NCBI GenBank assembly: GCA_964648765.1
Contig: CAZYLF010000003.1
Coordinates: forward strand, 41,676 to 105,675
Length of the DNA: 64,000 nucleotides
Direction of reading: 5' to 3'
Origin: an uncultured Candidatus Saccharibacteria bacterium
GTDB lineage: Bacteria; Patescibacteriota; Minisyncoccia; Phycocordibacterales; JACOZG01
Shown here: positions 1 through 64,000 of the stretch, in pieces
Layout of the letters: the number at the start of each line of letters is the position of its first letter
Position numbering within the stretch: position 1 is the stretch's first letter
Translations under genes and position numbers: made by a program
The notes under the pieces: generated by a model
Seen by the model: the letters and a program-made list of their open reading frames with translations, nothing else
Told to the model about the DNA's origin: nothing
Databases searched by the model: none

Positions 1-2469
1 CACTTGGAATGGTACTACTGAATCTAACAGCTCGTCATCTTCATCCGTGTCTCCTTGTTTGCTAACCAAAAACCTGGCAATCGAATTTCCACTTTTTGTA
101 CTTCCGACCAATTCAAAATCGTAGCCCGATGCCTGCAATTCATTTATTGCCTTATCTATCTCAACATCAAATTGGATCTGATTCTCAGATTTATCTATAC
201 CGATAATCCGGCCTTTTAGATTGTTATAGATTATTGGCGCAAACCTATCTGTTTCGTTAAAGAGGACGGGATCACCAATCTTGTAAGTTTGTATACCCCA
301 ATGCACAAGGGCATTTTCGTTGCTGCCTTGAAGAAACTTATTCAGATTGTTTATGCCGTACAGGCCGTCGTAATTTAAACAGAGAATTATTTCATCGTCC
401 TCTGGGGACTCAAAAATGGACTCGTTTAAAACGGTGGTATAGCCATTTCTCGTCATGCTTTCAAGAATATTGTCTTCAAGATTTCTAACCCTGTTCCAAA
501 ATTCAATCAGTTCTTTATTAGTAGTCCGATAAGGAACTGTCAGTTCGGATACAGCAGTCTTGGGTACAAAATATCGCGCAACATTAAACCAGTTTCCGAA
601 TATTATTGATTCTATCTGGAATACGTCACCAACTAATATTAAGGATTTGAACTTTGCCTTGTTCAAAACACCAATCATGTCTGTATTACTAACTGTGCTG
701 CACTCATCAATAATAAGAAGATCAAACTCTGTTTCAGTATTTCGATGAGACAGGAACTTAGCAATCGTTTGAAACGTGCTATTGGGTGCGTTTACCTTTC
801 TCTTCAAGTTATCGATAGCAGGATTGGTATTGGCTAAGTAAAGTTTTTGATTATCATTGAAAAAGTTTGATATGTGCTTTATCAATGTTGATTTTCCTGT
901 ACCCGCCGCACCATATATTAATGCCACCTCGGAATCTGCAAACATCTGTCTTAGGATTCTCTCCTTATCTTCGCAGTCAATTTGATATGCAGATAACTTC
1001 AGCCACGAGTCTACGGAATTCGAGTAGTTGTTTATACCATTCGATGATAACTCTTTAAGTTTTTTAATGATGTCTAAAGTATCTTTTTCATACCCGTTTA
1101 TATAAATAAAATCTTTGAAGGTTTCTAGCTTGCGATGTATGTGCTTGTAGTAGAGCTTTCTGTTGTAGGTGGCGATCAGATTTTCAGCCTCTTCCTTTGT
1201 CTTGGATAAGCCTTCTATAGGTGTATATAGTTTTCCCTTACTCTCTGTGTTGTCCTTTATCAATCTCGCAAAAAGTTCATGTTCTCGATCTGCCGCACTA
1301 ATACACTCAAAAACATCTGAGATCTTGGGATTGTGCCCTTTCAGTGAGGAGTTGAAAGGCATCGTATCGAATGGCTTACATCCAAGATTAAGATTCAAAT
1401 CTTCTCGAAGCTTGTATCCGCCATAATAGCTGCGCTGCAGCTTTATAATTCTATTATTTAAAGAGCGCAGTAAATATCTAACTACGTTAGTGCCAACTTC
1501 ATTACCCCTGACCAAGGCTTTGGCTTTCTCTAAAACATTCAAAAAATGTACTACCTGTACACCCTGAGCAATACGATTTTTTGCGCCATCATAGTAATCA
1601 TCTGGGAGATCAATAATTTCGACGAGACTTAGGCTAGTCTCTGTCAAAAAACTCATCAAATTTTTGTATTCCGCACTCTTTGACTGAACATCTATATTCT
1701 CGCCCAAAATGCGAGCAAAGTTGTTAAGTTCGCAGGGTCGAATGGAAACCTCCCATTTATCAATGATGTGAATAGGCATCTTTTTGCCCAAAACCTCAAT
1801 ATCGTCGTGTATTACAGAAAGCTTAACCGCGTAATTATCGGAAATATCTAGCTTGGTAAAAGCGATGACTCTATCAAACTTACTGATTTGTGCACTCGCT
1901 ATTGTAAAAGTGACTTCGTAGTATATTTCGTGCTTAACAAAAAGTGGTTTGATTTTTTGGATATAGTACCGATCTCTATAGGGGCTTACCTTTCTTGCTT
2001 TTGTTGGGTGTTCGATTCTCTCAACTATCTTTTCGTAGTATTCCTGCAAGGCAAGGTCAGTGTTTATCGGGAACTTATCGATATTACTTAAAACGTCTAA
2101 GCCATAGGTATTCTTGAGACGAGATTTAATCCTGATTAAATACTCATAATATTTCAACATTAGACGTTCCGAGTTTTCTTCGCTCTGTGTGTAGTGCGAC
2201 GCGACACCCTGCAAAAAATTATGAAACCTTCTCAGATATCCCAAAGACCCTTTTGGCTGCAATCTATTTGGAGCGTTTATTAAACCATCAGACGTAATCT
2301 CTATATCTTGTCCGTTAGCTTCTTCTTTTAAGGCAATATGCTCGACGAAGTTCCTAAGCTGAGACAGGATATTCTGCGACAAAAGACCTCTTTCTGAGGC
2401 GTGGAATTTATCGATATTTTTACAGATTGCTGTATCGATAGTTAGTATTTCGCTATCCAGTCTATTCAT
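1..2469 (-). CDS. Superfamily-1B (RecD/Pif1-like) helicase with ~500-aa N-terminal domain of unknown function; C-terminus runs off window start (partial)
   Basis: Continuous minus-strand frame from ATG at 2467-2469 down to position 1. It is absent from the ORF track because it has no stop in the window. My translation shows Walker A YGAAGTGKST, Walker B LLIIDECS, motif III LILVGDVFQIESI (GDxxQ) and a RecD-type C-terminal segment IGDPVLFNETDRF...NLKGRIIGID. A TATAAT box lies ~10 nt upstream of the ATG. Confidence 0.6.
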   Translation of the reverse strand, partial: MNRLDSEILTIDTAICKNIDKFHASERGLLSQNILSQLRNFVEHIALKEEANGQDIEITSDGLINAPNRLQPKGSLGYLRRFHNFLQGVASHYTQSEENSERLMLKYYEYLIRIKSRLKNTYGLDVLSNIDKFPINTDLALQEYYEKIVERIEHPTKARKVSPYRDRYYIQKIKPLFVKHEIYYEVTFTIASAQISKFDRVIAFTKLDISDNYAVKLSVIHDDIEVLGKKMPIHIIDKWEVSIRPCELNNFARILGENIDVQSKSAEYKNLMSFLTETSLSLVEIIDLPDDYYDGAKNRIAQGVQVVHFLNVLEKAKALVRGNEVGTNVVRYLLRSLNNRIIKLQRSYYGGYKLREDLNLNLGCKPFDTMPFNSSLKGHNPKISDVFECISAADREHELFARLIKDNTESKGKLYTPIEGLSKTKEEAENLIATYNRKLYYKHIHRKLETFKDFIYINGYEKDTLDIIKKLKELSSNGINNYSNSVDSWLKLSAYQIDCEDKERILRQMFADSEVALIYGAAGTGKSTLIKHISNFFNDNQKLYLANTNPAIDNLKRKVNAPNSTFQTIAKFLSHRNTETEFDLLIIDECSTVSNTDMIGVLNKAKFKSLILVGDVFQIESIIFGNWFNVARYFVPKTAVSELTVPYRTTNKELIEFWNRVRNLEDNILESMTRNGYTTVLNESIFESPEDDEIILCLNYDGLYGINNLNKFLQGSNENALVHWGIQTYKIGDPVLFNETDRFAPIIYNNLKGRIIGIDKSENQIQFDVEIDKAINELQASGYDFELVGSTKSGNSIARFLVSKQGDTDEDDELLDSVVPFQV

Positions 2470-2663
2470 AACTAGAATTATACTGTGAGTAGATTAATTT
2501 GGGCCACTGTCGGGGATACAAAATAAAATCTCTCTACCCCTCTAGATACTTCGATACTTCTCTAGGCTGCTGACCGACTAGGACTAGAATTAAACCCAAA
2601 TTACGCCCAAACTATATACCTAAGATGGGAATTGTCCAATGATTTTGCGAGGAGAGATCGGGT

Positions 2664-3107
2664 CTAAATCCTCCGGCTATCGTAGGCCCAGTGGAGGAGG
2701 GCTTGGCGTTGCACCGGGCGACACAGAGTGTCGCCCGGACGGCAGTTGTGGGCAATTTGGGCCAGGTGGCGGCGCATGTTTTGCCAGCGTTTAATTTGTC
2801 TCTCATCCTCTTTTGGCAAACGTCGGCCGAGATAATAACGGCAATACCACTCAAACCACCCCCGCGGATCCACCTCATTGATCCAACCCTTCTTCTGCCA
2901 CACGGCCAGCGATTGGCTCGCATTAACGCCAAAATAATTTAATTCTTTATGCCGCTTACCATCCGGCGAGAGTTTAGCCTTGCGCCACCAACTCTTAGGA
3001 TACTCAGCAGGCTTATCGCCAAAATATAGCCCACCAAACACGCCGAGCTCAAGCATCTCCTTGGGCGTTAAGTCCGGTTTAAAATCTGGGTGGAATGGCT
3101 TCATCAA
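2664..3107 (-). CDS. Conserved hypothetical small protein (W/Y/R-rich, motif GWFEWYCRYYLGRR); GC-rich gene
   Basis: 147-aa ORF with no overlapping alternative of similar quality. GC content is far above the window average. Confidence 0.35.
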   Translation of the reverse strand: MMKPFHPDFKPDLTPKEMLELGVFGGLYFGDKPAEYPKSWWRKAKLSPDGKRHKELNYFGVNASQSLAVWQKKGWINEVDPRGWFEWYCRYYLGRRLPKEDERQIKRWQNMRRHLAQIAHNCRPGDTLCRPVQRQALLHWAYDSRRI

Positions 3108-3159
3108 TCTGATTCTACAACCTCCTCACCTCTTCGGCGAGTTATGCTAGGATAAAGTT

Positions 3160-4431
3160 ATGAAAAATGAGGGTGGGAAAATAGAGGAAATAGTGTGGGA
3201 TGTGGCCGTGATTGGCGGTGGGCCAGCGGGCATGATGGCGGCCGCGCGCGCGGCGGAACGTGGCGCGCGGGTTGTGTTGCTTGAGAAGAATGAGGGCTTG
3301 GGTAAAAAGCTCTTAATCACCGGTGGTGGGCGTTGCAATGTGACCAATGGCGAACACGACGACCGCAAACTGCTGGAGAAGTTTGGCGAGGCGGGTAAAT
3401 ATCTTTTCTCCACCTTCTCACAATGGAGTGTAGACGAGACTTTAAACTTTTTCTGGAGTCGCGGGATGCAGACTTGGGTGGAGAATGAGTTGCGCATCTT
3501 CCCTCTCTCCAACAAGGCCGAGAGCGTGTGGCAAGTGTTGGTGGATTATCTTAAACAAAATAAAGTTGAAATAATTTCAAAAGCTGAAGTGATTGGGCTA
3601 GAGCAAAAAAATGGTTTAGTAACTGGCGCAATTTTAAAAAATAAAAAGGTGATAAGGGCTAAAAACTTTATCTTAGCCACTGGTGGCAAGTCGCACCCCG
3701 AGACGGGCTCCACTGGCGAAGGCTTCGCTTGGCTGGCCACGCTCGGTCACACCATCATCAATCCCACCGCCTCACTTGTGCCTATTAAGTCGCGCGATGA
3801 GTGGGTCAAAAAGTTGCAAGGCGTCACGCTCAAAGATATTAAAATTACTTTGTATCAAAATGGTGTTAAGCAAACTAAGCCGAAGGTAGGTAAAATCCTC
3901 TTCACTCATTTTGGCGTCAGTGGCCCTACGATCCTAAACCTAAGCTCCGAGGTTGGCGAGCTACTTAAATATGGCGAAGTGATAATTTCTCTCGACCTCT
4001 TCCCTAAACTTAGTCACGAGACAGTGGATGATATGTTGCAAAAGATCCACACCGAGCACAGTGCCAAAATGTTAAAAAATAGTTTAGCTGAATTTATTAT
4101 GCCTGCGCTGGTGAGCGGCGTGCTCGAGATGGCGCAAGTTAACGGCAACGCCTTCGGTCACACGCTCGGGCGTGAGTCTCGACTTGAGGTGGTTAAAACT
4201 CTTAAAGCTCTCCCCATCCGCGTGAGTGGTTTGCTCGGAGAAGATAAGGCCATTGTGACCTCCGGCGGCGTGAAGCTAGATGAAGTTAACTTTAAAACTA
4301 TGAGCTCCCGCCTCATCCCCAATCTCCACCTTGTCGGCGACCTCTTAAACATCAACCGCCCCAGCGGCGGCTTCAGTCTCCAACTCTGCTGGACCACCGG
4401 TTATGTGGCCGGGAATTCCATATTAATTTAG
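3160..4431 (+). CDS. NAD(P)/FAD-dependent oxidoreductase, HI0933/BaiN-like flavoprotein family
   Basis: N-terminal dinucleotide fold DVAVIGGGPAGMMAAARAAERGARVVLLEKN followed by GGGRCNVTN. 423 aa is typical for this family. GC-rich, with an internal AT-rich segment at 3540-3680. Confidence 0.7.
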   Translation: MKNEGGKIEEIVWDVAVIGGGPAGMMAAARAAERGARVVLLEKNEGLGKKLLITGGGRCNVTNGEHDDRKLLEKFGEAGKYLFSTFSQWSVDETLNFFWSRGMQTWVENELRIFPLSNKAESVWQVLVDYLKQNKVEIISKAEVIGLEQKNGLVTGAILKNKKVIRAKNFILATGGKSHPETGSTGEGFAWLATLGHTIINPTASLVPIKSRDEWVKKLQGVTLKDIKITLYQNGVKQTKPKVGKILFTHFGVSGPTILNLSSEVGELLKYGEVIISLDLFPKLSHETVDDMLQKIHTEHSAKMLKNSLAEFIMPALVSGVLEMAQVNGNAFGHTLGRESRLEVVKTLKALPIRVSGLLGEDKAIVTSGGVKLDEVNFKTMSSRLIPNLHLVGDLLNINRPSGGFSLQLCWTTGYVAGNSILI

Positions 4432-4752
4432 AATTACAACTAGGATTTTAATAACAATATAAATAAGTAAAATAAATTCGAGAGCGTGGCGAAGAAAGTG
4501 GAACTTTAGATCATCAGCAACTGTGCCTGAATGCATATATAGTTCAAAATGTTCAGCAAGCCGACCGACAAGCGATAAGACTAAAGCCGCAAACAATGTT
4601 CCTCTAAAAATGAACGGAGTCATAAGCGCGAGACCATCTGCTCCCAGCAGATGAGGCAACACTTTGATCAGCCAATAAAATTCTGAAATAAAAACGTAAG
4701 CCGTAACGACAATTATCGTTACTTTTTTTACTGAATTAGTTGCTCTGCCCAT
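4423..4752 (-). CDS. Hypothetical small membrane protein
   Basis: 109-aa ORF with two or three hydrophobic helices. Only ORF evidence. Confidence 0.3.
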   Translation of the reverse strand: MGRATNSVKKVTIIVVTAYVFISEFYWLIKVLPHLLGADGLALMTPFIFRGTLFAALVLSLVGRLAEHFELYMHSGTVADDLKFHFLRHALEFILLIYIVIKILVVILN

Positions 4753-4793
4753 TTTTATTTATCTTAACATAATTAACAACTTACGAAATAATT

Positions 4794-4830
4794 AAAAAAC
4801 ACCCCGAGATACATAAAGCATCTCGGGGTG
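4794..4830 (-). terminator. Rho-independent terminator downstream of cupin gene
   Basis: Hairpin CACCCCGAGAT...ATCTCGGGGTG followed by a T-run on the minus strand. Confidence 0.55.
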
Positions 4831-4860
4831 GTCTGCGTTTAACTCATCAAGTGACATCTA

Positions 4861-5577
4861 CTAATGATAATGAACGTCATCCATACTGAAGCTTGGTGAA
4901 CACAAGCAGAGCGCCACCAAGTACTGATCGTTGTTGTTGCGGATTGCGTGAGGTGAGCCAGTGCTAATCTCCACCCAATCACCAGCCATCGCCTGTCCGA
5001 TCTCTCCATCAACCTCGATCACGCCCGAACCCTCCACCACATACACAAACTCTGTGGTCCGCTGGTGATAATGCGGTTTTTTGTGCCGGGCTGGATCATT
5101 GATCACCCAACCGAAGGCCAAACTCAAATTGAGGCTGGGGAAGTCGTAGGGGATGATCTTGGCGCCGTCAAAGCACTCAACGACGGCTGGGAGGAGATGT
5201 GGCTCGCTCACTGGTCGCCAGTGACTTTGCTCACCCAACACTTGCACATCGGTAGGGTCAAACGGTGGTAGGGCCAACACCAAATGCTCCAAGCTGGTGG
5301 CACCGGTGTTAAAAAACTGATGCGGCGTCTTGGCGGGGATAGAGATCACAGAACCGGCCTGCACCTGGTAGGACTGACTACCGATCACCAAATTGCCACA
5401 ACCCCGAGTGATGGCATAAACCTCGACCATCCGCTCGTGCTGATGGAGGAGGGAAAAAGCACCGGGATTCATCAGGACGTGGGCTACACTCATAAAGGGA
5501 TCTCGATAAACTTCCCTCAGTAACTGATCGCACACATTGGCCGCTAGCGGCAGGGCGGGGACACTGATTTTCTTCAC
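4861..5577 (-). CDS. Bicupin (two cupin domains) protein
   Basis: Two cupin metal-binding motifs: HQHERMVEVYAITRGCG and HYHQRTTEFVYVVEGSG. GC-rich. Confidence 0.55.
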   Translation of the reverse strand: MKKISVPALPLAANVCDQLLREVYRDPFMSVAHVLMNPGAFSLLHQHERMVEVYAITRGCGNLVIGSQSYQVQAGSVISIPAKTPHQFFNTGATSLEHLVLALPPFDPTDVQVLGEQSHWRPVSEPHLLPAVVECFDGAKIIPYDFPSLNLSLAFGWVINDPARHKKPHYHQRTTEFVYVVEGSGVIEVDGEIGQAMAGDWVEISTGSPHAIRNNNDQYLVALCLCSPSFSMDDVHYH

Positions 5578-5732
5578 TCTTTGCTCCTATGTTAGAGATC
5601 TGATCGTTCCTATTTAGATCCTACCTGATTACCTCACTCTTTACAACTAGGTCCAAAGTCTGTATTTAAATTAAAATCGCCACGCACCGCATGGTGCATG
5701 GCGATTGTGTGACGGTGATTAAGATTTGCGTC

Positions 5733-6254
5733 TCAATCCCCTGTCTTCACTTCTTCCTTTTTCTTCTCACCCTTAAACGCATCCTTGATGATACCTGTTG
5801 CTTTTACTGCGCCGTTGGCCGCACCAGTGAATGCACCTTCAACAATGTTGCCAGTAACCTTACCCGCGTTATCGCGGATCCCTGCGCCAATGCCAGCAAA
5901 ATTGTTGACCTTTCTGTAGGCAATGAGATCATCATTGCTCCCAAATTGACAATCTTTGCCGGCACTCCTGACAGTAAAATTTTCCTTTACAGCGGATACG
6001 GGGTAAAGAACCTTGATCTTTGTGCCCCACGGATCAATGTCAGCAATCGCGTCACCAGCAGCATGGTCGTAACCTGCACCATCTCGCTTGGTCTCCAAGA
6101 TGTCTGCGGTGTGACTTACCAGGGCTCGCGCGGTGGCGTTCTTGGCGCGATCTTCTGCGCCGCTGAACCAGAGAAATAGAGCAACAACACACGCGGCCAT
6201 AAGGGCGACAGCAGTTAAAATAGCACTTGATCCAGAATTACGAGTGTTCGACAT
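5733..6254 (-). CDS. Hypothetical membrane-anchored/exported protein (Gly/Ala-rich ectodomain)
   Basis: Start reassigned to the internal ATG at 6254 (MSNTRNSGSSAILTAVALMAACVVALFLWF). It is preceded by a GGAGG RBS and followed by an N-terminal TM/signal anchor. Confidence 0.4.
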   Translation of the reverse strand: MSNTRNSGSSAILTAVALMAACVVALFLWFSGAEDRAKNATARALVSHTADILETKRDGAGYDHAAGDAIADIDPWGTKIKVLYPVSAVKENFTVRSAGKDCQFGSNDDLIAYRKVNNFAGIGAGIRDNAGKVTGNIVEGAFTGAANGAVKATGIIKDAFKGEKKKEEVKTGD

Positions 6255-6413
6255 TCCAAATCCTCCCAAATTAAGGTCCACACCAGGCCAACATTTGGCC
6301 TTTTTATCAACTTCGACTATAGCATTATTACCTCCAATTGTCAAATACCATATCACCGGCGACCTAGCCACCAGATTAAAAACTGCAATCAACGAGATCG
6401 ATAAGATTTTAGT

Positions 6414-6449
6414 TTAAAAAAACAGCAGGAACGTAGTGGTTCCTGCTGT
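6414..6449 (-). terminator. Rho-independent terminator after Ubl-E1-JAB-E2 operon
   Basis: Hairpin CAGCAGGAAC-gtagtg-GTTCCTGCTG followed by a T-run on the minus strand. Confidence 0.55.
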
Positions 6450-6475
6450 AGTAACATAACAATCAAAACAAAGAG

Positions 6476-6757
6476 CTAATTCCCCCGAATCTTGGCAATA
6501 GCAAGAATTGTGTCACCAGACTCAACAAAGTCATCTAGACTGGCCTCTTGCCCATTACGCTGAAGTTCACATTTGTCGATATTCTTAATTCCGACTTTTG
6601 TGAAAAGTTCACGAATGCTGATCTTTTTTGTTATCGGAACCTCCTTGATCTCTCCAGGAATTTTTCCGATACTAACAATTGCATCTTTCTGAATAATGCG
6701 CACATCAGGCAAACTTTCAACCGGCTCTTCCATAAATTCCTTTATCCTATTGCTCAT
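6476..6757 (-). CDS. ThiS/MoaD-like beta-grasp ubiquitin-like protein, C-terminus ...SGDTILAIAKIRGN (Gly followed by one Asn)
   Basis: 93 aa. The C-terminal region resembles the MoaD/ThiS ending dGDEvaiiPPVsGG. AAGGAG RBS 7 nt upstream of the ATG. It is the last gene of the E2-JAB-E1 operon. Confidence 0.5.
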   Translation of the reverse strand: MSNRIKEFMEEPVESLPDVRIIQKDAIVSIGKIPGEIKEVPITKKISIRELFTKVGIKNIDKCELQRNGQEASLDDFVESGDTILAIAKIRGN

Positions 6758-6783
6758 TTGATTCTCCTTTCAGAATCTGAGGT

Positions 6784-7467
6784 TCAGTAACTTTTACTAA
6801 GAACCATCAAGGGTGACAAAGAAACAATCGCCTCATTTGCAAACTTTTTGTTGTTCACAAAGTTGATCATTGTAAACACTGCCATACCAGCCAAAGTGGC
6901 TACGGTTGGTGCAATTGCCCTTCTCGTACAGGCACTTTCTTCCGCTTCGGCATCAGAATACAGGGTTTTTTCATAAGCTGCAATCTGTTGCGGCATCGCT
7001 GGCTTGATAGCGTAGATTCTCCCCCCTTCAGCTTCCATTCGTGTCTCAATCATCAGGTCAACTTTTAGTTGCAAGCGAATTGAGGATTCCCAAATTGTCT
7101 TCCTACTTTCCATTGTGTCGGTAAGTACGAAAACAATTCCCTTAAGCGATCCCTTGGTAAACTTCTTAGAGACCGTTTTGATCTTGATGCCAGTGCCGGC
7201 TTCAACTGCTTCGGCCAAGGCTTCGACTTTCTTTTTTCCGACATCTCCAAGGCCAAAGACCTGATTTGGCAGATTATGATTCTCTACCTCATCAAAGTCA
7301 TAGACTGTGATGTCTTTACACCCCATCTTGGCCAAGAGCCAAACGATGTAGGAGCCGGTTGCACCGACGCCGATCACCGTGATTGGTTTCTTGAAGTTTG
7401 ACGGAGAAAAGATGTCGAGCTGGCGCCAATAGTCAGGTTCACTTTTTACGGTTTTTCCGCGCGGCAT
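6784..7467 (-). CDS. E1-like ThiF/MoeB-family adenylyltransferase
   Basis: Rossmann motif ITVIGVGATGSYIVWLLAKMG, followed by DFDEVENHNL. A C-terminal ESACTRRAIAPTV segment matches the E1 catalytic-Cys region. Start set at the ATG with an AGGGAGG RBS (7467); the ORF track start at 7548 is further upstream. Confidence 0.7.
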   Translation of the reverse strand: MPRGKTVKSEPDYWRQLDIFSPSNFKKPITVIGVGATGSYIVWLLAKMGCKDITVYDFDEVENHNLPNQVFGLGDVGKKKVEALAEAVEAGTGIKIKTVSKKFTKGSLKGIVFVLTDTMESRKTIWESSIRLQLKVDLMIETRMEAEGGRIYAIKPAMPQQIAAYEKTLYSDAEAEESACTRRAIAPTVATLAGMAVFTMINFVNNKKFANEAIVSLSPLMVLSKSY

Positions 7468-8107
7468 TTTTTCCTCCCTTCTCATAGAATGAGCCAGCTT
7501 TGACCTTGTCCTTAATCTCTTTGGCAATCGCTTTGCGCCGTTTGTCATCTCCGAGATGCATTTGCCAAGGACAATCGGTGATTTTTACATTTTTTGTGTA
7601 ATCAAAAAAATCGAAAACACATTTTCCTTCTCGAGTAAAAATACCACGGATAAAAAATGGATTGTGAGCAAATAGCTCCATCTGGTCATCATCCTGACCT
7701 GAAGGTTCAGTCATGTCCCCAGGATGCAAATGTCCCCAGAAAAGTAGGGAATTAAGAATTTTTTTGTTTGCTGTATCCCTTTGCAACATATCAGTGTAGA
7801 ACTTGCCAATACTTGCTTGATCAAACTCACAATGAGTGCCACTCACTTGCTGATCAAAAAGGAATACCTTTTCGATGAGATAATGGCCGTCATCCAATTT
7901 ATTAACCGTACCGAGCCAACCCACCTCATCGTTACCTGCGGCCTCCATGATGTAGTGCGTATCGGTATACGCCTCAAGTGACAAGAGAATGGTTGGGGTT
8001 ACGACTTCGACCATCGATTGGATTTGCGGTTCTGCCTCGTGAGGGAACAACGGTTTGACTGGTTCCTCCTCAAGTAACATTCCATGGTTTTGACTTGATG
8101 ACCTCAT
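7439..8107 (-). CDS. JAB/MPN (JAMM) metallo-isopeptidase
   Basis: Complete JAMM motif: upstream Glu (HCEFDQ) followed by HLHPGDMTEPSGQD (HxHx7Sx2D). The start ATG overlaps the E2 gene stop (ATGA). Confidence 0.75.
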   Translation of the reverse strand: MRSSSQNHGMLLEEEPVKPLFPHEAEPQIQSMVEVVTPTILLSLEAYTDTHYIMEAAGNDEVGWLGTVNKLDDGHYLIEKVFLFDQQVSGTHCEFDQASIGKFYTDMLQRDTANKKILNSLLFWGHLHPGDMTEPSGQDDDQMELFAHNPFFIRGIFTREGKCVFDFFDYTKNVKITDCPWQMHLGDDKRRKAIAKEIKDKVKAGSFYEKGGKNAARKNRKK

Positions 8108-9018
8108 TCTTTTTTCTCCTTTCGTTTAGAGATTTTCTTTTCAGAAACTGGCCAATTACTAATTTCTGAATATGGTCCATAGAAACTCGATTTCTCATAA
8201 CTCTTAAGGTACTGAATGCAGACCATTATTACAGCGGGGTACTTGTGCTCAGCAATCATATGGGGAATAACTTCCTGAATATTACCGAGACAAGGTTTAC
8301 CTTCATGATTAACGTGTGGATGGTGATTTCTGCTCCCATATCCATCACTAGCGGAATTTGTTCGATTTATCATCCTCACCCCACCCCGTTCGCCAAGTGT
8401 ATTGATTGTGATCTTGAATTTTCCAATTTCATAATCAACTCGATTGTATCTAATAGTTATCGGTCCTGTGTAGACCAAAATGTTCTTTCCACTAACCTCA
8501 ATCCTCTCAATATCGGGATGCTTAAGTAGACCATTAAATTCATCACCGAATCTTGCGAGCGCGGCATCATCAGTGCCAGAAACAGCTGTAAGCTGTTGCT
8601 GTTTTTCTTCCATTTTACGCAAAAGAGTAACAAGTTGTTCTTGGGATTTTTCAACGGCCGACCGCAGTCTTGATGTCTCGTGCTTGAGAGTACGTAAACG
8701 CTCAGCCTTGCGGTTGTAGCCGCAAAGTTCCATGTATTTGCGCTTCAAGGTGTCATTAGGACTTTTCTTGGACTTCCGTTTGACATCCACATTGCCATTA
8801 TTACTGAATCTGGCCAAATATACGCCCCGGTAGTTCGTCTTAACTTTTGAAATTTGCCGCTCGGTAACACCAAGAATGCCGCAAACTTCACCAAGATCTT
8901 CCATTGGGATCGCCTTGCACACCGTCCCATTAATACTAAGACGGGTGGTTTTGATCCCAGCTAGACTAGCGCCATTTAGACTTTTTTCCGAAAACGCAAT
9001 GAGTGTTTTAGCCTCCAT
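8104..9018 (-). CDS. E2-like (UBC-fold) conjugating enzyme with N-terminal HTH-like domain and central coiled coil
   Basis: The C-terminal half has a beta-rich segment followed by HHPHVNHEGKPCLGNI, which resembles the E2 HPN-x(5-8)-Cys active-site signature. The N-terminus has an HTH-like LGEVCGILGVTERQISK. The middle (RKAERLRTLKHETSRLRSAVEKSQEQL) is a heptad-rich coiled coil. Confidence 0.5.
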   Translation of the reverse strand: MEAKTLIAFSEKSLNGASLAGIKTTRLSINGTVCKAIPMEDLGEVCGILGVTERQISKVKTNYRGVYLARFSNNGNVDVKRKSKKSPNDTLKRKYMELCGYNRKAERLRTLKHETSRLRSAVEKSQEQLVTLLRKMEEKQQQLTAVSGTDDAALARFGDEFNGLLKHPDIERIEVSGKNILVYTGPITIRYNRVDYEIGKFKITINTLGERGGVRMINRTNSASDGYGSRNHHPHVNHEGKPCLGNIQEVIPHMIAEHKYPAVIMVCIQYLKSYEKSSFYGPYSEISNWPVSEKKISKRKEKKE

Positions 9019-9147
9019 TTTACCATCCTTCTCCTTTCTTTTTTGAATTATTGATTGTCAAAAACCTTTAATTTAGAGCTTTTTAGGCCCCAAACCTCTG
9101 TTATGATCCAAGCATAAAAAATTAAATTTGTAAAGAGAGTTTGGAAT

Positions 9148-9801
9148 TCATGATTTTATTATATCAGCCTCAGTTAGTTCAAGTTTAAGTTCTTTAAGAA
9201 AAGTATGTAAGAATTTGGTTCTGCGTTTGGCAATCTTTTTGGCAAGTTTTGTATGCATACGCTTTTCTGCAACCAAAAGTCGTTTGTAAAACAAAGCCAC
9301 GCCAGATGCGGAATTTAATTCCGCGGCCTCATTAAGCGGATTGTCAGGATTGTAAAAACCTCTGTTCATCTGACCGCCAGAAGAAAAGGTTCTGATAATT
9401 GAAATGGCACCGGTGGACTCCAACAAATCAGCATCCTGGAGAACTTTGGACTCCAAAAGTTCTGGCATTATCGCTTTTGAAAATGAGCATTGTTTAATGC
9501 AAGTTACTACATCTTTAATTTTATGCTTTGGGTATTCGCTAATCCCCTCCAAAATTTGTGTGGCCACATCAGCACTCTCATCAGTTTCGTTTTTACTTTG
9601 TGGTGAATCTTTACGGTAAACTACCGTGTCGTGGAAGAGCGCAGCTGGGATAACCACCTCAAGATCCGCACCCACACTCTCACCGATTTTAATCGCCATA
9701 TTTAACACTCGACTTATATGTTCAAAATCGTGAGACGGATCTTCCTTGGTCTGCCTCTCTTTAGCAATCAGTTTTAATTTATCAAAAACTTTTGGGTTCA
9801 T
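9148..9801 (-). CDS. HD-domain metal-dependent phosphohydrolase
   Basis: H...HD signature (HDFEHISRVL ... ALFHDTV) and a later D residue; 217 aa. Confidence 0.65.
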   Translation of the reverse strand: MNPKVFDKLKLIAKERQTKEDPSHDFEHISRVLNMAIKIGESVGADLEVVIPAALFHDTVVYRKDSPQSKNETDESADVATQILEGISEYPKHKIKDVVTCIKQCSFSKAIMPELLESKVLQDADLLESTGAISIIRTFSSGGQMNRGFYNPDNPLNEAAELNSASGVALFYKRLLVAEKRMHTKLAKKIAKRRTKFLHTFLKELKLELTEADIIKS

Positions 9802-9804
9802 AAT

Positions 9805-10317
9805 TCATTTAGCGTTTAGTGCTTTTAAACCGGCGATGTCGGGCTGGTCTATGTGTTCTCGCCCCACCAACATCTCTTTATTTTTGATAATAAGTTCTTT
9901 GGAAAGGAGCGGAAGTTTGAATCCTAAAAATTCCACTACCTCAATATCAGGGAAACCATTTTTATAAAAATTCACGTACTTATTTGTTTCTTTGTCGAGG
10001 ATATTCATCTCAGCCATCGGGCAGATGTCTATAACTATTCCCCCGACGGTAATTTCCACATTGTAGTTATCATAATTTTGATCTACAAAATGTTCAAGCG
10101 GACTTGTGATTCTCAACTCAACGAGTTTTAAGAATTCCGCAAAGACAGGATCATCTTTTGAAGTCTCGATATCAATATCGATGTCTGTTAGCTTGCGAGG
10201 TACGCCATACACATAACAAGCAAATCCGCCCGTGATGCACCAACGCAAGTTTAATTTATCCAAGATTGGAATAATAAACGAGAGCGCTTCGTGGACCTTT
10301 TGCTGCTGCGGATTCAT
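9805..10317 (-). CDS. Small nucleotidyltransferase-fold protein (Pol-beta superfamily)
   Basis: hG[GS]-x(9-13)-DhDh signature: ITGGFACYVYGVPRKLTDIDIDIETS. 170 aa, sits 3 nt upstream of the HD gene. Confidence 0.45.
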   Translation of the reverse strand: MNPQQQKVHEALSFIIPILDKLNLRWCITGGFACYVYGVPRKLTDIDIDIETSKDDPVFAEFLKLVELRITSPLEHFVDQNYDNYNVEITVGGIVIDICPMAEMNILDKETNKYVNFYKNGFPDIEVVEFLGFKLPLLSKELIIKNKEMLVGREHIDQPDIAGLKALNAK

Positions 10318-10320
10318 TTA

Positions 10321-10391
10321 CTGCCGGCCAGGGACTCGAACCCCAATACCCGCCTCCAAAGGGCGGTGTCCTACCATTAGACGAGCCGGCA
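10321..10391 (-). tRNA. tRNA-Gln (anticodon UUG)
   Basis: Hand-folded cloverleaf with 7-bp acceptor (U1:A72), D-stem GTCT/GGAC and anticodon stem CCGCC/GGCGG. Loop CTTTGGA gives anticodon TTG. T-loop is TTCGAGT and the discriminator is G73. U1:A72 plus G73 are classical Gln identity elements. CCA is not encoded. Confidence 0.8.
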
Positions 10392-10476
10392 AAGACCCTA
10401 ATAATCTACCAATCTATGAGCCGATTGTACAGAGATTGAAATGGCGAGAGTGAAGATGATAGAGTAGAACGATATA

Positions 10477-10989
10477 ATGCAACTAATTCTTAAACTAAAT
10501 CCAGATAATATTACAGATGAAGTTGCGGCGGGTTTGAAGACTAGATTTGCCGCGAGAGGTGTTGTGTTTGATGAAAATAATAATGTGGCAATTTTGCCTG
10601 TAACGGCTCACGGTTATTACAAACTCCCCGGTGGAGGAATTGAGGAGGGTGAAGATAGTGTGGAAGCTTTTCGCAGAGAATGTTTAGAAGAAATTGGTAC
10701 AGATGTGGAGGTGATGAAAGAGTTGGGCTCAATTGTTGAATATAGGGCACAATTTTCCCTAGTCCAAACATCGTATTGTTATTTAGCAAAAGCGATTGGC
10801 GAAAGAAAGAAGGCAACCTTTACACAACACGAATTGGATAATGGTTTTGAAGAAGCAATTTGGGTGCCAATTGATGAAGCTATTGAATTAATGAATAGCC
10901 AGGCAGACAACTATGGCGGAAAGTTTATTGTAGAACGAGATACTTTTCTTTTAAAAAAAGTCGCGCTGGTGATTACCAACGCGGCTTAA
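10477..10989 (+). CDS. NUDIX hydrolase
   Basis: Nudix box GGIEEGEDSVEAFRRECLEEIG (Gx5Ex7REUxEExGU). Confidence 0.8.
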   Translation: MQLILKLNPDNITDEVAAGLKTRFAARGVVFDENNNVAILPVTAHGYYKLPGGGIEEGEDSVEAFRRECLEEIGTDVEVMKELGSIVEYRAQFSLVQTSYCYLAKAIGERKKATFTQHELDNGFEEAIWVPIDEAIELMNSQADNYGGKFIVERDTFLLKKVALVITNAA

Positions 10990-11008
10990 GGGGAACTTCA
11001 CATGCGTT

Positions 11009-11299
11009 CTAATATGTCCCTAGCACCCACTTTTCGTCAGACTTAAATCGTTGAGCGAGATCGTCTCTGAGCTTATACCTCTCACCCTGGAGTATGTCCT
11101 CCTCCATTTGGCAGTAGAGCACTATGCCTTTGTTGTGCTCAAAGTACTGGAACCCTGTGACACGAATTATCTCAGTTGTCTGACCTACATACAAATTTAG
11201 ATTTGCCCCGATTGGTGGCACAAATTCAAGCTCCAACTCACGATCGTAATAAAGACCCTCATCCCCATCCAAATCCACACTCACAATGAACTTCGGCAT
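11009..11299 (-). CDS. Hypothetical protein
   Basis: 96-aa ORF only. Confidence 0.3.
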   Translation of the reverse strand: MPKFIVSVDLDGDEGLYYDRELELEFVPPIGANLNLYVGQTTEIIRVTGFQYFEHNKGIVLYCQMEEDILQGERYKLRDDLAQRFKSDEKWVLGTY

Positions 11300-11440
11300 C
11301 TCGACCTCCTTTCATTAAATTCTACCTTCTCCTAATCTGTATATTACACACCTTTGCACTTATGGCAAGCATGTCCCCGACTTTTGAATCTATCAAAAGG
11401 TTAAAAAGAGTTGTAGAATGCCGTTATAGCGATCACGCCC

Positions 11441-12667
11441 ATGGATACCAAGAAAAATGTCTTTTTATGGACCCTTTACGATTTTGCAAACTCGCTTGTT
11501 TCAATCGTCTTCTTTTTATATTTTGCTCAATGGATCGTGGTAGATAGAGGGCTAGCAGACATCTACTTTAACCTCACTTTTACCGTGGCGGCATTGTTGC
11601 TACTCCTCACCGTGCCAGTTACGGGCTTTTTGCTCGACAAATACTTCAGGCGAATCACGGGCTTAAGATACACCACCTTTGCCACCTCCTTGCTTTATGG
11701 CGCCTGCGCGCTGTCGGCAATTCTTAATAAAGACATCCCGGCATTAATCTTCTTCACCCTTGGACTCTACTCATACCTTTTAACATTCACTTTTTATACA
11801 CCACTTATTAATGACATCTCAAAGCCAGAAAAAATAGGCAAGATCTCAGGCCTAGGAATTGCAGCAAACTACCTGGGGCAATTTACCGGCTTACTCATCG
11901 TTTTGCCATTTTCAAACGGAACGTTTAGTTGGTTTGGTTCGGCAGCTCGCGCCGAGACTTTGCTACCGGCGGTTATCGCCTTTACCATTCTCGCGCTCCC
12001 AATGCTCATATGGTTTAAAGAACCTAAAAAGGAAAAGGTGACCTTCAAATTTAAATCTGAGCTTAAGGGGATGCTAGCAGAAACAAAAAAGCTCTTTTTA
12101 TTCCCCGGCGTGGCGCTCTTTATGTTGGCGTACTTTTTATTTAATGATGCTGTCCTCACAGCGTCCAACAACTTTCCGCTTTTTCTTGAGCAAGTGTGGG
12201 CTGTTTCAGACACGGTAAAAACTTACATTCTCTTAGGAATTATTTTTACCTCCGCAATTGGTGGATTAATTTCTGGAGTTATTGCCGATCGCTTTGGTCA
12301 CAAAAGGACACTCGTATTTATCACAGCCGGGTGGATTTTTATTCTTCCGTTTATTGGATTTATAAATAACTTTACGCTCTTGATTGTTGCCACAACTATT
12401 ATGGGATTGTGGTTTGGTTCCAACTGGGCCGTGTCTCGATCGGTGATGTCGTATCTCGCGCCGCCGCAAGGGCACAATCTTGCCTTTGCCTATTTTGGAT
12501 TAGTGGAGCGGGCGTCGTCTTTTGTGGGGCCGATTGTGTGGGGTCTCGTGGTCACCAGCTTTGTGTCAATTGGCAGTGATAGATATAGATTTGCCACGCT
12601 GGCCGTGACGTTATTTATTGCGCTTGGATTAATTGTATTATTAAAAGTAAAAAGCGACCGCGCCTAA
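11441..12667 (+). CDS. MFS-type transporter (12 predicted TM helices)
   Basis: 408 aa, alternating hydrophobic helices throughout, and a DRFGHKR-like cytoplasmic loop motif. Confidence 0.55.
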   Translation: MDTKKNVFLWTLYDFANSLVSIVFFLYFAQWIVVDRGLADIYFNLTFTVAALLLLLTVPVTGFLLDKYFRRITGLRYTTFATSLLYGACALSAILNKDIPALIFFTLGLYSYLLTFTFYTPLINDISKPEKIGKISGLGIAANYLGQFTGLLIVLPFSNGTFSWFGSAARAETLLPAVIAFTILALPMLIWFKEPKKEKVTFKFKSELKGMLAETKKLFLFPGVALFMLAYFLFNDAVLTASNNFPLFLEQVWAVSDTVKTYILLGIIFTSAIGGLISGVIADRFGHKRTLVFITAGWIFILPFIGFINNFTLLIVATTIMGLWFGSNWAVSRSVMSYLAPPQGHNLAFAYFGLVERASSFVGPIVWGLVVTSFVSIGSDRYRFATLAVTLFIALGLIVLLKVKSDRA

Positions 12668-12703
12668 TATTTAATTTGTTTTTGGTAAGGGTTCCCCTTG
12701 ACA

Positions 12704-12731
12704 TTGACTTCTTATCAAAAGGTGATATAGT
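12704..12731 (+). promoter_or_regulatory. Sigma-70-like promoter TTGACT-N16-TATAGT (extended TG) with ~60-nt leader
   Basis: TTGACATTGACT then 16 nt then gTGaTATAGT, upstream of the 12793 ORF. Confidence 0.4.
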
Positions 12732-12792
12732 GATCGCAGATAGCAAGAGCGAAATGTAAGTAGCTCTATAACAATATCCGAAGGAGTTAGAA

Positions 12793-13050
12793 ATGACACG
12801 AGAGCGATATGAGGAACTGCTTAAAAAACTTGATGAAATCGATGAGGTGGCATGGGACAAAGTAAATAAGGAAAAAGAGTATCCAACCACTGCCGATCAC
12901 CATCTTGTAAGCACAGCCTCTACAATCATCGATGGAGGAGAACGACTAACCAAATTAGCGGCCAAAGTTGGGTCTACTCCAAGCGAGCTTAAGGAGTATC
13001 TCAATATGTTTTTTATCGAACATGTGTGTGACGAGATCGAATCAGAGTAG
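12793..13050 (+). CDS. Hypothetical small acidic protein
   Basis: 85-aa ORF with AGGAG RBS, followed by a terminator. Confidence 0.3.
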   Translation: MTRERYEELLKKLDEIDEVAWDKVNKEKEYPTTADHHLVSTASTIIDGGERLTKLAAKVGSTPSELKEYLNMFFIEHVCDEIESE

Positions 13051-13076
13051 CGTTTCGGATGATCGGCAAAATCTTA

Positions 13077-13107
13077 AGAGACCCACACTCGGGTCTCTTT
13101 TTTTATT
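13077..13107 (+). terminator. Rho-independent terminator
   Basis: AGAGACCC-acactc-GGGTCTCT followed by TTTTTTTAT. Confidence 0.6.
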
Positions 13108-13150
13108 TCTTGCTATAATACCCTCATTAGTAGGTTTTAAATAAAACAAT

Positions 13151-13573
13151 ATGGAAATTAATTATTTGGCGGTGTTGGTGTGTGGGGTGGCGGCTTTGGT
13201 GATTGGATCCATTTGGTATGGACCACTTTTTGGCAAAGCATGGATGAAGATTATGGGCGTGGAAAATATGAGTGAAGAGCAGAAGCAAGTGATGAAGAAA
13301 GGTATGTGGATGATGTACTTGGCCCAATTTATTATCTCGCTCATCACAGCCGGAGTGCTCGCGGTGCACATTGCTTATTGGTCTGATCCTTCTTATTCAG
13401 CTATCGGCATCGCCATCTGCACTTGGTTTGGCTTCATCCTCACCACCGACGCTCAAGCGGCCCTCTGGAGTGGCAAGCCTAAAAATGTGGCTTGGAAGAT
13501 GTTCTTCATCAACGCCGGCGGCCAACTCGTCACCTTCGCCATCTTCGGTTTGATCCTCGGCGCTTGGATGTAG
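13151..13573 (+). CDS. Small membrane protein (DUF1761-like: IWYGPLFGKAW motif)
   Basis: 140 aa, 4 hydrophobic helices. The family assignment is from memory of the motif and is tentative. Confidence 0.4.
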   Translation: MEINYLAVLVCGVAALVIGSIWYGPLFGKAWMKIMGVENMSEEQKQVMKKGMWMMYLAQFIISLITAGVLAVHIAYWSDPSYSAIGIAICTWFGFILTTDAQAALWSGKPKNVAWKMFFINAGGQLVTFAIFGLILGAWM

Positions 13574-13593
13574 ATTTTTAAATTAGTGGTTAT

Positions 13594-14037
13594 ATGTCAG
13601 CTGAAAAGCCAGAAATAAATTACTCCACGCCCGGCGAATCAATTGCTGAGGGCGAAGTGCCACAGCACCGTTTTGACCTAGTGATAGATGGAGAAAAAGT
13701 TGGCGCCGCTGAGTTGGACTATTTCTCACGCCCGCTACCTCTGTATCAAGTCACTGATCTATTTGTAGACTTTGAGCACAAAGGTGAGGGTCATGCTTCG
13801 AAAATTCTCGAGCAAGTTGAGGATTTTCTGAAGCAAAAGAAAAAGCCCGGTATTCTGGTGGACGCCATTATGCCCGGCGACAAGGCAGAGGGCATGTATG
13901 CTCGACGTGGCTGGGTGACCGTGCCAGATTCCCACGGACTCAACGTATTTAACTGGCCAGATGATGTACCACTAAGCGTCTTGGTTGGGTACGAATCAAG
14001 GTACACCGATCTACTCAAGCGAAAAGGAAATTCTTAA
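13594..14037 (+). CDS. Possible GNAT-fold acetyltransferase
   Basis: Weak GNAT-like segments: HKGEGHASKILEQVEDFL, then MYARRGW. Confidence 0.35.
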   Translation: MSAEKPEINYSTPGESIAEGEVPQHRFDLVIDGEKVGAAELDYFSRPLPLYQVTDLFVDFEHKGEGHASKILEQVEDFLKQKKKPGILVDAIMPGDKAEGMYARRGWVTVPDSHGLNVFNWPDDVPLSVLVGYESRYTDLLKRKGNS

Positions 14038-14068
14038 GTTTTAACTAAAGCAAAATAAATTACAAAAT

Positions 14069-14100
14069 TAAAGCCGCGACGGGGACCGTCGCGGCTTGGT
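14069..14100. terminator. Bidirectional terminator hairpin between convergent genes
   Basis: GCCGCGACGG-gga-CCGTCGCGGC flanked by A/T runs. Confidence 0.5.
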
Positions 14101-14108
14101 TGTAATTC

Positions 14109-15122
14109 TTACTGAACGCACAACTTCTCACCTAGTTCCAGAGCCTCGCGGAAATGTGGTCTGAAGTCGATCCACTCCTCGGGTATCCCTTGGATGCCAA
14201 CATTGGCGCCAATCAATCCTCCCACCACTGAGGCATTGGTGTCGGTGTCACCACCGGCATTCACCGCCTCCAAAACCCCAGCTCTAAAGTCTGTGGGATG
14301 TCGGAAGAACGTCCCAATAGCGAAGGCGGCGGTATCGATGGCATGAAAGCCACAACCAACCGCTTTTCGTAAATCTTGAGCTGAGTAAATTGATTGCGAC
14401 AATTTTCTCAACCTCCTCGACACTAGTTCGGTGGTTATGCCCTCATCCTCCTCCACCTGGCTAACTAACCTAATCACCACCGAGAGCATGTTGAGGCGAG
14501 TGGAGAGACTCTTTTGAGTTAACGAAAAGATGGCAGTTAACCGATTAGTCAGTGCCACTGCGTAGGCGGCGACACTGGCTCTAATGTCTGGATGAGTGAG
14601 TGAGCCCAGGGCTTTGACGTCTCGCCATAGCCCTCGATTAAACTCATTGGGGCTAGGATCAAACGGCATCAGCGCGAGCGGCGCCACCTTCATCACCACG
14701 CCATTACCGCAACCTTTACCTGGTTCGGCGGGAGGTAGCGCGTCACGTCCTGGCACTCGCTCACCACGCCCGATAGCCTCAATCGCCAGTTGAGTGGTTT
14801 TACCCCAGCCAAAAGTGCTTTGTCGGAGTTCTCGCACATGCTCTTCAGCACAATCAATGAGATTAAATTGGCCACCACAACGGATCAACGAGTTGGCCAC
14901 CGCTCTGGTAAGTTGCCAATCATCAGTGGCGTCACCCGCCTTAAGTTCCTTGAGCCAATCACGTTTACTGAGTGAATCAACAAAACCACGGATCCCAACT
15001 CCACCGGTAGCGGCCAGAATTTGCTCGTGGGTTAGTGTTTCTACCGACATACCCATGGCGTCACCGAGATTAACCCCCATTAAACAGCCCTGGGCTTTGT
15101 CCACCATAACTTGATTATTCAT
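14109..15122 (-). CDS. ADP-ribosylglycohydrolase (DraG/ARH family)
   Basis: N-terminal GCLMGVNLGDAMGMSVE and C-terminal GGDTDTNASVVGGLIGANVGIQGIPEEW family signatures. GC-rich. Confidence 0.8.
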   Translation of the reverse strand: MNNQVMVDKAQGCLMGVNLGDAMGMSVETLTHEQILAATGGVGIRGFVDSLSKRDWLKELKAGDATDDWQLTRAVANSLIRCGGQFNLIDCAEEHVRELRQSTFGWGKTTQLAIEAIGRGERVPGRDALPPAEPGKGCGNGVVMKVAPLALMPFDPSPNEFNRGLWRDVKALGSLTHPDIRASVAAYAVALTNRLTAIFSLTQKSLSTRLNMLSVVIRLVSQVEEDEGITTELVSRRLRKLSQSIYSAQDLRKAVGCGFHAIDTAAFAIGTFFRHPTDFRAGVLEAVNAGGDTDTNASVVGGLIGANVGIQGIPEEWIDFRPHFREALELGEKLCVQ

Positions 15123-15244
15123 GACTATCCTCCTGTAAAAGTACTCTTTTCTCTCTACCTTTAAACTACATATTTATATAAAAAAGTCAATGAAAAAACG
15201 GCAGTGATCCTTGGATCATCTGCCGTTTGTGTTTGTGGTCTTCA

Positions 15245-15574
15245 CTACGCGAACGCACTGCGGAGCTCCTTAACCAACGTAAGAAGCTCGTAGTGGTTGA
15301 TCAGCCCCAGATCAGCTGCCTCAAACAACCAGTCAATAAATCCAGCAAGATGCTGCTGGTTGTTGCGGTAATCGATCGCCGCCACACCACCCAAAACCGG
15401 AAAGTCGTCGTCGTACGGGAAGATCGCGTGAAGAGCATCGAGCATGTCACCATGGTACTCGTTAACATAACGAGTGTTTGCGCCCAAAATATCGCGCCAA
15501 CTCACCACAACGTCAAACTTCATGTACTCGCGGACAACTTCCGGATGCATACCCCGCATCGAAGTAAGTGTCAT
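15245..15574 (-). CDS. Hypothetical protein (GC-rich, upstream of ADP-ribosylglycohydrolase)
   Basis: 109-aa ORF. An imperfect hairpin follows in the 15123-15244 gap. Confidence 0.3.
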   Translation of the reverse strand: MTLTSMRGMHPEVVREYMKFDVVVSWRDILGANTRYVNEYHGDMLDALHAIFPYDDDFPVLGGVAAIDYRNNQQHLAGFIDWLFEAADLGLINHYELLTLVKELRSAFA

Positions 15575-15704
15575 CTCGATTCTCCTGTCAAAATTCTAAA
15601 AGCTAAACCTAGACCACACGACCTAGTTAGCCCTCAATTTCCAAACCACATTATACACGTTTCCTACTTTCTGTCAAATACACATAAAGTCAAATGTTGA
15701 CGAT

Positions 15705-16043
15705 TTGGTGCGGTATGTGTTTTATGATATATTATTTTTTATGAGAGGATTTGTGGAATTTATTAGAGAGCAGGGAGTGGTGGGCCTCGCGGTAGGCTTT
15801 ATTTTAGGTGGGGCAGTATCCAAACTCGTCACTGCTTTTATCAACGACATTATTAATCCCCTCCTCGGCTTACTCCTCGGTTTAGCTGGCGATCTTAAAA
15901 ATGCCTACTTCGCCATTGGCTCTGCTAAAATTATGTACGGCGACATGATTAGCGTGCTCGTAGACTTCGTGATCATCGCCATCATCGTTTATTGTGGATT
16001 TAAATTTTTACGGTTAGAAAAATTAGATAAGAAAAAAAGTTAA
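15705..16043 (+). CDS. mscL: Large-conductance mechanosensitive channel MscL
   Basis: FIREQGVVGLAVGFILGGA...INDIINPLLGLL. 112 aa. Confidence 0.85.
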   Translation: MVRYVFYDILFFMRGFVEFIREQGVVGLAVGFILGGAVSKLVTAFINDIINPLLGLLLGLAGDLKNAYFAIGSAKIMYGDMISVLVDFVIIAIIVYCGFKFLRLEKLDKKKS

Positions 16044-16044
16044 T

Positions 16045-17826
16045 ATGGAACAAATTAAGAAAAGTCGCAAACTGAGCGTTTTACCAGTGCTTAAAGTTTT
16101 TTATAAGCATACTCTCCATTATAAGTGGTCGGCTTTTCTGTCACTCTTTTTAATGCTGATCATCTCGTCGCTACACATTATTACGCCAATATTTTACAAG
16201 CGACTTTTTGATCTTATTGCCAGCGCCACTCCAAGCCCAGAGTCCACCGAGGCTCTCTTAGTTGTGCTCTTTACCATCACTGGTATTTATTTTGCATCTT
16301 GGGCCCTCAGACGCGTTGGGCAATTGGCAAACATTTATCTCCAAGCGAGCATAATGAACGACCTTAATCAAAGCTCGTTTGGTTATTTACTCGGTCACTC
16401 CTATACCTTTTTTGTTAATAATTTTGCTGGCTCCTTGGTACGTAAAATAAATCGTTTAGCGCGGGCTTATGAGATGTTTATGGATCGTCTCACTTATGAC
16501 CTCTTGCCACTCTTTGTGTCTTTGGTTGGAATTTTAATTGTGCTTTTTATCCGGAACACTTGGCTCGGGCTCGCCTTCTTCATTTGGGTGGTTGTGCTTA
16601 TGACGATCCAATATTTAATCGCCACATGGAAGCTAAAGTGGAACATTGCGCTAGCTGAAAAGGATTCTGAGAACACGGCCGTGCTCTCCGACTCAATCTC
16701 AAACAGCATCACGGTTAAAACTTTTACCGGCAAATTAATCGAGCGTGGCACACTTGGTAAAGTCTCTGACGGCCTGAGGGCACTCCGTCTTAAGAGTTGG
16801 CGCTTGGACGAAATGGTAAATGCTATCCAAGGAGTGCTGATGATCGGCATTGAGTTTGTGCTCATCTATATGAGTATTAAACTTTGGTCACAGGGATTAA
16901 TCACAATTGGTGACTTCGCCTTGATCCAAGCTTACTTAATTAGCGCCACCGATCGCTTGTGGAACTTTGGGCATATTATCCGCCAAATGTATGAGGCCTT
17001 TGCTGACGCCACCGAGATGGTGGAGATTTTGGATTTGCCCCATGAGGTTAAGGATAAGCCGCTGGCAATTGCACTTAAAGTGAACGCGGGTAAAATCACG
17101 TTTAATAATGTGGGTTTTAACTTTAAACAAACTCGGAAAATTTTAGAAAACTTTAATCTCGCCGTAAACGCTAAAGAAAAAATCGCTTTGGTGGGCCCAT
17201 CGGGTGCAGGCAAAACCACCATCACTAAACTCCTCTTCCGTTTTTACGATGTAATTGATGGTGAGATTTTAGTTGATGAGCAAAATATTGCCGATGCCAC
17301 ACAAGATAGTTTGCGCCAAAACATCGCCATGGTGCCTCAGGAGCCAGTCCTCTTTCATCGCACATTGATGGAGAATATTCGCTACGGCCGACCAGAAGCC
17401 ACAGATGATGAAGTAATTGAAGCTGCCAAGCAAGCGCACTGCTTTGAGTTTATTAGCCAATTGCCTGAAGGCTTTGGCACTTACGTGGGTGAGCGTGGTG
17501 TTAAGCTCTCGGGTGGCGAGCGTCAGAGGGTGGCTATTGCTCGTGCAATTTTAAAAAATGCGCCAATTTTGGTGCTTGATGAGGCTACCTCAAGTTTAGA
17601 TTCTGAATCTGAAAGCTTGATCCAAGATGCGCTTGCAAAATTAATGGAAGGTAAAACAGTGATCGTAATCGCCCATCGCCTCTCCACAATTATGAAAATG
17701 GACAGGATTGTAGTGGTTCAAAACGGCCAAGTGGCCACCACAGGCACTCATGATGAATTAATTAAACAAGAAAACGGTCTCTACAAAAAACTCTGGGATA
17801 TCCAAGTCGGCGGCTTTATGAAGTAA
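16045..17826 (+). CDS. ABC exporter, fused permease/ATPase (MsbA-like)
   Basis: Six N-terminal TM helices. Walker A GPSGAGKTT, signature LSGGERQR, Walker B ILVLDEATS. Confidence 0.85.
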   Translation: MEQIKKSRKLSVLPVLKVFYKHTLHYKWSAFLSLFLMLIISSLHIITPIFYKRLFDLIASATPSPESTEALLVVLFTITGIYFASWALRRVGQLANIYLQASIMNDLNQSSFGYLLGHSYTFFVNNFAGSLVRKINRLARAYEMFMDRLTYDLLPLFVSLVGILIVLFIRNTWLGLAFFIWVVVLMTIQYLIATWKLKWNIALAEKDSENTAVLSDSISNSITVKTFTGKLIERGTLGKVSDGLRALRLKSWRLDEMVNAIQGVLMIGIEFVLIYMSIKLWSQGLITIGDFALIQAYLISATDRLWNFGHIIRQMYEAFADATEMVEILDLPHEVKDKPLAIALKVNAGKITFNNVGFNFKQTRKILENFNLAVNAKEKIALVGPSGAGKTTITKLLFRFYDVIDGEILVDEQNIADATQDSLRQNIAMVPQEPVLFHRTLMENIRYGRPEATDDEVIEAAKQAHCFEFISQLPEGFGTYVGERGVKLSGGERQRVAIARAILKNAPILVLDEATSSLDSESESLIQDALAKLMEGKTVIVIAHRLSTIMKMDRIVVVQNGQVATTGTHDELIKQENGLYKKLWDIQVGGFMK

Positions 17827-17832
17827 ATGAAA

Positions 17833-17883
17833 TAAAAAAATTACCAAGTTTGTGCGGTCGCACAAACTTGGTAATTTTGTTTG
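17833..17883. terminator. Long perfect bidirectional terminator hairpin
   Basis: AATTACCAAGTTTGTGCG-gt-CGCACAAACTTGGTAATT with T-runs on both sides. Confidence 0.6.
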
Positions 17884-17897
17884 GAGAGCGTATGCGC

Positions 17898-19079
17898 TCA
17901 AGGATCCATTTGGTTTGGGGTGATCTCTGGCCAATAGTAGTAGGAGTACTCACCACCACCAAGATCATAATTAATGTAGCGGAAAAGAGGGTGCGCAATG
18001 TTCGTGGCGTGGTAGATGATGGCAGTTACTACCTGCCCATTAGACTGGCGGTAGCTACACTGCATTGTGCGCAAATCAAGCCAATCATCTTGCTCATCGC
18101 CAAAACTAATTGATGAGACACTCTCAGGATCACATGAAGTAAAGCGAGAATTTTTGGACACAAACCAAAGCATATCCGTAACCGCTCGCTCCTTTTGAAA
18201 ACCGTAACCAGGAATAACCAAGTAAAGCGTCACTCCAGCCTTTAGTGCTTTTACCTGGTACTGCACATCACCCCACCAAAAGACTTCAGCTTGAGTTAAA
18301 CTTTTCCACAGCGTATCACCCTGCCAACGATACTTTGCTGATGCATCGATCAGCTTGTTTGCGGTGCTGCTCGCCGAAGCAAAAGTGTAATAGTTGCCGT
18401 TGTATATCACGTAAGCATTCAACATCGACGACGAATCGAGTGGCTTAAACGTCTTCCAGACACCTCGAGTAAGTGGCACAGATTGTTGACCTCCCCCACC
18501 TCGATCATCAATAAACAAAGATGGGTTGCGGTAGTTCTTAATGTCGCCAGGTTTTAGTGGTGATGTAGCATAAGCTTGAGGATACGCATCTAGATTTGGA
18601 TCAGTCGCAATTTCAAAATGAAGATGCGGACTATAGTAGCCACCAGCATCACCAATTGTGCCAATGAGTTGACCCTCAAAAACCTTCGCGCCCTCAACAA
18701 TCTTTGATGAAACCGATTTTAAATGCGCTGATCTTGAGTAATAAACTCGATTATCTAGTGTGGTATGTTTTATCTGAACCCTCGTACCCCAACTATGCCT
18801 GCCGGGGATAATCCTTACCTCATCAACTACTCCATTGGCAACAGCAAAAAATGTTTTGTCATAATCATCACGCGGGTCACCAATAATATTGAAGTCCGAA
18901 CCTACGTGATACTTGCCATTGTAGATAGAAAGAAATGGCCCCTCATCTTCATAATTTGAGACCGGCTTGACTGGCGAAGAAAAGTGGTAGGCCAGATTAT
19001 TATTCTGACCAGACGTAGTTTGAGAACAAAACAAGACAGCTACCAAACAAAATAATACACGTAACATGGAAACCTCCAA
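17898..19079 (-). CDS. Secreted M23-family (LytM-like) metallopeptidase domain protein
   Basis: Signal peptide MLRVLFCLVAVLFCSQTTSG. M23 motifs HxxxD (HVGSDF) and GDAGGYYSPHLHFEI. Confidence 0.7.
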   Translation of the reverse strand: MEVSMLRVLFCLVAVLFCSQTTSGQNNNLAYHFSSPVKPVSNYEDEGPFLSIYNGKYHVGSDFNIIGDPRDDYDKTFFAVANGVVDEVRIIPGRHSWGTRVQIKHTTLDNRVYYSRSAHLKSVSSKIVEGAKVFEGQLIGTIGDAGGYYSPHLHFEIATDPNLDAYPQAYATSPLKPGDIKNYRNPSLFIDDRGGGGQQSVPLTRGVWKTFKPLDSSSMLNAYVIYNGNYYTFASASSTANKLIDASAKYRWQGDTLWKSLTQAEVFWWGDVQYQVKALKAGVTLYLVIPGYGFQKERAVTDMLWFVSKNSRFTSCDPESVSSISFGDEQDDWLDLRTMQCSYRQSNGQVVTAIIYHATNIAHPLFRYINYDLGGGEYSYYYWPEITPNQMDP

Positions 19080-19145
19080 ACATGAAAAGAACTTAAACTT
19101 AGCAAATCATTGCCAAGTGGTTATCTATAAATAATTATCACTTAA

Positions 19146-19682
19146 CTAATTTGTAAATTCAAGTGAATACAGCACTTCCGCGTCTGCATAAATATAAAAC
19201 GTAGCCAAGTATGAATTATTATTATGTTCAAAAAAATATAATTTAGTGCCACTGTTTGGACTAGAATCACCATATTGTGAGTACTCACTGATTGAAATAT
19301 TATTATTTTTAAACTCCCTGATTTTAGTTAAGTTATCGTTTGAATCCTGCTTGTCAAAATCATTAATCAAGCTCTCTAACCCCACATTAAAAATTCTTAA
19401 AGTACCAAGGCTACTACTTACACTATTCATTCTAGTTTTTAAAAAATGAAGAGTTTCGGCCTTAAACGTCGGTCTAGTGAGGCGTAAATCTGCATCATCT
19501 ATTACTTCCTTTACTACCCAATCGCCTGGATGCTTTAGACTAAACCCATACTTATCATTTTTGTATGTTACTAAAATTACTTCATCCCTTTCTCTCAAGC
19601 CAAGTGGTGGACCACCAGCTTGATACTCCCACGCCACAAAAAGGGCTACCACAACCACAATGATTAAAATTAACTTTTTCAT
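19146..19682 (-). CDS. Hypothetical exported protein
   Basis: N-terminal signal/TM MKKLILIIVVVVALFVAW. Start overlaps the stop of the upstream histidine kinase. Confidence 0.35.
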   Translation of the reverse strand: MKKLILIIVVVVALFVAWEYQAGGPPLGLRERDEVILVTYKNDKYGFSLKHPGDWVVKEVIDDADLRLTRPTFKAETLHFLKTRMNSVSSSLGTLRIFNVGLESLINDFDKQDSNDNLTKIREFKNNNISISEYSQYGDSSPNSGTKLYFFEHNNNSYLATFYIYADAEVLYSLEFTN

Positions 19683-21205
19683 TAAATTTCCACAATAAAT
19701 GTGCTGCCTTTGCCCACGCCCTCGCTCTCGGCCCAGATTTTGCCTTTGTGCGCTGTCACAATCTCCTTGGCCACATAGAGTCCGAGGCCCGTGCCAGCGA
19801 TATTAGTTTTGCCAGCGTCAGAAGCACGTGAGAACTTTTCAAATAATTTTGGCATCGTCTCCTCGCCTATGCCGATGCCAGTGTCTTTAACAGCAAAACG
19901 TACTTTGCCTACTTTTTTCTCTAACATCACCTTAATCGAGCCTTGCTTGGTGTACTTCATCGCATTGTCGAGCATATTACTCACCACTTGTGAGATTTTA
20001 CCTAAATCACCATGCACCACATATTTTAAATTAGTGTCATACTCGAAGAATAGTTTGAGACCATTTTTCTCCACCGTGTGACGTGTCTCGCGCACCACCG
20101 TCTCCACCACCTCCCGGAGATCGAAGTCGCTCCACTCATACTTCATCGTGCCGAGCTCAATCCTGCTAATGTTTAAAAAGTCCTCAATCACCAGTACCAA
20201 CCGCTGACTAGATTGGAACACTCTATCCACCGCCTCGCGCACCTTGTCGCTAATCTCACCAAACGATCCCTCAAGCACCATAGACGAGTAACCCTTAATC
20301 GCCGTGAGTGGACTCCTAAGCTGATGCGACGCAATCGACACAAACTCCGTTTTCTGCTTATCCAAATCCTTCAACTTCTCATTCGCCACCCATAACTTAT
20401 CATTCGACTTACCCAACTCCTTTAAGAGCTTCTCAATTTGTTCCCTCTGACTTGTTTCAACCTTTAGCCGCCTGCTCCATAATCTGATGATTAAATAAAA
20501 GAGCACTAAAATTATTAGAATAAGAACTGAGATAAATACAGCGAATGGATAAAGAGTTTGTTGAGTGATACTAAAGAAATCGTCCGCCTTCATATCGAAG
20601 GCGAGAACTGCGATCGTCTCCCCGTTCTCTTTTATTGGGGCATATCCCGTTATCACGCGCCCAAAAGAATCCTCATATAGTTCATTACTTGTTGTAGGCC
20701 CCACTTCATATGATCTAAACGTTCCCTCAGGTGGATCCTCATAATCTTGACCAGGCCACTGTAAATAATCGGGGCCGTCTGGCTCGATTAATCCATCTTT
20801 GTTCGCATCAACATCGTTAGACGGGTCAGTGTCTGTATTTGCATAAGGATTTACAGAGTGGGAATCAGCAACAAACTCCATTAATGTACTGTCACTTGGT
20901 CGCTTTCTAAAAATATAAGCAAAGAGTATATCCTCGTTACTCTTCTCAACAGCCAAAAGCTGATTCGTAACCCTATGCCACTCAGGTTTTTGCCAATCAG
21001 ATTCAGTTGTTAACGCCTTAATATCAGATGGAGAGAAAAACGGCGCAGCTGTCCTCGCAATACCCTCAATTCTTTGTCTCAGGTTTGTTGTTAATAAATT
21101 TACAGTATGTTCGTAAAGAACAAACGAAATCGCGACAACGGCAATTGCGCCGGTAATAATAATTAGGCCTCCAATCAATTTTACTCGGCTAGATCTTTTA
21201 TCCAT
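19682..21205 (-). CDS. Sensor histidine kinase (orphan)
   Basis: Two TM helices flank a periplasmic domain. HisKA H-box SHQLRSPLTAIKG. HATPase_c has N-box NMLDNAMKYT and G-boxes DTGIGI, GTGLGL. Confidence 0.8.
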   Translation of the reverse strand: MDKRSSRVKLIGGLIIITGAIAVVAISFVLYEHTVNLLTTNLRQRIEGIARTAAPFFSPSDIKALTTESDWQKPEWHRVTNQLLAVEKSNEDILFAYIFRKRPSDSTLMEFVADSHSVNPYANTDTDPSNDVDANKDGLIEPDGPDYLQWPGQDYEDPPEGTFRSYEVGPTTSNELYEDSFGRVITGYAPIKENGETIAVLAFDMKADDFFSITQQTLYPFAVFISVLILIILVLFYLIIRLWSRRLKVETSQREQIEKLLKELGKSNDKLWVANEKLKDLDKQKTEFVSIASHQLRSPLTAIKGYSSMVLEGSFGEISDKVREAVDRVFQSSQRLVLVIEDFLNISRIELGTMKYEWSDFDLREVVETVVRETRHTVEKNGLKLFFEYDTNLKYVVHGDLGKISQVVSNMLDNAMKYTKQGSIKVMLEKKVGKVRFAVKDTGIGIGEETMPKLFEKFSRASDAGKTNIAGTGLGLYVAKEIVTAHKGKIWAESEGVGKGSTFIVEI

Positions 21206-21219
21206 TACTTATATAATAT

Positions 21220-23025
21220 CTAGACATTGAGTAATTCGCAAATCTTGTCTCTGTCTGCATCAAGCAAAAAGTGAGCTAACCTTGGTCCATTCTCCTTTCC
21301 AAACAAAAGTTTGTATATATTTCGGAAAAAACGTAGCTGCCTCTCTTTATTTTTTTCTTCAGACAAATCAGCTTGTTTAGAAATTGAATAAAGATGGGCG
21401 GTAAATTCATCTAAGTCAGGATCCTTGTTTTTGACTAAGAATTCTCTTAACTGCTTAACCTGCTCCTGATCTTCAATTTCTAATCTTGAAATCGCTTCGG
21501 CGTTTTGATAATCCTGTAAACTAAATATTTGTCTTGGATCAAGCTCCACATATCTTTTATCGCCAATCTTAGTGCCGTTAAAATCTAAATAACTCTTTGC
21601 TGTCATTGTGCCATTACTCTCAATATGACCATTTAGCTTTAACCCCATTAACTTAGACACATTCTTTGTTGTCACTTCTGTCATTTTTAATAACGACTTC
21701 TTCTTTTCCTCTACCAAACCAACTTCAATTATTGGTTTTACTAATTGCTCATAAATATCACGTTGCGGGCAAGTTGGTTTAGCGGTCACCACACCACCAA
21801 TAGCAATACTTGAAGCTCCATAACCATAACCACCATATGGTTGAGTCCCCCTCTCTACCCCTTTAAAATGAAGATGGTTATTGTGCAGATATGTATCATT
21901 AAAGTGTAAAATTTTTCCTCCAATTTCTCTCCCGATAAGTCGCATTATATATTCACTTTCACCATACAAAGTAACGTACATTGCATTTTTTGAATAATGC
22001 TTATCTTCAAAATATAGTTTTAAATCAGCATCTTGTTCGTATTTCTGAATAAAAAAAATGGGGGCAAACACTTCAGTAAAATTTCCCCCGTCTTTTAGAT
22101 CTTTGCAAATTATCGTTGGCTCCACTATTGCCTCAGCAGTGCGTATCACTCCCCTAGTACTTTCATCAAGCCACTTAAGGTGATCCACGAGGAGCACTTC
22201 GATTCTCTTTAAATCTTCTGGTTCACTAATTGGGCCAACTTTGCACCTATGATTACGGTAGGGTCCAATTTTAATTCTCTTTAACTTCTTTTTGAGCAAT
22301 TTGAGAAAACTGTTATGAACATCTGCATGAACTAAAATTGAATTTGGTGCGGCACAGTCTTGCCCTTGGTTATATAGCTGGAGTTTAAGCGCGGCCTCAA
22401 CGGCATCAGAAACTTTAGCATTTTTTGATACAACAATAGGATTATGCCCTGATCCATTTGAAATAAATAAAGTTCTTAAATCAAAAATATTACGGAGTTT
22501 TTCAGCATGTAAAGTTGTGCCAGTAAAAATTACGGCATCGGTTTGAGGCACCGCCTCTTTAGTGGCAGGGTCAACCAAAAGTGCCGTGCGCTCCTGCAAA
22601 AAATCAAGCCTCTCCTTTTTTGAAACAACAATATTTGGGAAAAATTTATCAATATCAAGAACCTCAAGTAACCGAGGGAAGAAGCCCTTCATGCTTTGCG
22701 GTATTCTGAAATGAACACTCTTGGCCATTAGTGAGGGCACAACCACAAAGCAAGAGAAAGCATAAAGTGGTTGATTCCGAGGCAAAAAGGCCGCCACCTC
22801 ATTTATTCTTCTAACAAAATAATCCTTATTCTCAGGTAAACTTCGTAGTAGATCCATCGTCCTATCATACTCATCCTTAACCACCTCATAGCTCTCGTAC
22901 TCTAATAAAATATCAGCAATCTTATCAAAGTTAGTCTCAATATGATCTGCAAAATTATTTGCAGTTTTATTAACAGCAGAAAAATCGATTTCGTCTAAGA
23001 ATTGTGGGAGGGCTTTTGGGCTCAT
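21220..23025 (-). CDS. Aldehyde dehydrogenase superfamily protein (possibly LuxC-like acyl-CoA reductase) with ~200-aa C-terminal extension
   Basis: ALDH-like catalytic region NQGQDCAAPN with a later EVFAPIFF. Start overlaps the upstream 4-TM gene (ATGA). Confidence 0.45.
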   Translation of the reverse strand: MSPKALPQFLDEIDFSAVNKTANNFADHIETNFDKIADILLEYESYEVVKDEYDRTMDLLRSLPENKDYFVRRINEVAAFLPRNQPLYAFSCFVVVPSLMAKSVHFRIPQSMKGFFPRLLEVLDIDKFFPNIVVSKKERLDFLQERTALLVDPATKEAVPQTDAVIFTGTTLHAEKLRNIFDLRTLFISNGSGHNPIVVSKNAKVSDAVEAALKLQLYNQGQDCAAPNSILVHADVHNSFLKLLKKKLKRIKIGPYRNHRCKVGPISEPEDLKRIEVLLVDHLKWLDESTRGVIRTAEAIVEPTIICKDLKDGGNFTEVFAPIFFIQKYEQDADLKLYFEDKHYSKNAMYVTLYGESEYIMRLIGREIGGKILHFNDTYLHNNHLHFKGVERGTQPYGGYGYGASSIAIGGVVTAKPTCPQRDIYEQLVKPIIEVGLVEEKKKSLLKMTEVTTKNVSKLMGLKLNGHIESNGTMTAKSYLDFNGTKIGDKRYVELDPRQIFSLQDYQNAEAISRLEIEDQEQVKQLREFLVKNKDPDLDEFTAHLYSISKQADLSEEKNKERQLRFFRNIYKLLFGKENGPRLAHFLLDADRDKICELLNV

Positions 23026-23369
23026 TCTGTGGCTGTGAGATACGGAGAAAAGATAATTAATAAAACTCCCAACACAGCAAATCCCATCCCGAGATATTGG
23101 AGACCAATTATTTGGTTTTTCTCATGAAATATAAATAGTCCGACAGCGATGGATCCAATGATCATAAGTGAATCAATAACACTTGAGGCCAACGCGATCC
23201 CAATTTTTGCAGTTACTAACCCGTAAGTGATAAAAACGAGCGGGGAGATTAATATTACAAATAGTAACCAAATTGAGAACTTGCTCTCCTGCTTGGCCCA
23301 AATGGCACTCACTGAATTGGCAGACACGGCAACAGCAACTGCGACTAAAACGTATAGTAAATTTTTCAT
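23022..23369 (-). CDS. Small 4-TM membrane protein (SMR/DMT-superfamily-like)
   Basis: 115 aa with four hydrophobic helices. Translationally coupled to the ALDH-like gene. Confidence 0.4.
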   Translation of the reverse strand: MKNLLYVLVAVAVAVSANSVSAIWAKQESKFSIWLLFVILISPLVFITYGLVTAKIGIALASSVIDSLMIIGSIAVGLFIFHEKNQIIGLQYLGMGFAVLGVLLIIFSPYLTATE

Positions 23370-23589
23370 TTTCGCGTTATTTTGATTAAAAAAAATCCCC
23401 AGAATAGCGGAGGGTGCTAAACTGGGGGTGTTAAAAACCGTCTATTGGAGCCACTGAATGCTCCAAAATTAATAATTCGTTTAATGGGCTGTGACTACGC
23501 ACACTAGCGTTTATCATCTTTTGCATCACATATATATGTTAACTCATTCCCATTCCAAGTGCAAATTAAAATAAGTCTACTAATTCATC

Positions 23590-24378
23590 TCAAACCCTTT
23601 TGCCAATAAAACCGTAAATGTCTTTGTAATTTTTTTCGCCGAACAAAATGGGGTAGAAGTCCTCTTTCGTAATTAAATATTCCTTGCCGTTTGTCGCATA
23701 AGGTTCGCCTGCTTGAACCATCCTATAGTTTTTAATTGATTTAAGTAATTTATATCCTTTTATCTTCTTTAAACTTTTTGTAACTCTAAAATAATTTATA
23801 ACAGAATTTTTGGTCGAGCCTTTGCCGGTTATTATGCCCGCTTGATTTAATATTCTTTTAACCCCAGTAACTGTTTTATTAATTGCCTGAGCATCATTAT
23901 CTTTACCATACTCAAACGCAAGGCCAATTTTGGCTTGAGAGATTAAAGCGATATTTTTTGTTACCCCCATAATCAAAACATACTTAGGCTCAATTGCCTT
24001 AACGTAACTTAAAGTTTTTTTGTCGAGTTTAGTGACAATAATGGCATCTCTAAGGCTACTGGTTGTGGAGTGGATATCGATAACAATATCGGCTGATTTT
24101 ATCTTCTTTGATAACTTAAGCGCTAATCTTTCTTCATATGTACCATTTTTTTTACCCGGAAATGACCGATTTAAATCACTTTCAACAAACCGCTTTCCTA
24201 ATTCTAAAGCCTTTGGGTTTGCCACTTGGATCTCAAGGGTTTTACTTGGAATGTTTAACTTATTAATTTCCTTGGCCACTCTTAAACCTATCTTTTCGTT
24301 TCCGTGGGTTCCTATATTTAGTATTATTTTCATTTTATATAAATGGGGATTCTTAATGTTAGCATCAAGAATCCCCAT
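23590..24378 (-). CDS. AstE/AspA-family (succinylglutamate desuccinylase/aspartoacylase-like) zinc hydrolase
   Basis: HGNE (NIGTHGNEKIG) and later DIHS motifs of the M14-like AstE_AspA family. Confidence 0.6.
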   Translation of the reverse strand: MGILDANIKNPHLYKMKIILNIGTHGNEKIGLRVAKEINKLNIPSKTLEIQVANPKALELGKRFVESDLNRSFPGKKNGTYEERLALKLSKKIKSADIVIDIHSTTSSLRDAIIVTKLDKKTLSYVKAIEPKYVLIMGVTKNIALISQAKIGLAFEYGKDNDAQAINKTVTGVKRILNQAGIITGKGSTKNSVINYFRVTKSLKKIKGYKLLKSIKNYRMVQAGEPYATNGKEYLITKEDFYPILFGEKNYKDIYGFIGKRV

Positions 24379-24390
24379 GTGTTTAAACTT

Positions 24391-25152
24391 CTAATGTCTG
24401 TCTCCGATAAATAGAAAGGCGTTTCTACTATTACCATTCATGATATTGAGAGACCTGGCGAACCAATCATTGGCCATCGTATCCTTTGCTTTTGGGATTG
24501 AATCGTACAAGCAACGACCATAAATGTCTGTGGCGATGAAGGTAGAACAATCAAACTCGCCCGGACGCCCCTTGATTAACTCATGACCGAGTTCGTGAAG
24601 TGACGCTGGCACATGGTGTTCTTTTGGGTCTGGATAGACTCTTTCACAGAGCTTTCTAAGCAGGGAGTACATAATCGGATTTTGAGATGTAAAGGCGATC
24701 CGGTTCAACTTTGAGATGTTCATCAAAGTACGCATAAGCGCTCTGCCACCACCCTTCCATTTGGAATTTTCCGCCATGGCAACACCATGCAGATAAAACA
24801 CGCCGTGATCAGGAAAAAGTTTTGATGAAGCAAAACCAAACACTTCGTCATCGTCATGGAGAAATGCAAGGGATTCAACATTCTCAACATGGCACCTGAC
24901 ACCATCTTGAGTATGATTTTCAAGCTCCCGACCAAAACTTCCAGAGGTTAGTGTTTCAAGTTTACTTATCAACTGATCAACAAATTCAACATGTTTTTCA
25001 GAAGTTAGGGCCAATTTCGGCTCAGGTAAAATAGAAATCATTGCTCCATTCCACGCAAATGAGCGGGCATTGTTTGCCGACAAAAACTCTCTCAAATTAC
25101 TCATCCCAATTTCCTTTCTACTATCACAAAGACCAAACTTGAAAATACGCAC
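24391..25152 (-). CDS. Hypothetical protein
   Basis: 253-aa ORF. The real start is possibly the internal MSNLREF. Confidence 0.3.
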   Translation of the reverse strand: MRIFKFGLCDSRKEIGMSNLREFLSANNARSFAWNGAMISILPEPKLALTSEKHVEFVDQLISKLETLTSGSFGRELENHTQDGVRCHVENVESLAFLHDDDEVFGFASSKLFPDHGVFYLHGVAMAENSKWKGGGRALMRTLMNISKLNRIAFTSQNPIMYSLLRKLCERVYPDPKEHHVPASLHELGHELIKGRPGEFDCSTFIATDIYGRCLYDSIPKAKDTMANDWFARSLNIMNGNSRNAFLFIGDRH

Positions 25153-25523
25153 AAAAAAACTCCTCGTCTCTTAATACAAGAAACTTGCATTGAGGGACGA
25201 AGAGCCTTTGACTCCTAGTTTAATTGCCACCCTCATTGACTCATGACTTTCGCCAGACATCAATTATCCTATGATAACGGAGGACACCGGGTTTTTACTT
25301 ACGCAAAAACCATCTCGCCTTGCGGCAACCTAGGCCCAACCCCCGAAGCTTTACGCCCGGGGACCTAAGTCAAAGATTTTGTAACTTCCAAGGTACTGCT
25401 CATAGGTTAGCAACCAGCCAAACTTAAGTCAAGTGAAAAGTAGTAACGATTATGCTATAATCTTGTATTAGATTTGGCCGATGTGGCCAACATGCTCTTC
25501 TCATTTCTTTTTGGAGGTGGTTT

Positions 25524-25946
25524 ATGGTGCGCGTACGATTGTTGGTGTTGGTAATTCTGGCCTTTTTTGCATGGGTCATCATTGCGTTGCCCGGCTTGGG
25601 TTGTACTAATGGTGGAAGTGGTGTAACTGGCACCACATACGTGGGTGATAGCTGCTACTACGCCGGCTTCTCAGCGGAAGATATTGATGATTTTTACTAC
25701 GCAGTTGAGTATGACTACTATTCTGGCGTGAGTTACAACTCCGAGAACTACGGCGCCGAAGATGGTTGCGACTATTATTGCCCAATTTACGACGACCAAT
25801 GTTACTACGATTGCGTGAATTGCGTCTACGCAATTATTGACGATGTGTACTTGTACAAATCCGCTCCACTCCCAGCGCAAAAGTTGGATCAGGCTGAGCC
25901 ACCCCCATCCACTTTACGAGAAAAAATAAAGGAGACCAAAAAATAA
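25524..25946 (+). CDS. Secreted Tyr/Asp/Cys-rich small protein
   Basis: N-terminal hydrophobic signal (LLVLVILAFFAWVIIALPGLGC). The mature part has about 20% Tyr, many Asp and 7 Cys. GGAGG RBS. GC-richer than surroundings. Confidence 0.4.
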   Translation: MVRVRLLVLVILAFFAWVIIALPGLGCTNGGSGVTGTTYVGDSCYYAGFSAEDIDDFYYAVEYDYYSGVSYNSENYGAEDGCDYYCPIYDDQCYYDCVNCVYAIIDDVYLYKSAPLPAQKLDQAEPPPSTLREKIKETKK

Positions 25947-25981
25947 TAGGTGGCCGGTCGTCGCAAGGCCACCGATTAGAA

Positions 25982-26017
25982 AGCCGGCACGCGATTCTCG
26001 CGTGCCGGCCCTTTGTT
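25982..26017 (+). terminator. Rho-independent terminator (second of two tandem hairpins)
   Basis: GCCGGCACGCG-attct-CGCGTGCCGGC then CCTTTGTTT. It is preceded by GGTGGCC...GGCCACC. Confidence 0.6.
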
Positions 26018-26028
26018 TACTCAACTAA

Positions 26029-26058
26029 ATAAAAAATAACCCGCTCGAGATGAGCGGG
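26029..26058 (-). terminator. Terminator for PEP-CTERM gene
   Basis: ACCCGCTC-gagat-GAGCGGGT with a T-run on the minus strand. Confidence 0.5.
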
Positions 26059-26099
26059 TCTAAGTGGCTTAATTGGAGATCTGATTAAGAATAAAAATA

Positions 26100-26579
26100 C
26101 TAACTACGCCGCTTCAGAAATCCAATGATCAGCGCAGGAGCAAAGAGCGCAAGAATTGTTGGTTCTGGAACGGTGAACTGCTGGAAATCAATTGTTTCAA
26201 ATTCACCAGAATTACCGTCCAGCACGTCAATTTGAAACACGTTGTCGTCGTTTATTACGAGATCGATTGGGTTCAAGATTTCAACGACGTCCCAATCTCC
26301 TTCGCCATCGATAACCAGTACAACTTCCTGGACAAAATCATCCAGATCGTCATCTTGGTCGGGGACAATCTCAATCGGAAGCTGATCAATGTTGATATCG
26401 GTGTCATCGGCCTCGACCTCAAAACCAAACTCAAAGTCAACCGACACAACTTGGGCGGGCAAATGCCTCCCACCATAATCTCGACTCTTGCTGTAAAGCC
26501 GTTCAACCGGTGTTGCAAAAACATCAGCTCCAGTAAGCAACGCACTTACTAAAGCAACCGAAAACATAAGCTTCTTCAT
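26100..26579 (-). CDS. PEP-CTERM-anchored acidic exported protein
   Basis: Start reassigned to MKKLMFSVALVSALLTGADVFA (signal peptide, GGAGG RBS). C-terminus VPEPTILALFAPALIIGFLKRRS is a PEP motif plus TM helix plus basic tail. Confidence 0.6.
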   Translation of the reverse strand: MKKLMFSVALVSALLTGADVFATPVERLYSKSRDYGGRHLPAQVVSVDFEFGFEVEADDTDINIDQLPIEIVPDQDDDLDDFVQEVVLVIDGEGDWDVVEILNPIDLVINDDNVFQIDVLDGNSGEFETIDFQQFTVPEPTILALFAPALIIGFLKRRS

Positions 26580-26720
26580 TGCAGACCTCCAAAAAAGTGA
26601 AAAGAACGACCAAATTGACTCTACCAAATTTAAATAATTAGTCCAGTTTGGCCATTTATTTAATAAAAAAGCTCGGGATATTTGTTAGATACCAACGAGC
26701 TTGTGGGTCATTCTCAATTA

Positions 26721-26975
26721 TTAATGAGACGCGCTTACCAACTCCTCTCTGAACATTAAGTTGTACTCCTCCTCTCGCTTAGCGAAGCTCTCTGCGCCAC
26801 CATGCAAAACATAGTAAAACACGAGTTCATTGTCTGTGGCTGGCCGGCCATAATACTCGCCAGCAAACCAACGATTAGCGGGTGAGAGTATCTCCTCCAA
26901 CTGTGCCAACATTCTTGCCTTACAACTTTTATCCATAGCATCCTCCAGCTTGAGAACACCTGAAATCACAACCAA
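26721..26975 (-). CDS. Hypothetical small protein
   Basis: 84-aa ORF only. Confidence 0.25.
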   Translation of the reverse strand: MVVISGVLKLEDAMDKSCKARMLAQLEEILSPANRWFAGEYYGRPATDNELVFYYVLHGGAESFAKREEEYNLMFREELVSASH

Positions 26976-27069
26976 AAAATCAATCTACTTTACAGATTAT
27001 CACAAATGAGTTTTAAATCAAACCCCAAATAAAAAAAGAGTGGATGATGTTTTCACATCAACCACTCAT

Positions 27070-27141
27070 TGGGTACAACGGGGCTCGAACCCGTAACCCT
27101 TGGTTCCACAGACCAATGCTCTCCCTTTGAGCTATGTACCC
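27070..27141 (-). tRNA. tRNA-His (anticodon GUG); discriminator A73, no encoded G-1
   Basis: Hand-folded: acceptor GGGTACA/TGTACCC, D-stem GCTC/GAGC and anticodon stem TTGGT/ACCAA with loop CTGTGGA. T-arm ACGGG-TTCGAGC-CCCGT, 72 nt. It sits immediately upstream of hisS. Confidence 0.8.
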
Positions 27142-27172
27142 ATCGGTTCTTTTGAGACTAGCAGGAACCACT

Positions 27173-28522
27173 TCAAATTGCAACTGACTCCACTATCTCC
27201 CGAACAGATGAAAGCACATCTTGAATCGACACTTCGATTTGTGATCTTGAGGTCATGTTCTTCACTTTTACAACTCCACGACTACGCTCATCGGGGCCAA
27301 TCAAAATACATACAGGGAACTCTTGTGACACCGCATAGGCTAGCTGTGCCTTAAGCGTAATCTCACGACCAAGGTAAACCTCGGTGTTTACACCTCCGCC
27401 ACGAAGAATTGTTGCAACTTGATTGCAAACTACCTCTCCGTTTGGATCGAAGTTGAGGACACAAACAGCAGCTGAACTCTTGCGATCCCTTATGCGCCCG
27501 AGCTCTTTTAGTGCGGTGAATAGTCTGTCTACCCCAACAGATGCTCCTGTAGCAGGAACACTGTCTACTCCGAACCTCGCAACAAGACCATCATATCGTC
27601 CCCCTGAAAAAACACTTCCTATAGAGGGTAAATCGAGGAGCACTGTTTCAAACACTGGCCCTGTGTAGTAGCCAAGTCCTCTTGCCACTGAAAGATCGAT
27701 AGCCCATTGCCCAAAAGGTACTCCGAGCGCCTCAAGGTTCGTTGAAATCTCCCCAAGTTCTCTGATCCCCTCCATCGCAACATCAGAATCACTCATCATG
27801 CGCTGAAGATCACCAATTGTCTCCACTTGACTTGCGCCACGGAGCTCTAAAAAGCTCTTAAGGTTAGCGAGGGCTTTAAGAGAAATCCCGTCAACATCGT
27901 TCATTTGGCCAGAGATGTTGTCCCAACCCAACTCATCAAGTTTATCGATTTGTCGAAGCACTTGATCCAGCAGACTTGGGTCAAAACCAGCGAAGTCCGG
28001 TAACCCATTTAAGACTTTACGATTATTAACTCTGATGATGAATCTTTCCACCTCCAACCGCTTCAAAGTTTCAAACATCAAAGCAATGATTTCCGCATCT
28101 GCAGAAGTTCGCGCTGAACCAATTATGTCAGCATCGAACTGAACAAATTCACGGTACCTACCAGCCTGCGATTTTTCTCCACGCCAGACCTTACCCATTT
28201 GGTAACGCTTAAACGGCCGTGGAATTTGACCTCCGTATTGAGCGATGACCCGCGCGAGTGGTACCGTAAGATCGAAACGTAAAGCTAATTCCTCGCTAAG
28301 ATCCTTAACCCCCGCACGAAAAATCTGCATACGGAAGTCAGGGTCACCGCCTGTAAGCACCTCCATTTTCTCCAATGCCGGAGTATCAAGAGGCACAAAA
28401 CCAAATCTCTCAAAACTCTCCCTGATCCGATCAAACATTATCTGTCTGGGGATCATATCCTTGGGCAAGTAATCCTTGATTCCTGATGCCAACTCAGCCT
28501 TTATCCTACCTTTTTCTGCCAT
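27173..28522 (-). CDS. hisS: Histidine--tRNA ligase
   Basis: Class II aaRS core with HisRS-typical GGRYDGLVARFG and a C-terminal anticodon-binding domain. 449 aa. Confidence 0.85.
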   Translation of the reverse strand: MAEKGRIKAELASGIKDYLPKDMIPRQIMFDRIRESFERFGFVPLDTPALEKMEVLTGGDPDFRMQIFRAGVKDLSEELALRFDLTVPLARVIAQYGGQIPRPFKRYQMGKVWRGEKSQAGRYREFVQFDADIIGSARTSADAEIIALMFETLKRLEVERFIIRVNNRKVLNGLPDFAGFDPSLLDQVLRQIDKLDELGWDNISGQMNDVDGISLKALANLKSFLELRGASQVETIGDLQRMMSDSDVAMEGIRELGEISTNLEALGVPFGQWAIDLSVARGLGYYTGPVFETVLLDLPSIGSVFSGGRYDGLVARFGVDSVPATGASVGVDRLFTALKELGRIRDRKSSAAVCVLNFDPNGEVVCNQVATILRGGGVNTEVYLGREITLKAQLAYAVSQEFPVCILIGPDERSRGVVKVKNMTSRSQIEVSIQDVLSSVREIVESVAI

Positions 28523-28620
28523 TCCAAACCTCGCCTCCCTTATAAGAGCAACGGACTTTTGTCAAATACCAACACTACCCCAATACTACTAATAAATTGA
28601 AAAAAGTCAAAATTAAGAAT

Positions 28621-29442
28621 CTATACTCCAATTAAGAACGCTTCCTTCCCACCAACCTCACATTTTTTACAAAAAATAATATACCCATCAACCAATGCCT
28701 TTATTTCAGAATTTCCATCCGTACCGATCAGTTCCCCTTTTTTAATTGGTTCAAAATCAAAAAAATCTCTACTTGGTCGAAAGTCACTCTTAGTAATATA
28801 AATATAATTAACCTCGACTTTCCTTTGCTCACGTTCAGCAACTTCAATCTTTGGATCATCAATTATGCCCATGATTTTCAAAAATGAAAAAACTGACTCT
28901 TTTGCTTTTGCGACTGATTTATCGTCCGAATGTTGTCCACACTCGACACAAATACCATTTTTACCAATTTTATTCATGTAGTAATCAGTGCCCCCTGGCT
29001 CAAGTTTGTCCCACCCATTAGAGACCAAATCGAATGGTAATTTTTTTGCCACATCAAATGACTTTGGCTCGCAAATTATAAATGGAGTTCCAATTTTATT
29101 TGAAAAGGAATGTATGTCTAATAAATAGTCCGATTTATCTAAAATTTTCATTAATTCTCGTGATCTATTATATTCATACGTCTCTTTCTCTTTGTCACTC
29201 AAATCAGCATCGGGTCTAAAAACGCGATTTAAATTCATATCTGTTTGTCTTACATTTCTCTCAATCGCCCGCAAATTACCAAGCACAAATTGCACCTCAC
29301 CACGATCAATTTTTAAATTTGGAACTACCTCCCCAAAGGCCTTTACCCCACACACTTCATTTCCGTGCACACCAGCAAAAATTGCAACCTTTTTACCGGT
29401 GTTTTCTGATTTAATAGTTTTCACTCCTTCGATATTATTCAT
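28621..29442 (-). CDS. AstE/AspA-family zinc hydrolase (paralogue of 23590-24378)
   Basis: VAIFAGVHGNEVCG and LLDIHSF motifs. Confidence 0.6.
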   Translation of the reverse strand: MNNIEGVKTIKSENTGKKVAIFAGVHGNEVCGVKAFGEVVPNLKIDRGEVQFVLGNLRAIERNVRQTDMNLNRVFRPDADLSDKEKETYEYNRSRELMKILDKSDYLLDIHSFSNKIGTPFIICEPKSFDVAKKLPFDLVSNGWDKLEPGGTDYYMNKIGKNGICVECGQHSDDKSVAKAKESVFSFLKIMGIIDDPKIEVAEREQRKVEVNYIYITKSDFRPSRDFFDFEPIKKGELIGTDGNSEIKALVDGYIIFCKKCEVGGKEAFLIGV

Positions 29443-29493
29443 ATAAATATAATGGGTCCTATTGTTTAATTATCAATAGGACCCATTTTTTGT

Positions 29494-30192
29494 CTAGTGA
29501 AGCAACTCCTTTAGACCAAGCAAGGGTCTGGCAAGCACAACTCGACCATCTACGTAACGTGCCACAACCTCATACCCAAGCTTACCAACGAACCAAGAGA
29601 ATGTAACGCTTGGGTTAGGTAATTCGCGAGTTCTAACGATGGTTGTCTTTAATCCAAGTGAAAGAAAATCATCGAGGCGACGCAGGAACATGGTTTTTGC
29701 TAGACCAGATCCTCGATAGCGGTCAATGAGACCCATTTCATCTTGATAAGCGACAAGTTGTCGCTTATCACCCTGTGAAGAAATTGCAATTTCGGTCTTA
29801 AGTTTTTCCTCAAGTTCACCAAGAGTGATCGGGTATCCCCAGCAAAAACCGACAACCTGTTCACCGTCAAAACAAAGCCAGCAGGAAGTTATATCAGTCA
29901 ATTCATGCTCTAAATCCTGCCTAACTTGATCACGAGGCCAATAGTCATCTAGGGGCATCCCGCAATGCCTAAAATTCCAGGAACTTAGAAGTTTGGTATC
30001 CTTTTTACCCCAGAAACCATTTGGATCTGGGCAATCAGGGTTAGAACACTTCTTCCACTCATTCCATGGTGGATCAGCAAACACCTGCCGGTAACAATTA
30101 ATTAATGGTTCGATATGACGTCTTTCTGTAACATCATACTTTACCACTCTAACATCCTTGCTATTTGTAACTAAATTGGACTGCACAAACAC
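29494..30192 (-). CDS. Probable GNAT-family N-acyltransferase
   Basis: GNAT motif-A-like RGSGLAKTMF with a preceding beta-strand region. 232 aa. Confidence 0.4.
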   Translation of the reverse strand: MFVQSNLVTNSKDVRVVKYDVTERRHIEPLINCYRQVFADPPWNEWKKCSNPDCPDPNGFWGKKDTKLLSSWNFRHCGMPLDDYWPRDQVRQDLEHELTDITSCWLCFDGEQVVGFCWGYPITLGELEEKLKTEIAISSQGDKRQLVAYQDEMGLIDRYRGSGLAKTMFLRRLDDFLSLGLKTTIVRTRELPNPSVTFSWFVGKLGYEVVARYVDGRVVLARPLLGLKELLH

Positions 30193-30262
30193 ACCATCCT
30201 TTCATAAATTATAGAGAACTAGACGAACACTACTAATAATCTTATCAAGAATGGTTGGATTG

Positions 30263-31786
30263 TCAAAATTTTATAGTTGACAATCTAGTAAAAAGTTTTT
30301 TAATCGCGTAAATATCATCGGTCAGCTCTCTATCTGAATCAAGTTTTTTTACCTTACTTCTAATCATTCTGTATACCTCCCCAGTGATTTTACCTAGTTT
30401 TTTAGTATCCCTAAATTCTAAAGCTTGAGCAGCAGTCATCAATTCTATTGCCAAAACGTTCTCGGCATTTTCTAAAATCTTCCACGCTTTACGGGTAGCA
30501 ATAGTACCCATACTTACATGATCTTCTTGGTTTGCAGATGTAGGAATTGAATCAACTGAGGCCGGGTGAGCTAATACTTTATTTTCTGAAACCAAAGAGG
30601 CGGCAGTATACTGAGAGATCATCAAACCATTGTTTAATCCAGCTTTTTCTGGAGAAATCAAAAACATCGGGAGCCCCTCACTTGTGTTTGCGTCCACTAA
30701 CTTTGCATTTCTTCTTTCAGAAATGTTGGCTATTTCAGACACCGCAATACCAAGGGTATCCATAGCAATAGCAATTGGTTCACCATGAAAGTTTCCACCA
30801 GAAATTGCTTCTTTAGTATCTGCAAAAATAATTGGATTATCGGTTACTGAGTTAATTTCAACATCTACAACCTTTTCAACGTAAGAAATCGCATCTCTTG
30901 ATGCGCCATGCACCTGTGGTGAACATCTAAGCGAGTATGAATCTTGCACTCTGTTTGGTATTGAGTTTACCAATTTTGAGCCTGCTAAAAATTTTAAAAT
31001 ATTTTTTGCTGACAAAATCTGACCTTGGTGTGGCCTAATTTTATGAATCCTTTCATCAAGCGAGCCAGTGACACCGCAAACCGCTTCAATACTTAAAGCA
31101 GCAGCTAAGTCCGCAATTATAAGTAAAGTTCTTACTCTTTCAACTATCAAACATGCCATTCCAGTCATTACCGCAGTTCCGTTGTTCCACGCTAACCCTT
31201 CTTTAGCACCAAACACTATCGGTTTAAGTTTTGCTTTTTTAAGTGCCTCAGCACCTGAAATTATTTTTCCATTATCCCAGGCTTTACCTCTACCCATTAA
31301 AACCAAACCCATGTGGGAAAGTGGGGCTAGATCGCCAGATGAACCCACTGAGCCTTGAGAAGGAACAACGGGGATTACATTCTTATTAATTATTTCAATG
31401 AGAAAATTTAAAAAATCAGGACGTACGCCTGAGTAACCTTGGGCCAGAGAATTTAACCTAACAATTAAAGCGGATCTAACTTGATCTGGGGTTAGATATT
31501 CGCCTACACCAGTTGAATGACTTCGGATCAAGTTTAATTGTAATTCCTCAACCTGACTAGGTTCGATAAATTTATTTTTGAAGTTCCCAAATCCTGTTGT
31601 AATACCATACACAACCTGACGATTCTTGACCATATTATCCACAACTCGTCTAGATTCCGCAACTGCAAGTTTAGCGTTTTTACTTAGTGATACTTTAATT
31701 TTCGGGTTCTCTGTGAGTTTTGAAACAAGGTCAGTAGTTAAATGGTGATCTGGACCAAAAGAGGCAGTAAACTCGTTTTTTAGCAT
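30263..31786 (-). CDS. hutH: Aromatic amino acid ammonia-lyase family (histidine ammonia-lyase-like); MIO tripeptide is Ser-Ser-Gly
   Basis: HAL/PAL signature GSVGSSGDLAPLSHMG. 507 aa and collinear with HutH throughout. No hutU/hutI nearby. Confidence 0.75.
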   Translation of the reverse strand: MLKNEFTASFGPDHHLTTDLVSKLTENPKIKVSLSKNAKLAVAESRRVVDNMVKNRQVVYGITTGFGNFKNKFIEPSQVEELQLNLIRSHSTGVGEYLTPDQVRSALIVRLNSLAQGYSGVRPDFLNFLIEIINKNVIPVVPSQGSVGSSGDLAPLSHMGLVLMGRGKAWDNGKIISGAEALKKAKLKPIVFGAKEGLAWNNGTAVMTGMACLIVERVRTLLIIADLAAALSIEAVCGVTGSLDERIHKIRPHQGQILSAKNILKFLAGSKLVNSIPNRVQDSYSLRCSPQVHGASRDAISYVEKVVDVEINSVTDNPIIFADTKEAISGGNFHGEPIAIAMDTLGIAVSEIANISERRNAKLVDANTSEGLPMFLISPEKAGLNNGLMISQYTAASLVSENKVLAHPASVDSIPTSANQEDHVSMGTIATRKAWKILENAENVLAIELMTAAQALEFRDTKKLGKITGEVYRMIRSKVKKLDSDRELTDDIYAIKKLFTRLSTIKF

Positions 31787-31826
31787 TTTTTTTATTATAC
31801 ATACAAAGACTAGAAAAGCAATTTTA

Positions 31827-32903
31827 TTACACCCCCTCCTCTTTTAGTTCTTCCACAAGTTTGCGGGCTTTTTTGGAAAGCTTGGTTGGAGTTTTAACTA
31901 CCACGCGCACCAAAATATCTCCGCGCTTAGCACCCTTCACTGGCACACCACGCTCTTTAACTCGCAAAAACTCGCCCTGAGCCACACCCTCTGGCACCTT
32001 AATTTTAATATCACCATCAAGCGCCGGCACCACATATTCCGCGCCTAAAATTGAATCAGTTAATTTAATATTTAAATCCATTACCAGGTCATTGGCCACA
32101 CGCTTCCACATCGGACTTTTATCCACGTGCACCTTTACATACAAATCTCCTGGCACGCCACGCGAGACAGCCTCGCCCTTGCCAGTGAGCCTTATCATCT
32201 CACCATCTTGAATACCGGACGGCACACCCACGCCGATCTCCTCGTTCTTTTTTAAAATTCCTAAACCTCGGCAAGAGTCGCAAGGCTTATCGGGAGTTTT
32301 ACCCCTGCCCGCGCAATGCGAACATTCCCTAAGTGTGGAGAAGGTACCAAAAATTGAATTCTTTGTCTCATGCACTTGGCCTTGACCACCACAATGGGCG
32401 CAAGTTTTAAGCGTGGTGCCCGGCTTGGCGCCCGTGCCACTACAAGTGTCGCAGCCTCCCACTTTACTAATTAAAAGTTTGCGCTCACTACCAAAAATAG
32501 ATTCAGTAAATGAAATTTGGATATCAACTGAAATGTCTCGTCCACGATTATTTTTTTGCCTTTTGCCGGCGCCACCAAAAAAGTCGTTGAAGATGTCGCC
32601 CAAATCAAACTGAAAATCCTGACCATTAGCAAAGCCGGTAAAGTCAAAACCCCCAGCATTAAAGCCTCCTTGATCCGCGCCACCGTTTGAGGAGAAGGTA
32701 CGACCATAGGCATCATATTCCGCCCGGCGTTTATCGTCTGAGAGCACCTGGTAGGCCTCGTTAATCTCCTTAAATTTGGCCTCATCTCCGCCTTTTTTGT
32801 CGGGATGATACTTATGGGCCATTTTATGGAAGGCCTTACGTACGTCGTCTTTAGAGGCTCCACGAGCAAGCCCTAGCACCTCATAATAATCTTTTTGATT
32901 CAT
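31827..32903 (-). CDS. dnaJ: Chaperone DnaJ
   Basis: J-domain with HPD (KYHPDKK), a G/F-rich region, and four CxxCxGxG zinc-finger repeats. Confidence 0.9.
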   Translation of the reverse strand: MNQKDYYEVLGLARGASKDDVRKAFHKMAHKYHPDKKGGDEAKFKEINEAYQVLSDDKRRAEYDAYGRTFSSNGGADQGGFNAGGFDFTGFANGQDFQFDLGDIFNDFFGGAGKRQKNNRGRDISVDIQISFTESIFGSERKLLISKVGGCDTCSGTGAKPGTTLKTCAHCGGQGQVHETKNSIFGTFSTLRECSHCAGRGKTPDKPCDSCRGLGILKKNEEIGVGVPSGIQDGEMIRLTGKGEAVSRGVPGDLYVKVHVDKSPMWKRVANDLVMDLNIKLTDSILGAEYVVPALDGDIKIKVPEGVAQGEFLRVKERGVPVKGAKRGDILVRVVVKTPTKLSKKARKLVEELKEEGV

Positions 32904-32919
32904 TCGATTTTAGATTATA

Positions 32920-34821
32920 CTACTTTTTTTCTTCCGGTGGCACATCGTGCACTTTTGGTCCTTCTCCCCCCTCACTACCCTTATCTGCTGCTGGAGGATT
33001 TTCTTTAGCGGCTTTATTAATCGCTTCACCAATTTTTTGCATTGAAGCTCCGAGCGCTTCGGTGGCAGTTTTAATCGCACCTAAATCTTGACCATCTTTA
33101 ACTTTCCTCAAATCAGCAACTTTTGCTTCCACATCTGTTTTAATTTCGGCGCTTACCTTATCACCGGAATCCTTGAGAGATTTTTCTGCAGTATAAATAA
33201 GTTGGTCAGCAATGTTCCGAGCTTCTACCACTTCCTTTTTCTTTTTATCATCCTCGGCGTGGAGTTCTGCCTCTTTTTTCATCTTTTCAATATCGGCATC
33301 AGTGAGACCAGAACGCGCCTCAATCCTAATTGATTGCTCTTTGCCACTAGCCTTATCTTTAGCCTTTACGCTCAAAATACCGTTTGAGTCCACGTCGAAG
33401 GTCACCTCAATTTGCGGCATACCGCGCGGTGATGGTGGAATACCGTCCAAAATAAATCGTCCCAAACTCTTGTTATCACCCGCCATTTGACGCTCACCTT
33501 GAGTGATATGAATTTCCACCGAAGTTTGATTATCGGAAGCAGTAGAGAAAATTTGTGAACGCGATGAAGGGATCGTGGTGTTGCGATCAATAAGCTTGGT
33601 GCTAATGCCTCCCATAGTTTCAATCCCAAGCGAGAGTGGGATCACATCAAGCAAAAGTACGTCCTTAACATCGCCCTGAAAGATTCCCGCCTGAATCGCC
33701 GCACCCACCGCCACCACCTCATCGGGGTTGATAGAGCGATTTGGCTCTTTACCAAAAAGTTGTTTAACTGCTTCCACAATGGCTGGCATCCGAGTTTGTC
33801 CGCCCACCAAAATTACTTCATCAATCTCACTCATTTGGTAACCAGAAGCTTCTACTGCGCGCTTAGTGATCGCAATTGATTGATCAATATATTCGCGAGC
33901 GATATCTTCAAGTTTGGCTCGTGTGAGTTTGAGTAAAAGGTGACGAGGGCCCGAAGCGTCGGAGGTGATAAACGGAATATTAATTTCTGTTTCAAGTGTG
34001 GTAGAGAGTTCGTGCTTAGATTTTTCTGCCGCCTCTTTTAAACGCTGTAAGGCGAGCACGTCTTTAGTTACGTCAATGCCTGATTCTTTTTTAAATTCGT
34101 CAGCAATCCACTTGATAATTTTTTGGTCAATATCTTCTCCACCCATATGCGAGTCGCCATCGGTTGATTTAACTTGAATACTTTGCTCGCCATCACCACC
34201 AGCAATATCAAGAATTGAGATATCAAATGTTCCACCACCAAAGTCATACACGGCCACCTTTTCATCCTTCTTTTTATTAAAACCATAGGCCAAAGCCGCG
34301 GCAGTGGGCTCGTTGATAATGCGACGCACTTTAAAGCCCGCAATCTCACCAGCGTCGCGCGTGGCTTTACGTTGTGAGTCGTCGAAGTAGGCCGGCACGG
34401 TAATCACCGCCTCCTCAATTTTTTCACCCAACTTTGCCTCGGCATCCTTCTTTAACTTTTGCAAAATCATCGCTGAAACTTCTTCAGGTCGATGCATCTT
34501 ATCGCCTAGTTTTATCTTGATCCCGCCATCTTCAGACTCTTTAATCTCGTAGGCCGAGAGCTCTTTATCACGCTTTACGTGCGCGTCAGAAAATTTGTGA
34601 CCCATCATGCGCTTTACGCCGTGGATGGTGTTGTGTGGATTAGTAATTGCTTGGCGCTTAGCAAGCAAACCCACCAAACGTTCACCGGCCTTTGAGAGCG
34701 CCACAATAGATGGCGTGGTGCGCACACCTTCAGTATTTTCAATAATTTTTGGCTCACCACCTTCCACAAACGCCATTGCAGAATTTGTAGTACCAAGATC
34801 AATACCAAGGATTTTTGCCAT
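32920..34821 (-). CDS. dnaK: Chaperone DnaK (Hsp70)
   Basis: [18 protein letters not shown], and the full-length Hsp70 architecture. 633 aa. Confidence 0.95.
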
Positions 34822-34840
34822 AATTATTTTTAAATTTAAA

Positions 34841-35416
34841 TTATTTTTTTAATGAATATAAACCTACTTTAACTTTTGCTGGTCGGATCACTTTATCGTT
34901 TAAAATATAGCCCTTCTCAATTACAGATAAAATTTTATTGTCATCTTTTTTTGAATCAACTTCCACTGACTCAATTGCAGTGTGCTTATTAGGATCAAAC
35001 TCTGCACCCATTGGATTTTCAACCTGCAAACCGTTTTGCTTCAACACTCCCTCAAGCTTAGAGTAAATATATTCAATCCCCTGACGCCAATTTGCTGATA
35101 CCGATTCCCACGCTACCTTATTAGCAAATGCCATTTCAAAGTTATCGGCCAAGCTAATGAGGTCGAGCAAGAGATCAGTTTTAGCAAACTTGATGGCCTC
35201 AGTTCGAGCTAATTCCTCAGTTTTTTTGAGATTGAGATAATCAGCTTTCAAACGCTGAGACATCTCCAAATACTCGAGCTTCTCCTTTTGGCAAACGGCA
35301 AGTTTCTCCTTTAACTTTTTCTCGCTTTTTTTCGCTTTTACTTCGTCAGAGAAGTCACCGTCGTCACCGGATTCAACTTCCTCAAATGAGATTTCTTTTT
35401 CGTCTTCAGTTGGCAT
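34841..35416 (-). CDS. grpE: Nucleotide exchange factor GrpE
   Basis: 191-aa coiled-coil plus beta-domain protein, sitting in the canonical position upstream of dnaK. Confidence 0.85.
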
Positions 35417-35439
35417 CGCTATTTGCGAATAATTAACTA

Positions 35440-35865
35440 CTAACGTTTAGACCACTGTGGAGCTTTGCGAGCTTTCTTCAAACCGAACTTGCGACGTTCC
35501 TTCATTCTTGAATCGCGAGTGAGAGCACCAGCTTTTTTAAGAGTTACTCTTACCTCTGGTTCGTTGAGTACAAGAGCTCTGGCAATACCATGAGCAATGG
35601 CTTCAGCTTGAGAATGAATTCCACCACCGTTAACTTTTACCGTGATGTTAAATTTTTGCTTAGTCTCTGTTTCGCCTTCGGCTTTTAATTGAGCAAGTGG
35701 TTTGATAGTGATCTTTTGTAATTCTTCACTTACAAAATAGGTCTTGATATTACGGTCGTTGATCACCACCTCAGTTTTGGTTGAGGGGGTAATGCGCACG
35801 CGAGCCACGGAAGTCTTACGACGACCAACGGCTTCAATGTATCTTGCTTTTGCGGTAGTTGCCAT
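35440..35865 (-). CDS. rpsI: 30S ribosomal protein S9
   Basis: GGGIHSQAEAIAHGIARAL and a C-terminal ...RKFGLKKARKAPQWSKR. Confidence 0.9.
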   Translation of the reverse strand: MATTAKARYIEAVGRRKTSVARVRITPSTKTEVVINDRNIKTYFVSEELQKITIKPLAQLKAEGETETKQKFNITVKVNGGGIHSQAEAIAHGIARALVLNEPEVRVTLKKAGALTRDSRMKERRKFGLKKARKAPQWSKR

Positions 35866-35869
35866 AAAT

Positions 35870-36238
35870 TTATTTGAAATTCAGTTTCTTGATAATCTCA
35901 GGGCGCAGTTTGTTGTTTGGCAACATCCGTAAAATAGCCTCACGCAAAACACCGGAGTGACCCTTTTTGTCGATCACCTGCTCCAAATTTAAAGAACGCA
36001 AACCTCCAGGGAAGCCTGTGTAGCGGATATACTTTTTACCCACCATTTTCTGCGGTAAGATTTTTAACTTGTCCGCATTAACTATAGTAACGGCTGTGCC
36101 TGGCAAAAGGTGTCGGGTAAAAGTCACTTCGCTTTTACCGCGAAGAAGCGCCGCAGCTTCGCTAGCTACTCGGCCTAAAGTTCTCCCGTTTGCGTCAATT
36201 GTGTATTCTTTAGTCATATTAAAATTAAACAAACTCAA
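35870..36238 (-). CDS. rplM: 50S ribosomal protein L13
   Basis: TLGRVASEAAALLRGK...GFPGGLRS...AILRMLPNNKL. The start may be the internal ATG at 36217. Confidence 0.85.
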   Translation of the reverse strand: MSLFNFNMTKEYTIDANGRTLGRVASEAAALLRGKSEVTFTRHLLPGTAVTIVNADKLKILPQKMVGKKYIRYTGFPGGLRSLNLEQVIDKKGHSGVLREAILRMLPNNKLRPEIIKKLNFK

Positions 36239-36578
36239 TTATGGACTCGGTGCGACCACTACCAGGGCTAGGTGGGAGTTTGATGATCCGAGTGTAACCA
36301 CCAGCACGCTCTTTATAACGAGGGCCAAGATTATCCATAAGAGTTTTTACTGCCTCGTCTTGTCCACCCAAACGTGAACCAAGTAAACGCCTGCCTGCGA
36401 GGGTAGACTTTTTGGCCACAGTTACAAGCTTCTCCACAAATGGTCGTAACTCCTTGGCACGGGCCTCAGTGGTGGTGATTTTGCCATGCGCAATAAGACC
36501 CACAGCCAAAGAGCGTAGAAGAGCCCGGCGGGGGCCACTCTCTCGGCCTAATTTTCTTACATTGTTATGGTGTCTCAT
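36225..36578 (-). CDS. rplQ: 50S ribosomal protein L17
   Basis: MRHHNNVRKLGRESGPRRALLRSLAVGLIAHGKITTTEARAKELRPFVEKL. Confidence 0.85.
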   Translation of the reverse strand: MRHHNNVRKLGRESGPRRALLRSLAVGLIAHGKITTTEARAKELRPFVEKLVTVAKKSTLAGRRLLGSRLGGQDEAVKTLMDNLGPRYKERAGGYTRIIKLPPSPGSGRTESIIEFV

Positions 36579-36600
36579 GGGTGCAAAGATCCTAGCAGAT

Positions 36601-37590
36601 TTATGACTTTAAGGAAATACCGTTCTTAGCGAGTAAAGCTTTGATCTCCTCAATGGCCTTGTCTCCTAATCCGTCCATGGAGCTTAGATCCTCCTCGCGC
36701 TTACGGGCCAAACCACCAGCTGTGCGGATGCCCTCCTCCTCCATCACTTTAAGAATACGAGATGAGAAGCCAAGATCCTCAATGCGAGTCTTTAAAAAGT
36801 CAGCCTCCTTCTTAGCCTTTTCTGGACTCACTGGCTCATCGTCTTCTTTATCCTCAGCTTTAGACTTTTCAGCCTTTGCAGGAGTTTCAATAAAATCTTC
36901 TTTAAAGCCCACAATCGCTTTGAGCTGGTGGATCATTATTTCAATTGATTTTTCAAGCGCCTCTTTAGGGCTTAACGAACCATCAGTTTCAATAGCCACA
37001 CGCAAACGATTATAATCAGTTCTGTCGGCCACACGCATGTTCTCTACCTCATAACTTACGCGTCGAACTGGGGTAAACGAAGCATCTAACCAAATTGTGC
37101 CAATTTCACTTTTATCCTTCTGGATCATATCTTTTGGCATATAACCAAGTCCCTTCTCTATGTGAATTTCAACTTCAAGATGAGCACTCTTCTCGGTTAA
37201 AGTCGCAATTACTTGATCCTTATTTACCACCTCCACTTGGCCACCAACATCAATATCACCAGCGGTAATAGTTTTGGCACCTTTTACAGAAATTTTAGCA
37301 ACTTGTGGCTCATCGCTAGCCATGCGGAACTTAACCTTTTTTAAATTTAAAATAATGGTGATCGCGTCCTCTTTAATTCCATCAATAGTTGAAAACTCGT
37401 GGGAAGCACCAGCAATTTTAACCGAGGTAATAGCCGTGCCCACCAAAGATGAGAGAATAATCCGGCGCAAAGAATTACCCAAAGTCTGGCCGTAGCCTGG
37501 GTAAAGTCCCTCAATCTCATAAACTCCTCGTACTCCGTCCTCGCTCACAATGCGGGGCTTGGATGGCAAAATGATGTCGTGATTAATCAT
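36601..37590 (-). CDS. rpoA: DNA-directed RNA polymerase subunit alpha
   Basis: N-terminal domain GYGQTLGNSLRRILLSS and a C-terminal alphaCTD. Canonical position after rpsD. Confidence 0.9.
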   Translation of the reverse strand: MINHDIILPSKPRIVSEDGVRGVYEIEGLYPGYGQTLGNSLRRIILSSLVGTAITSVKIAGASHEFSTIDGIKEDAITIILNLKKVKFRMASDEPQVAKISVKGAKTITAGDIDVGGQVEVVNKDQVIATLTEKSAHLEVEIHIEKGLGYMPKDMIQKDKSEIGTIWLDASFTPVRRVSYEVENMRVADRTDYNRLRVAIETDGSLSPKEALEKSIEIMIHQLKAIVGFKEDFIETPAKAEKSKAEDKEDDEPVSPEKAKKEADFLKTRIEDLGFSSRILKVMEEEGIRTAGGLARKREEDLSSMDGLGDKAIEEIKALLAKNGISLKS

Positions 37591-37621
37591 AAATATATTA
37601 TTAAAATTATTTTTTTAAATA

Positions 37622-38257
37622 TTAAACGCGACTATAAAATTCCAAGATGGCGGTAAAGTTAAGGTTAGCCTCCTGCTCACCAAAAAGTGGTAGGGCCTTA
37701 ACTGTTAAGGTCTTGTCGGAATCATTCCACAAAAGCCACTTCGGCGTAACGTAATCCTTCAACCGTTCATCAATATTGCTGTAAATTGGCTTGGCCAAAC
37801 TCTGTTTGCGGATAGTTACCACATCACCGAGTGAAAGCTTCATTGAAGGGATAGTGACTCGCTTGCCATTTACCATAATGTGACCGTGAGATACCACTTG
37901 GCGAGCAAAAGCTCGAGAAGTTGCCCAACCTGCGCGGAACACTACGTTATCAAGACGACGCTCGAGGAGTTGATAAAGTTCAGGAGCGGGATTACCTGCT
38001 TTAACTTTATGACGAGCATTCTCTACATAATTGCGGAACTGTCTCTCATTTACTCCGTATGTATAACGAGCCTTTTGCTTTTCAATCAATTGGATACCAT
38101 AATCGCTTTTACCGCGAGCTCCACCCTTGCCACCACGGCCACCTGTTGGCTTTTTATTTGTAGTACTACCAGAAATCGCAAACTTGGTAGTTTGGCATTG
38201 CGGAAAAACGTTATCTCCTAAGCGGCGGCAAATTTTATATTTTGGTCCAATTTTCAT
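37622..38257 (-). CDS. rpsD: 30S ribosomal protein S4
   Basis: MKIGPKYKICRRLG N-terminus and an S4 RNA-binding domain. Confidence 0.9.
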   Translation of the reverse strand: MKIGPKYKICRRLGDNVFPQCQTTKFAISGSTTNKKPTGGRGGKGGARGKSDYGIQLIEKQKARYTYGVNERQFRNYVENARHKVKAGNPAPELYQLLERRLDNVVFRAGWATSRAFARQVVSHGHIMVNGKRVTIPSMKLSLGDVVTIRKQSLAKPIYSNIDERLKDYVTPKWLLWNDSDKTLTVKALPLFGEQEANLNFTAILEFYSRV

Positions 38258-38273
38258 GATTACTTATTTAAAT

Positions 38274-38705
38274 TTAAACGCGACGAGGCTTTTTAGCTTT
38301 TGGTCCATTAAAAGGCACAGGTGTAGCATCTTTAAGTGCTAAAATGCCGATACCTCGAGCCACGAAAGCGCGGATAGCAGATTCTCTACCTGAGCCCACC
38401 CCGCGCACCACCACATCCACCTCCTTCATACCGATAGCCTCGGCCTTTTCGGCAATAATTTCACCAACTTTACTTGCGGCGAAAGTGGTGCCTTTTTTAG
38501 CTCCCTTAAAACCTAAAGCACCGCTTGATGACCAAGCAAGCACATTACCCTCTGGGTCAGTAAGAGAGAGTAACGTGTTGTTGTAAGTAGCGCGCACTTG
38601 GAGAGTACCGATGGCAAACTTCTTTTTGGGCCCGCGTGAAGCCTTGGCATCGCCTGCCTTTGTGCCCTCCACTCCCACTTCCGCTACTACACGTTTTTTA
38701 CCCAT
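38274..38705 (-). CDS. rpsK: 30S ribosomal protein S11
   Basis: ATYNNTLLSLTDPEGNVLAWSSSGALGFKGAKKGT. Confidence 0.9.
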   Translation of the reverse strand: MGKKRVVAEVGVEGTKAGDAKASRGPKKKFAIGTLQVRATYNNTLLSLTDPEGNVLAWSSSGALGFKGAKKGTTFAASKVGEIIAEKAEAIGMKEVDVVVRGVGSGRESAIRAFVARGIGILALKDATPVPFNGPKAKKPRRV

Positions 38706-38715
38706 ATTATATATA

Positions 38716-39096
38716 TTATTTCTTATCTAACTTCTTACGGCCAGAACCCATTGTCTTACGCACATTACCTCGGCGAGTGCGAGAGTTGGTTTTGGTGCGT
38801 TGACCACGTGATGGTAACTTTTTTAAATGTCGTGACCCACGATAACTCTTAATATCAGTGAGACGTTTAATATTTGAGGAAATCTCTCTTTTTAAATTAC
38901 CTTCGGTTTTAAGACCATCAAGAATTTTACGAATCGCATTTTCCTCATCTGCTGATAACTCGGCGGAACGTTTGCCATGTTCAACCTTTGCCTCGTCTAA
39001 AACTCTCTTGGCCAAACTACGACCAACACCATAGATCGCAGTGAGGGCGATCTCAATTCTTTTATTTTCAGGAAGTGTGATACCAGATATACGCAT
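38716..39096 (-). CDS. rpsM: 30S ribosomal protein S13
   Basis: MRISGITLPENKRIEIALTAIYGVGRSLA. Confidence 0.9.
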   Translation of the reverse strand: MRISGITLPENKRIEIALTAIYGVGRSLAKRVLDEAKVEHGKRSAELSADEENAIRKILDGLKTEGNLKREISSNIKRLTDIKSYRGSRHLKKLPSRGQRTKTNSRTRRGNVRKTMGSGRKKLDKK

Positions 39097-39101
39097 AAAA
39101 A

Positions 39102-39218
39102 TTAAGCTTGTTTTTGTTTATGTCGGGGTTTATTTTTGCAGATAACATAAAGATGGCCACGTCGTTTAACGATCTTGCAGCGTGCACATCTTGTCTCAAT
39201 TGCGGATCTTAAATGCAT
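39102..39218 (-). CDS. rpmJ: 50S ribosomal protein L36
   Basis: Translated by hand (too short for the ORF track): MHLRSAIETRCARCKIVKRRGHLYVICKNKPRHKQKQA. Canonical position between infA and rpsM. Confidence 0.8.
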   Translation of the reverse strand: MHLRSAIETRCARCKIVKRRGHLYVICKNKPRHKQKQA

Positions 39219-39227
39219 AAAATTTGT

Positions 39228-39482
39228 CTACAGTCTTTTAACAATTCTGGCTTTGCCGCCATATGGATCAAGAAGCAAAGTAACCCGGTCCCCTACTAGG
39301 ACACGGATTCGATTTATCCTCATTTTACCCGCCAGATAAGCCAAAATTTCCTTATCCTCAGGCTGAGATGCCAGTTTAACCCGAAAGAGAATGTTAGGCA
39401 AGGCCTCTACCACTACCCCTTCAACTAGATTATCTTTGTCTTTTTCTTCCACTCTTTGATTATTAATATTATCCATTGGCAC
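39228..39482 (-). CDS. infA: Translation initiation factor IF-1
   Basis: S1-like OB fold [57 protein letters not shown]. Confidence 0.85.
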
Positions 39483-39529
39483 GAAGGCCTCGGCTATACT
39501 AACAAATTAATACCTATTTAGTCAAATAT

Positions 39530-40870
39530 TTACTTGATCACAGTCTCGATTGTAATCTTTTCTGGATTAGTAGGGAAGTGACCAGTCCATGGTGGTTTGA
39601 AGTTAGCTCTCGCTTCTTGGATCGCAGGATAAGCTTGAAATACTTTTTGATAATCACTCTTTTTCGCGCCGAGCAGTTTGGTTACTAACTCCTGACGATT
39701 AAATATGGCAATGAGATTAGCCTCACCAACTAGTGAGAAGTCCAGAGTTTCTGGAGTAGAATTTAATCGCGCAAGATCATTTGCTGACATATTAAATCTG
39801 AGTTCCGCTAAATTTACGATTTCATAATCCTCTTTTAAATCTGCTTTTTTACGTTCAATCAAATAGTCCTCCAATTCTCGACGCTTGAAAATTACACCCC
39901 ACAATTTGGCACTCTCCTTGACCTCAACCATCTCATTACCAAGCGCTGTGCCGGGTGTCACTGGATCAAGCGAAGAAAATTGAATGGCTAAAGCACTAGG
40001 GTAAAGCACAAAATCTGAGAGCATTTCGGCCTGAGCACGAGACTTTAATTTTTCTGTTAGAACTTGTTTGAGCTCCTCGCGTGTTTTGGCCTCATCAGCT
40101 TTATCTGCCACCCTCATCTCACCTGACGCACCCCCTGTCATTGGCGTTTTTGATTTAGCGTAAAAAGTTTTATATTTTGGATCATTTTTAAAGCCCGGAA
40201 TAGTCCAGTCTACTGAGCCGATATTGTAATCACTGCCCGGCTTATCAGCTACCACGGTAGCTTCTACCTTACCTGGTGTTATTTCGCCTTTAGTATTTTT
40301 AGTATACCCAGGCACCGCCACTGCGGTAGGGATACGGAAGATCAAACCATCAGGTGTCTCAAAGCGAGTACTTGAAATTAATTTTTGTGGACTGGTGCTA
40401 TGATTATTATAAATTGTTATCTGACCACTTGAGCGTTTTTCAACTTTCTCTACACCTTTAGCCGTGATCATTTTGCTAGCTGACTCCTCAATACTCATAA
40501 TCTGAAAAGGGAGTTCTGATTCACTTCCTGGCTTGGCATAAGCAGTAATAACCTCATTAAGACTTAGGGAAGTTTGTTTTGGCACCACAGTTACAACCGC
40601 ACTAGCAAACGAACCAAAGAGCATAAACCCAGCGCCAACTAAAACTAAAAGCACTATTAGCCACAAATAGAGTTTGCGCTTTGGTCCACGTGGCTCATCC
40701 TCCACAATCTGATAATGTGACTCTCTCATCTTGGGCGGTGGCGGCACAGGAGAATCATCATCCTCAACCTCCAAAGGCACCTTGCGAGGCACTCGGACTT
40801 GCGAGGTCACACGCTTAGGCGGGAAGATCTCCTTTAGGCTCTGCTTTGGTCGTTTGATATCGTCTATCAT
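39530..40870 (-). CDS. Hypothetical membrane-anchored protein with Pro-rich cytoplasmic N-terminus
   Basis: Single TM helix (LYLWLIVLLVLVGAGFMLFGSFASAVV). Start overlaps the stop of the upstream actin-like ATPase gene (ATGA). Confidence 0.35.
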   Translation of the reverse strand: MIDDIKRPKQSLKEIFPPKRVTSQVRVPRKVPLEVEDDDSPVPPPPKMRESHYQIVEDEPRGPKRKLYLWLIVLLVLVGAGFMLFGSFASAVVTVVPKQTSLSLNEVITAYAKPGSESELPFQIMSIEESASKMITAKGVEKVEKRSSGQITIYNNHSTSPQKLISSTRFETPDGLIFRIPTAVAVPGYTKNTKGEITPGKVEATVVADKPGSDYNIGSVDWTIPGFKNDPKYKTFYAKSKTPMTGGASGEMRVADKADEAKTREELKQVLTEKLKSRAQAEMLSDFVLYPSALAIQFSSLDPVTPGTALGNEMVEVKESAKLWGVIFKRRELEDYLIERKKADLKEDYEIVNLAELRFNMSANDLARLNSTPETLDFSLVGEANLIAIFNRQELVTKLLGAKKSDYQKVFQAYPAIQEARANFKPPWTGHFPTNPEKITIETVIK

Positions 40871-42087
40871 ATTTTCTTAAGTCTACTAAGTTTATCAGAA
40901 AAAATCGCTTCTACCATAAGACGAGTTGTGGGTTTCTTGCTTACATCAAACTCACAAATCTCACTTACCACTTTGTCTTGGAAATAGTTAACTTCAAAAT
41001 TTTTATCGCCGATTATCAAGTTCTCAGCCACTGGACGGCGTAAGCGCTCAAGATAAAGTGGCGTAAGAAGTGGGTTACCGGTAACCAAAAGCCGATTGGT
41101 GGGTAAAAAGTGATCTAGGGATTCGTCTATCGATCGAAAAAACTTTGCAGTCCAAAATGAGAGTTCCCTCTCAACTACTTGGGGCAACTTGTCTACTAAC
41201 GCCATGTTACGCTTACCCGCAGCAAGCATCTTCAGACTTGAGTAGGCCTCCTCTTTTACGGTCCCCATTTCAGTGGCGACCTTACGAACCAATGAATTAG
41301 TACCAACAGGAAATGAAAAATTCTCAAGCAAAGAATCTCGCTCTACTAAAGTAATCTCCGTGGTCTCACCATCAATATCTACGATTACTGTACTGTCGTT
41401 AATAGTAGAAGTAAGATCCCGAAAAGTGCTAAAAAGTGAAAAAGCAAAAGGGTAAAAACTAATTTTTTTAACTCGCAGCACAGATGAAATTGTTTCTTTA
41501 AATCTCTTCAAAATATCGGTTGCACTGGCACTAAGATAAAGTGATAAATCTAGGGTATTAACATTTTTTTGGTAAATATTTTTTAGATCATCATAACCAT
41601 TAAGTTTAATCTCCATTACTGAACTATTTATGATCTCGTGATCGTCACTAGTCACCCCGGGGAAAATATCGTGGCCAGCGCCTTTAAACTTTGCCATTTC
41701 GCCTGCCACAATATCTTTAATCATTTTTTCAGAAACAGTAAACGACTTTTCTTTTTCGGTTTTTATTAATCTTGATTGCGACACATAAAATGGCGCTGCC
41801 AAAAAACATACCCAAGTGCTTGGCATACCTTTTACACCAGGGCCATTTGGGTCCCTAACTAAAGCTTCCATTGCATTTTTAATATTCTCAAGCGTGTGCT
41901 CAAGAAAGCGCGTTGGATCAAGATTGTCGGGAATTTCAAGTGTATTAGTGGACGAAGAAATAATTTTCGGACAAATATTAACCGCATCACGAAAGACTTC
42001 AATTATTGCTCCATCCACACTAGTTGTGTTGATATCTAAAACACCAAACGATGACGATGACATGATAAAAATTATATCATGTGTCAA
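40867..42087 (-). CDS. Actin-like ATPase fold protein (FtsA/PilM-like)
   Basis: Segment VIVDIDGETTEITLVERDSLL resembles the FtsA/PilM phosphate-2/adenosine motif. Assignment tentative. Confidence 0.35.
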   Translation of the reverse strand: MTHDIIFIMSSSSFGVLDINTTSVDGAIIEVFRDAVNICPKIISSSTNTLEIPDNLDPTRFLEHTLENIKNAMEALVRDPNGPGVKGMPSTWVCFLAAPFYVSQSRLIKTEKEKSFTVSEKMIKDIVAGEMAKFKGAGHDIFPGVTSDDHEIINSSVMEIKLNGYDDLKNIYQKNVNTLDLSLYLSASATDILKRFKETISSVLRVKKISFYPFAFSLFSTFRDLTSTINDSTVIVDIDGETTEITLVERDSLLENFSFPVGTNSLVRKVATEMGTVKEEAYSSLKMLAAGKRNMALVDKLPQVVERELSFWTAKFFRSIDESLDHFLPTNRLLVTGNPLLTPLYLERLRRPVAENLIIGDKNFEVNYFQDKVVSEICEFDVSKKPTTRLMVEAIFSDKLSRLKKI

Positions 42088-42103
42088 TTTTTAGACTAGT
42101 AGA

Positions 42104-43906
42104 CTATTGTAAACAGGCTTTGATTCTCCTCACTCCGGCAGCGACAGCCTCCTCCTTCATAATTTTTATGCCTCCAATCTCGCTGGTTTCGCTCACGTGC
42201 GGTCCACCACAGAACTCCTTGCTGAAGCTATCAATTAAATATACAGAAACAGTGTCGCCATATTTAGCGCCGAATTCCATCTCCGCGCCCAACTGCTCGG
42301 CTTCAGCCTTTGGCATCTCACAACGTTCAACTTTAAGATTTTCTTTGATCTTTTCATTCACAATTTTCTCCACCTCAGCTAATTCTTCAGGAGTTAACTT
42401 TCTAGCGAAAGAAAAATCGATTCTCAAACGCTCACTCGTAATATTAGAACCACGCTGTTTAACTTCTTTACCTAAAACTTGCTGGAGGGCGGCTAAAATT
42501 AAGTGATGCGCTGTGTGAAGTTTAATGGTCTCCGGTGAATGATCGGCCAAACCACCTTTAAACTTTTGCTCCGCACCCGCGCGCGAAAGCACTTGATGTT
42601 CAGTGAGCAACTTTTTAAATTCTTCTTCATCCACAGCTAAATTATTACGCGTGGCTTCTTCAATAATTAATTCCACGGGGAAGCCATGGGTTTGATAGAG
42701 ATCAAAGGCCTCCTTACCCGATATCTTCTCGCGCAAAACTGGATCGCTAGTATTAATATTGTATGAAATAACTTTAGAAAGTTTAGATAGGCCGGCACGT
42801 AACGTTTTCCGGAACTTTTGCTCCTCATTTTCTATCTCGCTTTTCACTTTGTCTTTGCTCGTCAAAACTTCTGGATACACTTCCGCGTACTTGCTGATCA
42901 CTTCATCAATAATTTTAGCAAAGCCATCTGGCGCGAGTTTAATGAGGTCGGCGTAACGCACGGCACGGCGGAGTAAACGGCGGAGCACGTAACCACGATC
43001 AGTGTTGGAAGGTAACACGCCGTCAGCGAGCATCATCACGGAGGTACGCAAGTGGTCCGCCACAATTCTTTTAGCTTTTACCTCTGACGAAGATGAATTA
43101 TCGTCAATCACCTTCATGATTCCCGCAAAAAGATCGGTGGCGAAAACGTTATTAGTTTTCTGCAGCACCATTGCCAAACGTTCCAAACCCGCACCCGTGT
43201 CCACATTTTGTTGGTTCAATTTGCCGATCACTTTGCCATCTCGCTTTTCATATTCCATGAAAACATCATTCCAAATTTCCACCACCCTCTGTTCATCATC
43301 AGCTTTAAGATATTCCTCTTTTGTTAACCCATTGGTAAGTTCGCCTGTGAGATCGTAAAACATTTCGGTATCCGGTCCACATGGACCGTTTGCTCCAGCA
43401 CTCCACCAATTTTTACTCACACCTAAAAAGTAAATCCTCTCCCCTTCAATTTTATTTTTCTCAAAAATTTCTTTCCAGATTGCCGCCGACTCTTCATCAC
43501 GCGGCGCATTTTCATCACCTTCAAAACAGGTTACATATAGTCGATTTGGATCCAAACCAAAACCAATTTTTTTATTTGTGAGCAAATCATAACTCCATTC
43601 AATCGCCTCACGCTTCCAGTAACTTCCGAGCGACCAATTACCAAGCATTTCAAAAAATGTATCGTGGGTGTTATCGCCCACCTCCTCAATGTCTTGCGTG
43701 CGCACGCACTTTTGCACGTTTACTAAACGAGCTCCCGCCGGATGCTTTTCGCCCAGCAAATAAGGCACCAGCGGTTGCATGCCGGCGGTAGTAAAGAGAA
43801 CCGAAGCATCGCCGCCAATAGGCACTAGAGGCGCAGAAGGAATAACCGCATGCTCGCGCACCTTAAAAAATTCAATAAACCGCCGCCTAATTTCCTCAGA
43901 TTTCAT
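42104..43906 (-). CDS. alaS: Alanine--tRNA ligase, short form lacking C-Ala/DHHA1 domain
   Basis: AlaRS catalytic N-terminus FTTAGMQPLVPYLLG...WSLGSYW. Editing-domain HxxxH (HTAHHLILAAL) and CxxxH (CGGPHVSETSEIG). 600 aa only. Confidence 0.85.
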   Translation of the reverse strand: MKSEEIRRRFIEFFKVREHAVIPSAPLVPIGGDASVLFTTAGMQPLVPYLLGEKHPAGARLVNVQKCVRTQDIEEVGDNTHDTFFEMLGNWSLGSYWKREAIEWSYDLLTNKKIGFGLDPNRLYVTCFEGDENAPRDEESAAIWKEIFEKNKIEGERIYFLGVSKNWWSAGANGPCGPDTEMFYDLTGELTNGLTKEEYLKADDEQRVVEIWNDVFMEYEKRDGKVIGKLNQQNVDTGAGLERLAMVLQKTNNVFATDLFAGIMKVIDDNSSSSEVKAKRIVADHLRTSVMMLADGVLPSNTDRGYVLRRLLRRAVRYADLIKLAPDGFAKIIDEVISKYAEVYPEVLTSKDKVKSEIENEEQKFRKTLRAGLSKLSKVISYNINTSDPVLREKISGKEAFDLYQTHGFPVELIIEEATRNNLAVDEEEFKKLLTEHQVLSRAGAEQKFKGGLADHSPETIKLHTAHHLILAALQQVLGKEVKQRGSNITSERLRIDFSFARKLTPEELAEVEKIVNEKIKENLKVERCEMPKAEAEQLGAEMEFGAKYGDTVSVYLIDSFSKEFCGGPHVSETSEIGGIKIMKEEAVAAGVRRIKACLQ

Positions 43907-43922
43907 AAAATGAATATTACCA

Positions 43923-43959
43923 TAAAAAAGAGGCCGATCGAATCATATCGATCGGCCTC
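43923..43959 (-). terminator. Rho-independent terminator
   Basis: GAGGCCGATCGA-atcatat-TCGATCGGCCTC with a T-run on the minus strand. Confidence 0.55.
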
Positions 43960-43977
43960 ACGACTTCTATTTATTAT

Positions 43978-44964
43978 CTACCGAACCACATCAAGCAGGT
44001 TTGGTTGCTTCCGTGTTTGATTGAGACCCAAACTGATTGCAGAGGACAACTGTCCAAGATAGCCAGAAGGTAAGAAAACTGACTTAGCGCCATCCACCAC
44101 CAGGGCCGTAGCCAGGGCCACCCCATCTTGGACAAGATTCCCAATCACCTTCACCGGCGGACGATCAACTTGCGGTTTTTGGGTAGCCGCATCAAGTCGA
44201 TCCAAAATCATTGGATGAGAAATTGGGGTTAGCAAGGAATTCTCATCCGCATTAAAGCTTATCAAAGCTTGGTTCAGGTGAGTTCCCGTTTCAATTGTGC
44301 CAGCATACATTTCAACTATTCGAGTCACCATCTCCTTAGTTGCTCGCGGGGATGGCACCAGCACTCGTAGTGTTTCATTCCTGTCATTTTGGAAGAAGAT
44401 GATCGTGCTCATGTCGAGTAAGTCCGGGGTGGAAAGTTGCGTGAGATTAAGACTCACCTCTTGGTTTCCACCACCCCCAAACAATGAGCGCAAGCTGATA
44501 TTAAGTCGTCCAGCAAGATCGCCCCTTAGACTGTGACTCGCCACATGCTCAACCCTAAAAGCTCGCCAATCTCCCTCCAATTCATTTTCCTGCAATGGAA
44601 ACTGATCAGACCTCTCCACCACAAATCGCGGCAGAATAGCGTTGGAAAATGTTTGGGCCATGTTGTAATCAAGAAGGTTCTTCTCAAATATTTGCTGTTT
44701 TTTCCTTTCACCTCCAACCTTGTACAAGCAAGCTGAGATGAGAAATGAGATGACTGAGACTCCCAACCAGCCAAAAAGGAAGTACCCGCCTGAACTTACA
44801 GTAGGATTTGGCCCGCTTGTCATACATGCACCGAAAACCATAGCCAAAAAACCAGCAAAAAACATCACACCAAATGGCGCACCTACGTAAGGATCAACTA
44901 AATCAGACACTTCCCGCTTTGCATGTTCCGAAAGCGGTGCACCAAGCGCGATTTCTCGATTCAT
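43978..44964 (-). CDS. Hypothetical membrane protein
   Basis: 328-aa ORF with two N-terminal TM helices. Confidence 0.3.
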   Translation of the reverse strand: MNREIALGAPLSEHAKREVSDLVDPYVGAPFGVMFFAGFLAMVFGACMTSGPNPTVSSGGYFLFGWLGVSVISFLISACLYKVGGERKKQQIFEKNLLDYNMAQTFSNAILPRFVVERSDQFPLQENELEGDWRAFRVEHVASHSLRGDLAGRLNISLRSLFGGGGNQEVSLNLTQLSTPDLLDMSTIIFFQNDRNETLRVLVPSPRATKEMVTRIVEMYAGTIETGTHLNQALISFNADENSLLTPISHPMILDRLDAATQKPQVDRPPVKVIGNLVQDGVALATALVVDGAKSVFLPSGYLGQLSSAISLGLNQTRKQPNLLDVVR

Positions 44965-45089
44965 TTTTATCTCCTCAAAAGATAGGGTCTAGTTCACAAT
45001 GAACTTTCTGACATAATACCTACCATATTTATAAAATTAAGTCAAATATTTTAAAACAAAAAGCCCCGCCATCAATTGAGAGGGTGGGG

Positions 45090-45602
45090 CTATGATTTAT
45101 TATTTGGAAAGAAACTGTGATACACCTTGATTGCAGTCATCTCGAAATAGATGGCTTCACTAAATGGCAGGCCTGGAGTGCGGTCTTTTGCGATTCTGAT
45201 CATGTCCTGCTCCCAAGCTGGTGTCAAAATGAATTTGCATGCCTGGGAATTTATAAAGTCAAAAAACCAATAGTCTCGACGGTGCCATTCTCTCGGCCAG
45301 TAATTGGTATAAAAACCATACTTTCTGCCATGATAATCTGCGGAGATAACGGCATCAGGCTCAAAAGGTGCGGGAAAACGTTTGATCTCGTTGCTGTCTA
45401 ATGACATCCCTGATAGTACGGCCACTTCTTCGTTATCGACTATGCTCTTCCGGAGATCCTTCAGTTGACTTAGATCCATTGTCCAGTCACCATCTGTTAA
45501 ATATGATGTGACTATTACTCCATGATTTTCAAGTTCGGGAGCTAAGCCCCGCATCCAATCGCAAAGTATCGGCTCATGAGCCACTAGCACAATCTCCTTC
45601 AT
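45090..45602 (-). CDS. Hypothetical protein
   Basis: 170-aa ORF only. Confidence 0.3.
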   Translation of the reverse strand: MKEIVLVAHEPILCDWMRGLAPELENHGVIVTSYLTDGDWTMDLSQLKDLRKSIVDNEEVAVLSGMSLDSNEIKRFPAPFEPDAVISADYHGRKYGFYTNYWPREWHRRDYWFFDFINSQACKFILTPAWEQDMIRIAKDRTPGLPFSEAIYFEMTAIKVYHSFFPNNKS

Positions 45603-45657
45603 TTAATTACCTCCTTTCAAAGGTCTACCTAACTAACTTCTATCAAAATTTTGCTTA

Positions 45658-47235
45658 CTAAGCAATCACCCCACCACCCAAACAAACATCATTATCATAC
45701 AAAACGCATGACTGGCCCGGAGCAACCAAAGGTGATTCTATAAGAAAAGTTACAGTTGAGCCATCAAGCGTGCACGGATAAAGTTCACCATGATAGCGAA
45801 TTTGGACCATGAGCTTTTTGTTTTCTGTCGGCGCTTCACCGGTCCAATTTATATTTATTAACTTAATTTGCTTGGCGGGTTTGGTTAAATTAATTTTTTC
45901 AGAAACGGTCAAAGTATTTTTATCTACATCTTTGGCGACAATGTAATAAGGTTTATCATCCGGAGTTTTGGCGGTGATAGTAAAACCATGGCGCTCGCCG
46001 AGCGTGTAAAACATCGCGCCGTCGTGCGCGCCAATCTTCTCACCCTTTTCATTTATCACATCACCCGGAACTTCATTAATAAATTCTTTTAAGAAATCTT
46101 TAAAATCAATTTTACCTACGAAGCAAAGCCCTTGGCTATCCTTCTTCTCTGCTGTTGGCAAATTAAATTTTTTCGCCAACTTTCTCACCTCACTTTTCTC
46201 GTATCCACCGATAGGGAAAAGAGTGTGAGTAAGAATTTCTGGGGTCAGAGTCCAGAGAAAATATGTTTGATCTTTGGCCGAGTCTTTTGAGATTCTTAAT
46301 TTAGCTAAATTCAGCCCCTCCCCCTGCCCCCTCCCCAAAAGGGAGGGGGTTTGGATCCCCCCCCTCTCCTTTGGAGGGGGTTGGGGTGAGGCCTCCTCAA
46401 GAGCTTCTTTAATTTTCATTAATACGGTGTCGATATCACTCAAAACCTCTTCATTTTTAAACCTAATTATTTTAAAACCTAAAACTTCTAATCGATTCGT
46501 TCTTTCTTGATCTCTCTCGATTTGATAATCATGAACATCGCCGTCAATTTCAATTATTAAAGATTTTTCAAGGCAAACAAAATCAACAATAAACTTGTCG
46601 ATGATATGCTGGCGACGAAAGTGAAAACCATTTGAATCTTTCCTTAATTTCTCCCAAATTTTCTTTTCTGCCAAAGTTGGCTTCCTGCGCATTTCAAGAG
46701 CCTGCTCTTGTAAAACTCTGTAAAATTTTTTATCTGCGGTTCTAAAACCTAATTCAGCCCCTCCCCCTGCCCCCTCCCCAAAAGGGAGGGGGTTTGAATT
46801 CCCTCCCTCTCCTTTGGAGAGGGTTGGGGTGAGGCCGATCTGCGCATAATGCCCCGTCGCCACAAAATCCGCCCCATGCTCCATCGCCCACTTGTAAAAC
46901 GCGCCAAATTTAATTTCGCGATTACACATCACATCGGGGTTCGGCGTGCGGCCGAGTTTGTATTCGTTCACCAGATAATCCACCACGCTTTGCTTGTACT
47001 CCTTTTCCAGATCGAGTGTGATGAGCGGAATCTCAAGCTCGGCCGCCACACGCATGGCATCTCGCCGGTCTTCACGCCAGGTGCAGGCGCTAGCAAACTT
47101 CTCCCCACTCGGCTGCCAAACTTTAATAAACACACCCACGACTTCACAGCCTTGCTCTTTAAGCAAAGCCGCCGAAACCGAGGAATCCACTCCCCCGCTC
47201 ATCCCTACAAAAACCTTTTTCTTGACGCCTTTCAT
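45658..47235 (-). CDS. mnmA: tRNA-specific 2-thiouridylase MnmA carrying a ~187-aa in-frame insertion (DUF559 endonuclease-like domain)
   Basis: PP-loop VFVGMSGGVDSSV at the N-terminus. ...ATGHYAQIG and KDQTYFLW...CFVGK flank a 187-aa insert between residues that are ~20 aa apart in canonical MnmA. 525 aa versus a typical ~360. Confidence 0.8.
   Translation of the reverse strand: MKGVKKKVFVGMSGGVDSSVSAALLKEQGCEVVGVFIKVWQPSGEKFASACTWREDRRDAMRVAAELEIPLITLDLEKEYKQSVVDYLVNEYKLGRTPNPDVMCNREIKFGAFYKWAMEHGADFVATGHYAQIGLTPTLSKGEGGNSNPLPFGEGAGGGAELGFRTADKKFYRVLQEQALEMRRKPTLAEKKIWEKLRKDSNGFHFRRQHIIDKFIVDFVCLEKSLIIEIDGDVHDYQIERDQERTNRLEVLGFKIIRFKNEEVLSDIDTVLMKIKEALEEASPQPPPKERGGIQTPSLLGRGQGEGLNLAKLRISKDSAKDQTYFLWTLTPEILTHTLFPIGGYEKSEVRKLAKKFNLPTAEKKDSQGLCFVGKIDFKDFLKEFINEVPGDVINEKGEKIGAHDGAMFYTLGERHGFTITAKTPDDKPYYIVAKDVDKNTLTVSEKINLTKPAKQIKLININWTGEAPTENKKLMVQIRYHGELYPCTLDGSTVTFLIESPLVAPGQSCVLYDNDVCLGGGVIA
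46308..46393. repeat. 86-bp direct repeat, copy A (G/C-tract rich, internally palindromic)
   Basis: AATTCAGCCCCTCCCCCTGCCCCCTCCCCAAAAGGGAGGGGGTTTGGATCCCCCCCCTCTCCTTTGGAGGGGGTTGGGGTGAGGCC. Differs from copy B at ~5 positions. Confidence 0.8.
46751..46836. repeat. 86-bp direct repeat, copy B
   Basis: AATTCAGCCCCTCCCCCTGCCCCCTCCCCAAAAGGGAGGGGGTTTGAATTCCCTCCCTCTCCTTTGGAGAGGGTTGGGGTGAGGCC. Contains the perfect hairpin CCCTCTCC-TTT-GGAGAGGG. Confidence 0.8.
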
Positions 47236-47286
47236 TACTTAATGACATTAGCAATTTTAAGCCATTTTTGCTAGAATCGTTTAAAT

Positions 47287-48054
47287 ATGTCAAACGTTTG
47301 GTTCCAAGCAATTGCGAGCGTGGTGGCGGTGAGCGTAGTGTCGCTTATCGGCGCGGTAACGCTGTCGCTACAGGTGGAGAGATTAAAGAAAATTGTTTTT
47401 GCGCTCGTGGCGCTGGCTGCCGGTGCGCTTTTTGGCGACGTGCTCATCCACATCATCCCAGAACTTTTTGAAACACAAATTCCTTCACATATTATCGGAC
47501 TATTTATTTTAGCCGGAATTTTGATCTTCTTTATTCTTGAAAAGTTTCTTCACTGGAGCCACCAACACGAGATGAGCGACTGCGCCGAGCCCGGTCACAC
47601 CCACCCGCCAATGGCGCTCGGGCAACTCAATCTCGCCGCCGACGGTCTCCACAATTTTATCGACGGCCTAATTATTGGTGCGAGCTTCCTAGTGGACCCG
47701 GCCGTTGGTATGGCCACCACAATCGCGGTAATTCTCCACGAGATTCCACAGGAGATTGGCGACTTCGGCATACTCATTCACGCTGGTTACACTGTCAAAA
47801 AAGCAATTTTGTTTAATCTCCTTTCAGCATCACTCGCAATTTTGGGCACAGTAATTGCCCTCGCACTTGGCTCGCAAGTTGAAGTGATCGGCAACTATCT
47901 TTTAGCATTAGCGGCTGGCGGCTTTCTTTATATTGCTGGTTCAGACCTTTTACCAGAAATCCAAAAAACAACCAATCTTAAAAAGTCGCTTGTTCAATTC
48001 GTAGCGATGCTCATCGGCATTGGCCTGATGTTTGCCCTTCTCCTACTCGAGTAA
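47287..48054 (+). CDS. ZIP-family divalent metal (zinc) transporter, ZupT-like
   Basis: HWSHQHEMSDCAEPGHTHP His-rich loop and ZIP signature HEIPQEIGDFGILIHAG. 8 TM helices. Confidence 0.8.
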   Translation: MSNVWFQAIASVVAVSVVSLIGAVTLSLQVERLKKIVFALVALAAGALFGDVLIHIIPELFETQIPSHIIGLFILAGILIFFILEKFLHWSHQHEMSDCAEPGHTHPPMALGQLNLAADGLHNFIDGLIIGASFLVDPAVGMATTIAVILHEIPQEIGDFGILIHAGYTVKKAILFNLLSASLAILGTVIALALGSQVEVIGNYLLALAAGGFLYIAGSDLLPEIQKTTNLKKSLVQFVAMLIGIGLMFALLLLE

Positions 48055-48055
48055 T

Positions 48056-48610
48056 TTAAGCGCCTAAAAGTTTTTTATATATCTCTACCGTAACTCGGAT
48101 GTCAGCGAGAGCTGTGTGCGCCTTCTCATTTTTAATTCCAAAATGTTCCGCCATGGCTTGAAGAGAGAATCTCTGTACGGCATCATTTTCATAAAGTTTA
48201 GCAAAAGAAATTGAAATCAAATCAAGCTTAATAAAGTGCATTGGATTTTTTACCCCCTTCTTCTTAAACGCCTGCTCAAGAAAGCTCCAGTCAAAGGTAA
48301 TGTTCTGCGCGATCATCACCGAGTCAGCAATTTTAGGTGAAATTGTTTTAAGCACCTGGGCAAGATCAGGGGCGAAGAGCCACTCGCTTTCGTTGTAACC
48401 ATTAATGCGCAAGGCTTCTGGTTCAGCCAGTTCAATGTGTTCGGGTTTAATTTTAAATTCAAACTCGTCCACGATTTCAAGCGTCGCCCCACGGCCATTT
48501 GGTTTAGGCACTTGTCTGGCCACAATCCCACCGATCTCAATAATCTCGTGCACGCTCGGATCAAGCCCAGTAGTTTCTAAATCAATAAATGCTAAGTTGT
48601 GTTTCTTCAT
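48056..48610 (-). CDS. DEDDh 3'-5' exonuclease (DnaQ/RNase T-like)
   Basis: Exo I FIDLETTGLDPSVHEIIEIG, an Exo II region, and Exo III HTALADIRVTVEIY. Confidence 0.7.
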   Translation of the reverse strand: MKKHNLAFIDLETTGLDPSVHEIIEIGGIVARQVPKPNGRGATLEIVDEFEFKIKPEHIELAEPEALRINGYNESEWLFAPDLAQVLKTISPKIADSVMIAQNITFDWSFLEQAFKKKGVKNPMHFIKLDLISISFAKLYENDAVQRFSLQAMAEHFGIKNEKAHTALADIRVTVEIYKKLLGA

Positions 48611-49545
48611 GGTAAGTATCTGGCTTTATTAATTTTATGTTCTTCAAAATCTTTGGCGTAATGTGTGACTCCGTTATAATCTGCGAGATAAAATAAGTAG
48701 TCTGACTCCGTTGGCCGGAGGGCCGCCTCTATAGACGAGAGGCCAGGGTTTGTGATTGGGCCTGGAGGTAAACCTTTATTAACGTAAGTATTGTATGGCG
48801 AATCATGCTTAAGATCCTCAAGCGAAAGTTCGAAAGTATTTTTTCCAATAATGTATGGGAACACTGCATCAACTTGTAAAGCCATGTCTATATTGATCCG
48901 GTTCCACAAAATCCCCGAGATCATTTTTCGTACATGATCAATTCTCGCCTCTTCCTCAATAAGTGAGGCCATCACGATTATTTCATCAAGCGTGCGCCCA
49001 CTTGCTAAGATCTCAGACTCAAATGGCGCAATACGACGCTCAAAATTTGCGAGCATTGATGTAACCACTTGTCTTGGCCTCACAGTAATAGGGAAGAAGT
49101 ATGTATCAGGGAAGAGTCTACCCTCAAACGTCTCAGCTTCAACTCTGAAACTTTCAGCGTCAAATTCTGGAATAATCTGTTTTATAACTTTAGCAATTTC
49201 AATATTTGTTACGCCCTCTGGTATTGTAACCCTTTTTACAGGTATGCCAAAATCCCCTTTTACAAATCTGTTTGCCACAGTTAAAACCGATTCATGTTTG
49301 GTAAAAAAATAATCTCCCGCAAGAATTAAACCATTCGGAGAAAAAAGCCGAAGAGAAATTTTAAACAAAAGTGGCGATCGCACAATTGAGAGCTCTTTAA
49401 GCTCCTCGGCAATCTCGGTTACGGTTGACCCCTCCTCAACTGTAAAAACTTTATGAACCGGAAAGTAATTTGGCGCCGAGAACCACCAAAAAATCGCAAG
49501 TAAAATTGAAATTAAGAAAAAGTAAAATGGCCGGGAACGTTGCAT
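48607..49545 (-). CDS. mltG: Endolytic murein transglycosylase MltG (YceG-like)
   Basis: N-terminal TM anchor and a YceG-like domain with the AGDYFF region. 312 aa. Confidence 0.7.
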   Translation of the reverse strand: MQRSRPFYFFLISILLAIFWWFSAPNYFPVHKVFTVEEGSTVTEIAEELKELSIVRSPLLFKISLRLFSPNGLILAGDYFFTKHESVLTVANRFVKGDFGIPVKRVTIPEGVTNIEIAKVIKQIIPEFDAESFRVEAETFEGRLFPDTYFFPITVRPRQVVTSMLANFERRIAPFESEILASGRTLDEIIVMASLIEEEARIDHVRKMISGILWNRINIDMALQVDAVFPYIIGKNTFELSLEDLKHDSPYNTYVNKGLPPGPITNPGLSSIEAALRPTESDYLFYLADYNGVTHYAKDFEEHKINKARYLP

Positions 49546-49554
49546 GAGTTAAAA

Positions 49555-50775
49555 TTAAATAGGTAAATTAGTTGGTGGTTCACCGCGCTTCGACTCAATG
49601 TGAGCAAGTGATGGAGTCTTGGCCACCTCGCCAGGGAAGTGATAAATAGTGGCCAGCTCCTCGCTATTTAGCACAAAAGGTTTACGGAGCGCAGGTGGAT
49701 AAAAAGCCCCACGCCTCACATAAGCCTCAAACATTCCCTTTTTTTCTTTTGCCAATCTCCAGCCCAGTGGATCCTGCCAAGGAAAGTCAAAACTAGTCTT
49801 CTTCCCTGGTTTAAAGCCGTTCAAGTGTAACGAACCGTACTGTTTAAAAGTACTCATGATCCCCACCTGATTAGCTGCGTTAAACTTACCATCACGAGCA
49901 AGATACACTGCCCTAATACAACAATCAAAACCGAGTTTGGACACACTCCTCTCCACGGCCTCCACAATCTCACGCTGGCCCGGAGATAACATTAGAGCAC
50001 CGAAGTTTGCGCCCTCTTCCAACTTCTTATCACGATTCATTAGCTTATCAACTAACTTTTCGCTATCTTTGCGCCAATTTTGCTTACCAAACCAAGAACC
50101 CATAATCGGGTAACGATCTTTAGTTTGCTGAATTATGATCTGAATCCACACTTGCTCACCTGGACCAATTGAACCTAAGTACTCAATCATAGGAGTCATT
50201 GGATCAACTTTGAATTCTTCTTTGGGATCCTTATCCATGCCGTAGTCTACATAAGTCTTGATTGGATATGCATCTTCTTTTGAAAGTTCAAACTCCACGC
50301 CCCAGAGTGCCCACTTAACATTAGGGTCGCCATAAGCTACATCTCGAGTGTAATCCTCAACCTCGTAAATCTCAATTTCTGGATACTGAGAATAAAGACT
50401 CGCTTGCACTAAATTTTTAAAAAACTTTGGTACCCGGATTATAAATCTGATTGTCCCTTCAATAGAAATAAGTTCCAAAGAAAACCATGAGCGCACCACG
50501 CCCTGAGTGAGCCTAGTAAGCCAATTGCCCTCATAGCCCTGGTGGAAAATACCAAGAGCTACCTCCATTGCTTTTGGTGACTTACTTATTATTTTTGGTA
50601 ACTTAATTTCAAAATTTACCCAGGAAGTATTTTTGATAAAAACTGCACGAATGTAACGATACCAAAGTTGGTAAAGAGTATAGCCCAAAATGACCGGCGC
50701 CCAGTAGGGAGCATTGTAAACAATAGTATCAAATGCGAACCAAAAAGAATTTACGAATGCATCACTAAAGGGCAT
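49555..50775 (-). CDS. Hypothetical membrane protein
   Basis: 406-aa ORF with N-terminal hydrophobic helices. Confidence 0.3.
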   Translation of the reverse strand: MPFSDAFVNSFWFAFDTIVYNAPYWAPVILGYTLYQLWYRYIRAVFIKNTSWVNFEIKLPKIISKSPKAMEVALGIFHQGYEGNWLTRLTQGVVRSWFSLELISIEGTIRFIIRVPKFFKNLVQASLYSQYPEIEIYEVEDYTRDVAYGDPNVKWALWGVEFELSKEDAYPIKTYVDYGMDKDPKEEFKVDPMTPMIEYLGSIGPGEQVWIQIIIQQTKDRYPIMGSWFGKQNWRKDSEKLVDKLMNRDKKLEEGANFGALMLSPGQREIVEAVERSVSKLGFDCCIRAVYLARDGKFNAANQVGIMSTFKQYGSLHLNGFKPGKKTSFDFPWQDPLGWRLAKEKKGMFEAYVRRGAFYPPALRKPFVLNSEELATIYHFPGEVAKTPSLAHIESKRGEPPTNLPI

Positions 50776-50821
50776 AGCCCCTTAATTCTACAACAAACTT
50801 TTTTTTGTGGCTATGAAGAAA

Positions 50822-51856
50822 CTAGGCAGAGACGTATTTACCTGACTTATCCTTTTTGAAGTATTTAGGATTTTTTAAGTTAACCAAAATAGTGTTGGGT
50901 TTAACGTGACGTTCTTTCATCACCTTCTCAAGCACCTCGGCTTCTGGAAGAGGACCTTCGGTTTGCAAAATGGCTTTGATTACATCACGAACAACTCCAC
51001 GAGTGTAACCCCACTCAGCAAGAGCATAAATACCACGACCCACGAGCACAAAACGCTTATCTTTAATTAATTCGTTATGACAAGTGGCTGGATTAGCCTT
51101 TTTATTAAAATTAGTTTGGATTGCCTTAGCCACCTCACGGAAATGCATCGGTGAACCATGTTTGCGGAGCACTAAGAAGGCGTAATCGCGGATACCGCGC
51201 ACGCGAACATTTGGTGATTTAGAAAGTCCCCACTCACCTACCGGACTCACGTCAATGTCTTTAGAAATCTTTAACCAACGCTTTGCACGCTCACGATCGC
51301 TCTCTGTGCGGCCAGGCACACCAAACTTTTTGAGCACCATCTCAATCATTTCAGGCTCAGGCAAAAGGGCGTCTTCATCAAGATCGTGACAAACTCCACG
51401 CAAACAATCCTCAATACGGTGAGCAAGCTCAGGGTCCACGGTCCAACGATGATGGAACTCCTCATCCTCTTTAAGCTTAGTAAACGCACCTCCGAGCACG
51501 AGTAAAAAGTGAGCATGATTTTGTGAGAGATCGTTGCCGTCTAAATGATTCAAAAATTCTTGTTCATGCACCACACCACCGTATTGCTCCATTACTTGTT
51601 TGAGCTCAGCAAGATAATGTTGAGAATCCTTAAAAACATCAGATTTACGAATAGTATTGAGAGTAAACTCTTCAATTTGACGTACGCGCTCACGGGTAAT
51701 TCCGTAGGTTTGACCAATGGCCTCAAGGGTCAAAGGTTGAGCATTTTCAAGGCCGTAGCGCTTTTTAATGATGTCTCTAGCGCGCTCTGGTAGAGCGCTT
51801 AAAAGCTTCTTGGATACCTCTTTTGGCTTAAATGTAAGTACTTCTTTAATCATCAT
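50822..51856 (-). CDS. Sigma-70 region-4-type HTH domain protein (N-terminal), ~270-aa C-terminal domain unknown
   Basis: LPERARDIIKKRYGLENAQPLTLEAIGQTYGITRERVRQIEEFTLNTIRKS matches sigma-70 region 4.2. There are no regions 2 or 3, so it is not a canonical sigma factor. Confidence 0.5.
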   Translation of the reverse strand: MMIKEVLTFKPKEVSKKLLSALPERARDIIKKRYGLENAQPLTLEAIGQTYGITRERVRQIEEFTLNTIRKSDVFKDSQHYLAELKQVMEQYGGVVHEQEFLNHLDGNDLSQNHAHFLLVLGGAFTKLKEDEEFHHRWTVDPELAHRIEDCLRGVCHDLDEDALLPEPEMIEMVLKKFGVPGRTESDRERAKRWLKISKDIDVSPVGEWGLSKSPNVRVRGIRDYAFLVLRKHGSPMHFREVAKAIQTNFNKKANPATCHNELIKDKRFVLVGRGIYALAEWGYTRGVVRDVIKAILQTEGPLPEAEVLEKVMKERHVKPNTILVNLKNPKYFKKDKSGKYVSA

Positions 51857-51996
51857 AAAATTAATTAAAAATGTTTAATTACTCTATTTGTATCATTTCA
51901 CCATAAAAGAGTCAAGCATTTGACAACATGTATAAAAAAGGCCCACCTCCCAGAACACTCTGAGAAAGGTGGGCCCGAACGCAAGCACGACCGATT

Positions 51997-52197
51997 TTAG
52001 TGGAGATCAAGCTCAACAAGCAGTCGATCAGCAGAACCGCTGACCCGTTCAGGAGTCTCGTAAGTACCACTCAAAATTCCTTGTTGGGTTGAGTACACAA
52101 GACCCTTTCTGATCTTGTCCCTTTCTGAGCGTCTAACTCGACGAGTCTCCGTTTGTTTATCCGAGGGACGAACACTCCCACCCTTGTGACTACCCAT
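51997..52197 (-). CDS. Hypothetical small basic protein
   Basis: 66-aa ORF between leuS and the sigma-r4 gene. Confidence 0.2.
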   Translation of the reverse strand: MGSHKGGSVRPSDKQTETRRVRRSERDKIRKGLVYSTQQGILSGTYETPERVSGSADRLLVELDLH

Positions 52198-52257
52198 CGT
52201 CGTTTCTCCTTAAAGAACAATGAATTCCGCCAATAATCTACAGTACCCGCGAGTTAA

Positions 52258-54510
52258 CTAATTGTCAAACACAAAGTTGATAAGTCGGTTGGGTATAAAG
52301 ATTGTTTTTTTGATTGCTTTGCCGGCAAGCCACTTGCTTGCGACCTCTCGCTTTTGAGCTAAATCAGAAACTTCATTTTGAGTTAAAGTTGGAGAAACTA
52401 GAATTTCATCACGAACTTTGCCGTTAATTTGAATGATTATTTTCACCTCACCCAACGCCTCTTTTACTGCCTGAGCTTTTGGCCAGGCTTCGAGCGTAAT
52501 TGACGTTTTATGACCTAATTTATTCCACAATTCTTCAGCCAAGTGCGGAGCAAATGGCGAGATAATTTTTAAGAAAGTTTCAAAGGTTTTTAGAGAAACC
52601 GATTCTTCACTTTCCATCGCGTTCGCGAGAATCATCATCTGACTCACGCAAGTGTTGAACTTCATCGCTTCAATATCCTCCCCTACTTTTTTTACACATT
52701 GATTAAGCAGTGAATCTAGATTTTCGTTATTCGCCTTTGCTTTAATTTTAGAACTCACTCTCCAAACTTTTTCTAAAAACCTGCGCGTGCCCACCAAACC
52801 ATCTTCGTTCCAAGACGCGGTTTGCTCAAATGGACCAATAAACATTTCATACAGGCGGAGAGCGTCCGCGCCGAAGCGTTCCACCATCGTGTCAGGATTA
52901 ATCACATTGCCGCGAGATTTACTCATCTTCTGACCGTCTGGGGCTAGGATAAATCCGTGCGAAGTACGCTTCTGGTATGGCTCTCTACCTGGCACCAACT
53001 TTTGATCGTATAAAAATTTGTGCCAGAAGCGCGAGTAGAGCAAGTGGAGCGTGGTGTGCTCCATGCCACCGTTGTACCAATCTACAGGTTGCCAGTATTT
53101 TAATTTTTTGAAATCAGCAAAACTCTTTTTATTTTTCGGATCCGCATAGCGCAAATAATACCAAGATGAACCTGCCCAGTTTGGCATCACATCAGTCTCA
53201 CGCCTAGCCCAAGCTTTACACTTCGGGCATTTAACTTTAATCCACTTGTCGGCCTTCGCGAGTGGCGAATCGCCATTTTCCGTTGGTTTAAAGTCCTTAA
53301 CCTTCGGCAACTTTACTGGCAAATCCTTCTCCGGCACCGCTTGCCAGCCTTGACCCGCCTTGGCGTGGTTACAGCTCTCACAGTAAATTAAGGGTATCGG
53401 CTCACCCCAATAACGCTGCCGACTAAAAACCCAATCCCGGAGTTTATAAGTAGTAACTTTTTTTGCTCCAGTTTTAGCAAACACATCTTCAATACTTATT
53501 AAATCAAAATTCTTAATTGGGAGATTATATTTTTCAGCAAATACTTTATCTCGATCATCGGCTGCGGGCACGCCCATGATGGCGCCGGAGCCGACGCCTT
53601 CCATCACATATTCCGCCTCCCAAATTGGGATCTTCTCATTTGTGGCGGGGTTGATGGCATATTCACCCGTAAATTTATCTTGTTTACCTGCTTTCGCAAT
53701 AAATGTGGCACCATAAATAGTTTCAGGTCGAGTGGTGAATATTTGAATAGCTTCGTTAGCTTCAGAAGCTTTTGAAGCTACTCTCCTAAAGCCTATTTCC
53801 CATCCCTCCTTCCGTCCAATCCAATTCCTCTGACTCGTTTTTACGCGCTCGGGGTAATCCACCAAATCGAGATCTTTATCTAAGCGATCAGCATATTTAG
53901 TAATACCGAGCATCCACTGCTCCTTCTCCCGCTCTTCCACAGCACTGCCGCAACGCTCACACTTACCTGGCGCATCCTTATTTTCAGATGCAAGAACTTC
54001 CTCATTTGCCAAACCAATTTTGCACGATGGGCACCAGTTAATCTTCGCCTTCGCTTTATACGCCAAACCTTGTTTAAAAAATTGGAGGAAGATCCACTGC
54101 GTCCATTTATAATAAGCCGGGTCAGTTGTGTTGATCTCGCGTGACCAGTCGAAGGAGGTGCCAAGCAATTTAATTTGTCGACGGAAGTTATCAGAATTTT
54201 TTTTGGTGACAATCGCCGGCTGAATGCCAGTTTTAATTGCATAATTCTCAGTAGGCAAACCGAAAGCATCCCAACCCATGGGGTAAAGTACGTTGTAACC
54301 TTCCATGCGTCGTTTGCGAGCAATAATATCCAAGCCAATATAAGGTCGCGGATGTCCCACATGCAAACCATCACCAGATGGGTAAGGGAATTCTACTAAA
54401 GCATAATACTTCTTTTTCCCACCATCTTTAGCTTGGAAAAGTTTTTTACTTTCCCAATATTTTTGCCACTTCTTCTCAATCTTTTTTGGGTCGTATCCTT
54501 GCTCCTTCAT
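52258..54510 (-). CDS. leuS: Leucine--tRNA ligase
   Basis: HVGHPRPYIGLDIIARKRRMEGYNVLYPMGWDAFGLP (HIGH region), and KMSKS (GQKMSKSRGN). 750 aa. Confidence 0.9.
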   Translation of the reverse strand: MKEQGYDPKKIEKKWQKYWESKKLFQAKDGGKKKYYALVEFPYPSGDGLHVGHPRPYIGLDIIARKRRMEGYNVLYPMGWDAFGLPTENYAIKTGIQPAIVTKKNSDNFRRQIKLLGTSFDWSREINTTDPAYYKWTQWIFLQFFKQGLAYKAKAKINWCPSCKIGLANEEVLASENKDAPGKCERCGSAVEEREKEQWMLGITKYADRLDKDLDLVDYPERVKTSQRNWIGRKEGWEIGFRRVASKASEANEAIQIFTTRPETIYGATFIAKAGKQDKFTGEYAINPATNEKIPIWEAEYVMEGVGSGAIMGVPAADDRDKVFAEKYNLPIKNFDLISIEDVFAKTGAKKVTTYKLRDWVFSRQRYWGEPIPLIYCESCNHAKAGQGWQAVPEKDLPVKLPKVKDFKPTENGDSPLAKADKWIKVKCPKCKAWARRETDVMPNWAGSSWYYLRYADPKNKKSFADFKKLKYWQPVDWYNGGMEHTTLHLLYSRFWHKFLYDQKLVPGREPYQKRTSHGFILAPDGQKMSKSRGNVINPDTMVERFGADALRLYEMFIGPFEQTASWNEDGLVGTRRFLEKVWRVSSKIKAKANNENLDSLLNQCVKKVGEDIEAMKFNTCVSQMMILANAMESEESVSLKTFETFLKIISPFAPHLAEELWNKLGHKTSITLEAWPKAQAVKEALGEVKIIIQINGKVRDEILVSPTLTQNEVSDLAQKREVASKWLAGKAIKKTIFIPNRLINFVFDN

Positions 54511-54645
54511 TTGGCCTAAACTATAACTTATTTTACTTTCTTTTTCGAGTTTATAAATTTATTGCTATTTTAGCAAAAAAGCGTATAGTATTTTCTGGAA
54601 GACCGGCAGTGAGCTGGTCAAAAAAGTATAGCGTCAAAATGGAGA

Positions 54646-54888
54646 TTGACGATGAGTGCACGAGGAAGTTGGGTTGGGTGGGAATTTACTCCCAAGGGTC
54701 ATCTTTTATGTCCAAGGTGTGCAACAGCATACAGAAAGAGAATCAACAGTATTATGGAGGAAGCTGAGGCTGATGCCTTTCTTGCTAAGATGATTCCGGT
54801 GGACCCAAACAAGCACATGCGATATGAAGATCACAAATGTTACGCGGGTAAATGTCCTAATCAACTCTCAATTTTGTCTGCGGCATAA
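54646..54888 (+). CDS. Hypothetical small zinc-ribbon-like protein
   Basis: CPRC...HKCYAGKC cysteine pairs. Followed by a terminator. Confidence 0.25.
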   Translation: MTMSARGSWVGWEFTPKGHLLCPRCATAYRKRINSIMEEAEADAFLAKMIPVDPNKHMRYEDHKCYAGKCPNQLSILSAA

Positions 54889-54911
54889 CAATTTAAAATG
54901 AAGTACCCACT

Positions 54912-54942
54912 GCCAGCGACACACGTGCCGCTGGTTTTTTTA
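54912..54942 (+). terminator. Rho-independent terminator
   Basis: CCAGCG-acacacgtgc-CGCTGG then TTTTTTTAT. Confidence 0.55.
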
Positions 54943-55485
54943 TTATTCTTTAAGTTTTTTAACTCCTAGCCAAATCAAAACAGCCAGAGCCAACGCAAGT
55001 AAAATTACTTGCAGATAATCCTGCATCTCAGACCAATAACGCATTGAGCCGATGATAAATGAGAGCACTCCACCAAGCGAGAGACCGTAAGATACCGCCT
55101 GAGCGGTAATCCAAAAGCCAATAACGATAGAAGCCAACCCAAGAATAATTAAGACAATAAAGACGTTACGATTGTATGGTGCCTGCGCGTCCTCATAATC
55201 TTGTCTGCAAGTAAATATAGGGTCGCAATAACCAGTTTGAACTTGGGTCGGAATTGGTCGGGCAATATCCACACCAGGAGTAAGCGGCGGAGTTTCTGTC
55301 CATGATCCACCAGTGGCCACGCACTCCTTTTCATTCATTAATTTATTAACTTGTTGCTCAGGGCAAAAGTCATTCCACTCTGGTGATGGATAAAAAAGAT
55401 GGATTGAATAATTAAAAAATAAATTAAGCACCACCAAAATCGCAATTGTTAATATCCACTTTAAAAACTTAGGTGAATTGTTCAT
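54943..55485 (-). CDS. Hypothetical membrane protein
   Basis: 180 aa with three hydrophobic helices. Confidence 0.3.
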   Translation of the reverse strand: MNNSPKFLKWILTIAILVVLNLFFNYSIHLFYPSPEWNDFCPEQQVNKLMNEKECVATGGSWTETPPLTPGVDIARPIPTQVQTGYCDPIFTCRQDYEDAQAPYNRNVFIVLIILGLASIVIGFWITAQAVSYGLSLGGVLSFIIGSMRYWSEMQDYLQVILLALALAVLIWLGVKKLKE

Positions 55486-55579
55486 GTTGGACCTATTATA
55501 TCATAATGCATGATTTGTTTGACGAATTTGATCGTAAGTAGTAATTTATCATCAGTGTTCTTTTAAGAGGAGGAAACTG

Positions 55580-56125
55580 ATGGCAAACAACATAGATCGT
55601 TTTTGCACGTTACTTGAACAAGGTAAGATAAACAGAAATTTGCTCAACTCATGGGGTAGAAGTGGGTACAGCAATCCGTTACACGTCATTGAGCGTGTCG
55701 CAACAAAACAAAACAATCGTGAGTTTATCATGATCACAGTTTTTATCATGACTGTTGTTTTGTTCATTATTGAATCGTCTTCAGGCGACAAACCAAAATT
55801 AGATTTTTACCTTTTGTCATTTTGCCTCATGCTTTTTTTAGCAATGTTTAATTGGTGTGACCGCTACTATGCCTCGTGGCAAGCAAAAAACTTTCTTCAG
55901 GCTATTGAACGTCTTGAAAAAATTTTGGAGTTGCCCAATGGAGCTTGCACGGGTGATTATGGAATTGCCGAGCTCAAAACACTTGCTGAGAATATATATC
56001 ACCGCAAATGCCAGGAGGTGGATGAAGGTAAATGCGATGAAAGTGAAGCAAAAAATGTGATCAGCTATTTACGTGGATTTAAGCTGATCCAATTGGAAGA
56101 AGAGCAAACACCAGAATTGGCATAG
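55580..56125 (+). CDS. Small 2-TM membrane protein, member 1 of tandem paralogue family
   Basis: Strong RBS AAGAGGAGG. N-terminal ~50-aa conserved module (..GKINRNLLNSW....NP..), then two TM helices, then a divergent Cys-containing C-tail. Confidence 0.4.
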   Translation: MANNIDRFCTLLEQGKINRNLLNSWGRSGYSNPLHVIERVATKQNNREFIMITVFIMTVVLFIIESSSGDKPKLDFYLLSFCLMLFLAMFNWCDRYYASWQAKNFLQAIERLEKILELPNGACTGDYGIAELKTLAENIYHRKCQEVDEGKCDESEAKNVISYLRGFKLIQLEEEQTPELA

Positions 56126-56136
56126 AAAATCTCCCC

Positions 56137-56196
56137 GCGCGGTGGCACACCCATCGCGCTTTTTTTGTTTGACAAAGTAAAATTTAGGTGTAGTTT
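56137..56196 (+). promoter_or_regulatory. Terminator-promoter cassette copy 1: hairpin GCGCGGTGG...CCATCGCGC + T-run, then TTGACA-N16-TAGTTT
   Basis: GC-rich 9-bp stem with one G.U wobble, T7 run, -35 TTGACA at 56169-56174 and -10-like TAGTTT at 56191-56196. Confidence 0.55.
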
Positions 56197-56252
56197 AAAA
56201 ATTAGATTGATTGTTGTTAGTCCAATCCGCTTTGAGCGGGAAAGGAAAGATT

Positions 56253-57020
56253 ATGTCACTTGGTCTTTTAAAGAAAAGTCGAGATGTTTATGGGCTTCCT
56301 TATTGTCTACTTTGGTTTTGGGTTGAACGCAAAAAGATTACACAGGAAAGTGGTGGGAACTTTTTAGCAAAGACAGAAAAGAAGTTGGTGAGGTCGTACC
56401 TGCTGATGGCGGTTGGAGGCGCCGTTTTCGCACTTTCAATTACCACACTCTTTCTCCTGGGTGGACCAAAAGTGGTGGATCAACAGTCCTTACCAGTAGG
56501 ATGGGTAAATTTTTTAGCCATGCTCCTGGGTGGAAGTAGTCTGGTTGTTGGCTTTATCGTGTTTTTCGATGTTTTGTTTAGCGGCGATGAGAGTGGTTTT
56601 CAAACAGACCTAGATAGGTTTATGGAATTTACCAGGACAGGCATCATAATGTTATCCCAAATGGGTAATAACGAGCTACGAGAACTCGTCGAAAAAACCC
56701 TGAACGAATCGGCCTACCAAGTCAAAACTGAGGAAAGGTTGATGGATGCCTATTTGCGAGAGGATCCAGAATACCTGATCCATCGCCTCAAAAAGATCCA
56801 ACTCCAAGACAAATTTGCCAGTGACTTTGTGTTCTTTGAGAGTCGGTTTGGTTTAATCAAGGGTGATCCAATTAAATTCCTAGCCGACAATAATCTCGGT
56901 AAGGGAATTAGCGTGACGGCAAAACCGGTGGACCCGCCACCTAAGACGATGAGTGCAGTCACCGGTGACGAAAAAGACGACCGAAAGATCAGGAGCCTAA
57001 TAGAAAGAGCTGATGAATAA
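56253..57020 (+). CDS. 2-TM membrane protein, paralogue family member 2
   Basis: Start at the ATG with an AAAGGAAAG RBS (56253). Two TM helices, then a ~150-aa soluble C-terminal domain. Confidence 0.4.
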   Translation: MSLGLLKKSRDVYGLPYCLLWFWVERKKITQESGGNFLAKTEKKLVRSYLLMAVGGAVFALSITTLFLLGGPKVVDQQSLPVGWVNFLAMLLGGSSLVVGFIVFFDVLFSGDESGFQTDLDRFMEFTRTGIIMLSQMGNNELRELVEKTLNESAYQVKTEERLMDAYLREDPEYLIHRLKKIQLQDKFASDFVFFESRFGLIKGDPIKFLADNNLGKGISVTAKPVDPPPKTMSAVTGDEKDDRKIRSLIERADE

Positions 57021-57042
57021 AACACAATAATGAGTAGTCCTC

Positions 57043-57103
57043 GCGCGGTGGTTCATACCCACCGCGCTTTTTTGTTTGACAAAAATTAAAAGAGTAGTAG
57101 TTT
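57043..57103 (+). promoter_or_regulatory. Terminator-promoter cassette copy 2
   Basis: GCGCGGTGG-ttcatac-CCACCGCGC + T-run, -35 TTGACA 57076-57081, -10-like TAGTTT 57098-57103 (N16). Confidence 0.55.
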
Positions 57104-57245
57104 AAATAACAGATCATAACTCAACGTAAGCTTGGCGTTGGGAAGAATGAAGTGTTTGGACTCTGGCCTGAAACCAGACCCAAACGGGACCTGAAATCCC
57201 CATTCTTAAAGTACAAGCATCTCCCGCAGGGAGAGAGGAGACGTT

Positions 57246-57968
57246 ATGTCATTAGATCTTTGTAAGATGGAGAAGAAAAGTTGGCAGATGCCACACATCC
57301 TACTTTGGATGTGGCTAGGGTATGGATTTGGAAAAAGAAAAGACCCCCTTAAAAAAATGAGGGAGAATTTCCAAATTGCTATTGCCGCATGTGGGCTGGG
57401 CGCAGGAATCCTTATCACGATGGTAGTGGTCTCAATTTCCGTTAAAACCAGTTCACCCCCAGTGATACCTAATCTGTATAATACGATTATGTTCATCGCC
57501 TTCATTGGATGCGCTCTTATTGCTGGAATATTCATAACTAAAAGCAGTACAGATAGTACGGGATTCTCAGATGCTCTGGAAAGATTCGCAAAAGAGGTTG
57601 CGAAGACTCCCGAATCACTTGCCGAAATGAGTAAGGCTGAGTTGTATAAGTTGGCAGAGTCTGTAATTTTTCTCAAAGCATGGAACATTAAAAGGACCGA
57701 GACTGAAATGGCAAAGTACCAAGAAGGTTCACATCAACGTAATGCGTTGCAGAACGAAAAGGAAGCACTTAAAGTAGAGCTAAGGGGAAAGGAAAGCTTC
57801 TTTGCTTTACAGTTTGGTTTGCACTTTGGATCACACGATCGATTCTTTAATGAGAATCCCCTTGCCTCAAACACGGCTCCCCTAACCCCAGAAGCGGCGG
57901 CGGCGTTTGCTAAAGCAGAAGCCGAATTGCAAACAACGCCAATTACGTCACAAGATAGTCTTGATTAG
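57246..57968 (+). CDS. 2-TM membrane protein with C-terminal coiled-coil/Ala-rich tail, paralogue family member 3
   Basis: GAGAGGAG RBS. HILLWMWLGYGFGKRKDPLKK then two TM helices, and a C-terminal EMAKYQEGSHQRNALQNEKEALKVEL. Confidence 0.4.
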   Translation: MSLDLCKMEKKSWQMPHILLWMWLGYGFGKRKDPLKKMRENFQIAIAACGLGAGILITMVVVSISVKTSSPPVIPNLYNTIMFIAFIGCALIAGIFITKSSTDSTGFSDALERFAKEVAKTPESLAEMSKAELYKLAESVIFLKAWNIKRTETEMAKYQEGSHQRNALQNEKEALKVELRGKESFFALQFGLHFGSHDRFFNENPLASNTAPLTPEAAAAFAKAEAELQTTPITSQDSLD

Positions 57969-57974
57969 TCACAG

Positions 57975-58014
57975 CCCGGCAGATTTCTTACGAAATCTGC
58001 CGGTTTTTTTATTT
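57975..58014 (+). terminator. Rho-independent terminator
   Basis: CCCGGCAGATTTC-ttac-GAAATCTGCCGG then T11. Confidence 0.6.
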
Positions 58015-58125
58015 ATTAAATCATGACTGGACAAAAACTAGTTTATTTGTTATAAACAAAAGCAGAGCTTAGGCACAAGCCGAGGCAAATTGGTCTCCAA
58101 ATCAACATTAAGAAAGGACATAAAC

Positions 58126-58569
58126 TTGAATTACGCTAAAAGAATCGTAAGGGCGTTTGATGACGGCAAAATTGATCAGCGGTTACTTGATTTATGGGCT
58201 AAAAACACAGGTGGAGCAAACCCTGTGGCAAGAGCCAAGCATTATCTTAAGGTCAGACGCATCGCCTGGGTAACCATCTCTTTGAATGCCATTGGCATGT
58301 TCGTAACTTTAGGTTGGCCATTCAGTAATCAAGGTGACTGGATGAAAGCAGTATCGATTACTTCAGTCGTCACCTGTTTGCTAACGCTGATGACCGTTCC
58401 ATTTCTTGGCTACCGGTCACCCAGTGTAAAAACCCTCCACATATTTATTTATGGCGATGATCATCATCCACCAAGTGAATGGTTGAGGGCGCTTGATGAA
58501 CTTCAAGCAGAGCGTGCTCGATTTAATGAATTCCAACGAAACAATTGGAAAGGAGCAAAAAGTGGATAA
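58126..58569 (+). CDS. 2-TM membrane protein, paralogue family member 4
   Basis: Probable TTG start at 58126 with AAGAAAGGA RBS (ORF track starts at TTG 58090). N-terminal NYAKRIVRAFDDGKIDQRLLDLWAKNTGGANP, then two TM helices. Confidence 0.4.
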   Translation: MNYAKRIVRAFDDGKIDQRLLDLWAKNTGGANPVARAKHYLKVRRIAWVTISLNAIGMFVTLGWPFSNQGDWMKAVSITSVVTCLLTLMTVPFLGYRSPSVKTLHIFIYGDDHHPPSEWLRALDELQAERARFNEFQRNNWKGAKSG

Positions 58570-59059
58570 CGCGAAACAGATTGTTAAGGCTTGGGACAAT
58601 GGAGAGATCCATTATTTCATCCCTGAAGCTTGGGCAAAAGCAACAGGAAAAACTGACCCAATCGCCCTAGCAAGATTCATGATCTCAACTCGGTGTTGGA
58701 TGTGGCCAACGGCAATAATCAGCATATTGGCAATTTTTACCTTTGTTGGTTGGCCGTTTGATAGTGATGGGACATTCTTTAAGGCCGGGCCTATTACCCT
58801 ATTTTCGGCCTATCTTATCCTCGGCATGATTGCCTTGCCTATCATGGGCTACACAGCGCTTGATGACTTTATCGATTTACTTGAAAAGTCTAAGCATAGT
58901 GAGGAAATGCAAAGGCTACTGGCAGAAATCACACGCACAAAAGCAGTCTACGAGCGAGAACTGAGCAAATCGCGTCACAAGCGGAGATTGAGTAAGTCTA
59001 GAATTCGCCGACGTCCGCGCCGCAAGCGTCGGGTCCGTTCAAAAATGTCGAGGTCTTAA
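58562..59059 (+). CDS. 2-TM membrane protein with highly basic C-tail, paralogue family member 5
   Basis: Probable GTG start at 58562 with AAAGGAG RBS. N-terminal DNAKQIVKAWDNGEIHYFIPEAWAKATGKTDP is paralogous to member 4. Tail RHKRRLSKSRIRRRPRRKRRVRS. Confidence 0.4.
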   Translation: MDNAKQIVKAWDNGEIHYFIPEAWAKATGKTDPIALARFMISTRCWMWPTAIISILAIFTFVGWPFDSDGTFFKAGPITLFSAYLILGMIALPIMGYTALDDFIDLLEKSKHSEEMQRLLAEITRTKAVYERELSKSRHKRRLSKSRIRRRPRRKRRVRSKMSRS

Positions 59060-59070
59060 TATTTCTCCCC

Positions 59071-59130
59071 GCGCGATGGCTTACCCCATCGCGCTTTTTT
59101 ATTTGACTAAATAATATATGATGGTAGTTT
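59071..59130 (+). promoter_or_regulatory. Terminator-promoter cassette copy 3 (stem variant GCGCGATGG/CCATCGCGC)
   Basis: Compensatory change in both stem arms relative to copies 2 and 5. T-run, -35 TTGACT 59103-59108, -10-like TAGTTT 59125-59130. Confidence 0.55.
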
Positions 59131-59180
59131 GTTTACTGGGGATAATGATCTTCGTAAGTCAAAAACTGAAAGGAACAAAA

Positions 59181-59774
59181 ATGAAAATTGTAGACCAGAT
59201 CCGTGACCTAGCGAACAAAAAGAAAGTTAATCAATCTCTAGTCACGCAGTGGATACAAAACAACAAAGCCCCTAACCCCAACCCATTTTTAGTCCTGGAA
59301 GACTATAGAAACGGGATAAGACTTGCTTGGATATTAATGTGTGCGGCACTTTTGGGACTAGGGATTATGCTGCATAGTATGTACATCTTGAACGCTAAAC
59401 CAGAAATGTGGGTTTTTGTTGTTTTAGCAATAATGACAATACTTCCACTACTAAGTCTGGGACTAACTTACACAGCCTTGAGATTATTTCTTCCTTATCT
59501 TGAAAAATTTGTGAAGGATGTTGAGATTCTTGATACAATTTTGGTTCTACCAAACGGCACAAGTGATTTAACTTTTGAAGAAATTCAGGAAAGAGCTGCA
59601 CCGATTTTGAGAGAACTAAAACTAGGAATCAAAGAAGAGTTCGCCTCCCTGGATAGCTCCTTGATGCACTTTAAAGGATTTGGCACTTTGGATATCCTTC
59701 GCTGTTTTCATGCCTTTGGTTTGTATAAGATTGGAGAAGAACCGGTAATCTTGTACGGGATAAGGGAGAAATAG
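59181..59774 (+). CDS. 2-TM membrane protein, paralogue family member 6
   Basis: Start at the ATG with an AAAGGAAC RBS (59181), downstream of the cassette -10. N-terminal KIVDQIRDLANKKKVNQSLVTQWIQNNKAPNPNP, then two TM helices. Confidence 0.4.
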   Translation: MKIVDQIRDLANKKKVNQSLVTQWIQNNKAPNPNPFLVLEDYRNGIRLAWILMCAALLGLGIMLHSMYILNAKPEMWVFVVLAIMTILPLLSLGLTYTALRLFLPYLEKFVKDVEILDTILVLPNGTSDLTFEEIQERAAPILRELKLGIKEEFASLDSSLMHFKGFGTLDILRCFHAFGLYKIGEEPVILYGIREK

Positions 59775-59787
59775 TGTACTTGCAATC

Positions 59788-59847
59788 GCGCGATGGCTTG
59801 CCCATCGCGCTTTTTTATTTGACTAATTATACTAATAGCAGTAGCTT
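59788..59847 (+). promoter_or_regulatory. Terminator-promoter cassette copy 4
   Basis: GCGCGATGG-cttgc-CCATCGCGC + T-run, -35 TTGACT 59819-59824, -10-like TAGCTT 59842-59847 (N17). Confidence 0.55.
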
Positions 59848-59905
59848 TCATTTAGAAATCGTTCACGTTTATGAAAACAAAGCATGTTCATTGAAAGGAG
59901 CAATC

Positions 59906-60412
59906 ATGCAAATTGAGAATCTGGATGACTTTCACGAATCTACCCTCCAAATAATTGGGCAGCAGATGAATAGTTTCAGCACAGCGCAAATTTTGCGAAC
60001 CATTTGTTTGTTAGTGGGCGATCAGTTACCTCCCCACCTGCAGAAAAGAAAAGACAACTTGGCCAAAATTGTAAGCAAAGTAGTTGGACGAATTGATCTT
60101 TCAACTCACCCATCTGTTGAAATTGCCACCTTCTTAAGAGAACGAGGCGCCAGCGCAAGGTCTCTCAGAATCGCCCTTGAAGAAATCGGAGAAGTTGACC
60201 AACCAGAACCAGCTATTTTGGAAAGGATAGTCTCCTACGCTCGAGAAGAAACTCTGGATGCGAATGATCTCTTGGTGATGCCACATCACCTAGTAATTGG
60301 CATTCTTAGGTGTGAGAATTCACTCGGAGCAAGGTCCTTGACCCATCTTGGTGTTCCACTTGAAGAAACAGCAAAAGAAATCAGACAAGCTTTTGCAAAA
60401 TCTGAAGACTGA
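59906..60412 (+). CDS. Stand-alone Clp N-terminal (Clp_N) double-repeat domain protein
   Basis: Start at the ATG with AAAGGAG RBS (59906). Two Clp_N-like repeats: STAQILRTICLLVGDQLPPHL and HHLVIGILRCENSLGARSLTHLGVPLEETAKEIRQAF. No AAA+ module. Confidence 0.5.
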   Translation: MQIENLDDFHESTLQIIGQQMNSFSTAQILRTICLLVGDQLPPHLQKRKDNLAKIVSKVVGRIDLSTHPSVEIATFLRERGASARSLRIALEEIGEVDQPEPAILERIVSYAREETLDANDLLVMPHHLVIGILRCENSLGARSLTHLGVPLEETAKEIRQAFAKSED

Positions 60413-60422
60413 TTAGTTTACC

Positions 60423-60455
60423 GCGCGGTGGTTCATACCCACCGCGCTTTTTTTG
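60423..60455 (+). terminator. Cassette-type terminator hairpin copy 5 (no promoter half)
   Basis: GCGCGGTGG-ttcatac-CCACCGCGC + T8. Not followed by TTGACA. Confidence 0.55.
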
Positions 60456-60517
60456 TATTAAAAACAGAAAACCCACCATCTCGCGACAGGGGTTTCCTGT
60501 TTTGAGATGGTGGGTTG

Positions 60518-60715
60518 CTACTTGTTTTCGAGATCAGTGAGAATTTCGACAATCTTACTGTTGTGCTCATCAGCGCCACAGGTGCAGTCGCCTGCCATGT
60601 GTGGGTCGTTAACGGGACAATGATCTGGGTGGCTTCTTTTAAGACCCTCAAGTCTCATCTTGGTTCTGGCGATCTTTTCAATTAGTTCCCACTCTAACAA
60701 ACTTGGTCTACCCAT
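60518..60715 (-). CDS. Hypothetical small Cys/His-containing protein
   Basis: 65-aa ORF with HPDHCP...CTCGADEH. Confidence 0.2.
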   Translation of the reverse strand: MGRPSLLEWELIEKIARTKMRLEGLKRSHPDHCPVNDPHMAGDCTCGADEHNSKIVEILTDLENK

Positions 60716-60780
60716 AAAAAACTCCTTTCTTTATAGAATCAAACCCCAACCTAACATAAAAATTTTTAGCGTCAAATAAC

Positions 60781-61734
60781 CTAAATCTTAAACTCGATCA
60801 CGTCACCATCCTTCACAATATATTCTTTGCCTTCAGTGCGTTTGAGACCGCCTTTGAGTAGGCTCTCCCAATTCACAATATCAGCTTTAATAAATTTATC
60901 TTTAAAGTCCGTGTGGATCGCCGTGCCGGCTTCGGGTGCGGTGCTGCCAGCGCGGATCGTCCAGGCACGAGTCTCATCTTCACCAGTGGTGAAGTAAGTT
61001 ATAAGCCCAAGCAAGTGATATGCTGCGCGAATGAGATCATCGAGACCAGTTTCAAAAACGGAGTCTACCTGCACTACTTCACGCCCCTTGAAAGCATTTT
61101 TAATTTCATCAACTTTATTTTCATTAGCTTCAGAACTATTGAGCACATAGAGAATCGGTTTGGCGGTGAGCAAACATAAATGCTTCGGTGCGTCAGCCCC
61201 GGCCAACTCCCCTTTCTCAAGTTTAGCCTTAAGCTCCGTTAAAATTTTATCTTCTGCCACCGCCTCTTTATCTCCCCGCTTCAACTCTTTGCCAATGTTG
61301 CTCTGGCGCTTGTTCACCGTCTCAAGATCGGCGAGCACTAATTCATATTCAATCGTCTTCACATCATCGAGTGGTGAGACTTTGTTGGCCACATGGATCA
61401 CATCTTTATCTTCAAAAACTCGCACCACCTGAGCAATCGCATCCACCTCGCGGATGTGGGAGAGAAATTTATTCCCCAGACCTTCACCCGACGCCGCACC
61501 GGCCACTAAGCCAGCGATGTCTACGAATTCAATTGCCGCCGGAATAGTCTTGGCCGATTTACTAAATTCACTCAACTTCGCCAAGCGATCATCTGGCACC
61601 GCCACCACGCCCACCGATGGATCGATGGTGCAAAATGGATAATTCTCCGCTGGCACGCCCTTCTTAGTAAGCGCGTTAAACAACGTCGACTTGCCAACGT
61701 TTGGTAGCCCCACAATGCCGATGGATAGAGACAT
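60781..61734 (-). CDS. ychF: Ribosome-binding ATPase YchF (Obg-family GTPase fold), short form
   Basis: IGIVGLPNVGKSTLFNALT, NYPFCTIDP, LLTAKPILYVLN, and a C-terminal TGS-like domain. Confidence 0.85.
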   Translation of the reverse strand: MSLSIGIVGLPNVGKSTLFNALTKKGVPAENYPFCTIDPSVGVVAVPDDRLAKLSEFSKSAKTIPAAIEFVDIAGLVAGAASGEGLGNKFLSHIREVDAIAQVVRVFEDKDVIHVANKVSPLDDVKTIEYELVLADLETVNKRQSNIGKELKRGDKEAVAEDKILTELKAKLEKGELAGADAPKHLCLLTAKPILYVLNSSEANENKVDEIKNAFKGREVVQVDSVFETGLDDLIRAAYHLLGLITYFTTGEDETRAWTIRAGSTAPEAGTAIHTDFKDKFIKADIVNWESLLKGGLKRTEGKEYIVKDGDVIEFKI

Positions 61735-61792
61735 CTTATTACTATCTACTATTTTGCCCCAAAATTCAAACTACATTAAGAATGTTTATGGT

Positions 61793-63847
61793 TTAAGCCC
61801 TCGGTTTTAAATGGCTGATATGCCTAGATAAAATCTCTTGAATAGCAGCAGGAAAGTCTTCAACACTTTGCGGGATGATGCTATCTTCGCCAAAATGATA
61901 CTTGACCTTGGCTGGAATATCACCTTCTGAGGTAATAGCCGTACCCTCAAAAGGTGTAACGTTTCTGGCTTCTTCAGCAGCGGCTTTAGTATCAGGGCTC
62001 TCTGTTGTGCTGTCTGAAACAAAAACCATTAATGTCCCTAATCTGTCGCTGACGCCGCGAAATTGCTGAGAGGCTCGGTGTAATCGAGGCACAGCTGCTT
62101 GAATTGCTCGAGCATCTTCATTGCCCTTATTGCCAAAAGGTCCGGCTGGGTCAACCATTGATACCAGTTTGGTTTTAATTTTTACCGAGTAATCGTCTTT
62201 TGCTGACTTAATAAGATACTTTTCTCCCAGGTCTTGATCACCGACATTTCCCTCATCGCTCGCGAGTATCTCAATGTGAATATTAAATCCCAAAGCGGCC
62301 TCACAAACCGCGACACAAGCTTTAACTGCATTTTTTATCCGTTCAGCCTCTTGATACATCGAACCGGAGACATCAACTAAGAGTTGCAGAACCAAAGCAT
62401 TTTTTTCTGGAGTCTGCCTTCGCCCCATTGGATTCTCATACCCAGTTCCAAATCTCCTAACCAGCCGCCGGACGTCAAACCGAATACCCTTTTTGCCCCA
62501 ATCATACTGCGGCTCATCAACTTTTGGCAAAAATCTTTCGAAGACACGCTTCAGTTGATGAATCACCGGCTGAACCTCATCTTTTAATTCACTGTATGCT
62601 TCACGTAATTTAGGATCCTCAAAACCATCCTTAGTTTGCAACAAGTCATTCTTTGCTTGCTCGAGCGACTTCTGATCTTTGTCTTTACTTTCAGAATTCT
62701 GTTTGGCTTTTTCTGATTTCTGTTGGAGTCTTTTCTCGTGTTTATCAACAATATTTTTGAAAATTTTCTGCATCTCTGGCGGCCAAGAAGAAGGATCACT
62801 CGGGTCAAAATTGCCGTCTGACTCTGGTGGCTTTTCACCCTTTGACGATTTACCCTTTTTTAATTTTTTATCAGGCTTCGACTTCCCTTCTTTCCCCTCA
62901 CCATCATCACCATCGCCCTCTCCTTCCTCAGATTCACCCGCCTCTTCCGGAAATTCATCAATGAGCTTTTTAAACGACGGCCAAATAACATCAACGATCT
63001 CCCTCTCAACCTCTGCCCCAACTTTCATACAGGGCCGGACCGCATCACCGGTAATCTTTTTCAAGCTCGCTTCAACCTTCAAAAACTCCTCTTTTACTCG
63101 GGGATCTAAGTCATCCAAACTCCACGGTTTTTGCTCTCCCGCTAAATCTTTTTCATGTAAACGCCACAGCGATTCGAGTTTTAAAATAAATTTAAACTGC
63201 TCGGGTGGCGTCATTTTTGGTTTACCCTCCGACCCCTTTATACCCTCCGCGATATTAGGGATTATCAATAACCGATTTTTTTCAAAGAGCTGCTGGCGAG
63301 CATTTTCATGCATTGGCCCACCCACCAGTCTCTCCATTCTTGGATCCTCGATGCAATTGTCTAAACTAGTAAGTTCAGACGGGTCATAGCCTTCTTGGCG
63401 AGCCAAAATTCGGAATCTTTCAATCCGGCCAAAATCTGTCCATTTGGCGTGGCCTTGCTCATGGGCGATCTCTCCGCGCAAAAACTGTTGTGGTGCCTTA
63501 CCAGCCACATAAACATAGGGCAGGCCTATAAGATAGGTTTTCTTTTGCGGGTCATCAACAATTTCTCCCGTTTCAGTTACTGTTTTGGCCGGTACTTGTC
63601 CGCAACAAAACGTGTCGAGAGTTGGGTCGGTATACACCTCGATTACCCTGTCTGGCGTTTGAGAAAACTTTTCCAGATCGCTCAAAATCTGATCAACTTC
63701 TTCCGGCGATGCCGTCTTCATCCGTTCTTGACACCCCGCAATAAAAGCATTGGGATCACCAAGCAAAGTCTCTTCTTTGAGAACTTCTTGGATTTCTCCT
63801 GTTTGCATATTTTCAGGTGTTTTCATCATAATCTCTAGATAATACAA
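61793..63847 (-). CDS. VWA-domain protein with N-terminal HExxH putative metallopeptidase domain (DUF2201-like architecture)
   Basis: HEQGHAKWTDFG (HExxH) at aa ~125. Central Glu/Lys/Asp-rich linker. C-terminal VWA with MIDAS motif LLVDVSGSM and downstream VFVSDSTTES. Confidence 0.6.
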   Translation of the reverse strand: MYYLEIMMKTPENMQTGEIQEVLKEETLLGDPNAFIAGCQERMKTASPEEVDQILSDLEKFSQTPDRVIEVYTDPTLDTFCCGQVPAKTVTETGEIVDDPQKKTYLIGLPYVYVAGKAPQQFLRGEIAHEQGHAKWTDFGRIERFRILARQEGYDPSELTSLDNCIEDPRMERLVGGPMHENARQQLFEKNRLLIIPNIAEGIKGSEGKPKMTPPEQFKFILKLESLWRLHEKDLAGEQKPWSLDDLDPRVKEEFLKVEASLKKITGDAVRPCMKVGAEVEREIVDVIWPSFKKLIDEFPEEAGESEEGEGDGDDGEGKEGKSKPDKKLKKGKSSKGEKPPESDGNFDPSDPSSWPPEMQKIFKNIVDKHEKRLQQKSEKAKQNSESKDKDQKSLEQAKNDLLQTKDGFEDPKLREAYSELKDEVQPVIHQLKRVFERFLPKVDEPQYDWGKKGIRFDVRRLVRRFGTGYENPMGRRQTPEKNALVLQLLVDVSGSMYQEAERIKNAVKACVAVCEAALGFNIHIEILASDEGNVGDQDLGEKYLIKSAKDDYSVKIKTKLVSMVDPAGPFGNKGNEDARAIQAAVPRLHRASQQFRGVSDRLGTLMVFVSDSTTESPDTKAAAEEARNVTPFEGTAITSEGDIPAKVKYHFGEDSIIPQSVEDFPAAIQEILSRHISHLKPRA

Positions 63848-64000
63848 TTATTTTTCAAACTTTGCTCATGATTTTGGTTTTTTGAATGAATCAACTTTTT
63901 GGCGAACGGCACTGAAAAGAGAGAGGGTACCTTGATGACGAGACAAGTGTTCAGCGGCGATGTCGGAGATGGTGGCGAGGCCGTAAAGATAGAGCGAACC

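Follow-up and report, generated by a model that had tools for sequence, protein, structure and literature searches.

A predicted DUF559 nuclease carried in frame within mnmA between palindromic repeats, one member of an apparently undescribed family of cassettes

The window, the whole 64-kb stretch of CPR DNA that was analyzed, contains on its minus strand a complete open reading frame (positions 45658 to 47235) for a 525-amino-acid MnmA with an in-frame cassette, as identified by Pfam and PDB matches. MnmA is a tRNA 2-thiouridine synthase. The three-domain architecture of the enzyme is present, with the HUP domain (PF03054; E value, 2.5e-73) broken at residue 134 and followed by PF20259 and PF20258. 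MnmA chains in the PDB (9hlv, 2hma, and 2der) likewise match in two pieces, query residues 5 to 134 and 313/316 to 524, with an E value of about 1e-82. The N-terminal part (residues 1 to 133; 46837 to 47235, minus strand) contains the PP-loop SGGVDS and Cys104 and ends in ATGHYAQI, and the C-terminal part (residues 310 to 525; 45658 to 46307, minus strand) reads LAKLRISKDSAKDQTYFLW... and contains Cys371 and the PRC-barrel and beta-barrel domains. Indeed, all of the invariant residues in an ortholog alignment are kept, namely, S13 to S18 (the SGGxDS PP-loop), C104, and C371, and to judge from this sequence the MnmA carrying the cassette presumably still works. The sequence-only reading of this DNA had placed the insert in frame between GHY and KDQ(S/T)YFL, in what it took to be a surface loop, and the size, position, and frame all hold in the open reading frame and in Pfam. 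In the AF2 model, which has a pLDDT mostly above 88 for both MnmA parts, the insert sits at the tip of a beta-hairpin, bordered by strands 131 to 134 and 312 to 315 with the linkers as coil, and takes the place of the turn between GHYA and KDQTYFL. Alignment to MnmA orthologs places the extra segment between about I133 and about N309, a length of about 177 amino acids. The loop at this site is 15 amino acids long in 62 of 113 orthologs, and the cassette occupies the most length-variable surface loop of MnmA.

The middle of the insert is a segment of 119 codons (46394 to 46750, minus strand), without its own start or stop, that encodes a DUF559, or Vsr-like PD-(D/E)xK, nuclease. The domain had been described as complete and proved to be so: the match to PF04480 (DUF559) at residues 176 to 279 covers profile positions 4 to 108 of 109, with an E value of 1e-33 and a score of 115.9 bits against a curated cutoff of 20.6. 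The NCBIfam model PRK09767 also matches the core (E value, 8.8e-22), under its equivalog cutoff. When searched with Foldseek, the AF2 model of the domain (pLDDT of 85) matched 3hrl (E value, 5.5e-6; TM score, 0.85) and 3r3p (E value, 7e-5; TM score, 0.75; probability, 1.0), the latter being the catalytic domain of the homing endonuclease I-Bth0305I; at the sequence level, phmmer gave 0.019 for this enzyme. The match to the Vsr structure was weaker than either of these. Core residues D58, E69, D71, H75, and D82 are conserved, and the catalytic motif D...E.DG..H is intact in 81 of the 83 family cores. On the model, the window DUF559 is a predicted nuclease with a restriction-endonuclease-like fold and the residues D...E-x-D-G-x-x-H...D. 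Just two N-terminal helices precede the nuclease core in the model, and Pfam gave no NUMOD or HTH DNA-binding module in the insert besides the core, its matches being DUF559 and MTES_1575 only; specificity for a long target is putative for a DUF559 domain that has no separate DNA-binding module. The DUF559 segment has a GC content of 29 to 35%, versus 43% for the window; relative to the window, this core is AT-rich and the ends of the cassette are GC-rich. The closest DUF559 relative of the window copy is 54 to 59% identical. There was no match among the PADLOC defense models, and PHROGs gave weak matches only.

The core is flanked by two direct repeats of 86 nucleotides each, 95% identical at a spacing of 443, whose coordinates were exact as first read, as was their in-frame translation into Gly/Pro linkers. 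In the coding direction, copy 1 (46751 to 46836, minus strand) consists of end A, an 8-nucleotide spacer, and end B' and is translated as GLTPTLSKGEGGNSNPLPFGEGAGGGAE, and copy 2 (46308 to 46393, minus strand) is translated in another frame as ASPQPPPKERGGIQTPSLLGRGQGEGLN. Both copies are thus read in the mnmA frame, yet in different frames of the repeat. The doublet has an inner hairpin, CCCCCTCCCCAAAAGGGAGGGGG (46327 to 46349; twin, 46770 to 46792), and a second hairpin (46358 to 46380; twin, 46801 to 46823). The whole GC-rich 86-nucleotide palindrome, in which both inverted ends typical of the family are paired as a doublet, folds as a single long compound hairpin at -62 kcal/mol (z score, -3.5). 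It is almost free of stop codons and encodes Gly/Pro-rich linkers of roughly 30 amino acids per side that are probably disordered. Doublet, DUF559 frame, and doublet together make a cassette of 529 bp without its own start, stop, or promoter. A recombination event joining the two copies would delete 443 nucleotides and is predicted to shift the frame of mnmA. The 22-mer at the core of the repeat has two sites in the 64-kb window against none expected in 100 shuffles, and the window holds no further copies of the repeat beyond the two that flank the mnmA insert. A GC-rich stretch at positions 3192 to 3286 of the window was considered as a repeat and rejected, being an ordinary FAD-binding N terminus.

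An endonuclease-type domain in frame in a conserved gene resembles an intein, and the long end hairpins could in principle be RNA processing sites, although their miRNA-precursor-like matches were all below threshold. An intein, intron, or other element removed after transcription or translation, which would leave a normal-sized mature MnmA, is nonetheless very improbable. Pfam found no Hint or intein domain, and the junction residues, Q/I and N/L (the slash marks the junction), have no Cys, Ser, or Thr nucleophile and no terminal His-Asn. Rfam found no group I or group II intron or ribozyme family, either at the gathering threshold or at an E value of ≤1. The frame, moreover, is open throughout the insert, as it also is in 66 of the 80 relatives described below, which an intron would not need, and the flanks are coding-neutral palindromes. 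With neither a Hint domain nor splice-junction residues, the mature protein must retain the insert, and we infer that translation runs through it. The original description of a domain-level insertion that is neither an intein nor a canonical insertion sequence stands, with no Hint domain, intron family, or transposase found.

The terminal inverted repeat of these cassettes is conserved across phyla as GCCTCACCCC-NN-CCCTCTCC-NNN-GGAGAGGG. A stretch of 30 nucleotides in the ends of the window cassette, from CPR DNA, is identical at a Bacteroidota locus (L037), and the DUF559 domains of the two are just about 49% identical. GC hairpins are 21-fold enriched within 200 nucleotides of the core. In most family members, simple inverted ends abut the open reading frame directly; direct rather than inverted flanks were seen in the window and at L060, L056, L057, and L023, and the layout of doublet, open reading frame, and doublet in the window, L060, and P0135. 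The strict doublet pattern was found at four loci only, and the B' half of the window repeat had no exact match in the metagenome collection. Ends and doublets also stand alone, with no DUF559, in 21 viral contigs as well as in metagenomes, and another solo doublet lies in frame in a PheS-like gene. The repeats that the sequence-only reading reported as flanking the insert are present; they did not arise as a by-product of the insertion but belong to a palindromic doublet that is dispersed in copies and is also found solo in this MnmA loop of other lineages. At 20 well-defined elements, no target-site duplication was visible; nor was a common target motif detected.

Alignment with other MnmA proteins showed that the insert is not carried by all close relatives; its presence in all of them had been named at the outset as what would refute a recent insertion. 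The closest ortholog (P0002/L001), which is syntenic and 85% identical in amino acid sequence, has a 15-amino-acid loop without the insert and without the doublet, the second-closest (75% amino acid identity) has no insert, and there is no DUF559 in the remaining best 119 MnmA matches. The junctions of the window insertion are AQ/IGLT... and ...EGLN/LAKL, and the loop of the empty-site ortholog is so diverged that a target-site duplication could escape notice. The insertion had been called recent. Other members of the large family look long established, with vertical inheritance and purifying selection, so the word holds only when measured against the divergence from the 85%-identical ortholog. 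Two MnmA genes of other CPR lineages (P0004/L113 and P0074/L114) carry, in the same loop, solo doublets that are homologous to the window doublet at the DNA level and have the same left junction, ...ATC/RGCCTCACCCC. In the 75%-identical ortholog, GGAGGAGAGGGGAATTC is a possible remnant of a doublet. These solo doublets, together with those in viral contigs and metagenomes and the direct flanks at five loci including the window, speak for an origin in two steps, in which a solo REP- or MITE-like doublet entered the MnmA loop first and DUF559 with one doublet was then recombined in by a homologous or site-specific, Campbell-type event, so that the nuclease would be the passenger of the palindromes and not their driver. 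However, the loop of the nearest ortholog is clean, simple inverted ends abut the open reading frame in most of the family, and no circular form or donor was found. We hold such an origin to be possible, if somewhat doubtful.

The window cassette is one member of a widespread and apparently undescribed family. Among the 80 nearest genomic DUF559 relatives, the 66 that are in frame lie within housekeeping genes, with the frame open for at least 100 amino acids on both sides. Hosts among these 80 include LeuRS, MetH, MeaB-MCM, RecG, RecJ, ACS, a type ISP enzyme, and Gmk, and other searches added TGT, IspF, and RNase H. The hosts, from at least 12 families, are unrelated in function, and a single host may have several insertion sites, as MetH does; conversely, one LeuRS site is occupied in many Bacteroidota and CPR. 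In a search of 1.84e9 representatives, the domain was internal in 55 of the best 150 matches. The family ranges over Bacteroidota, CPR/Patescibacteria, Chloroflexota, and cyanobacteria, with isolates such as Cellulophaga baltica DSM 24729, Gillisia mitskevichiae DSM 19839, Pedobacter sp. Leaf194, and Flavobacterium gawalongense among the carriers. In the first two of these the host is LeuRS, and Winogradskyella litoriviva is a cultured carrier with MetH as the host. The phage collection gave two weak matches only and the DUF559 genes in the plasmid collection were stand-alone (41 to 46% identity among 12 records listed), so phage or plasmid vectors are not indicated. CPR LeuRS also has NUDIX, HAD, and hydrolase inserts, which we kept apart from the family; the NUDIX insert, the one whose junctions were checked, has no palindrome-encoded linkers. 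The literature on DUF559, EDxHD enzymes, in-frame or palindromic insertions, and LeuRS or MetH inserts yielded no description of the cassette.

This family also bears on whether the window insert might be a chimera, created by a repeat misjoin in a metagenome-assembled genome, or a decaying pseudogene. The source is a metagenome-assembled contig in which GC-rich repeats are error-prone, and the window protein is known from a single database record (P0001), with no further contig found. Either origin is barely credible all the same. A random misjoin would not yield a 1,578-nucleotide open frame, repeats read in two frames, and a full-length nuclease domain, and a pseudogene is at odds with the intact invariant residues of MnmA. 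An assembly error, which had been named at the outset as what could undo the finding, is very unlikely, given that dozens of independent genomes, among them those of cultured isolates, show this architecture as well.

The inserted domain has a dN/dS of about 0.07 to 0.10, similar to that of the host flanks, and in LeuRS and MetH pairs from Bacteroidota its divergence tracks that of the flanks. No mobility event was observed, and the modest identity of the nearest DUF559 relative and the restriction of the repeat to two copies in the 64-kb window also count against a mobile cassette. The Bacteroidota inserts codiverge with their hosts under purifying selection, which agrees better with long vertical residence, possibly with a host-beneficial role, than with frequent jumping. 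In light of these data, together with the LeuRS site common to many Bacteroidota and CPR, the near-universally intact catalytic motif, and the presence of divergent copies within one genome (L034 and L074, with 59 of 122 residues in common), the insert might be an ancient, domesticated fusion, that is, a useful housekeeping nuclease (for example, Vsr-like, in mismatch repair or other repair) that rides on essential genes, is inherited vertically, and is immobile now. We consider this unlikely. Neither the 85%- and 75%-identical orthologs nor any other of the best 120 MnmA matches has the MnmA insert, and the host families, at least 12 of them, are unrelated. In the tree, DUF559 cores from different host genes intermix, and the window copy clusters with TGT, LeuRS, and RecJ copies of CPR or groundwater bacteria. 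Solo doublets and terminal inverted repeats that are conserved typify DNA elements, not protein-level fusions, and an active selfish nuclease would likewise show purifying selection.

The explanation that we favor, and regard as reasonably probable, is a selfish, palindrome-bounded nuclease cassette that is expressed as a passenger domain of MnmA and belongs to this widespread in-frame family. Because the doublets are nearly stop-free and encode linkers, the DUF559 nuclease would be made as part of MnmA, tethered by those linkers. For the spread of the cassette, we infer with low certainty the following route. The nuclease would cleave DNA, its substrate being either empty target sites or the palindromic ends or cruciforms, and recombinational repair would then copy the cassette in, in a homing-like manner. 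Integration beside or into a resident solo doublet would give rise to the two direct 86-nucleotide copies. Selection would leave only those insertions that are in frame and stop-free and lie in tolerant loops of essential genes. The two-step origin set out above is compatible with this selfish cassette and is partly nested in it. More tentatively, and as a possibility short of an expectation, DUF559 and palindromes of the above consensus may constitute an unrecognized class of mobile element with REPIN-like repeats, in which a Vsr-fold nuclease replaces the transposase and stop-free ends have evolved to encode Gly/Pro linkers, an "intein without splicing" in the loops of essential proteins.

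The cassette shares features with several known systems. Rickettsia palindromic elements (RPEs) are reportedly palindromes that lie in frame in coding genes and are translated as extra surface peptides; they encode no protein of their own. The palindromic structure here is like that of RPEs and MITEs, and the solo doublets in MnmA and in the PheS-like gene behave exactly so. Unlike in RPEs, a subset of the palindromic elements here carries a nuclease frame between or beside the palindromes, and in contrast to the many copies of MITEs and RPEs, there are two copies only within the 64-kb window, with homologous copies in other genomes. REP/REPIN sequences are doublets of inverted GC-rich hairpins, with the gene for the RAYT enzyme flanked by them. 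RAYT is an HUH/Y1 (IS200/IS605-like) transposase whose gene is extragenic and usually single copy. Both systems have doublets of inverted GC-rich hairpins dispersed as noncoding units and an enzyme gene bracketed by the same repeats, but the present enzyme is a PD-(D/E)xK nuclease, its repeats are largely intracoding, and the window has no multicopy population. Inteins with nested homing endonucleases likewise place an endonuclease in frame at conserved sites of essential proteins; the cassette differs in having no Hint splicing domain and no splice-junction residues.

The EDxHD homing endonuclease I-Bth0305I has N-terminal NUMOD/HTH DNA-binding modules and resides in a self-splicing group I intron (Taylor et al. 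2011, PMC3239194), and relatives live in inteins (PMC3239194). The cassette resembles these enzymes in its nuclease fold and active-site constellation, in its conserved housekeeping hosts, and in its presence/absence polymorphism; sporadic presence at a conserved host site with empty alleles in relatives, as in homing endonucleases, was seen for MnmA. It is unlike them in being a bare DUF559 of roughly 120 amino acids, with no intron or intein, that is fused in frame via palindrome-encoded linkers. ShiLan is an unspliced in-frame insertion in a mycobacteriophage DNA methylase (Arsenault, Gosselin and Gogarten 2025, PMC11855218), where an HNH endonuclease is encoded out of frame and the phage host gene is nonessential (PMC11855218). 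Like ShiLan, the cassette is homing-like, is neither intein nor intron, and is predicted to loop out of the host fold. Palindromic ends are not reported for ShiLan. In the present family, by contrast, the nuclease is in frame and of another superfamily, the terminal inverted repeats are conserved, and the hosts are essential bacterial genes in several phyla.

If the selfish-cassette explanation is true, a selfish nuclease gene can persist in essential genes without RNA or protein splicing, as it supplies translatable, flexible linkers of its own and settles in tolerant loops. This would be a third way into conserved genes, beside introns and inteins. The explanation would also account for many odd "fusion" annotations in public genomes, with DUF559 in LeuRS, MetH, MnmA, TGT, RecG, RecJ, and IspF, for example, and for the Gly/Pro-rich "PLPxGEG" peptides in many predicted proteins, and it would give a testable role to DUF559, a family of unknown function so large that it forms more than 40,000 clusters at 50% identity. 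The insertions would, in addition, mark natural, evolution-tested domain-insertion sites in core enzymes that are useful for protein engineering. The idea is directly testable because cultured carriers exist (Cellulophaga, Gillisia, Pedobacter, and Flavobacterium). DUF559 genes are statistically enriched among predicted inversion targets (PMC9881135).

The sequence-only reading had taken the window's mnmA for a gene interrupted in frame by a mobile insertion, and the finding proved real, with the mobile-insertion interpretation supported. The gene is an open reading frame at 45658-47235 on the minus strand that encodes, as claimed, a 525-aa MnmA. Pfam placed a full-length DUF559 domain (aa 176-279, 115.9 bits) between the two MnmA halves, in agreement with the complete domain described before; the HUP domain of MnmA is split past residue 134, and the PRC-barrel and C-terminal barrel domains then follow. 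A repeat search returned exactly the proposed pair of 86-nt direct repeats, at 46308-46393 and 46751-46836, which are 95% identical and lie at a distance of 443 nt. Both copies are open in the mnmA frame, as the proposed in-frame translation demands, and they are translated in differing frames of the repeat sequence. The repeat core occurs nowhere else in the window than in these two copies, 100 shuffles gave 0 matches, and tblastn with the insert as query found no second copy of the insert in the window. GC content is 29-35% in the AT-rich nuclease segment, compared with 43% for the window, and the repeats are rich in GC. The cassette itself lacks a start, a stop and a promoter, and its ends are translatable.

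Judged by its sequence, the core of the insert is a predicted DUF559 or Vsr-like PD-(D/E)xK nuclease. In a sequence search it matched the DUF559 structure 3hrl (2.5e-18) and, weakly, 3r3p, the catalytic domain of homing endonuclease I-Bth0305I. A model of the core made from a DUF559 alignment (pLDDT 85) matched 3hrl (E 5.5e-6), 3r3p (7e-5) and, with lower scores, Vsr, and the conserved residues D...E-x-D-G-x-x-H...D are kept. An intein was ruled out by the absence of a Hint domain in Pfam and by the junction residues, and none of the intron or ribozyme families matched the insert. The sole RNA-family matches were sub-threshold ones to hairpin-shaped miRNA precursors, and these arise because the 86-nt unit is a long hairpin.

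This unit folds as one long compound hairpin, in which an outer stem, GCCTCACCCC / GGGGAGGGGC, surrounds two inner hairpins. When the flanks of DUF559 were compared over 80 related genomic loci, the usual layout of the family was a pair of terminal inverted repeats directly adjoining the ORF on both sides, the upstream end having the consensus GCCTCACCCC-NN-CCCTCTCC-NNN-GGAGAGGG and the downstream end being its reverse complement. Over its first 30 nt, the window repeat is identical to the element end in a Bacteroidota locus (L037) whose nuclease is only ~49% identical, and the ends are therefore better conserved than the protein. In the window unit, a left end and a right-type end are separated by an 8-nt spacer, and the unit is thus a doublet, MITE- or REPIN-like. 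The window cassette is laid out as doublet-ORF-doublet, a variant also present in a MetH locus (L060) and in the database protein P0135. Perfect GC-rich hairpins were 21-fold enriched at up to 200 nt from DUF559 cores compared with the remainder of the same loci. Stops are rare in the units, with four of six frames open in 46308-46393 and three of six in 46751-46836, and the hairpin CCCCTCCCC-N3-GGGGAGGGG encodes PLPxGEG in whichever orientation it is read.

Comparison with relatives bore out the lineage specificity of the insert: among the best 120 MnmA matches, DUF559 was present in the window's own protein only. The domain is missing from the two nearest orthologs, P0002 (364 aa, aligned at 85% identity) and P0003 (75%). 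The contig of P0002 (L001) is syntenic with the window (YceG, RNase T, ZIP, mnmA, a 170-aa ORF and AlaRS), and its loop is unbroken in the DNA where the cassette sits in the window. This loop, GHY...KDQ(S/T)YFL, is 15 aa long in 62 of 113 orthologs, up to 64 aa elsewhere and 190 aa in the window, and experimental MnmA structures match the window protein as two blocks with the loop as the gap. In an AlphaFold model made from an MnmA-only alignment, the MnmA parts had a pLDDT of >90, the linkers were predicted as coil, and the insert would occupy a surface loop, as had been anticipated, at the tip of a beta-hairpin between short strands 131-134 and 312-315. The invariant MnmA residues are all kept, including the PP-loop, Cys104 and Cys371.

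The MnmA loop tolerates insertions of several kinds. Three other CPR orthologs (P0066, P0069 and P0090) have 49- to 64-aa fillers there, e.g., ...SGGHFADAKASRTSTS...ACPE..., that do not have a palindrome-derived look. The gap between ZIP and mnmA is a second indel beside mnmA, a 51-nt spacer (47236-47286) in the window versus ~860 nt in L001 (5139-6000), where the stretch holds two small ORFs of 106 and 81 aa. Downstream of mnmA, at 43978-45602 on the minus strand, are two ORFs of 170 and 328 aa with no Pfam match; the position of the 170-aa ORF is kept on the relative's contig.

Two further CPR MnmA orthologs, P0004 and P0074, have 40- to 42-aa loops (LTPSPSPKERG...PSPLGKGQGWG and LTPSPSPKERG...LPFGEGLRVG) whose DNA aligns with the window 86-nt unit over its full length, and the left junction, ...CATTAYGCG..ATC|RGCCTCACCCC, is common to all three genes. 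When the loop was masked for an MnmA tree, the carriers fell within one larger clade, mixed among orthologs with plain 15-aa loops; either the loop was hit repeatedly or an old insertion was lost several times. The 75%-identical mnmA of P0003 (locus L112) has a 32-aa loop in which a G-rich segment, GGAGGAGAGGGGAATTC, is similar to the centre (hairpin plus GAATTC) of the window doublet (compare window 46790-46810). The likeness is no more than suggestive: the segment may be a decayed end, left over from an earlier insertion into this site. A PheS-like gene at another locus (L108) contains a solo palindromic doublet in frame at 1834-1925 (...FPEEHPARDMQDTFF... LTPTLSKGEGEKAGKANEANSLSPGEGRGEA ...), which is RPE-like behaviour of the repeat by itself. 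Solo ends or doublets without any DUF559 were found on 21 IMG/VR viral contigs (L087-L107). There the end motif GCCTCACCCC..CCCTCTCC...GGAGAGGG often follows directly on a stop codon, where a terminator might lie, and occurs twice as a doublet (L095 and L106).

Searching with the insert recovered proteins that have DUF559 and window-type linkers in fusion with TGT, IspF, RecJ, RNase H and others. Among the 80 nearest genomic loci, an open frame of at least 100 aa was present on both sides of the domain in 66 and on one side in 7, and stand-alone DUF559 genes with their own start codon numbered 7. By Pfam, LeuRS hosts in these 80 loci form a 35-locus class I tRNA-synthetase cluster, in which most loci have the domain at one site, shortly before the editing domain, and a few have it at different sites or are possibly other class Ia synthetases. 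MetH was the host at 16 loci, with at least three sites, and further hosts were MeaB-MCM, guanylate kinase, a type ISP enzyme, RecG, RecJ and acetyl-CoA synthetase. Cultured isolates are among the carriers. A DUF559 profile search of 1.84 billion representatives gave 41,371 matches, and the domain was internal in 55 of the best 150.

The LeuRS of some close relatives of the window organism carries DUF559 (P0243, P0244, P0248, P0249 and P0276), and that of the window (52258-54510, minus strand) is a 750-aa protein with no extra domain. A comparison of LeuRS inserts that took in P0242, P0243, P0329, P0340 and P0347 showed an internal NUDIX domain in the syntenic relative (935 aa) and, in other relatives, DUF559, DUF559 plus NUDIX (1101 aa), an alpha/beta-hydrolase, or HAD plus NUDIX (1173 aa). 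LeuRS in this CPR clade is a hot spot of in-frame additional domains. The NUDIX insert is without palindrome-encoded Gly/Pro linkers and therefore looks like a separate phenomenon.

Of 83 cores, 81 retain an intact catalytic motif. For pairs with unsaturated dS, the inserted domain had a dN/dS of 0.07-0.10, near the flanking host value, and its amino acid divergence followed host divergence, indicating purifying selection on the domain and often long co-inheritance with the host gene. In a neighbour-joining tree from a short alignment, the cores of different host genes were intermixed, and the window core clustered with TGT, LeuRS and RecJ copies of CPR or groundwater bacteria. The core sequences point, weakly, to occasional moves of the cassette between genes; the databases contain no near-identical donor, the best matches being 54-59% identical. 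The cassette is presumably translated within MnmA, which would display the nuclease via two flexible linkers. Tentatively, DNA cutting by the nuclease and then recombinational repair might lead to spread or retention, and selection might leave only in-frame insertions within tolerant loops. Integration into or beside a resident doublet could yield the two direct 86-nt copies. Recombination of these copies (46308-46836) would drop 443 nt; as this length is not divisible by 3, the mnmA frame would shift, and simple loss of the cassette should therefore be counterselected in the window. In the MetH locus L060, the two copies share one frame, and the frameshift lock is therefore not general.

Several known systems share part of this design. 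Rickettsia palindromic elements are likewise translated palindromes, but have no ORF of their own. In REPIN/RAYT systems an enzyme gene is likewise flanked by doublets, but that gene encodes an HUH transposase and the element lies outside other genes. Vsr-like EDxHD homing endonucleases have a fold in common with the cassette nuclease but differ in having their own DNA-binding modules and in residing in introns or inteins (PMC3239194). The ShiLan insertion resembles the cassette in being in frame and unspliced; it differs in that its nuclease, an HNH, is encoded out of frame and in that its host is a phage gene (PMC11855218). No description of the cassette was found in the full-text literature searched, which covers part of the journals, and it is plausible, though we hold it with reserve, that the cassette represents a distinct, undescribed class of selfish element. 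In one survey, DUF559 genes were enriched among predicted inversion targets, without interpretation there (PMC9881135), an enrichment that is consistent with the inverted flanks of DUF559 genes.

Follow-up and report, generated by a model that had tools for sequence, protein, structure and literature searches.

A probable lineage-specific expansion of small membrane-protein genes beside ychF in an uncultured bacterium

Lineage-specific tandem expansions of paralogous small membrane proteins are a general phenomenon in reduced and uncultured bacterial genomes. Two other described systems resemble the locus considered here in part: class II holins, which have two transmembrane (TM) helices and a very basic C-terminal tail, and integrons, whose attC sites span 57-141 bp, are organized as R''/L''/L'/R' and carry a GTTRRRY core. 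We analyzed a 64-kb stretch of DNA from an uncultured bacterium (the window) that contains a tandem array of small genes punctuated by a repeated hairpin. We conclude that the array is genuine and probably represents a fairly ordinary lineage-specific gene-family expansion beside ychF.

Gene layout and protein architecture

Seven consecutive plus-strand genes, G1-G7, span positions 55580-60412 of the window, and all features described below lie on the same strand. The genes were recognized as open reading frames (ORFs) preceded by a Shine-Dalgarno (SD) sequence, with similarity to G3 as further evidence for G2 and TM prediction for G3 and G6. The array is flanked by the housekeeping genes leuS and ychF, with a sigma-factor-like gene, yceG and similar genes as further neighbors. 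Since its G+C content equals that outside and its neighbors are housekeeping genes, we consider that the array is not foreign DNA. The original prediction of a tandem array of paralogues was borne out by the gene layout and pairwise similarities of G1-G6, while its picture of one conserved anchor with hypervariable tails has to be replaced. By sequence comparison, G1-G6 are three paralogue pairs, each with its own tail type: G1 (55580-56125, 181 aa) with G6 (59181-59774, 197 aa), designated type A1; G2 (56253-57020, 255 aa) with G3 (57246-57968, 240 aa), type B; and G4 (58126-58569, 147 aa, TTG start) with G5 (58562-59059, 165 aa, GTG start), type A2.

All six proteins have a net-positive N-terminus of ~45 aa, two TM helices and a C-terminal tail. 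The hydrophobic helices lie at about residues 45-65 and 75-105 (49-67 and 74-92 in G1); in all six proteins, TM1 begins between residues 44 and 50 and TM2 between residues 74 and 87, so that the two helices claimed for each member were indeed found at equivalent positions. Because the N-termini are net positive in all six and the inter-helix loops are short (6-18 residues) and near-neutral, the positive-inside rule, taken alone, predicts an N-in/C-in topology with the variable tails in the cytoplasm. With both ends predicted to be cytoplasmic, a variable-surface role is unlikely. AlphaFold2 models were poor (pLDDT 61.6 for G6, which was all-helical, and 53.4), and Foldseek searches with these models returned no match. 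We tentatively suggest that each protein enters the membrane as a helical hairpin, leaving its two ends in the cytoplasm, and, equally tentatively, that it serves as an anchor for cytoplasmic modules that can be exchanged. These modules would consist of a short helical N-module plus either a helical domain of ~90-150 aa or a poly-Arg/Lys tail of a kind that could bind nucleic acid, ribosomes or acidic lipids.

An N-terminal module had been proposed for all six genes. It is clear only in G4 and G5 (68.9 bits between them) and weak in G1 and G6, which matched the G4/G5-type module at 24-28 bits by blastp. Against a leave-out G4/G5-type profile, G1 scored 12.1 bits, a value reached by 0 of 250 decoys (p<0.004), and G6 scored 8.7 bits, reached by 2 of 250 (p about 0.01). 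G2 and G3 showed no module signal, with ~148 of 250 decoys equaling or beating their scores against the leave-out profile and an hhalign probability of 0.2%. Nor are the tails wholly different, as had been claimed: G1 and G6 align through the tail (28.5 bits over 175 aa), G2 and G3 align over their full length (53.5 bits, 25% identity across 234 aa), and the G4 tail resembles a truncated form of the Arg-rich G5 type. The G1 tail holds four of that protein's six Cys residues, and 24 of the 69 residues in the G5 tail are Lys or Arg. Since the tie between G1/G6 and G4/G5 is weak and G2/G3 cannot be linked to the others by sequence, a single family is not established for all six; G2/G3 may have been recruited independently and have converged on the same build.

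G7 (59906-60412, 168 aa) lies within the hairpin-bounded series and is not a member of the two-TM families, being a soluble protein with no predicted TM helix. Its residues 118-161 resemble one repeat of Pfam Clp_N, at 19.9 bits against a cut-off of 20.7, and residues 106-166 matched ClpC N-domain structures by phmmer (E 4e-6). The first half of G7 had no match, and the protein collection yielded G7 itself and nothing else.

Predicted terminators, promoters and transcription units

The hairpin GCGCGRTGG-N5-7-CCAYCGCGC followed by a T-run occurs exactly five times, at 56137, 57043, 59071, 59788 and 60423 (chance expectation, 0), and the remainder of the 64-kb window holds no further copy. The cassette claimed to be present four times, with a fifth terminator-only copy, is therefore real and array-specific within the window, although further copies may lie in the genome beyond these 64 kb. 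Each hairpin starts 11-22 nt past a stop codon. Of its 9 stem pairs, 7-8 are GC, the loop has 5-7 nt, 6-7 T follow, and the folding energy is -16.3 to -18.9 kcal/mol (z -3.9 to -5.7); at the sequence level, it is a canonical intrinsic terminator. In cassette c1 (56137-56196; -16.3 kcal/mol, z -3.9), the hairpin (56137-56159) and T-run are followed by TTGACA (56169-56174) and TAGTTT (56191-56196). The same order is seen in c2 (57043-57103, hairpin 57043-57067; -18.9 kcal/mol), with TTGACA-N16-TAGTTT, and in c3 (59071-59130, hairpin 59071-59094; -17.2 kcal/mol, z -5.7), with TTGACT-N16-TAGTTT. The predicted TTGACW-N16-TAGTTT element thus stands behind the hairpin in c1-c3, whereas c4 (59788-59847, hairpin 59788-59810; -16.9 kcal/mol) differs, its T-run being followed by TTGACT-N17-TAGCTT. 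Sequence comparison and folding showed that c5 (60423-60454) is a terminator with T7 and no -35 or -10 element; c2 and c5 are identical in stem, loop and the first six T of the T-run.

The reported change from GGTGG/CCACC to GATGG/CCATC is also real, and stem pairing is kept across this two-sided change. One stem position covaries: c3 and c4 have A-U at the variable pair, c1 represents an intermediate with G-U, and U-A is found in an orthologous locus. G3 is followed by a different intrinsic terminator (57976-58010), with a 12-bp stem (CCGGCAGATTTC/GAAATCTGCCGG) and T7 (-21.1 kcal/mol, z -6.5), and a similar hairpin is found at the matching place in the related contig L003. The stem and loop of c2 and c5 recur in L003, so that the same hairpin stands behind the unrelated proteins G2, G7 and P0004, the last from L003. 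Overall, the terminator hairpins are 76-92% identical, compared with 20-36% identity or similarity below detection for the proteins. Conservation is much stronger in the hairpins than in the genes, and identical hairpins follow non-homologous genes. The copies thus appear to have been homogenized by gene conversion or recombination with one another, in addition to being selected for pairing. Such repeats could plausibly mediate the gain or loss of additional units.

The pattern TTGACW-N16/17-TAGYTT has five matches in the window against 0.11 expected, four of them at array hairpins. The -35 element is perfect or 5/6 in the four cassettes, with a spacer of 16-17 nt; the -10 element TAGTTT matches TATAAT at only three of six positions (T1, A2, T6) and did not pass a standard promoter scan. 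Other gene-proximal TTGAC-N17-19-TAG..T sites are present in the window, and a pattern match 33 nt upstream of the G1 start (TTGACG-N17-TAATTT, 55519-55547) is a putative G1 promoter. The G3 leader (57110-57245, ~135 nt) is moderately structured (-41.8 kcal/mol, z -2.07; 7 of 200 shuffles fold as well) and had no Rfam match. A four-locus alignment revealed a putative G4 promoter (TGGACA at 58028-58033, N17, TATAAA at 58051-58056) and conserved leader, together spanning 58028-58125, with 82% mean column identity. Within this leader, positions 58067-58086 are predicted to form a hairpin, in which RNAalifold detected one compensatory pair and two wobble switches; it also predicted a UCUC:GGAG helix between the UCUC at 58094-58097 and the SD sequence. 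Since canonical terminators lie behind the genes and sigma-70-like -35/-10 elements abut four of them, we would expect six insulated transcription units: G1, G2, G3, G4-G5, G6 and G7.

Within the fourth unit, the claim that members 4 and 5 are joined without a cassette held true. The GTG start of G5 overlaps the G4 stop by 8 nt (GTGGATAA), and GGAAAGGAG lies within the 3' end of G4; the two genes probably form one operon. P0004, an ortholog of G4 (63% identity), has the tail RPNWRMGKKRIRRR..., and RPNWRxGKxRIRRR is common to P0004, P0008 and P0009, whereas G4 ends in RNNWKGAKSG at the G5 SD sequence. From GGAAAGGAGC onward, the junction aligns with the SD sequence and start of the ortholog in contig L123. 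P0008, an ortholog of G5 (61% identity), begins MDNARK, which supports the GTG start of G5. Most likely, a deletion took the Arg-rich tail of G4, its terminator, and the promoter and leader of G5, up to the G5 ribosome-binding site.

Relatives and origin of the array

An exhaustive HMMER search of 1.84 billion representative proteins recovered the window's own members plus P0008 and P0009 only, and a word-indexed search of 5.8 billion clusters added a third relative, P0004. For the G2/G3 type, the only proteins among the 5.8 billion clusters were the window's own two. The array proteins are orphans. The host's closest relatives come from groundwater filtrates. Two related contigs, L123 and L124, carry one G5-type gene directly against convergent ychF, with the same putative promoter and leader and a homologous hairpin; the related contigs are 0.7-1.3 kb long, so that the absence of a second such gene is certain on the ychF side alone. 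The YchF of L124 shares 67% identity with that of the window, and the L124 G5-type protein is 34% identical to G5 and 26% to G4. Retention of a G5-type gene beside ychF in relatives fits a vertically inherited lineage gene and not a mobile defense gene.

We regard it as probable that the locus is a lineage-specific, in situ tandem expansion of an orphan small membrane-protein family in this uncultured bacterium. Originally, a single gene beside ychF would have carried a promoter, a structured leader that is conserved, and a GC-rich terminator hairpin. Duplication and partial deletion of entire transcription units may then have given the three pairs and the unrelated small soluble G7. If this is correct, the locus is a clean, small-scale example of a reduced uncultured bacterium building a private gene family: promoter-gene-terminator units are copied at one site, hairpins are kept or homogenized while coding sequences diverge fast, and a deletion has joined two units as an operon. 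To the uncharacterized genes of such organisms, the array would contribute two orphan protein families whose architecture is defined, together with a terminator and a structured leader that are both conserved; it has no bearing on a long-standing open question.

A surface, immunity or phage-exclusion role had been proposed, and we also considered a conflict locus encoding two-TM pore-forming or membrane-disrupting effectors, their immunity proteins or superinfection-exclusion proteins, individually expressed and diversified by an arms race. The array proteins are fast-evolving, lineage-restricted and tandemly amplified, each unit has its own putative promoter, and G5 pairs its two TM helices with a strongly basic C-terminal tail, an arrangement also found in class II holins. 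Sub-threshold matches also lean this way: Pfam 8xMP (PF24838) for G1 (E 0.0018), the PADLOC "2TM effector" PDLC00684 for G5 only (E 0.006), and NCBIfam T6SS ExIF (E 0.015) and SLATT (E 0.59). However, these matches lie far under curated cut-offs (18.6 vs. 30 bits for 8xMP and 10.1 vs. 41 for SLATT_1), mainly cover the TM helices and differ between paralogues; PADLOC, PHROGs, Pfam and NCBIfam gave nothing above threshold for the array proteins. There was no PADLOC match among the neighbors tested, no adjacent sensor, enzyme, toxin, lysin, integrase or phage gene in the flanks examined, and no relative in phage genomes or viral contigs. With native G+C, housekeeping flanks, tails predicted to be cytoplasmic, and a G5-type gene that holds its ychF-adjacent position and leader across species, we consider the proposed role unsupported and a conflict locus unlikely.

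Less likely still is that the 60-bp hairpin-promoter cassette is an active recombination or mobile module, akin to integron attC sites or REP/MITE elements, that captures or shuffles genes such as G7 and the B type. The recurrence of one hairpin behind non-homologous genes would fit, as would cassette similarity that does not track homology of either flanking gene, the single orientation of all array genes, confinement of the cassette to the array within the window, and the behavior of repeat-bounded pieces as separate units in assembly graphs. Against this, the flanks examined contain no integrase, transposase or RAYT gene, and the hairpins are 23-25 nt long, perfect or nearly so, with no GTTRRRY-type core, which the downstream GTTTGAC does not fit. 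Hairpin and U-run are fully explained as a terminator, the same hairpin occurs in single-gene relatives where nothing has been captured, and none of the 46 matches of a metagenome-collection scan was a cassette-like copy. Gene conversion or homologous recombination between short direct repeats needs no dedicated machinery. A more speculative idea, to which we give slightly less credence again, is that the module serves as a short recombinogenic "cassette boundary" for the gain, loss and reshuffling of independently expressed genes, mostly for membrane-anchored cytoplasmic modules, at one chromosomal site without a dedicated recombinase, and that the resulting set of orphan two-TM proteins has a novel role in conflict or host interaction in an ultra-small bacterium of groundwater. 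If so, the identical c2 and c5 repeats could loop out G3-G7.

Finally, an artefact of mis-assembly or of non-coding ORFs is very improbable: identity over the hairpin makes c2 and c5 break short-read assemblies, so that the order of pieces in the long contig relies on repeat resolution, but three independent Logan contigs from two runs, breaking exactly in this repeat, reproduce every gene and junction save the repeat crossings at 100% identity to the window, the window's order is the only linear path using all pieces once, every ORF has an SD sequence and a consistent two-TM architecture, and orthologs occur elsewhere.

Comparison with known systems

Like an integron cassette array, the locus is a row of co-oriented ORFs, some of them unrelated, with an imperfect palindrome recurring between them. 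In this locus, the palindromes are short terminators ending in a U-run and come with putative promoters, which most integron cassettes lack; with no integrase, attI or recombinase in the annotated flanks and no attC core motifs, we rejected this identity. SLATT proteins, Pfam 8xMP and PADLOC 2TM effectors are likewise small and have cytoplasmic helices on either side of a helical TM hairpin. The array proteins lack significant similarity to them and linked nucleotide-signaling or sensor genes, and sit in a conserved housekeeping neighborhood; effector identity was rejected on the below-threshold profile scores and the lack of sensor or signaling partners among the neighbors. G5, P0004, P0008 and P0009 resemble class II holins in their two TM helices, predicted N-in/C-in topology and strongly basic C-tail, but are two to three times longer, most with an extra N-module. 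G5 was rejected as a holin on the lack of an endolysin or phage context and of any PHROG or Pfam holin match.

The hairpin-promoter module resembles a canonical intrinsic terminator and sigma-70-type promoter in its GC-rich stem, U-run, TTGACA/T, 16-17-nt spacer and TAnnnT. It differs in that one sequence is reused five times in 4.3 kb and conserved in orthologous loci of other species, and in that the array -10 is TAGTTT and not TATAAT; further putative promoters in the window show this variant too. With lineage-specific tandem expansions, the array shares same-strand neighbors, a common architecture, rapid divergence, homologs in a narrow clade only and native base composition, and it is expanded relative to the single-copy state of its relatives. 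It differs from them in that whole transcription units appear to have been copied, with one unit boundary deleted to give a two-gene operon.

Array genes and their three pairs

The array comprises seven plus-strand genes, each preceded by a Shine-Dalgarno (SD) sequence, between two minus-strand genes, the divergent membrane protein gene G0 (54943-55485) and convergent ychF (60781-61734): G1 (55580-56125, 181 aa), G2 (56253-57020, 255 aa), G3 (57246-57968, 240 aa), G4 (58126-58569, 147 aa, TTG start), G5 (58562-59059, 165 aa, GTG start), G6 (59181-59774, 197 aa), and G7 (59906-60412, 168 aa), which encodes a soluble protein. Each of the G1-G6 proteins has two 19-residue segments of strong hydrophobicity, starting at residues 44-50 and 74-87, respectively, and separated by a loop of 6-18 residues; G7 has none. 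Housekeeping genes (leuS, a sigma-factor-like gene, yceG, and ychF) flank the array, and G+C content is equal within and outside it. Contigs assembled independently from two sequencing runs matched the window at 100% identity, confirming the array genes. These contigs end exactly at the repeat formed by c2 and c5, two of the array's five hairpin copies, indicating repeats of sufficient length to act as recombination and assembly breakpoints.

The original prediction held that all six two-TM proteins share one N-terminal module followed by completely different tails. We instead found three tail types, matching three pairs of paralogs. G4 and G5 are similar over their first 97 residues (68.9 bits, 36% identity), G2 and G3 over 234 residues, which is their full length (53.5 bits, 25%), and G1 and G6 over 175 residues (28.5 bits), with the tail motif ILxLPNG common to both. 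Between pairs, the N-terminal ~60 residues gave 26.6 bits for G1-G4 and 24.6 bits for G4-G6. For a leave-out test, we combined G4, G5, and the orthologs P0004 and P0008 from other contigs into a profile and compared its scores with those of 250 segment-shuffled decoys. G1 scored 12.1 bits, a value reached by no decoy, and G6 scored 8.7 bits, a value reached by two of the 250; the scores of G2 and G3 were indistinguishable from those of the decoys. Profile-profile comparison of the G1/G6 and G4/G5 proteins (type A) with the G2/G3 pair (type B) returned a probability of 0.2%, and G2 and G3 have a distinct N-terminus (MSLxLxK...P..LLWxW). The shared module is thus clear in G4/G5 and weakly detectable in G1/G6, and the pairwise, leave-out, and profile-profile comparisons alike show it to be absent from G2/G3. 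Kinship between the tails of G1/G6 and G2/G3 had also been suspected from the motifs F..FGL..G and s..EL..LAE, and was dropped because hhalign of the C-terminal domains gave an E value of only 0.054, leaving it unproven.

Terminator-promoter cassettes and predicted transcription units

A hairpin of the form GCGCGRTGG-loop-CCAYCGCGC followed by six or seven T residues occurs five times, always on the plus strand, beginning 11-22 nt past the stop codons of G1, G2, G5, G6, and G7 (c1-c5, at 56137, 57043, 59071, 59788, and 60423, respectively). No further copy was found elsewhere within the 64 kb or in shuffled sequence. The hairpins fold at -16.3 to -18.9 kcal/mol (z, -3.9 to -5.7), and all five were detected by a terminator scan. 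In four of them, the U-run leads into TTGACA/T, a 16-17 nt spacer, and TAGTTT or TAGCTT; the promoter part is absent from c5. We thus recovered the predicted arrangement of a 60-bp cassette present four times with a fifth, terminator-only copy. The promoter motif had five matches in the window versus 0.11 expected, with four of the five at cassettes, and these -35/-10 motifs are likely to be promoters. Their -10 element matches TATAAT poorly and fails a strict promoter scan. Other TTGAC-N17-19-TAnnnT sites in front of genes also have a -10 starting with TAG (for example 28583, 39496, and 60748, the last before ychF), a usage that suggests a -10 consensus different from TATAAT in this organism. 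TTGAC with a TAG-type -10 (TAGTTT, TAGTAT, or TAGGTT) was seen at 15163, 28583, 39496, and 60748 (minus strand).

Genes without a cassette upstream have other candidate signals on the plus strand: a putative G1 promoter (TTGACG-N17-TAATTT, 55519-55547), a putative G4 promoter (TGGACA-N17-TATAAA, 58028-58056), and, after G3, a different and longer terminator (57976-58003, -21.1 kcal/mol). From the placement of promoters and terminators, the predicted transcription units are therefore G1, G2, G3, G4-G5, G6, and G7. Beyond c5, between G7 and a minus-strand 65-aa ORF, lies a second hairpin (60470-60516) with 21-nt arms complementary at 18 of 21 positions, which is likely the terminator of the convergent minus-strand unit. 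The G3 leader (57110-57245) is unusually long, at ~135 nt from c2 to the start codon; its structure is moderate (-41.8 kcal/mol, z -2.07), and a CUCCC-GCA-GGGAG hairpin within it overlaps the SD region.

We aligned the five array hairpins with their homologs at three related loci (L003, L123, and L124, on other contigs). Six of the nine stem pairs are invariant, and 97% of cells are paired. One of the remaining pairs is G-C in c2, c5, and L003, G-U in c1, A-U in c3 and c4, and U-A in L124, which agrees with the compensatory change described in the original prediction and adds an intermediate (G-U) and a fourth state (U-A). The covariation would lend modest support to selection on pairing, since it involves a single position with probably two or three events. 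Over 45 nt, identity among the hairpins is 76-92%, and the adjoining proteins are 20-36% identical or unrelated; one stem and loop sequence lies 3' of the non-homologous G2, G7, and P0004 genes. Co-duplication followed by slow decay is thus insufficient alone, and gene conversion or recombination between hairpin copies, or a sequence-specific constraint, would be needed. The pyrimidine-rich stretch TTTCTCCCC, or a similar one, immediately precedes the hairpin in c1 (56127-56136), c3 (59061-59070), L003, L123, and L124, so the conserved unit reaches ~9 nt upstream of the stem. The hairpin pattern proved too generic for a scan of a genome collection, which returned no cassette and at least 119 chance terminators from unrelated phyla. 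The T-run plus -35 pattern had 46 matches in a metagenome collection, none of which had the hairpin or encoded relatives.

G7, a soluble orphan, lies inside the cassette series, and nothing ties it functionally to G1-G6. Its residues 106-166 resemble one ClpC N-domain repeat (E 4e-6 versus PDB sequences; just under the Pfam cut-off). The public G7 call (59774-60412, 212 aa, GTG at 59774) spans the c4 terminator-promoter cassette, and the ATG at 59906 has a GAAAGGAG SD; the public start is probably mis-called. G0 (180 aa) has an N-terminal anchor, an ~80-aa four-Cys segment, and three C-terminal hydrophobic helices; it matched no family and is unrelated to G1-G6. Small Cys-rich ORFs with CxxC-type pairs flank the array (54646-54888, plus strand; 60518-60715, minus strand), and L124 has another (31-207) upstream of its single-gene locus; pairwise similarity between the 54646-54888 and L124 ORFs was not significant (E 0.13). 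The 684-aa protein encoded at 61793-63847 (minus strand) has an acidic low-complexity center and an LVDVSGSM sequence reminiscent of a vWA MIDAS motif, and had no Pfam match at E ≤ 0.01.

Relatives, probable ancestral locus, and the G4/G5 junction

Word-indexed searches of 5.8 billion clusters with type A, type B, and G7 sequences returned only the window's own proteins and P0004, and an exhaustive HMMER search of 1.84 billion representatives with an A-type profile (E up to 0.001) returned only the window's four type A proteins plus P0008 and P0009. The array proteins are orphans of undescribed families. P0004 (L003, GCA_021733325.1) is 63% identical to G4 yet carries a G5-like Arg-rich tail, and its hairpin has the stem and loop of c2/c5 joined to TTGACA-N16-TATATT. 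An ORF upstream in L003 was considered as a G3 ortholog but is unsupported by protein similarity (BLASTP E 0.24), leaving terminator and promoter synteny alone. P0008 (L123; 61% identity to G5) and P0009 (L124 and L125; 34%) come from Hainich groundwater assemblies (ERZ1292624, ERZ1292631, and ERZ1292636) with 01um and 02um in the record names. P0009 (L124 429-788, L125 157-516) starts six residues before TM1 and keeps the GWPF loop and Arg-rich tail; it lacks the N-module, which is thus dispensable in that lineage.

In L123 and L124, the gene has G4's promoter and leader, its hairpin is homologous to those of the array, and convergent ychF comes immediately after it. The window and L124 share 67% identity in YchF, versus 34% in the G5-type protein; judged from these comparisons, the G5-type family is fast-evolving yet holds its position. 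We infer that the ancestral state was a single gene beside ychF and that the site has expanded to ~5 kb in this genome.

The tails of P0004, P0008, and P0009 start with RPNWRxGKxRIRRR, G4 ends with RNNWKGAKSG, and the DNA from GGAAAGGAGC onward can be aligned to the L123 ortholog at its SD and start codon. Most likely, one deletion removed the G4 tail, the G4 terminator, and the promoter and leader of the next gene. Such a deletion would explain why G4 and G5 alone overlap and lack an intervening cassette, as originally noted. The exact junction is ambiguous, the 3' end of G4 resembling the tail motif (CCAAATTGG) as well as the leader upstream of the SD.

The G4 promoter and leader (58028-58125) correspond to L003 227-324, L123 ~30-125, and L124 ~333-428, with a mean column identity of 82%. 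This region is better conserved than the coding sequence, protein identity falling to 26-34% for the L124 gene. In the leader hairpin (58067-58086), one pair changes in a compensatory manner and two switch to or from a wobble. After the hairpin come AAAUUG, which is invariant, and a stretch of UCUC that RNAalifold pairs with the SD GGAG. This leader may be a translational control element; an Rfam search of 54.4-60.9 kb, including the leader, found no family.

Predicted topology, possible function, and comparison with known systems

In the N-terminal regions of G1-G6, K+R exceeds D+E by +1 to +7, and the loops between the helices are short, with little net charge. By the positive-inside rule, this pattern predicts an N-in/C-in topology with the diversified parts in the cytoplasm, which argues against the variable-surface role that had been proposed. 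We favor a working model in which G1-G6 would be anchors that tether different cytoplasmic modules to the membrane. With 24 K+R in 69 residues, the G5-type tail is a candidate binder of nucleic acid, ribosomes, or acidic lipids.

Consistent with the prediction that standard annotations do not explain the array, none of its proteins, nor G0, gave an above-threshold match in Pfam, NCBIfam, PHROGs, or PADLOC (eight local proteins). A role in conflict, as toxin, immunity, or exclusion proteins, appears improbable to us: sub-threshold matches to 8xMP, a PADLOC 2TM effector, T6SS ExIF, and SLATT cover mainly the TM helices and differ among paralogs, and no relatives were found in phage genomes or viral contigs. 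PDB sequence and profile searches with the two-TM proteins had no match. AF2 models of G6 (seven-sequence alignment) and G2 (two sequences) were all-helical and of low confidence, and Foldseek searches of the PDB with them returned only noise (E >0.5). Nothing relevant was found in the literature on 8xMP and CPR tandem small membrane paralogs.

The locus lacks the defining features that were tested for integron arrays, holins, and the 2-TM effector families. A dispersed REP/MITE-type repeat would have many copies across the genome's intergenic regions; within the 64 kb, copies of the hairpin were seen at the array only. Intrinsic terminators, predicted sigma-70-like promoters, and a tandem expansion of paralogs, the elements that make up the locus, are all of ordinary kinds.

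What the first reader, a model, noticed from the sequence alone, without database searches (positions are those of the whole stretch)
61793..64000. VWA protein with N-terminal HExxH metallopeptidase-like domain; partner gene cut by window edge
This is the DUF2201-like architecture: a putative zinc peptidase followed by an acidic linker and a VWA/MIDAS domain. It is typically partnered with a MoxR-type AAA+ ATPase in poorly characterised two-component systems that have been proposed to act in conflict or signalling. The region beyond 63848 is open on both strands. One candidate is a GC-rich plus-strand start (ATG at 63936, MTRQVFSGDVGDGGEAVKIE...) with RNY-like codon structure. The other is a minus-strand C-terminal fragment ending near 63866. 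The partner cannot be assigned from this window.
Basis: partly seen in the sequence, partly recalled or inferred. Interest (0 to 1): 0.5.

Follow-up and report, generated by a model that had tools for sequence, protein, structure and literature searches.

The report
CobT-like zincin–VWA adaptor, Patescibacteria locus
The gene is real and encodes a zinc-peptidase-like domain joined by an acidic linker to a metal-binding VWA domain, and in related uncultured Patescibacteria this protein always sits with a dynein-type AAA+ ATPase and a tandem array of repeat proteins, a three-part system nobody has described.

Summary
Window 61793-63847 (-) encodes a 677-684 aa protein. It has an N-terminal zincin-fold domain with an invariant HExxH and NxxEDxRxE, a disordered acidic/basic linker, two long helices, a shaft-like segment and a VWA domain with a DxSGS MIDAS.

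The window protein has no Pfam hit, and neither it nor 27 relatives match DUF2201. The nearest known architecture is CobT, the adaptor of the CobS AAA+ motor. True CobT lacks the HExxH; this family keeps it.

The gene cut by the window edge is the minus-strand candidate. It is the C-terminus of an LRR-like repeat protein, not the ATPase.

In relatives the locus has three parts:
- a 630-aa AAA_5 ATPase with Walker A GKN;
- 1 to at least 10 tandem paralogues that share a ~110-aa N-terminal module, mostly followed by 23-aa repeats;
- this VWA protein.

13 of 17 loci of at least 9 kb hold the ATPase. None lies in the 64-kb window, and the contig could not be extended.

My reading: this protein is the adaptor of a CobS/CobT-like motor acting on the co-encoded module proteins, possibly cleaving them. 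The last step is inference. It is a new variant of a known kind.

The parts
61793..63829 (-). Coding sequence of the zincin-VWA (CobT-like) protein. The stop is at 61793-61795. The likely start is ATG 63829 or 63826. The TTG at 63847 is only the mechanical ORF start.
   Evidence: ORF list. Public gene call of 677 aa, 100% identical. The 37-sequence alignment starts at M8.
62948..63775 (-). N-terminal zincin-fold domain, residues 25-300: two helices, a three-stranded sheet, then about eight helices.
63449..63463 (-). HEQGH (H129-H133), the HExxH zinc-binding and catalytic motif.
   Evidence: Read. Invariant in 37 core sequences and in 28 core plus distant sequences.
63329..63358 (-). NCIEDPRMER (N164-R173). 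This is the candidate 'glutamate helix' that would supply the third zinc ligand (E167 or D168).
   Evidence: N164, E167 and D168 are invariant across the extended family. The same NxxEDxRxE motif occurs in the IncC plasmid CobT-like protein. The ligand role is inferred.
62792..62956 (-). Disordered acidic-then-basic, glycine-rich linker, residues 298-352. Its length varies among homologues.
   Evidence: pLDDT below 50 at 305-326. Composition. Length variation in the alignment; P0042 and P0051 carry much longer linkers.
62402..62779 (-). Two long helices (residues 357-439) and a shaft-like segment (440-482) before the VWA core. They correspond to the alpha0'-alpha0-shaft of CobT_C.
   Evidence: Model. 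hhalign against a true CobT: 97.6%, E 3e-12, starting at residue 423. CobT description in bioRxiv 10.64898/2026.07.21.739949.
61820..62401 (-). VWA domain, residues 483-676. The MIDAS motif DVSGS (D492-S496) is at 62360-62374. N576/D578 and D612 complete the site.
   Evidence: Foldseek PDB: Rea1-MIDAS 6qtb E 9e-8, NorD 9qhd E 1e-7, MDN1-MIDAS 8ql1. Invariant residues. VWA_2 in 20 of 28 relatives.
63866..64000 (-). The last 44 codons plus the stop of the upstream gene, cut by the window edge. It holds one 23-aa LRR-like repeat (LYLYGLATISDIAAEHLSRHQGT) and the family's basic tail (VRQKVDSFKKPKS). This is the last gene of the paralogue array.
   Evidence: Translation. tblastn to the C-termini of paralogues, E 3e-5. 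HMM of paralogue tails, E 7.3e-12, the only hit among all window ORFs.

Best explanation
The gene encodes the adaptor subunit of a three-component AAA+ machine that, in the data searched, occurs almost only in Patescibacteria-type metagenome genomes.

Its build matches CobT, the adaptor of the CobS motor in cobaltochelatase. It has an M48-like zincin domain, a disordered charged linker, two long helices, a shaft segment and a VWA/MIDAS domain. Unlike cobaltochelatase CobT, it keeps an intact HExxH...NxxED metal site.

By analogy with CobS-CobT and NorQ-NorD, I infer the following steps:
- The shaft enters the pore of a hexamer of the co-encoded 630-aa AAA_5 ATPase.
- The zincin domain docks on the ATPase.
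- The MIDAS face, and the cleft between the two domains, holds a client.

The clients are most likely the co-encoded tandem paralogues. They all share a ~110-aa N-terminal module, followed by 23-aa LRR-like repeats or by a small globular domain. The module would be the common handle. ATP-driven movement would remodel or assemble these proteins, and the retained zincin site may cut the module off.

Shown here: the domain architecture, the conserved motifs, and the gene linkage in relatives. Inferred: the physical complex, the client identity and the proteolysis.

In this window only the adaptor gene and the last 44 codons of the last paralogue are present.
For: Architecture:
- Full model pLDDT 84, N-domain model pLDDT 93.
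- The best VWA matches are the MIDAS domains that work with AAA_5 motors: Rea1, MDN1 and NorD.
- The best N-domain matches are M48 peptidases and viral CobT-like proteins.
- CobT_N is reported to resemble the M48C domain, followed by a ~90-aa disordered linker and alpha0'-alpha0-shaft-VWA.

Homology:
- hhalign to a true CobT, 97.6%.
- hhalign to an IncC plasmid protein: 95% for shaft plus VWA and 85% for the HExxH region. That protein passes the Pfam CobT cut-off and has HEAAH plus NVLEDCRIER.

Motif conservation:
- H129, E130, H133, N164, E167, D168 and the MIDAS residues are invariant down to 17% identity.
- True CobT has RGLGDSMALRLACHD in place of the HExxH.

Linkage:
- The AAA_5 gene is in the held sequence of 17 of 29 non-redundant loci, and of 13 of 17 loci of at least 9 kb.
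- Eleven VWA/AAA pairs share a contig length.
- N-module genes occur in 23 of 29 loci, 1-10 copies, nearly all on the same strand.
- A distant branch keeps the same logic with a different paralogue family.

Other:
- The window edge fragment belongs to the paralogue family.
- The same sequencing run that holds this gene also holds an AAA_5 gene followed by the start of an N-module gene.
Against: - No AAA_5 or N-module gene lies in the 64-kb window, and I could not extend the contig. The system's presence in this genome is therefore extrapolated.
- Tests that L010 belongs to the same genome were inconclusive.
- The N domain shows no direct profile similarity to true CobT_N. The ATPase matches CobS only around the P-loop. 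The CobT link therefore rests on the C-terminal half, on one intermediate and on fold.
- Nothing tests binding of the N-module, or proteolysis.
- The metal site could be structural rather than catalytic.
- Walker A is GKN rather than GKS/T, so normal ATPase activity is not certain.
Confidence: 0.6

Rival explanations
1. It is a DUF2201-type protein (metallopeptidase-like domain plus VWA-like domain) that forms a two-component MoxR-VWA conflict or signalling system.
For: The general layout is the same: an HExxH domain, then a VWA domain, with a MoxR-class AAA_5 partner in relatives.
Against: No member of the family matches PF13203 or PF09967 at E<=1. The locus has a third, multi-copy component. 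No PADLOC defence model matches any component. Flanking genes are housekeeping genes: YchF and LeuRS here, and PGM, RRF, DNA polymerase III and ThrRS elsewhere.
Confidence: 0.12
2. It is a genuine cobaltochelatase CobT that serves cobalamin synthesis together with CobS and CobN.
For: The shaft plus VWA half is homologous to CobT. CobT_C hits occur in 11 of 28 relatives.
Against: No CobN-like gene is called in any fetched neighbourhood. The ATPase is twice the size of CobS and barely alignable to it. The HExxH is retained here but absent from true CobT. The N domain is not alignable to CobT_N. From general knowledge, Patescibacteria lack cobalamin synthesis.
Confidence: 0.03
3. It is a mobile-element module, like the cobST-like pairs of phages, archaeal viruses and IncC/SXT elements, acquired by these genomes. 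It would serve the element, for example in takeover or anti-defence, rather than the cell.
For: The nearest sequence bridge is a protein carried by more than 3,000 plasmids, encoded near ssb-bet-exo and DUF3150. The best viral structure matches are phage and haloarchaeal virus CobT-like proteins. cobST pairs are widespread in tailed viruses (PMC8651126).
Against: No match in 50,697 phage records. The loci are flanked by different housekeeping genes in different lineages, and no integrase or phage genes are called. Identity of 36-60% across Peribacteria, Paceibacterota and other Patescibacteria fits long residence.
Confidence: 0.1
4. The zincin domain is a non-catalytic docking domain, as in CobT. 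The protein would be only a MIDAS adaptor that helps fold or assemble the repeat proteins or some other client, with no proteolysis.
For: In CobT the equivalent domain binds the small subdomain of CobS, and CobN. MoxR-VWA pairs characterised so far act as chaperones or metal insertases (abstracts listed).
Against: The catalytic E130, both His and the downstream E/D are invariant across relatives at 17-60% identity, whereas true CobT has lost them. That pattern is what selection on a working metal site predicts.
Confidence: 0.25

Closest known systems
CobT, adaptor subunit of the aerobic cobaltochelatase CobS-CobT-CobN (Pfam PF06213 + PF11775)
   Same: - Same order of parts: M48-like N domain, about 50-90 residues of disordered acidic linker, two long helices, a shaft and a VWA domain with a DxSxS...N...D MIDAS.
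- The shaft plus VWA half is homologous, hhalign 97.6%.
- The partner is an AAA_5 ATPase.
   Different: - HExxH and the catalytic Glu are kept here and lost in true CobT.
- The N domain is not alignable by sequence.
- The window protein is below the Pfam cut-offs.
- The partner ATPase is about 630 aa, with a 300-aa N-terminal extension and a GKN Walker A.
- There is no CobN. Arrays of N-module/LRR-like proteins take that place.
CobT-like VWA proteins of mobile elements (IncC/SXT plasmids, tailed phages, haloarchaeal viruses)
   Same: - Intact HExxH plus NxxEDxRxE, a charged linker and a VWA domain.
- An AAA ATPase is encoded nearby.
- These are the structural neighbours of the N domain.
- Function is unknown. 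PMC8651126 says they are often annotated as peptidases.
   Different: - Identity is only about 20-25%, and the link runs through an intermediate.
- The context there is ssb-bet-exo and DUF3150, or phage genes, not arrays of repeat proteins.
- The ATPase there is CobS-sized (322 aa).
NorQ-NorD and CbbQ-CbbO (MoxR-class AAA+ with a VWA adaptor)
   Same: NorD VWA is among the best structural matches. A VWA protein couples an AAA_5 ring to a client.
   Different: NorD and CbbO have no HExxH zincin domain. Their clients are single enzymes (cNOR, Rubisco), not a multi-copy family with a shared N-terminal module.
Rea1/Midasin MIDAS domain with the UBL domains of Ytm1 and Rsa4
   Same: It is the best structural match of the VWA half (6qtb, 8ql1). 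It offers a model in which several clients share one small N-terminal domain that docks on the MIDAS.
   Different: In Rea1 the MIDAS is fused to the AAA+ ring protein. It is eukaryotic and has no peptidase domain. Whether the N-module here resembles a UBL was not tested.
DUF2201 / DUF2201_N proteins (PF09967, PF13203)
   Same: HExxH domain followed by a VWA-like domain, usually next to a MoxR-class ATPase (from general knowledge).
   Different: No Pfam match for any of 28 family members. The protein here is larger, with a long linker, helices and a shaft.

Membership tests
VWA / MIDAS domain superfamily | Rossmann-like VWA fold | tested here: met
   Foldseek against PDB gives 63 matches at E<=1e-3. 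Those listed are all VWA or MIDAS domains; the best is 6qtb at E 9e-8.
VWA / MIDAS domain superfamily | MIDAS motif DxSxS plus downstream T/N and D | tested here: met
   D492-V-S-G-S496, N576/D578 and D612. D492, S494, S496 and D612 are invariant in 28 diverse sequences.
VWA / MIDAS domain superfamily | Pfam VWA models above cut-off for this protein | tested here: not met
   The window protein has 0 Pfam hits at E<=1. 20 of 28 relatives match VWA_2 and 15 of 28 match VWA.
CobT (PF06213 CobT + PF11775 CobT_C) | C-terminal alpha0'-alpha0-shaft-VWA unit homologous to CobT_C | tested here: met
   hhalign of A4 against Rhizobium CobT: 97.6%, E 3e-12, over query 408-646. CobT_C hits in 11 of 28 relatives.
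CobT (PF06213 CobT + PF11775 CobT_C) | N-terminal CobT domain (M48C-like fold) | tested here: inconclusive
   The fold is M48-like, as reported for CobT_N, and viral CobT-like proteins match. Direct hhalign to true CobT_N shows nothing. The only link is through the IncC protein that passes PF06213.
CobT (PF06213 CobT + PF11775 CobT_C) | Pfam gathering score reached by this protein | tested here: not met
CobT (PF06213 CobT + PF11775 CobT_C) | Works with CobS and CobN in a cobalamin context | tested here: not met
   No CobN-like gene is called in the neighbourhoods. The ATPase is only marginally alignable to CobS.
DUF2201 (PF09967) with DUF2201_N (PF13203) | Match to either Pfam model | tested here: not met
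   0 of 28 family members at E<=1.
Zincin metallopeptidases (gluzincin type; M48-like) | HExxH on a helix after a small sheet | tested here: met
   HEQGH at 129-133 lies in helix 120-136, after strands 67-110. It is invariant.
Zincin metallopeptidases (gluzincin type; M48-like) | Third zinc ligand (Glu) on a downstream helix | tested here: inconclusive
   E167 and D168 are invariant in NxxED on helix 156-175.
Zincin metallopeptidases (gluzincin type; M48-like) | Overall fold similarity | tested here: met
Zincin metallopeptidases (gluzincin type; M48-like) | Peptidase activity | not testable with these tools
   This needs biochemistry.
MoxR-class AAA+ / VWA partner systems | AAA+ ATPase of the MoxR/dynein class encoded in the same locus | tested here: inconclusive
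   Met in relatives: 17 of 29 loci, 13 of 17 loci of at least 9 kb, and 11 contig-length pairs. Not found in this 64-kb window. The contig could not be extended.
vWA-MoxR-VMAP ternary conflict systems (Kaur et al. 2020, PMC7159879) | VMAP component and effector domains | not tested
   No VMAP model was available. The paper does not mention CobT, M48 or leucine-rich repeats. PADLOC gives no hit.

The most novel reading that the evidence does not exclude
Patescibacteria carry a previously undescribed protein-maturation machine. A CobS/CobT-type AAA+ motor, whose adaptor has kept a working zincin site, would recognise a shared ~110-aa N-terminal handle on a diversified, tandemly amplified family of LRR-like proteins. 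It would unfold or position them and cleave the handle off, releasing binding proteins used in the episymbiotic lifestyle. If so, CobT of cobaltochelatase would be a degenerate descendant, or sister, of an ATP-driven protease adaptor.
Probability: 0.25. Interest if true: 0.75.

Novelty: new variant of a known kind. Interest (0 to 1): 0.5.

Why it matters
MoxR-class AAA+/VWA pairs are widespread, but a client and a mechanism are known for only a few of them (NorQD, CbbQO, CobST).

This family offers three things:
- An adaptor with an apparently live peptidase site.
- Obvious candidate clients, encoded next to it in up to ten or more copies, all carrying one common module.
- A sequence bridge to the unexplained CobT-like proteins of phages and of more than 3,000 conjugative plasmids, which keep the same HExxH.

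It could therefore show what the 'peptidase' half of CobT-like proteins does. It also points to an amplified repeat-protein family in Patescibacteria, whose cell biology is largely unknown.

The N domain is rare. Only 31 cluster representatives among 1.84 billion match it.

Tried and rejected
- Pfam, NCBIfam and PDB sequence searches with the single protein gave nothing. A PDB search with the N-domain profile also gave nothing.
- The AlphaFold-database library was not available.
- Extending the window failed. Look-ups of the VWA protein and of YchF returned only a 3.5-kb Logan contig that starts 69 nt upstream of the gene. An exact 30-mer from the window end has no match in JGI metagenomes. 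The cluster look-up gave no accession.
- No AAA protein has the window's contig length, 107,285.
- I tried to tie the AAA_5 contig L010 (same sequencing run) to this genome. Tetranucleotide correlation was 0.71. That is within the window's own range of 0.70-0.87, but an unrelated locus scores 0.74. A mirror-tree correlation ranked it only 15th. Both are inconclusive.
- A search of the big protein collection with the N-module profile returned one hit only; the profile is too short for that tool.
- The plus-strand ATG-63936 ORF is rejected: it is antisense to a fragment with a specific family match.
- A secreted or membrane protein is rejected: there is no signal peptide or transmembrane segment by hydropathy in the adaptor or in 29 paralogues.
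- A phage origin is not supported: no match in the phage collection.
Full report
**The gene**

The window carries one long minus-strand ORF, 63847 to 61793, of 684 aa from a TTG. Public gene calls for the identical protein (P0001, 677 aa) and all homologues begin at the ATG pair at 63829/63826. HEQGH is encoded at 63449-63463, NCIEDPRMER at 63329-63358 and DVSGS at 62360-62374. The protein has no signal peptide or membrane segment.

**Database status**

Pfam gives no hit at E<=1. NCBIfam and PDB sequence searches give nothing meaningful.

The large protein collection holds 41 relatives at 36-100% identity. None has a precomputed Pfam domain. Where they are named, they come from Paceibacterota, Peribacteria or the 'Patescibacteria group', and one is called a VWA domain-containing protein.

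In the 37-sequence alignment H129, E130, G132, H133, N164, E167, D168, R170-R173, D492, S494-M497, N576, D578, D612 and S613 are invariant.

**Structure**

With that alignment AlphaFold2 gives pLDDT 84. The model shows:
- a compact N domain, residues 30-300;
- a disordered stretch, 305-345;
- two long helices, 357-407 and 412-439;
- a poorly defined segment with a short helix, 447-465;
- a VWA domain, 483-676.

Foldseek against PDB puts the MIDAS domains of Rea1 (6qtb, E 9e-8) and MDN1, and the VWA of NorD (9qhd and 9qh8, E 1e-7 to 4e-7), ahead of ordinary VWA domains. These are the VWA domains that work with AAA_5-type rings.

Among viral models the N domain matches proteins of 650-780 aa named VWFA or cobalamin biosynthesis protein, from haloarchaeal viruses and phages (E 2e-5 to 3e-3, TM about 0.5).

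**Relation to CobT**

A 2026 preprint on CobS-CobT-CobN describes CobT as follows (bioRxiv 10.64898/2026.07.21.739949):
- an N domain resembling the M48C peptidase domain (one helix, a three-stranded sheet, eight helices);
- a ~90-residue disordered linker;
- a C domain made of beta0-alpha0'-alpha0, a shaft that enters the CobS ring, and a VWA domain with MIDAS D, S, S, N, D.

The window protein has the same order of parts.

The tests gave these results:
- A profile of core plus distant relatives aligns to a bona fide CobT at 97.6%, E 3e-12, over shaft plus VWA. That CobT is from Rhizobium plasmid p3 and is encoded next to cobS.
- The N domain does not align directly to CobT_N.
- It does reach a distant relative, P0060. 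P0060 matches a VWA protein on more than 3,000 plasmids.
- That plasmid protein passes the Pfam CobT cut-off (26.6 against 26.1 bits). It carries HEAAH and NVLEDCRIER, the same two motifs.
- hhalign to it gives 85% over the motif region and 95% over shaft plus VWA.
- True CobT reads RGLGDSMALRLACHD where this family reads RGEIAHEQGHAKWTD, so it has lost both His and the Glu.

Neither the window protein nor 27 relatives match DUF2201 or DUF2201_N. 20 match VWA_2, 15 match VWA and 11 match CobT_C.

**How rare it is**

A profile of the N domain, searched against 1.84 billion cluster representatives, finds 31 proteins at E<=1e-3. 18 are at E<=1e-30. Twelve are distant; the ten of them scanned all carry a C-terminal VWA. 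Across core and distant members the HExxH, N164, E167, D168 and the MIDAS residues stay invariant.

**The gene at the window edge**

The minus-strand frame 64000-63866 translates to GSLYLYGLATISDIAAEHLSRHQGTLSLFSAVRQKVDSFKKPKS*. It matches the C-termini of genes found upstream of the homologues (tblastn E 3e-5). It is the only window ORF to match an HMM built from nine such tails (E 7.3e-12). The plus-strand ATG-63936 ORF is antisense to it and is rejected.

**The locus in relatives**

I fetched 29 non-redundant loci and scanned them with HMMs for the three components. Three components recur, almost always on one strand.

1. An AAA_5 ATPase of 626-665 aa (Pfam E 1e-14 to 8e-21).
   - It is in the held sequence of 17 of 29 loci and of 13 of 17 loci of at least 9 kb.
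   - In the other two the VWA gene lies at the contig end.
   - Eleven VWA/ATPase pairs share a contig length.
2. One to ten or more tandem paralogues, present in 23 of 29 loci.
   - They share a ~110-aa N-terminal module: M..P.ENLI.E, G.E, AI.HD.PIT, a GG hairpin, N..IW.EI..GN, LT.
   - The module is mostly followed by 23-aa repeats, L.L.GLTSLSD.AAE.LSKHKG. In fewer paralogues a ~150-aa globular domain follows it instead.
   - They have no Pfam hit and no signal peptide.
3. The VWA protein, usually last in the locus.

Gene order varies. In L003 the ATPase directly precedes the VWA gene. In L027 and L030 the paralogues follow it.

A distant branch (L011) has the order VWA, a 360-aa protein, AAA_5, a 344-aa protein. 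Its two extra proteins share an N-terminal module of their own.

The ATPases carry Walker A G-E-x-G-x-G-K-N in 55 of 56 cases, and in L011 too.

**This genome**

No AAA_5 or N-module gene lies anywhere in the 64 kb. The contig could not be extended.

There is suggestive evidence. The run that yields a contig identical to the window's end (SRR14271335) also yields a 4.5-kb contig with an AAA_5 gene (P0084) followed by the first 34 codons of an N-module gene. Both short contigs break at the array. Composition and mirror-tree tests cannot confirm that they belong together.

**Interpretation**

The protein is best read as the adaptor of a CobS/CobT-like motor. By analogy, the shaft would enter the ATPase ring, the zincin domain would dock on the ATPase, and the client would be held at the MIDAS. 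The co-encoded module proteins are the obvious clients.

The strict conservation of the catalytic Glu and the metal ligands, set against their loss in cobaltochelatase CobT, argues that the zincin site works. Cleavage of the shared module is a reasonable guess, but an untested one.

The context is housekeeping: YchF directly downstream here, and PGM, RRF or DNA polymerase III elsewhere. No PADLOC model matches and there is no phage match. A defence or mobile-element role is therefore not favoured.

Literature searches found no description of this system. One paper notes that viral cobT is often annotated as a peptidase (PMC8651126).

**Verdict**

This is a new variant of a known kind. Interest is moderate, because most of the interesting locus lies outside the window.

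Noticed in passing
L003:6019-7908, L005:2021-4018, L006:5343-7256, L007:5820-7718, P0068-P0123, L011:11195-13084: The partner AAA_5 ATPases have Walker A GExGxGKN, with Asn where Ser/Thr is expected, in 55 of 56 family members and in the distant branch. They also carry a conserved ~300-aa N-terminal extension with no Pfam match (motifs YEPP, IPEWL.GHE.L.W.G..NP.W).
   Followed up: partly
L014 (IncC plasmid IP40a, NZ_KX156772.1 105177-106973) and about 3,100 other plasmid records: A CobT-like VWA protein with intact HEAAH and NVLEDCRIER motifs is carried by more than 3,000 plasmids (755 Escherichia, 701 Klebsiella, 477 Salmonella). In IP40a it is encoded after an AAA ATPase, ssb, bet, exo and a DUF3150 gene. 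It passes the Pfam CobT cut-off, yet true CobT lacks the HExxH.
   Followed up: partly
L002:2898-3689, 5600-6385, 6387-7184, 7193-7987; L008:6183-6980: A second class of N-module paralogue carries a ~150-aa globular C-terminal domain instead of repeats (FGQYT.NPE..., YYIPGIEYWKW..ENPDK, ending RVILLEK). Neither of the two tested has a Pfam or PADLOC hit.
   Followed up: no
L011:10113-11195 and L011:13362-14396: In a distant branch of the family, the genes flanking the AAA_5 gene are two paralogues with their own shared N-terminal module (..Y.(V/I)K(V/I)..D(S/T)NP....G....E(I/T)..D...LL(K/Q)(Q/E)AD..LKL). The pattern 'motor + adaptor + clients with a common handle' therefore recurs with a different client family.
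   Followed up: no
window 55580-59774 (+): There is a tandem set of six small predicted membrane proteins between LeuRS and YchF. Several share an N-terminal motif (..LL..W......NP......) followed by hydrophobic helices. One has a weak hit to the 8xMP octameric membrane protein family (E 0.0018, below cut-off). ORFs 58090-58569 and 58493-59059 overlap by 77 nt.
   Followed up: partly
window 59774-60412 (+): A 212-aa protein has a weak Clp_N repeat match at its C-terminus (E 0.0017, 18.9 bits against a cut-off of 20.7) and no attached ATPase domain.
   Followed up: no
L001 (Logan SRR14271335_29497) and L010 (SRR14271335_29712): Both short-read contigs from the same run end inside or next to the paralogue array: 69 nt upstream of the VWA gene, and 122 nt downstream of the AAA gene. 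This suggests that the repeat array routinely breaks assemblies, so these loci are probably under-counted in MAGs.
   Followed up: partly
L009 (CAVXGT010000017.1, labelled uncultured Alphaproteobacteria), 9932-11735: A relative at 32% identity lies at the very end of a 268-kb contig labelled as alphaproteobacterial (59% GC). No AAA_5 or N-module gene lies in the 10 kb upstream. This is the only hit outside Patescibacteria-type genomes.
   Followed up: no
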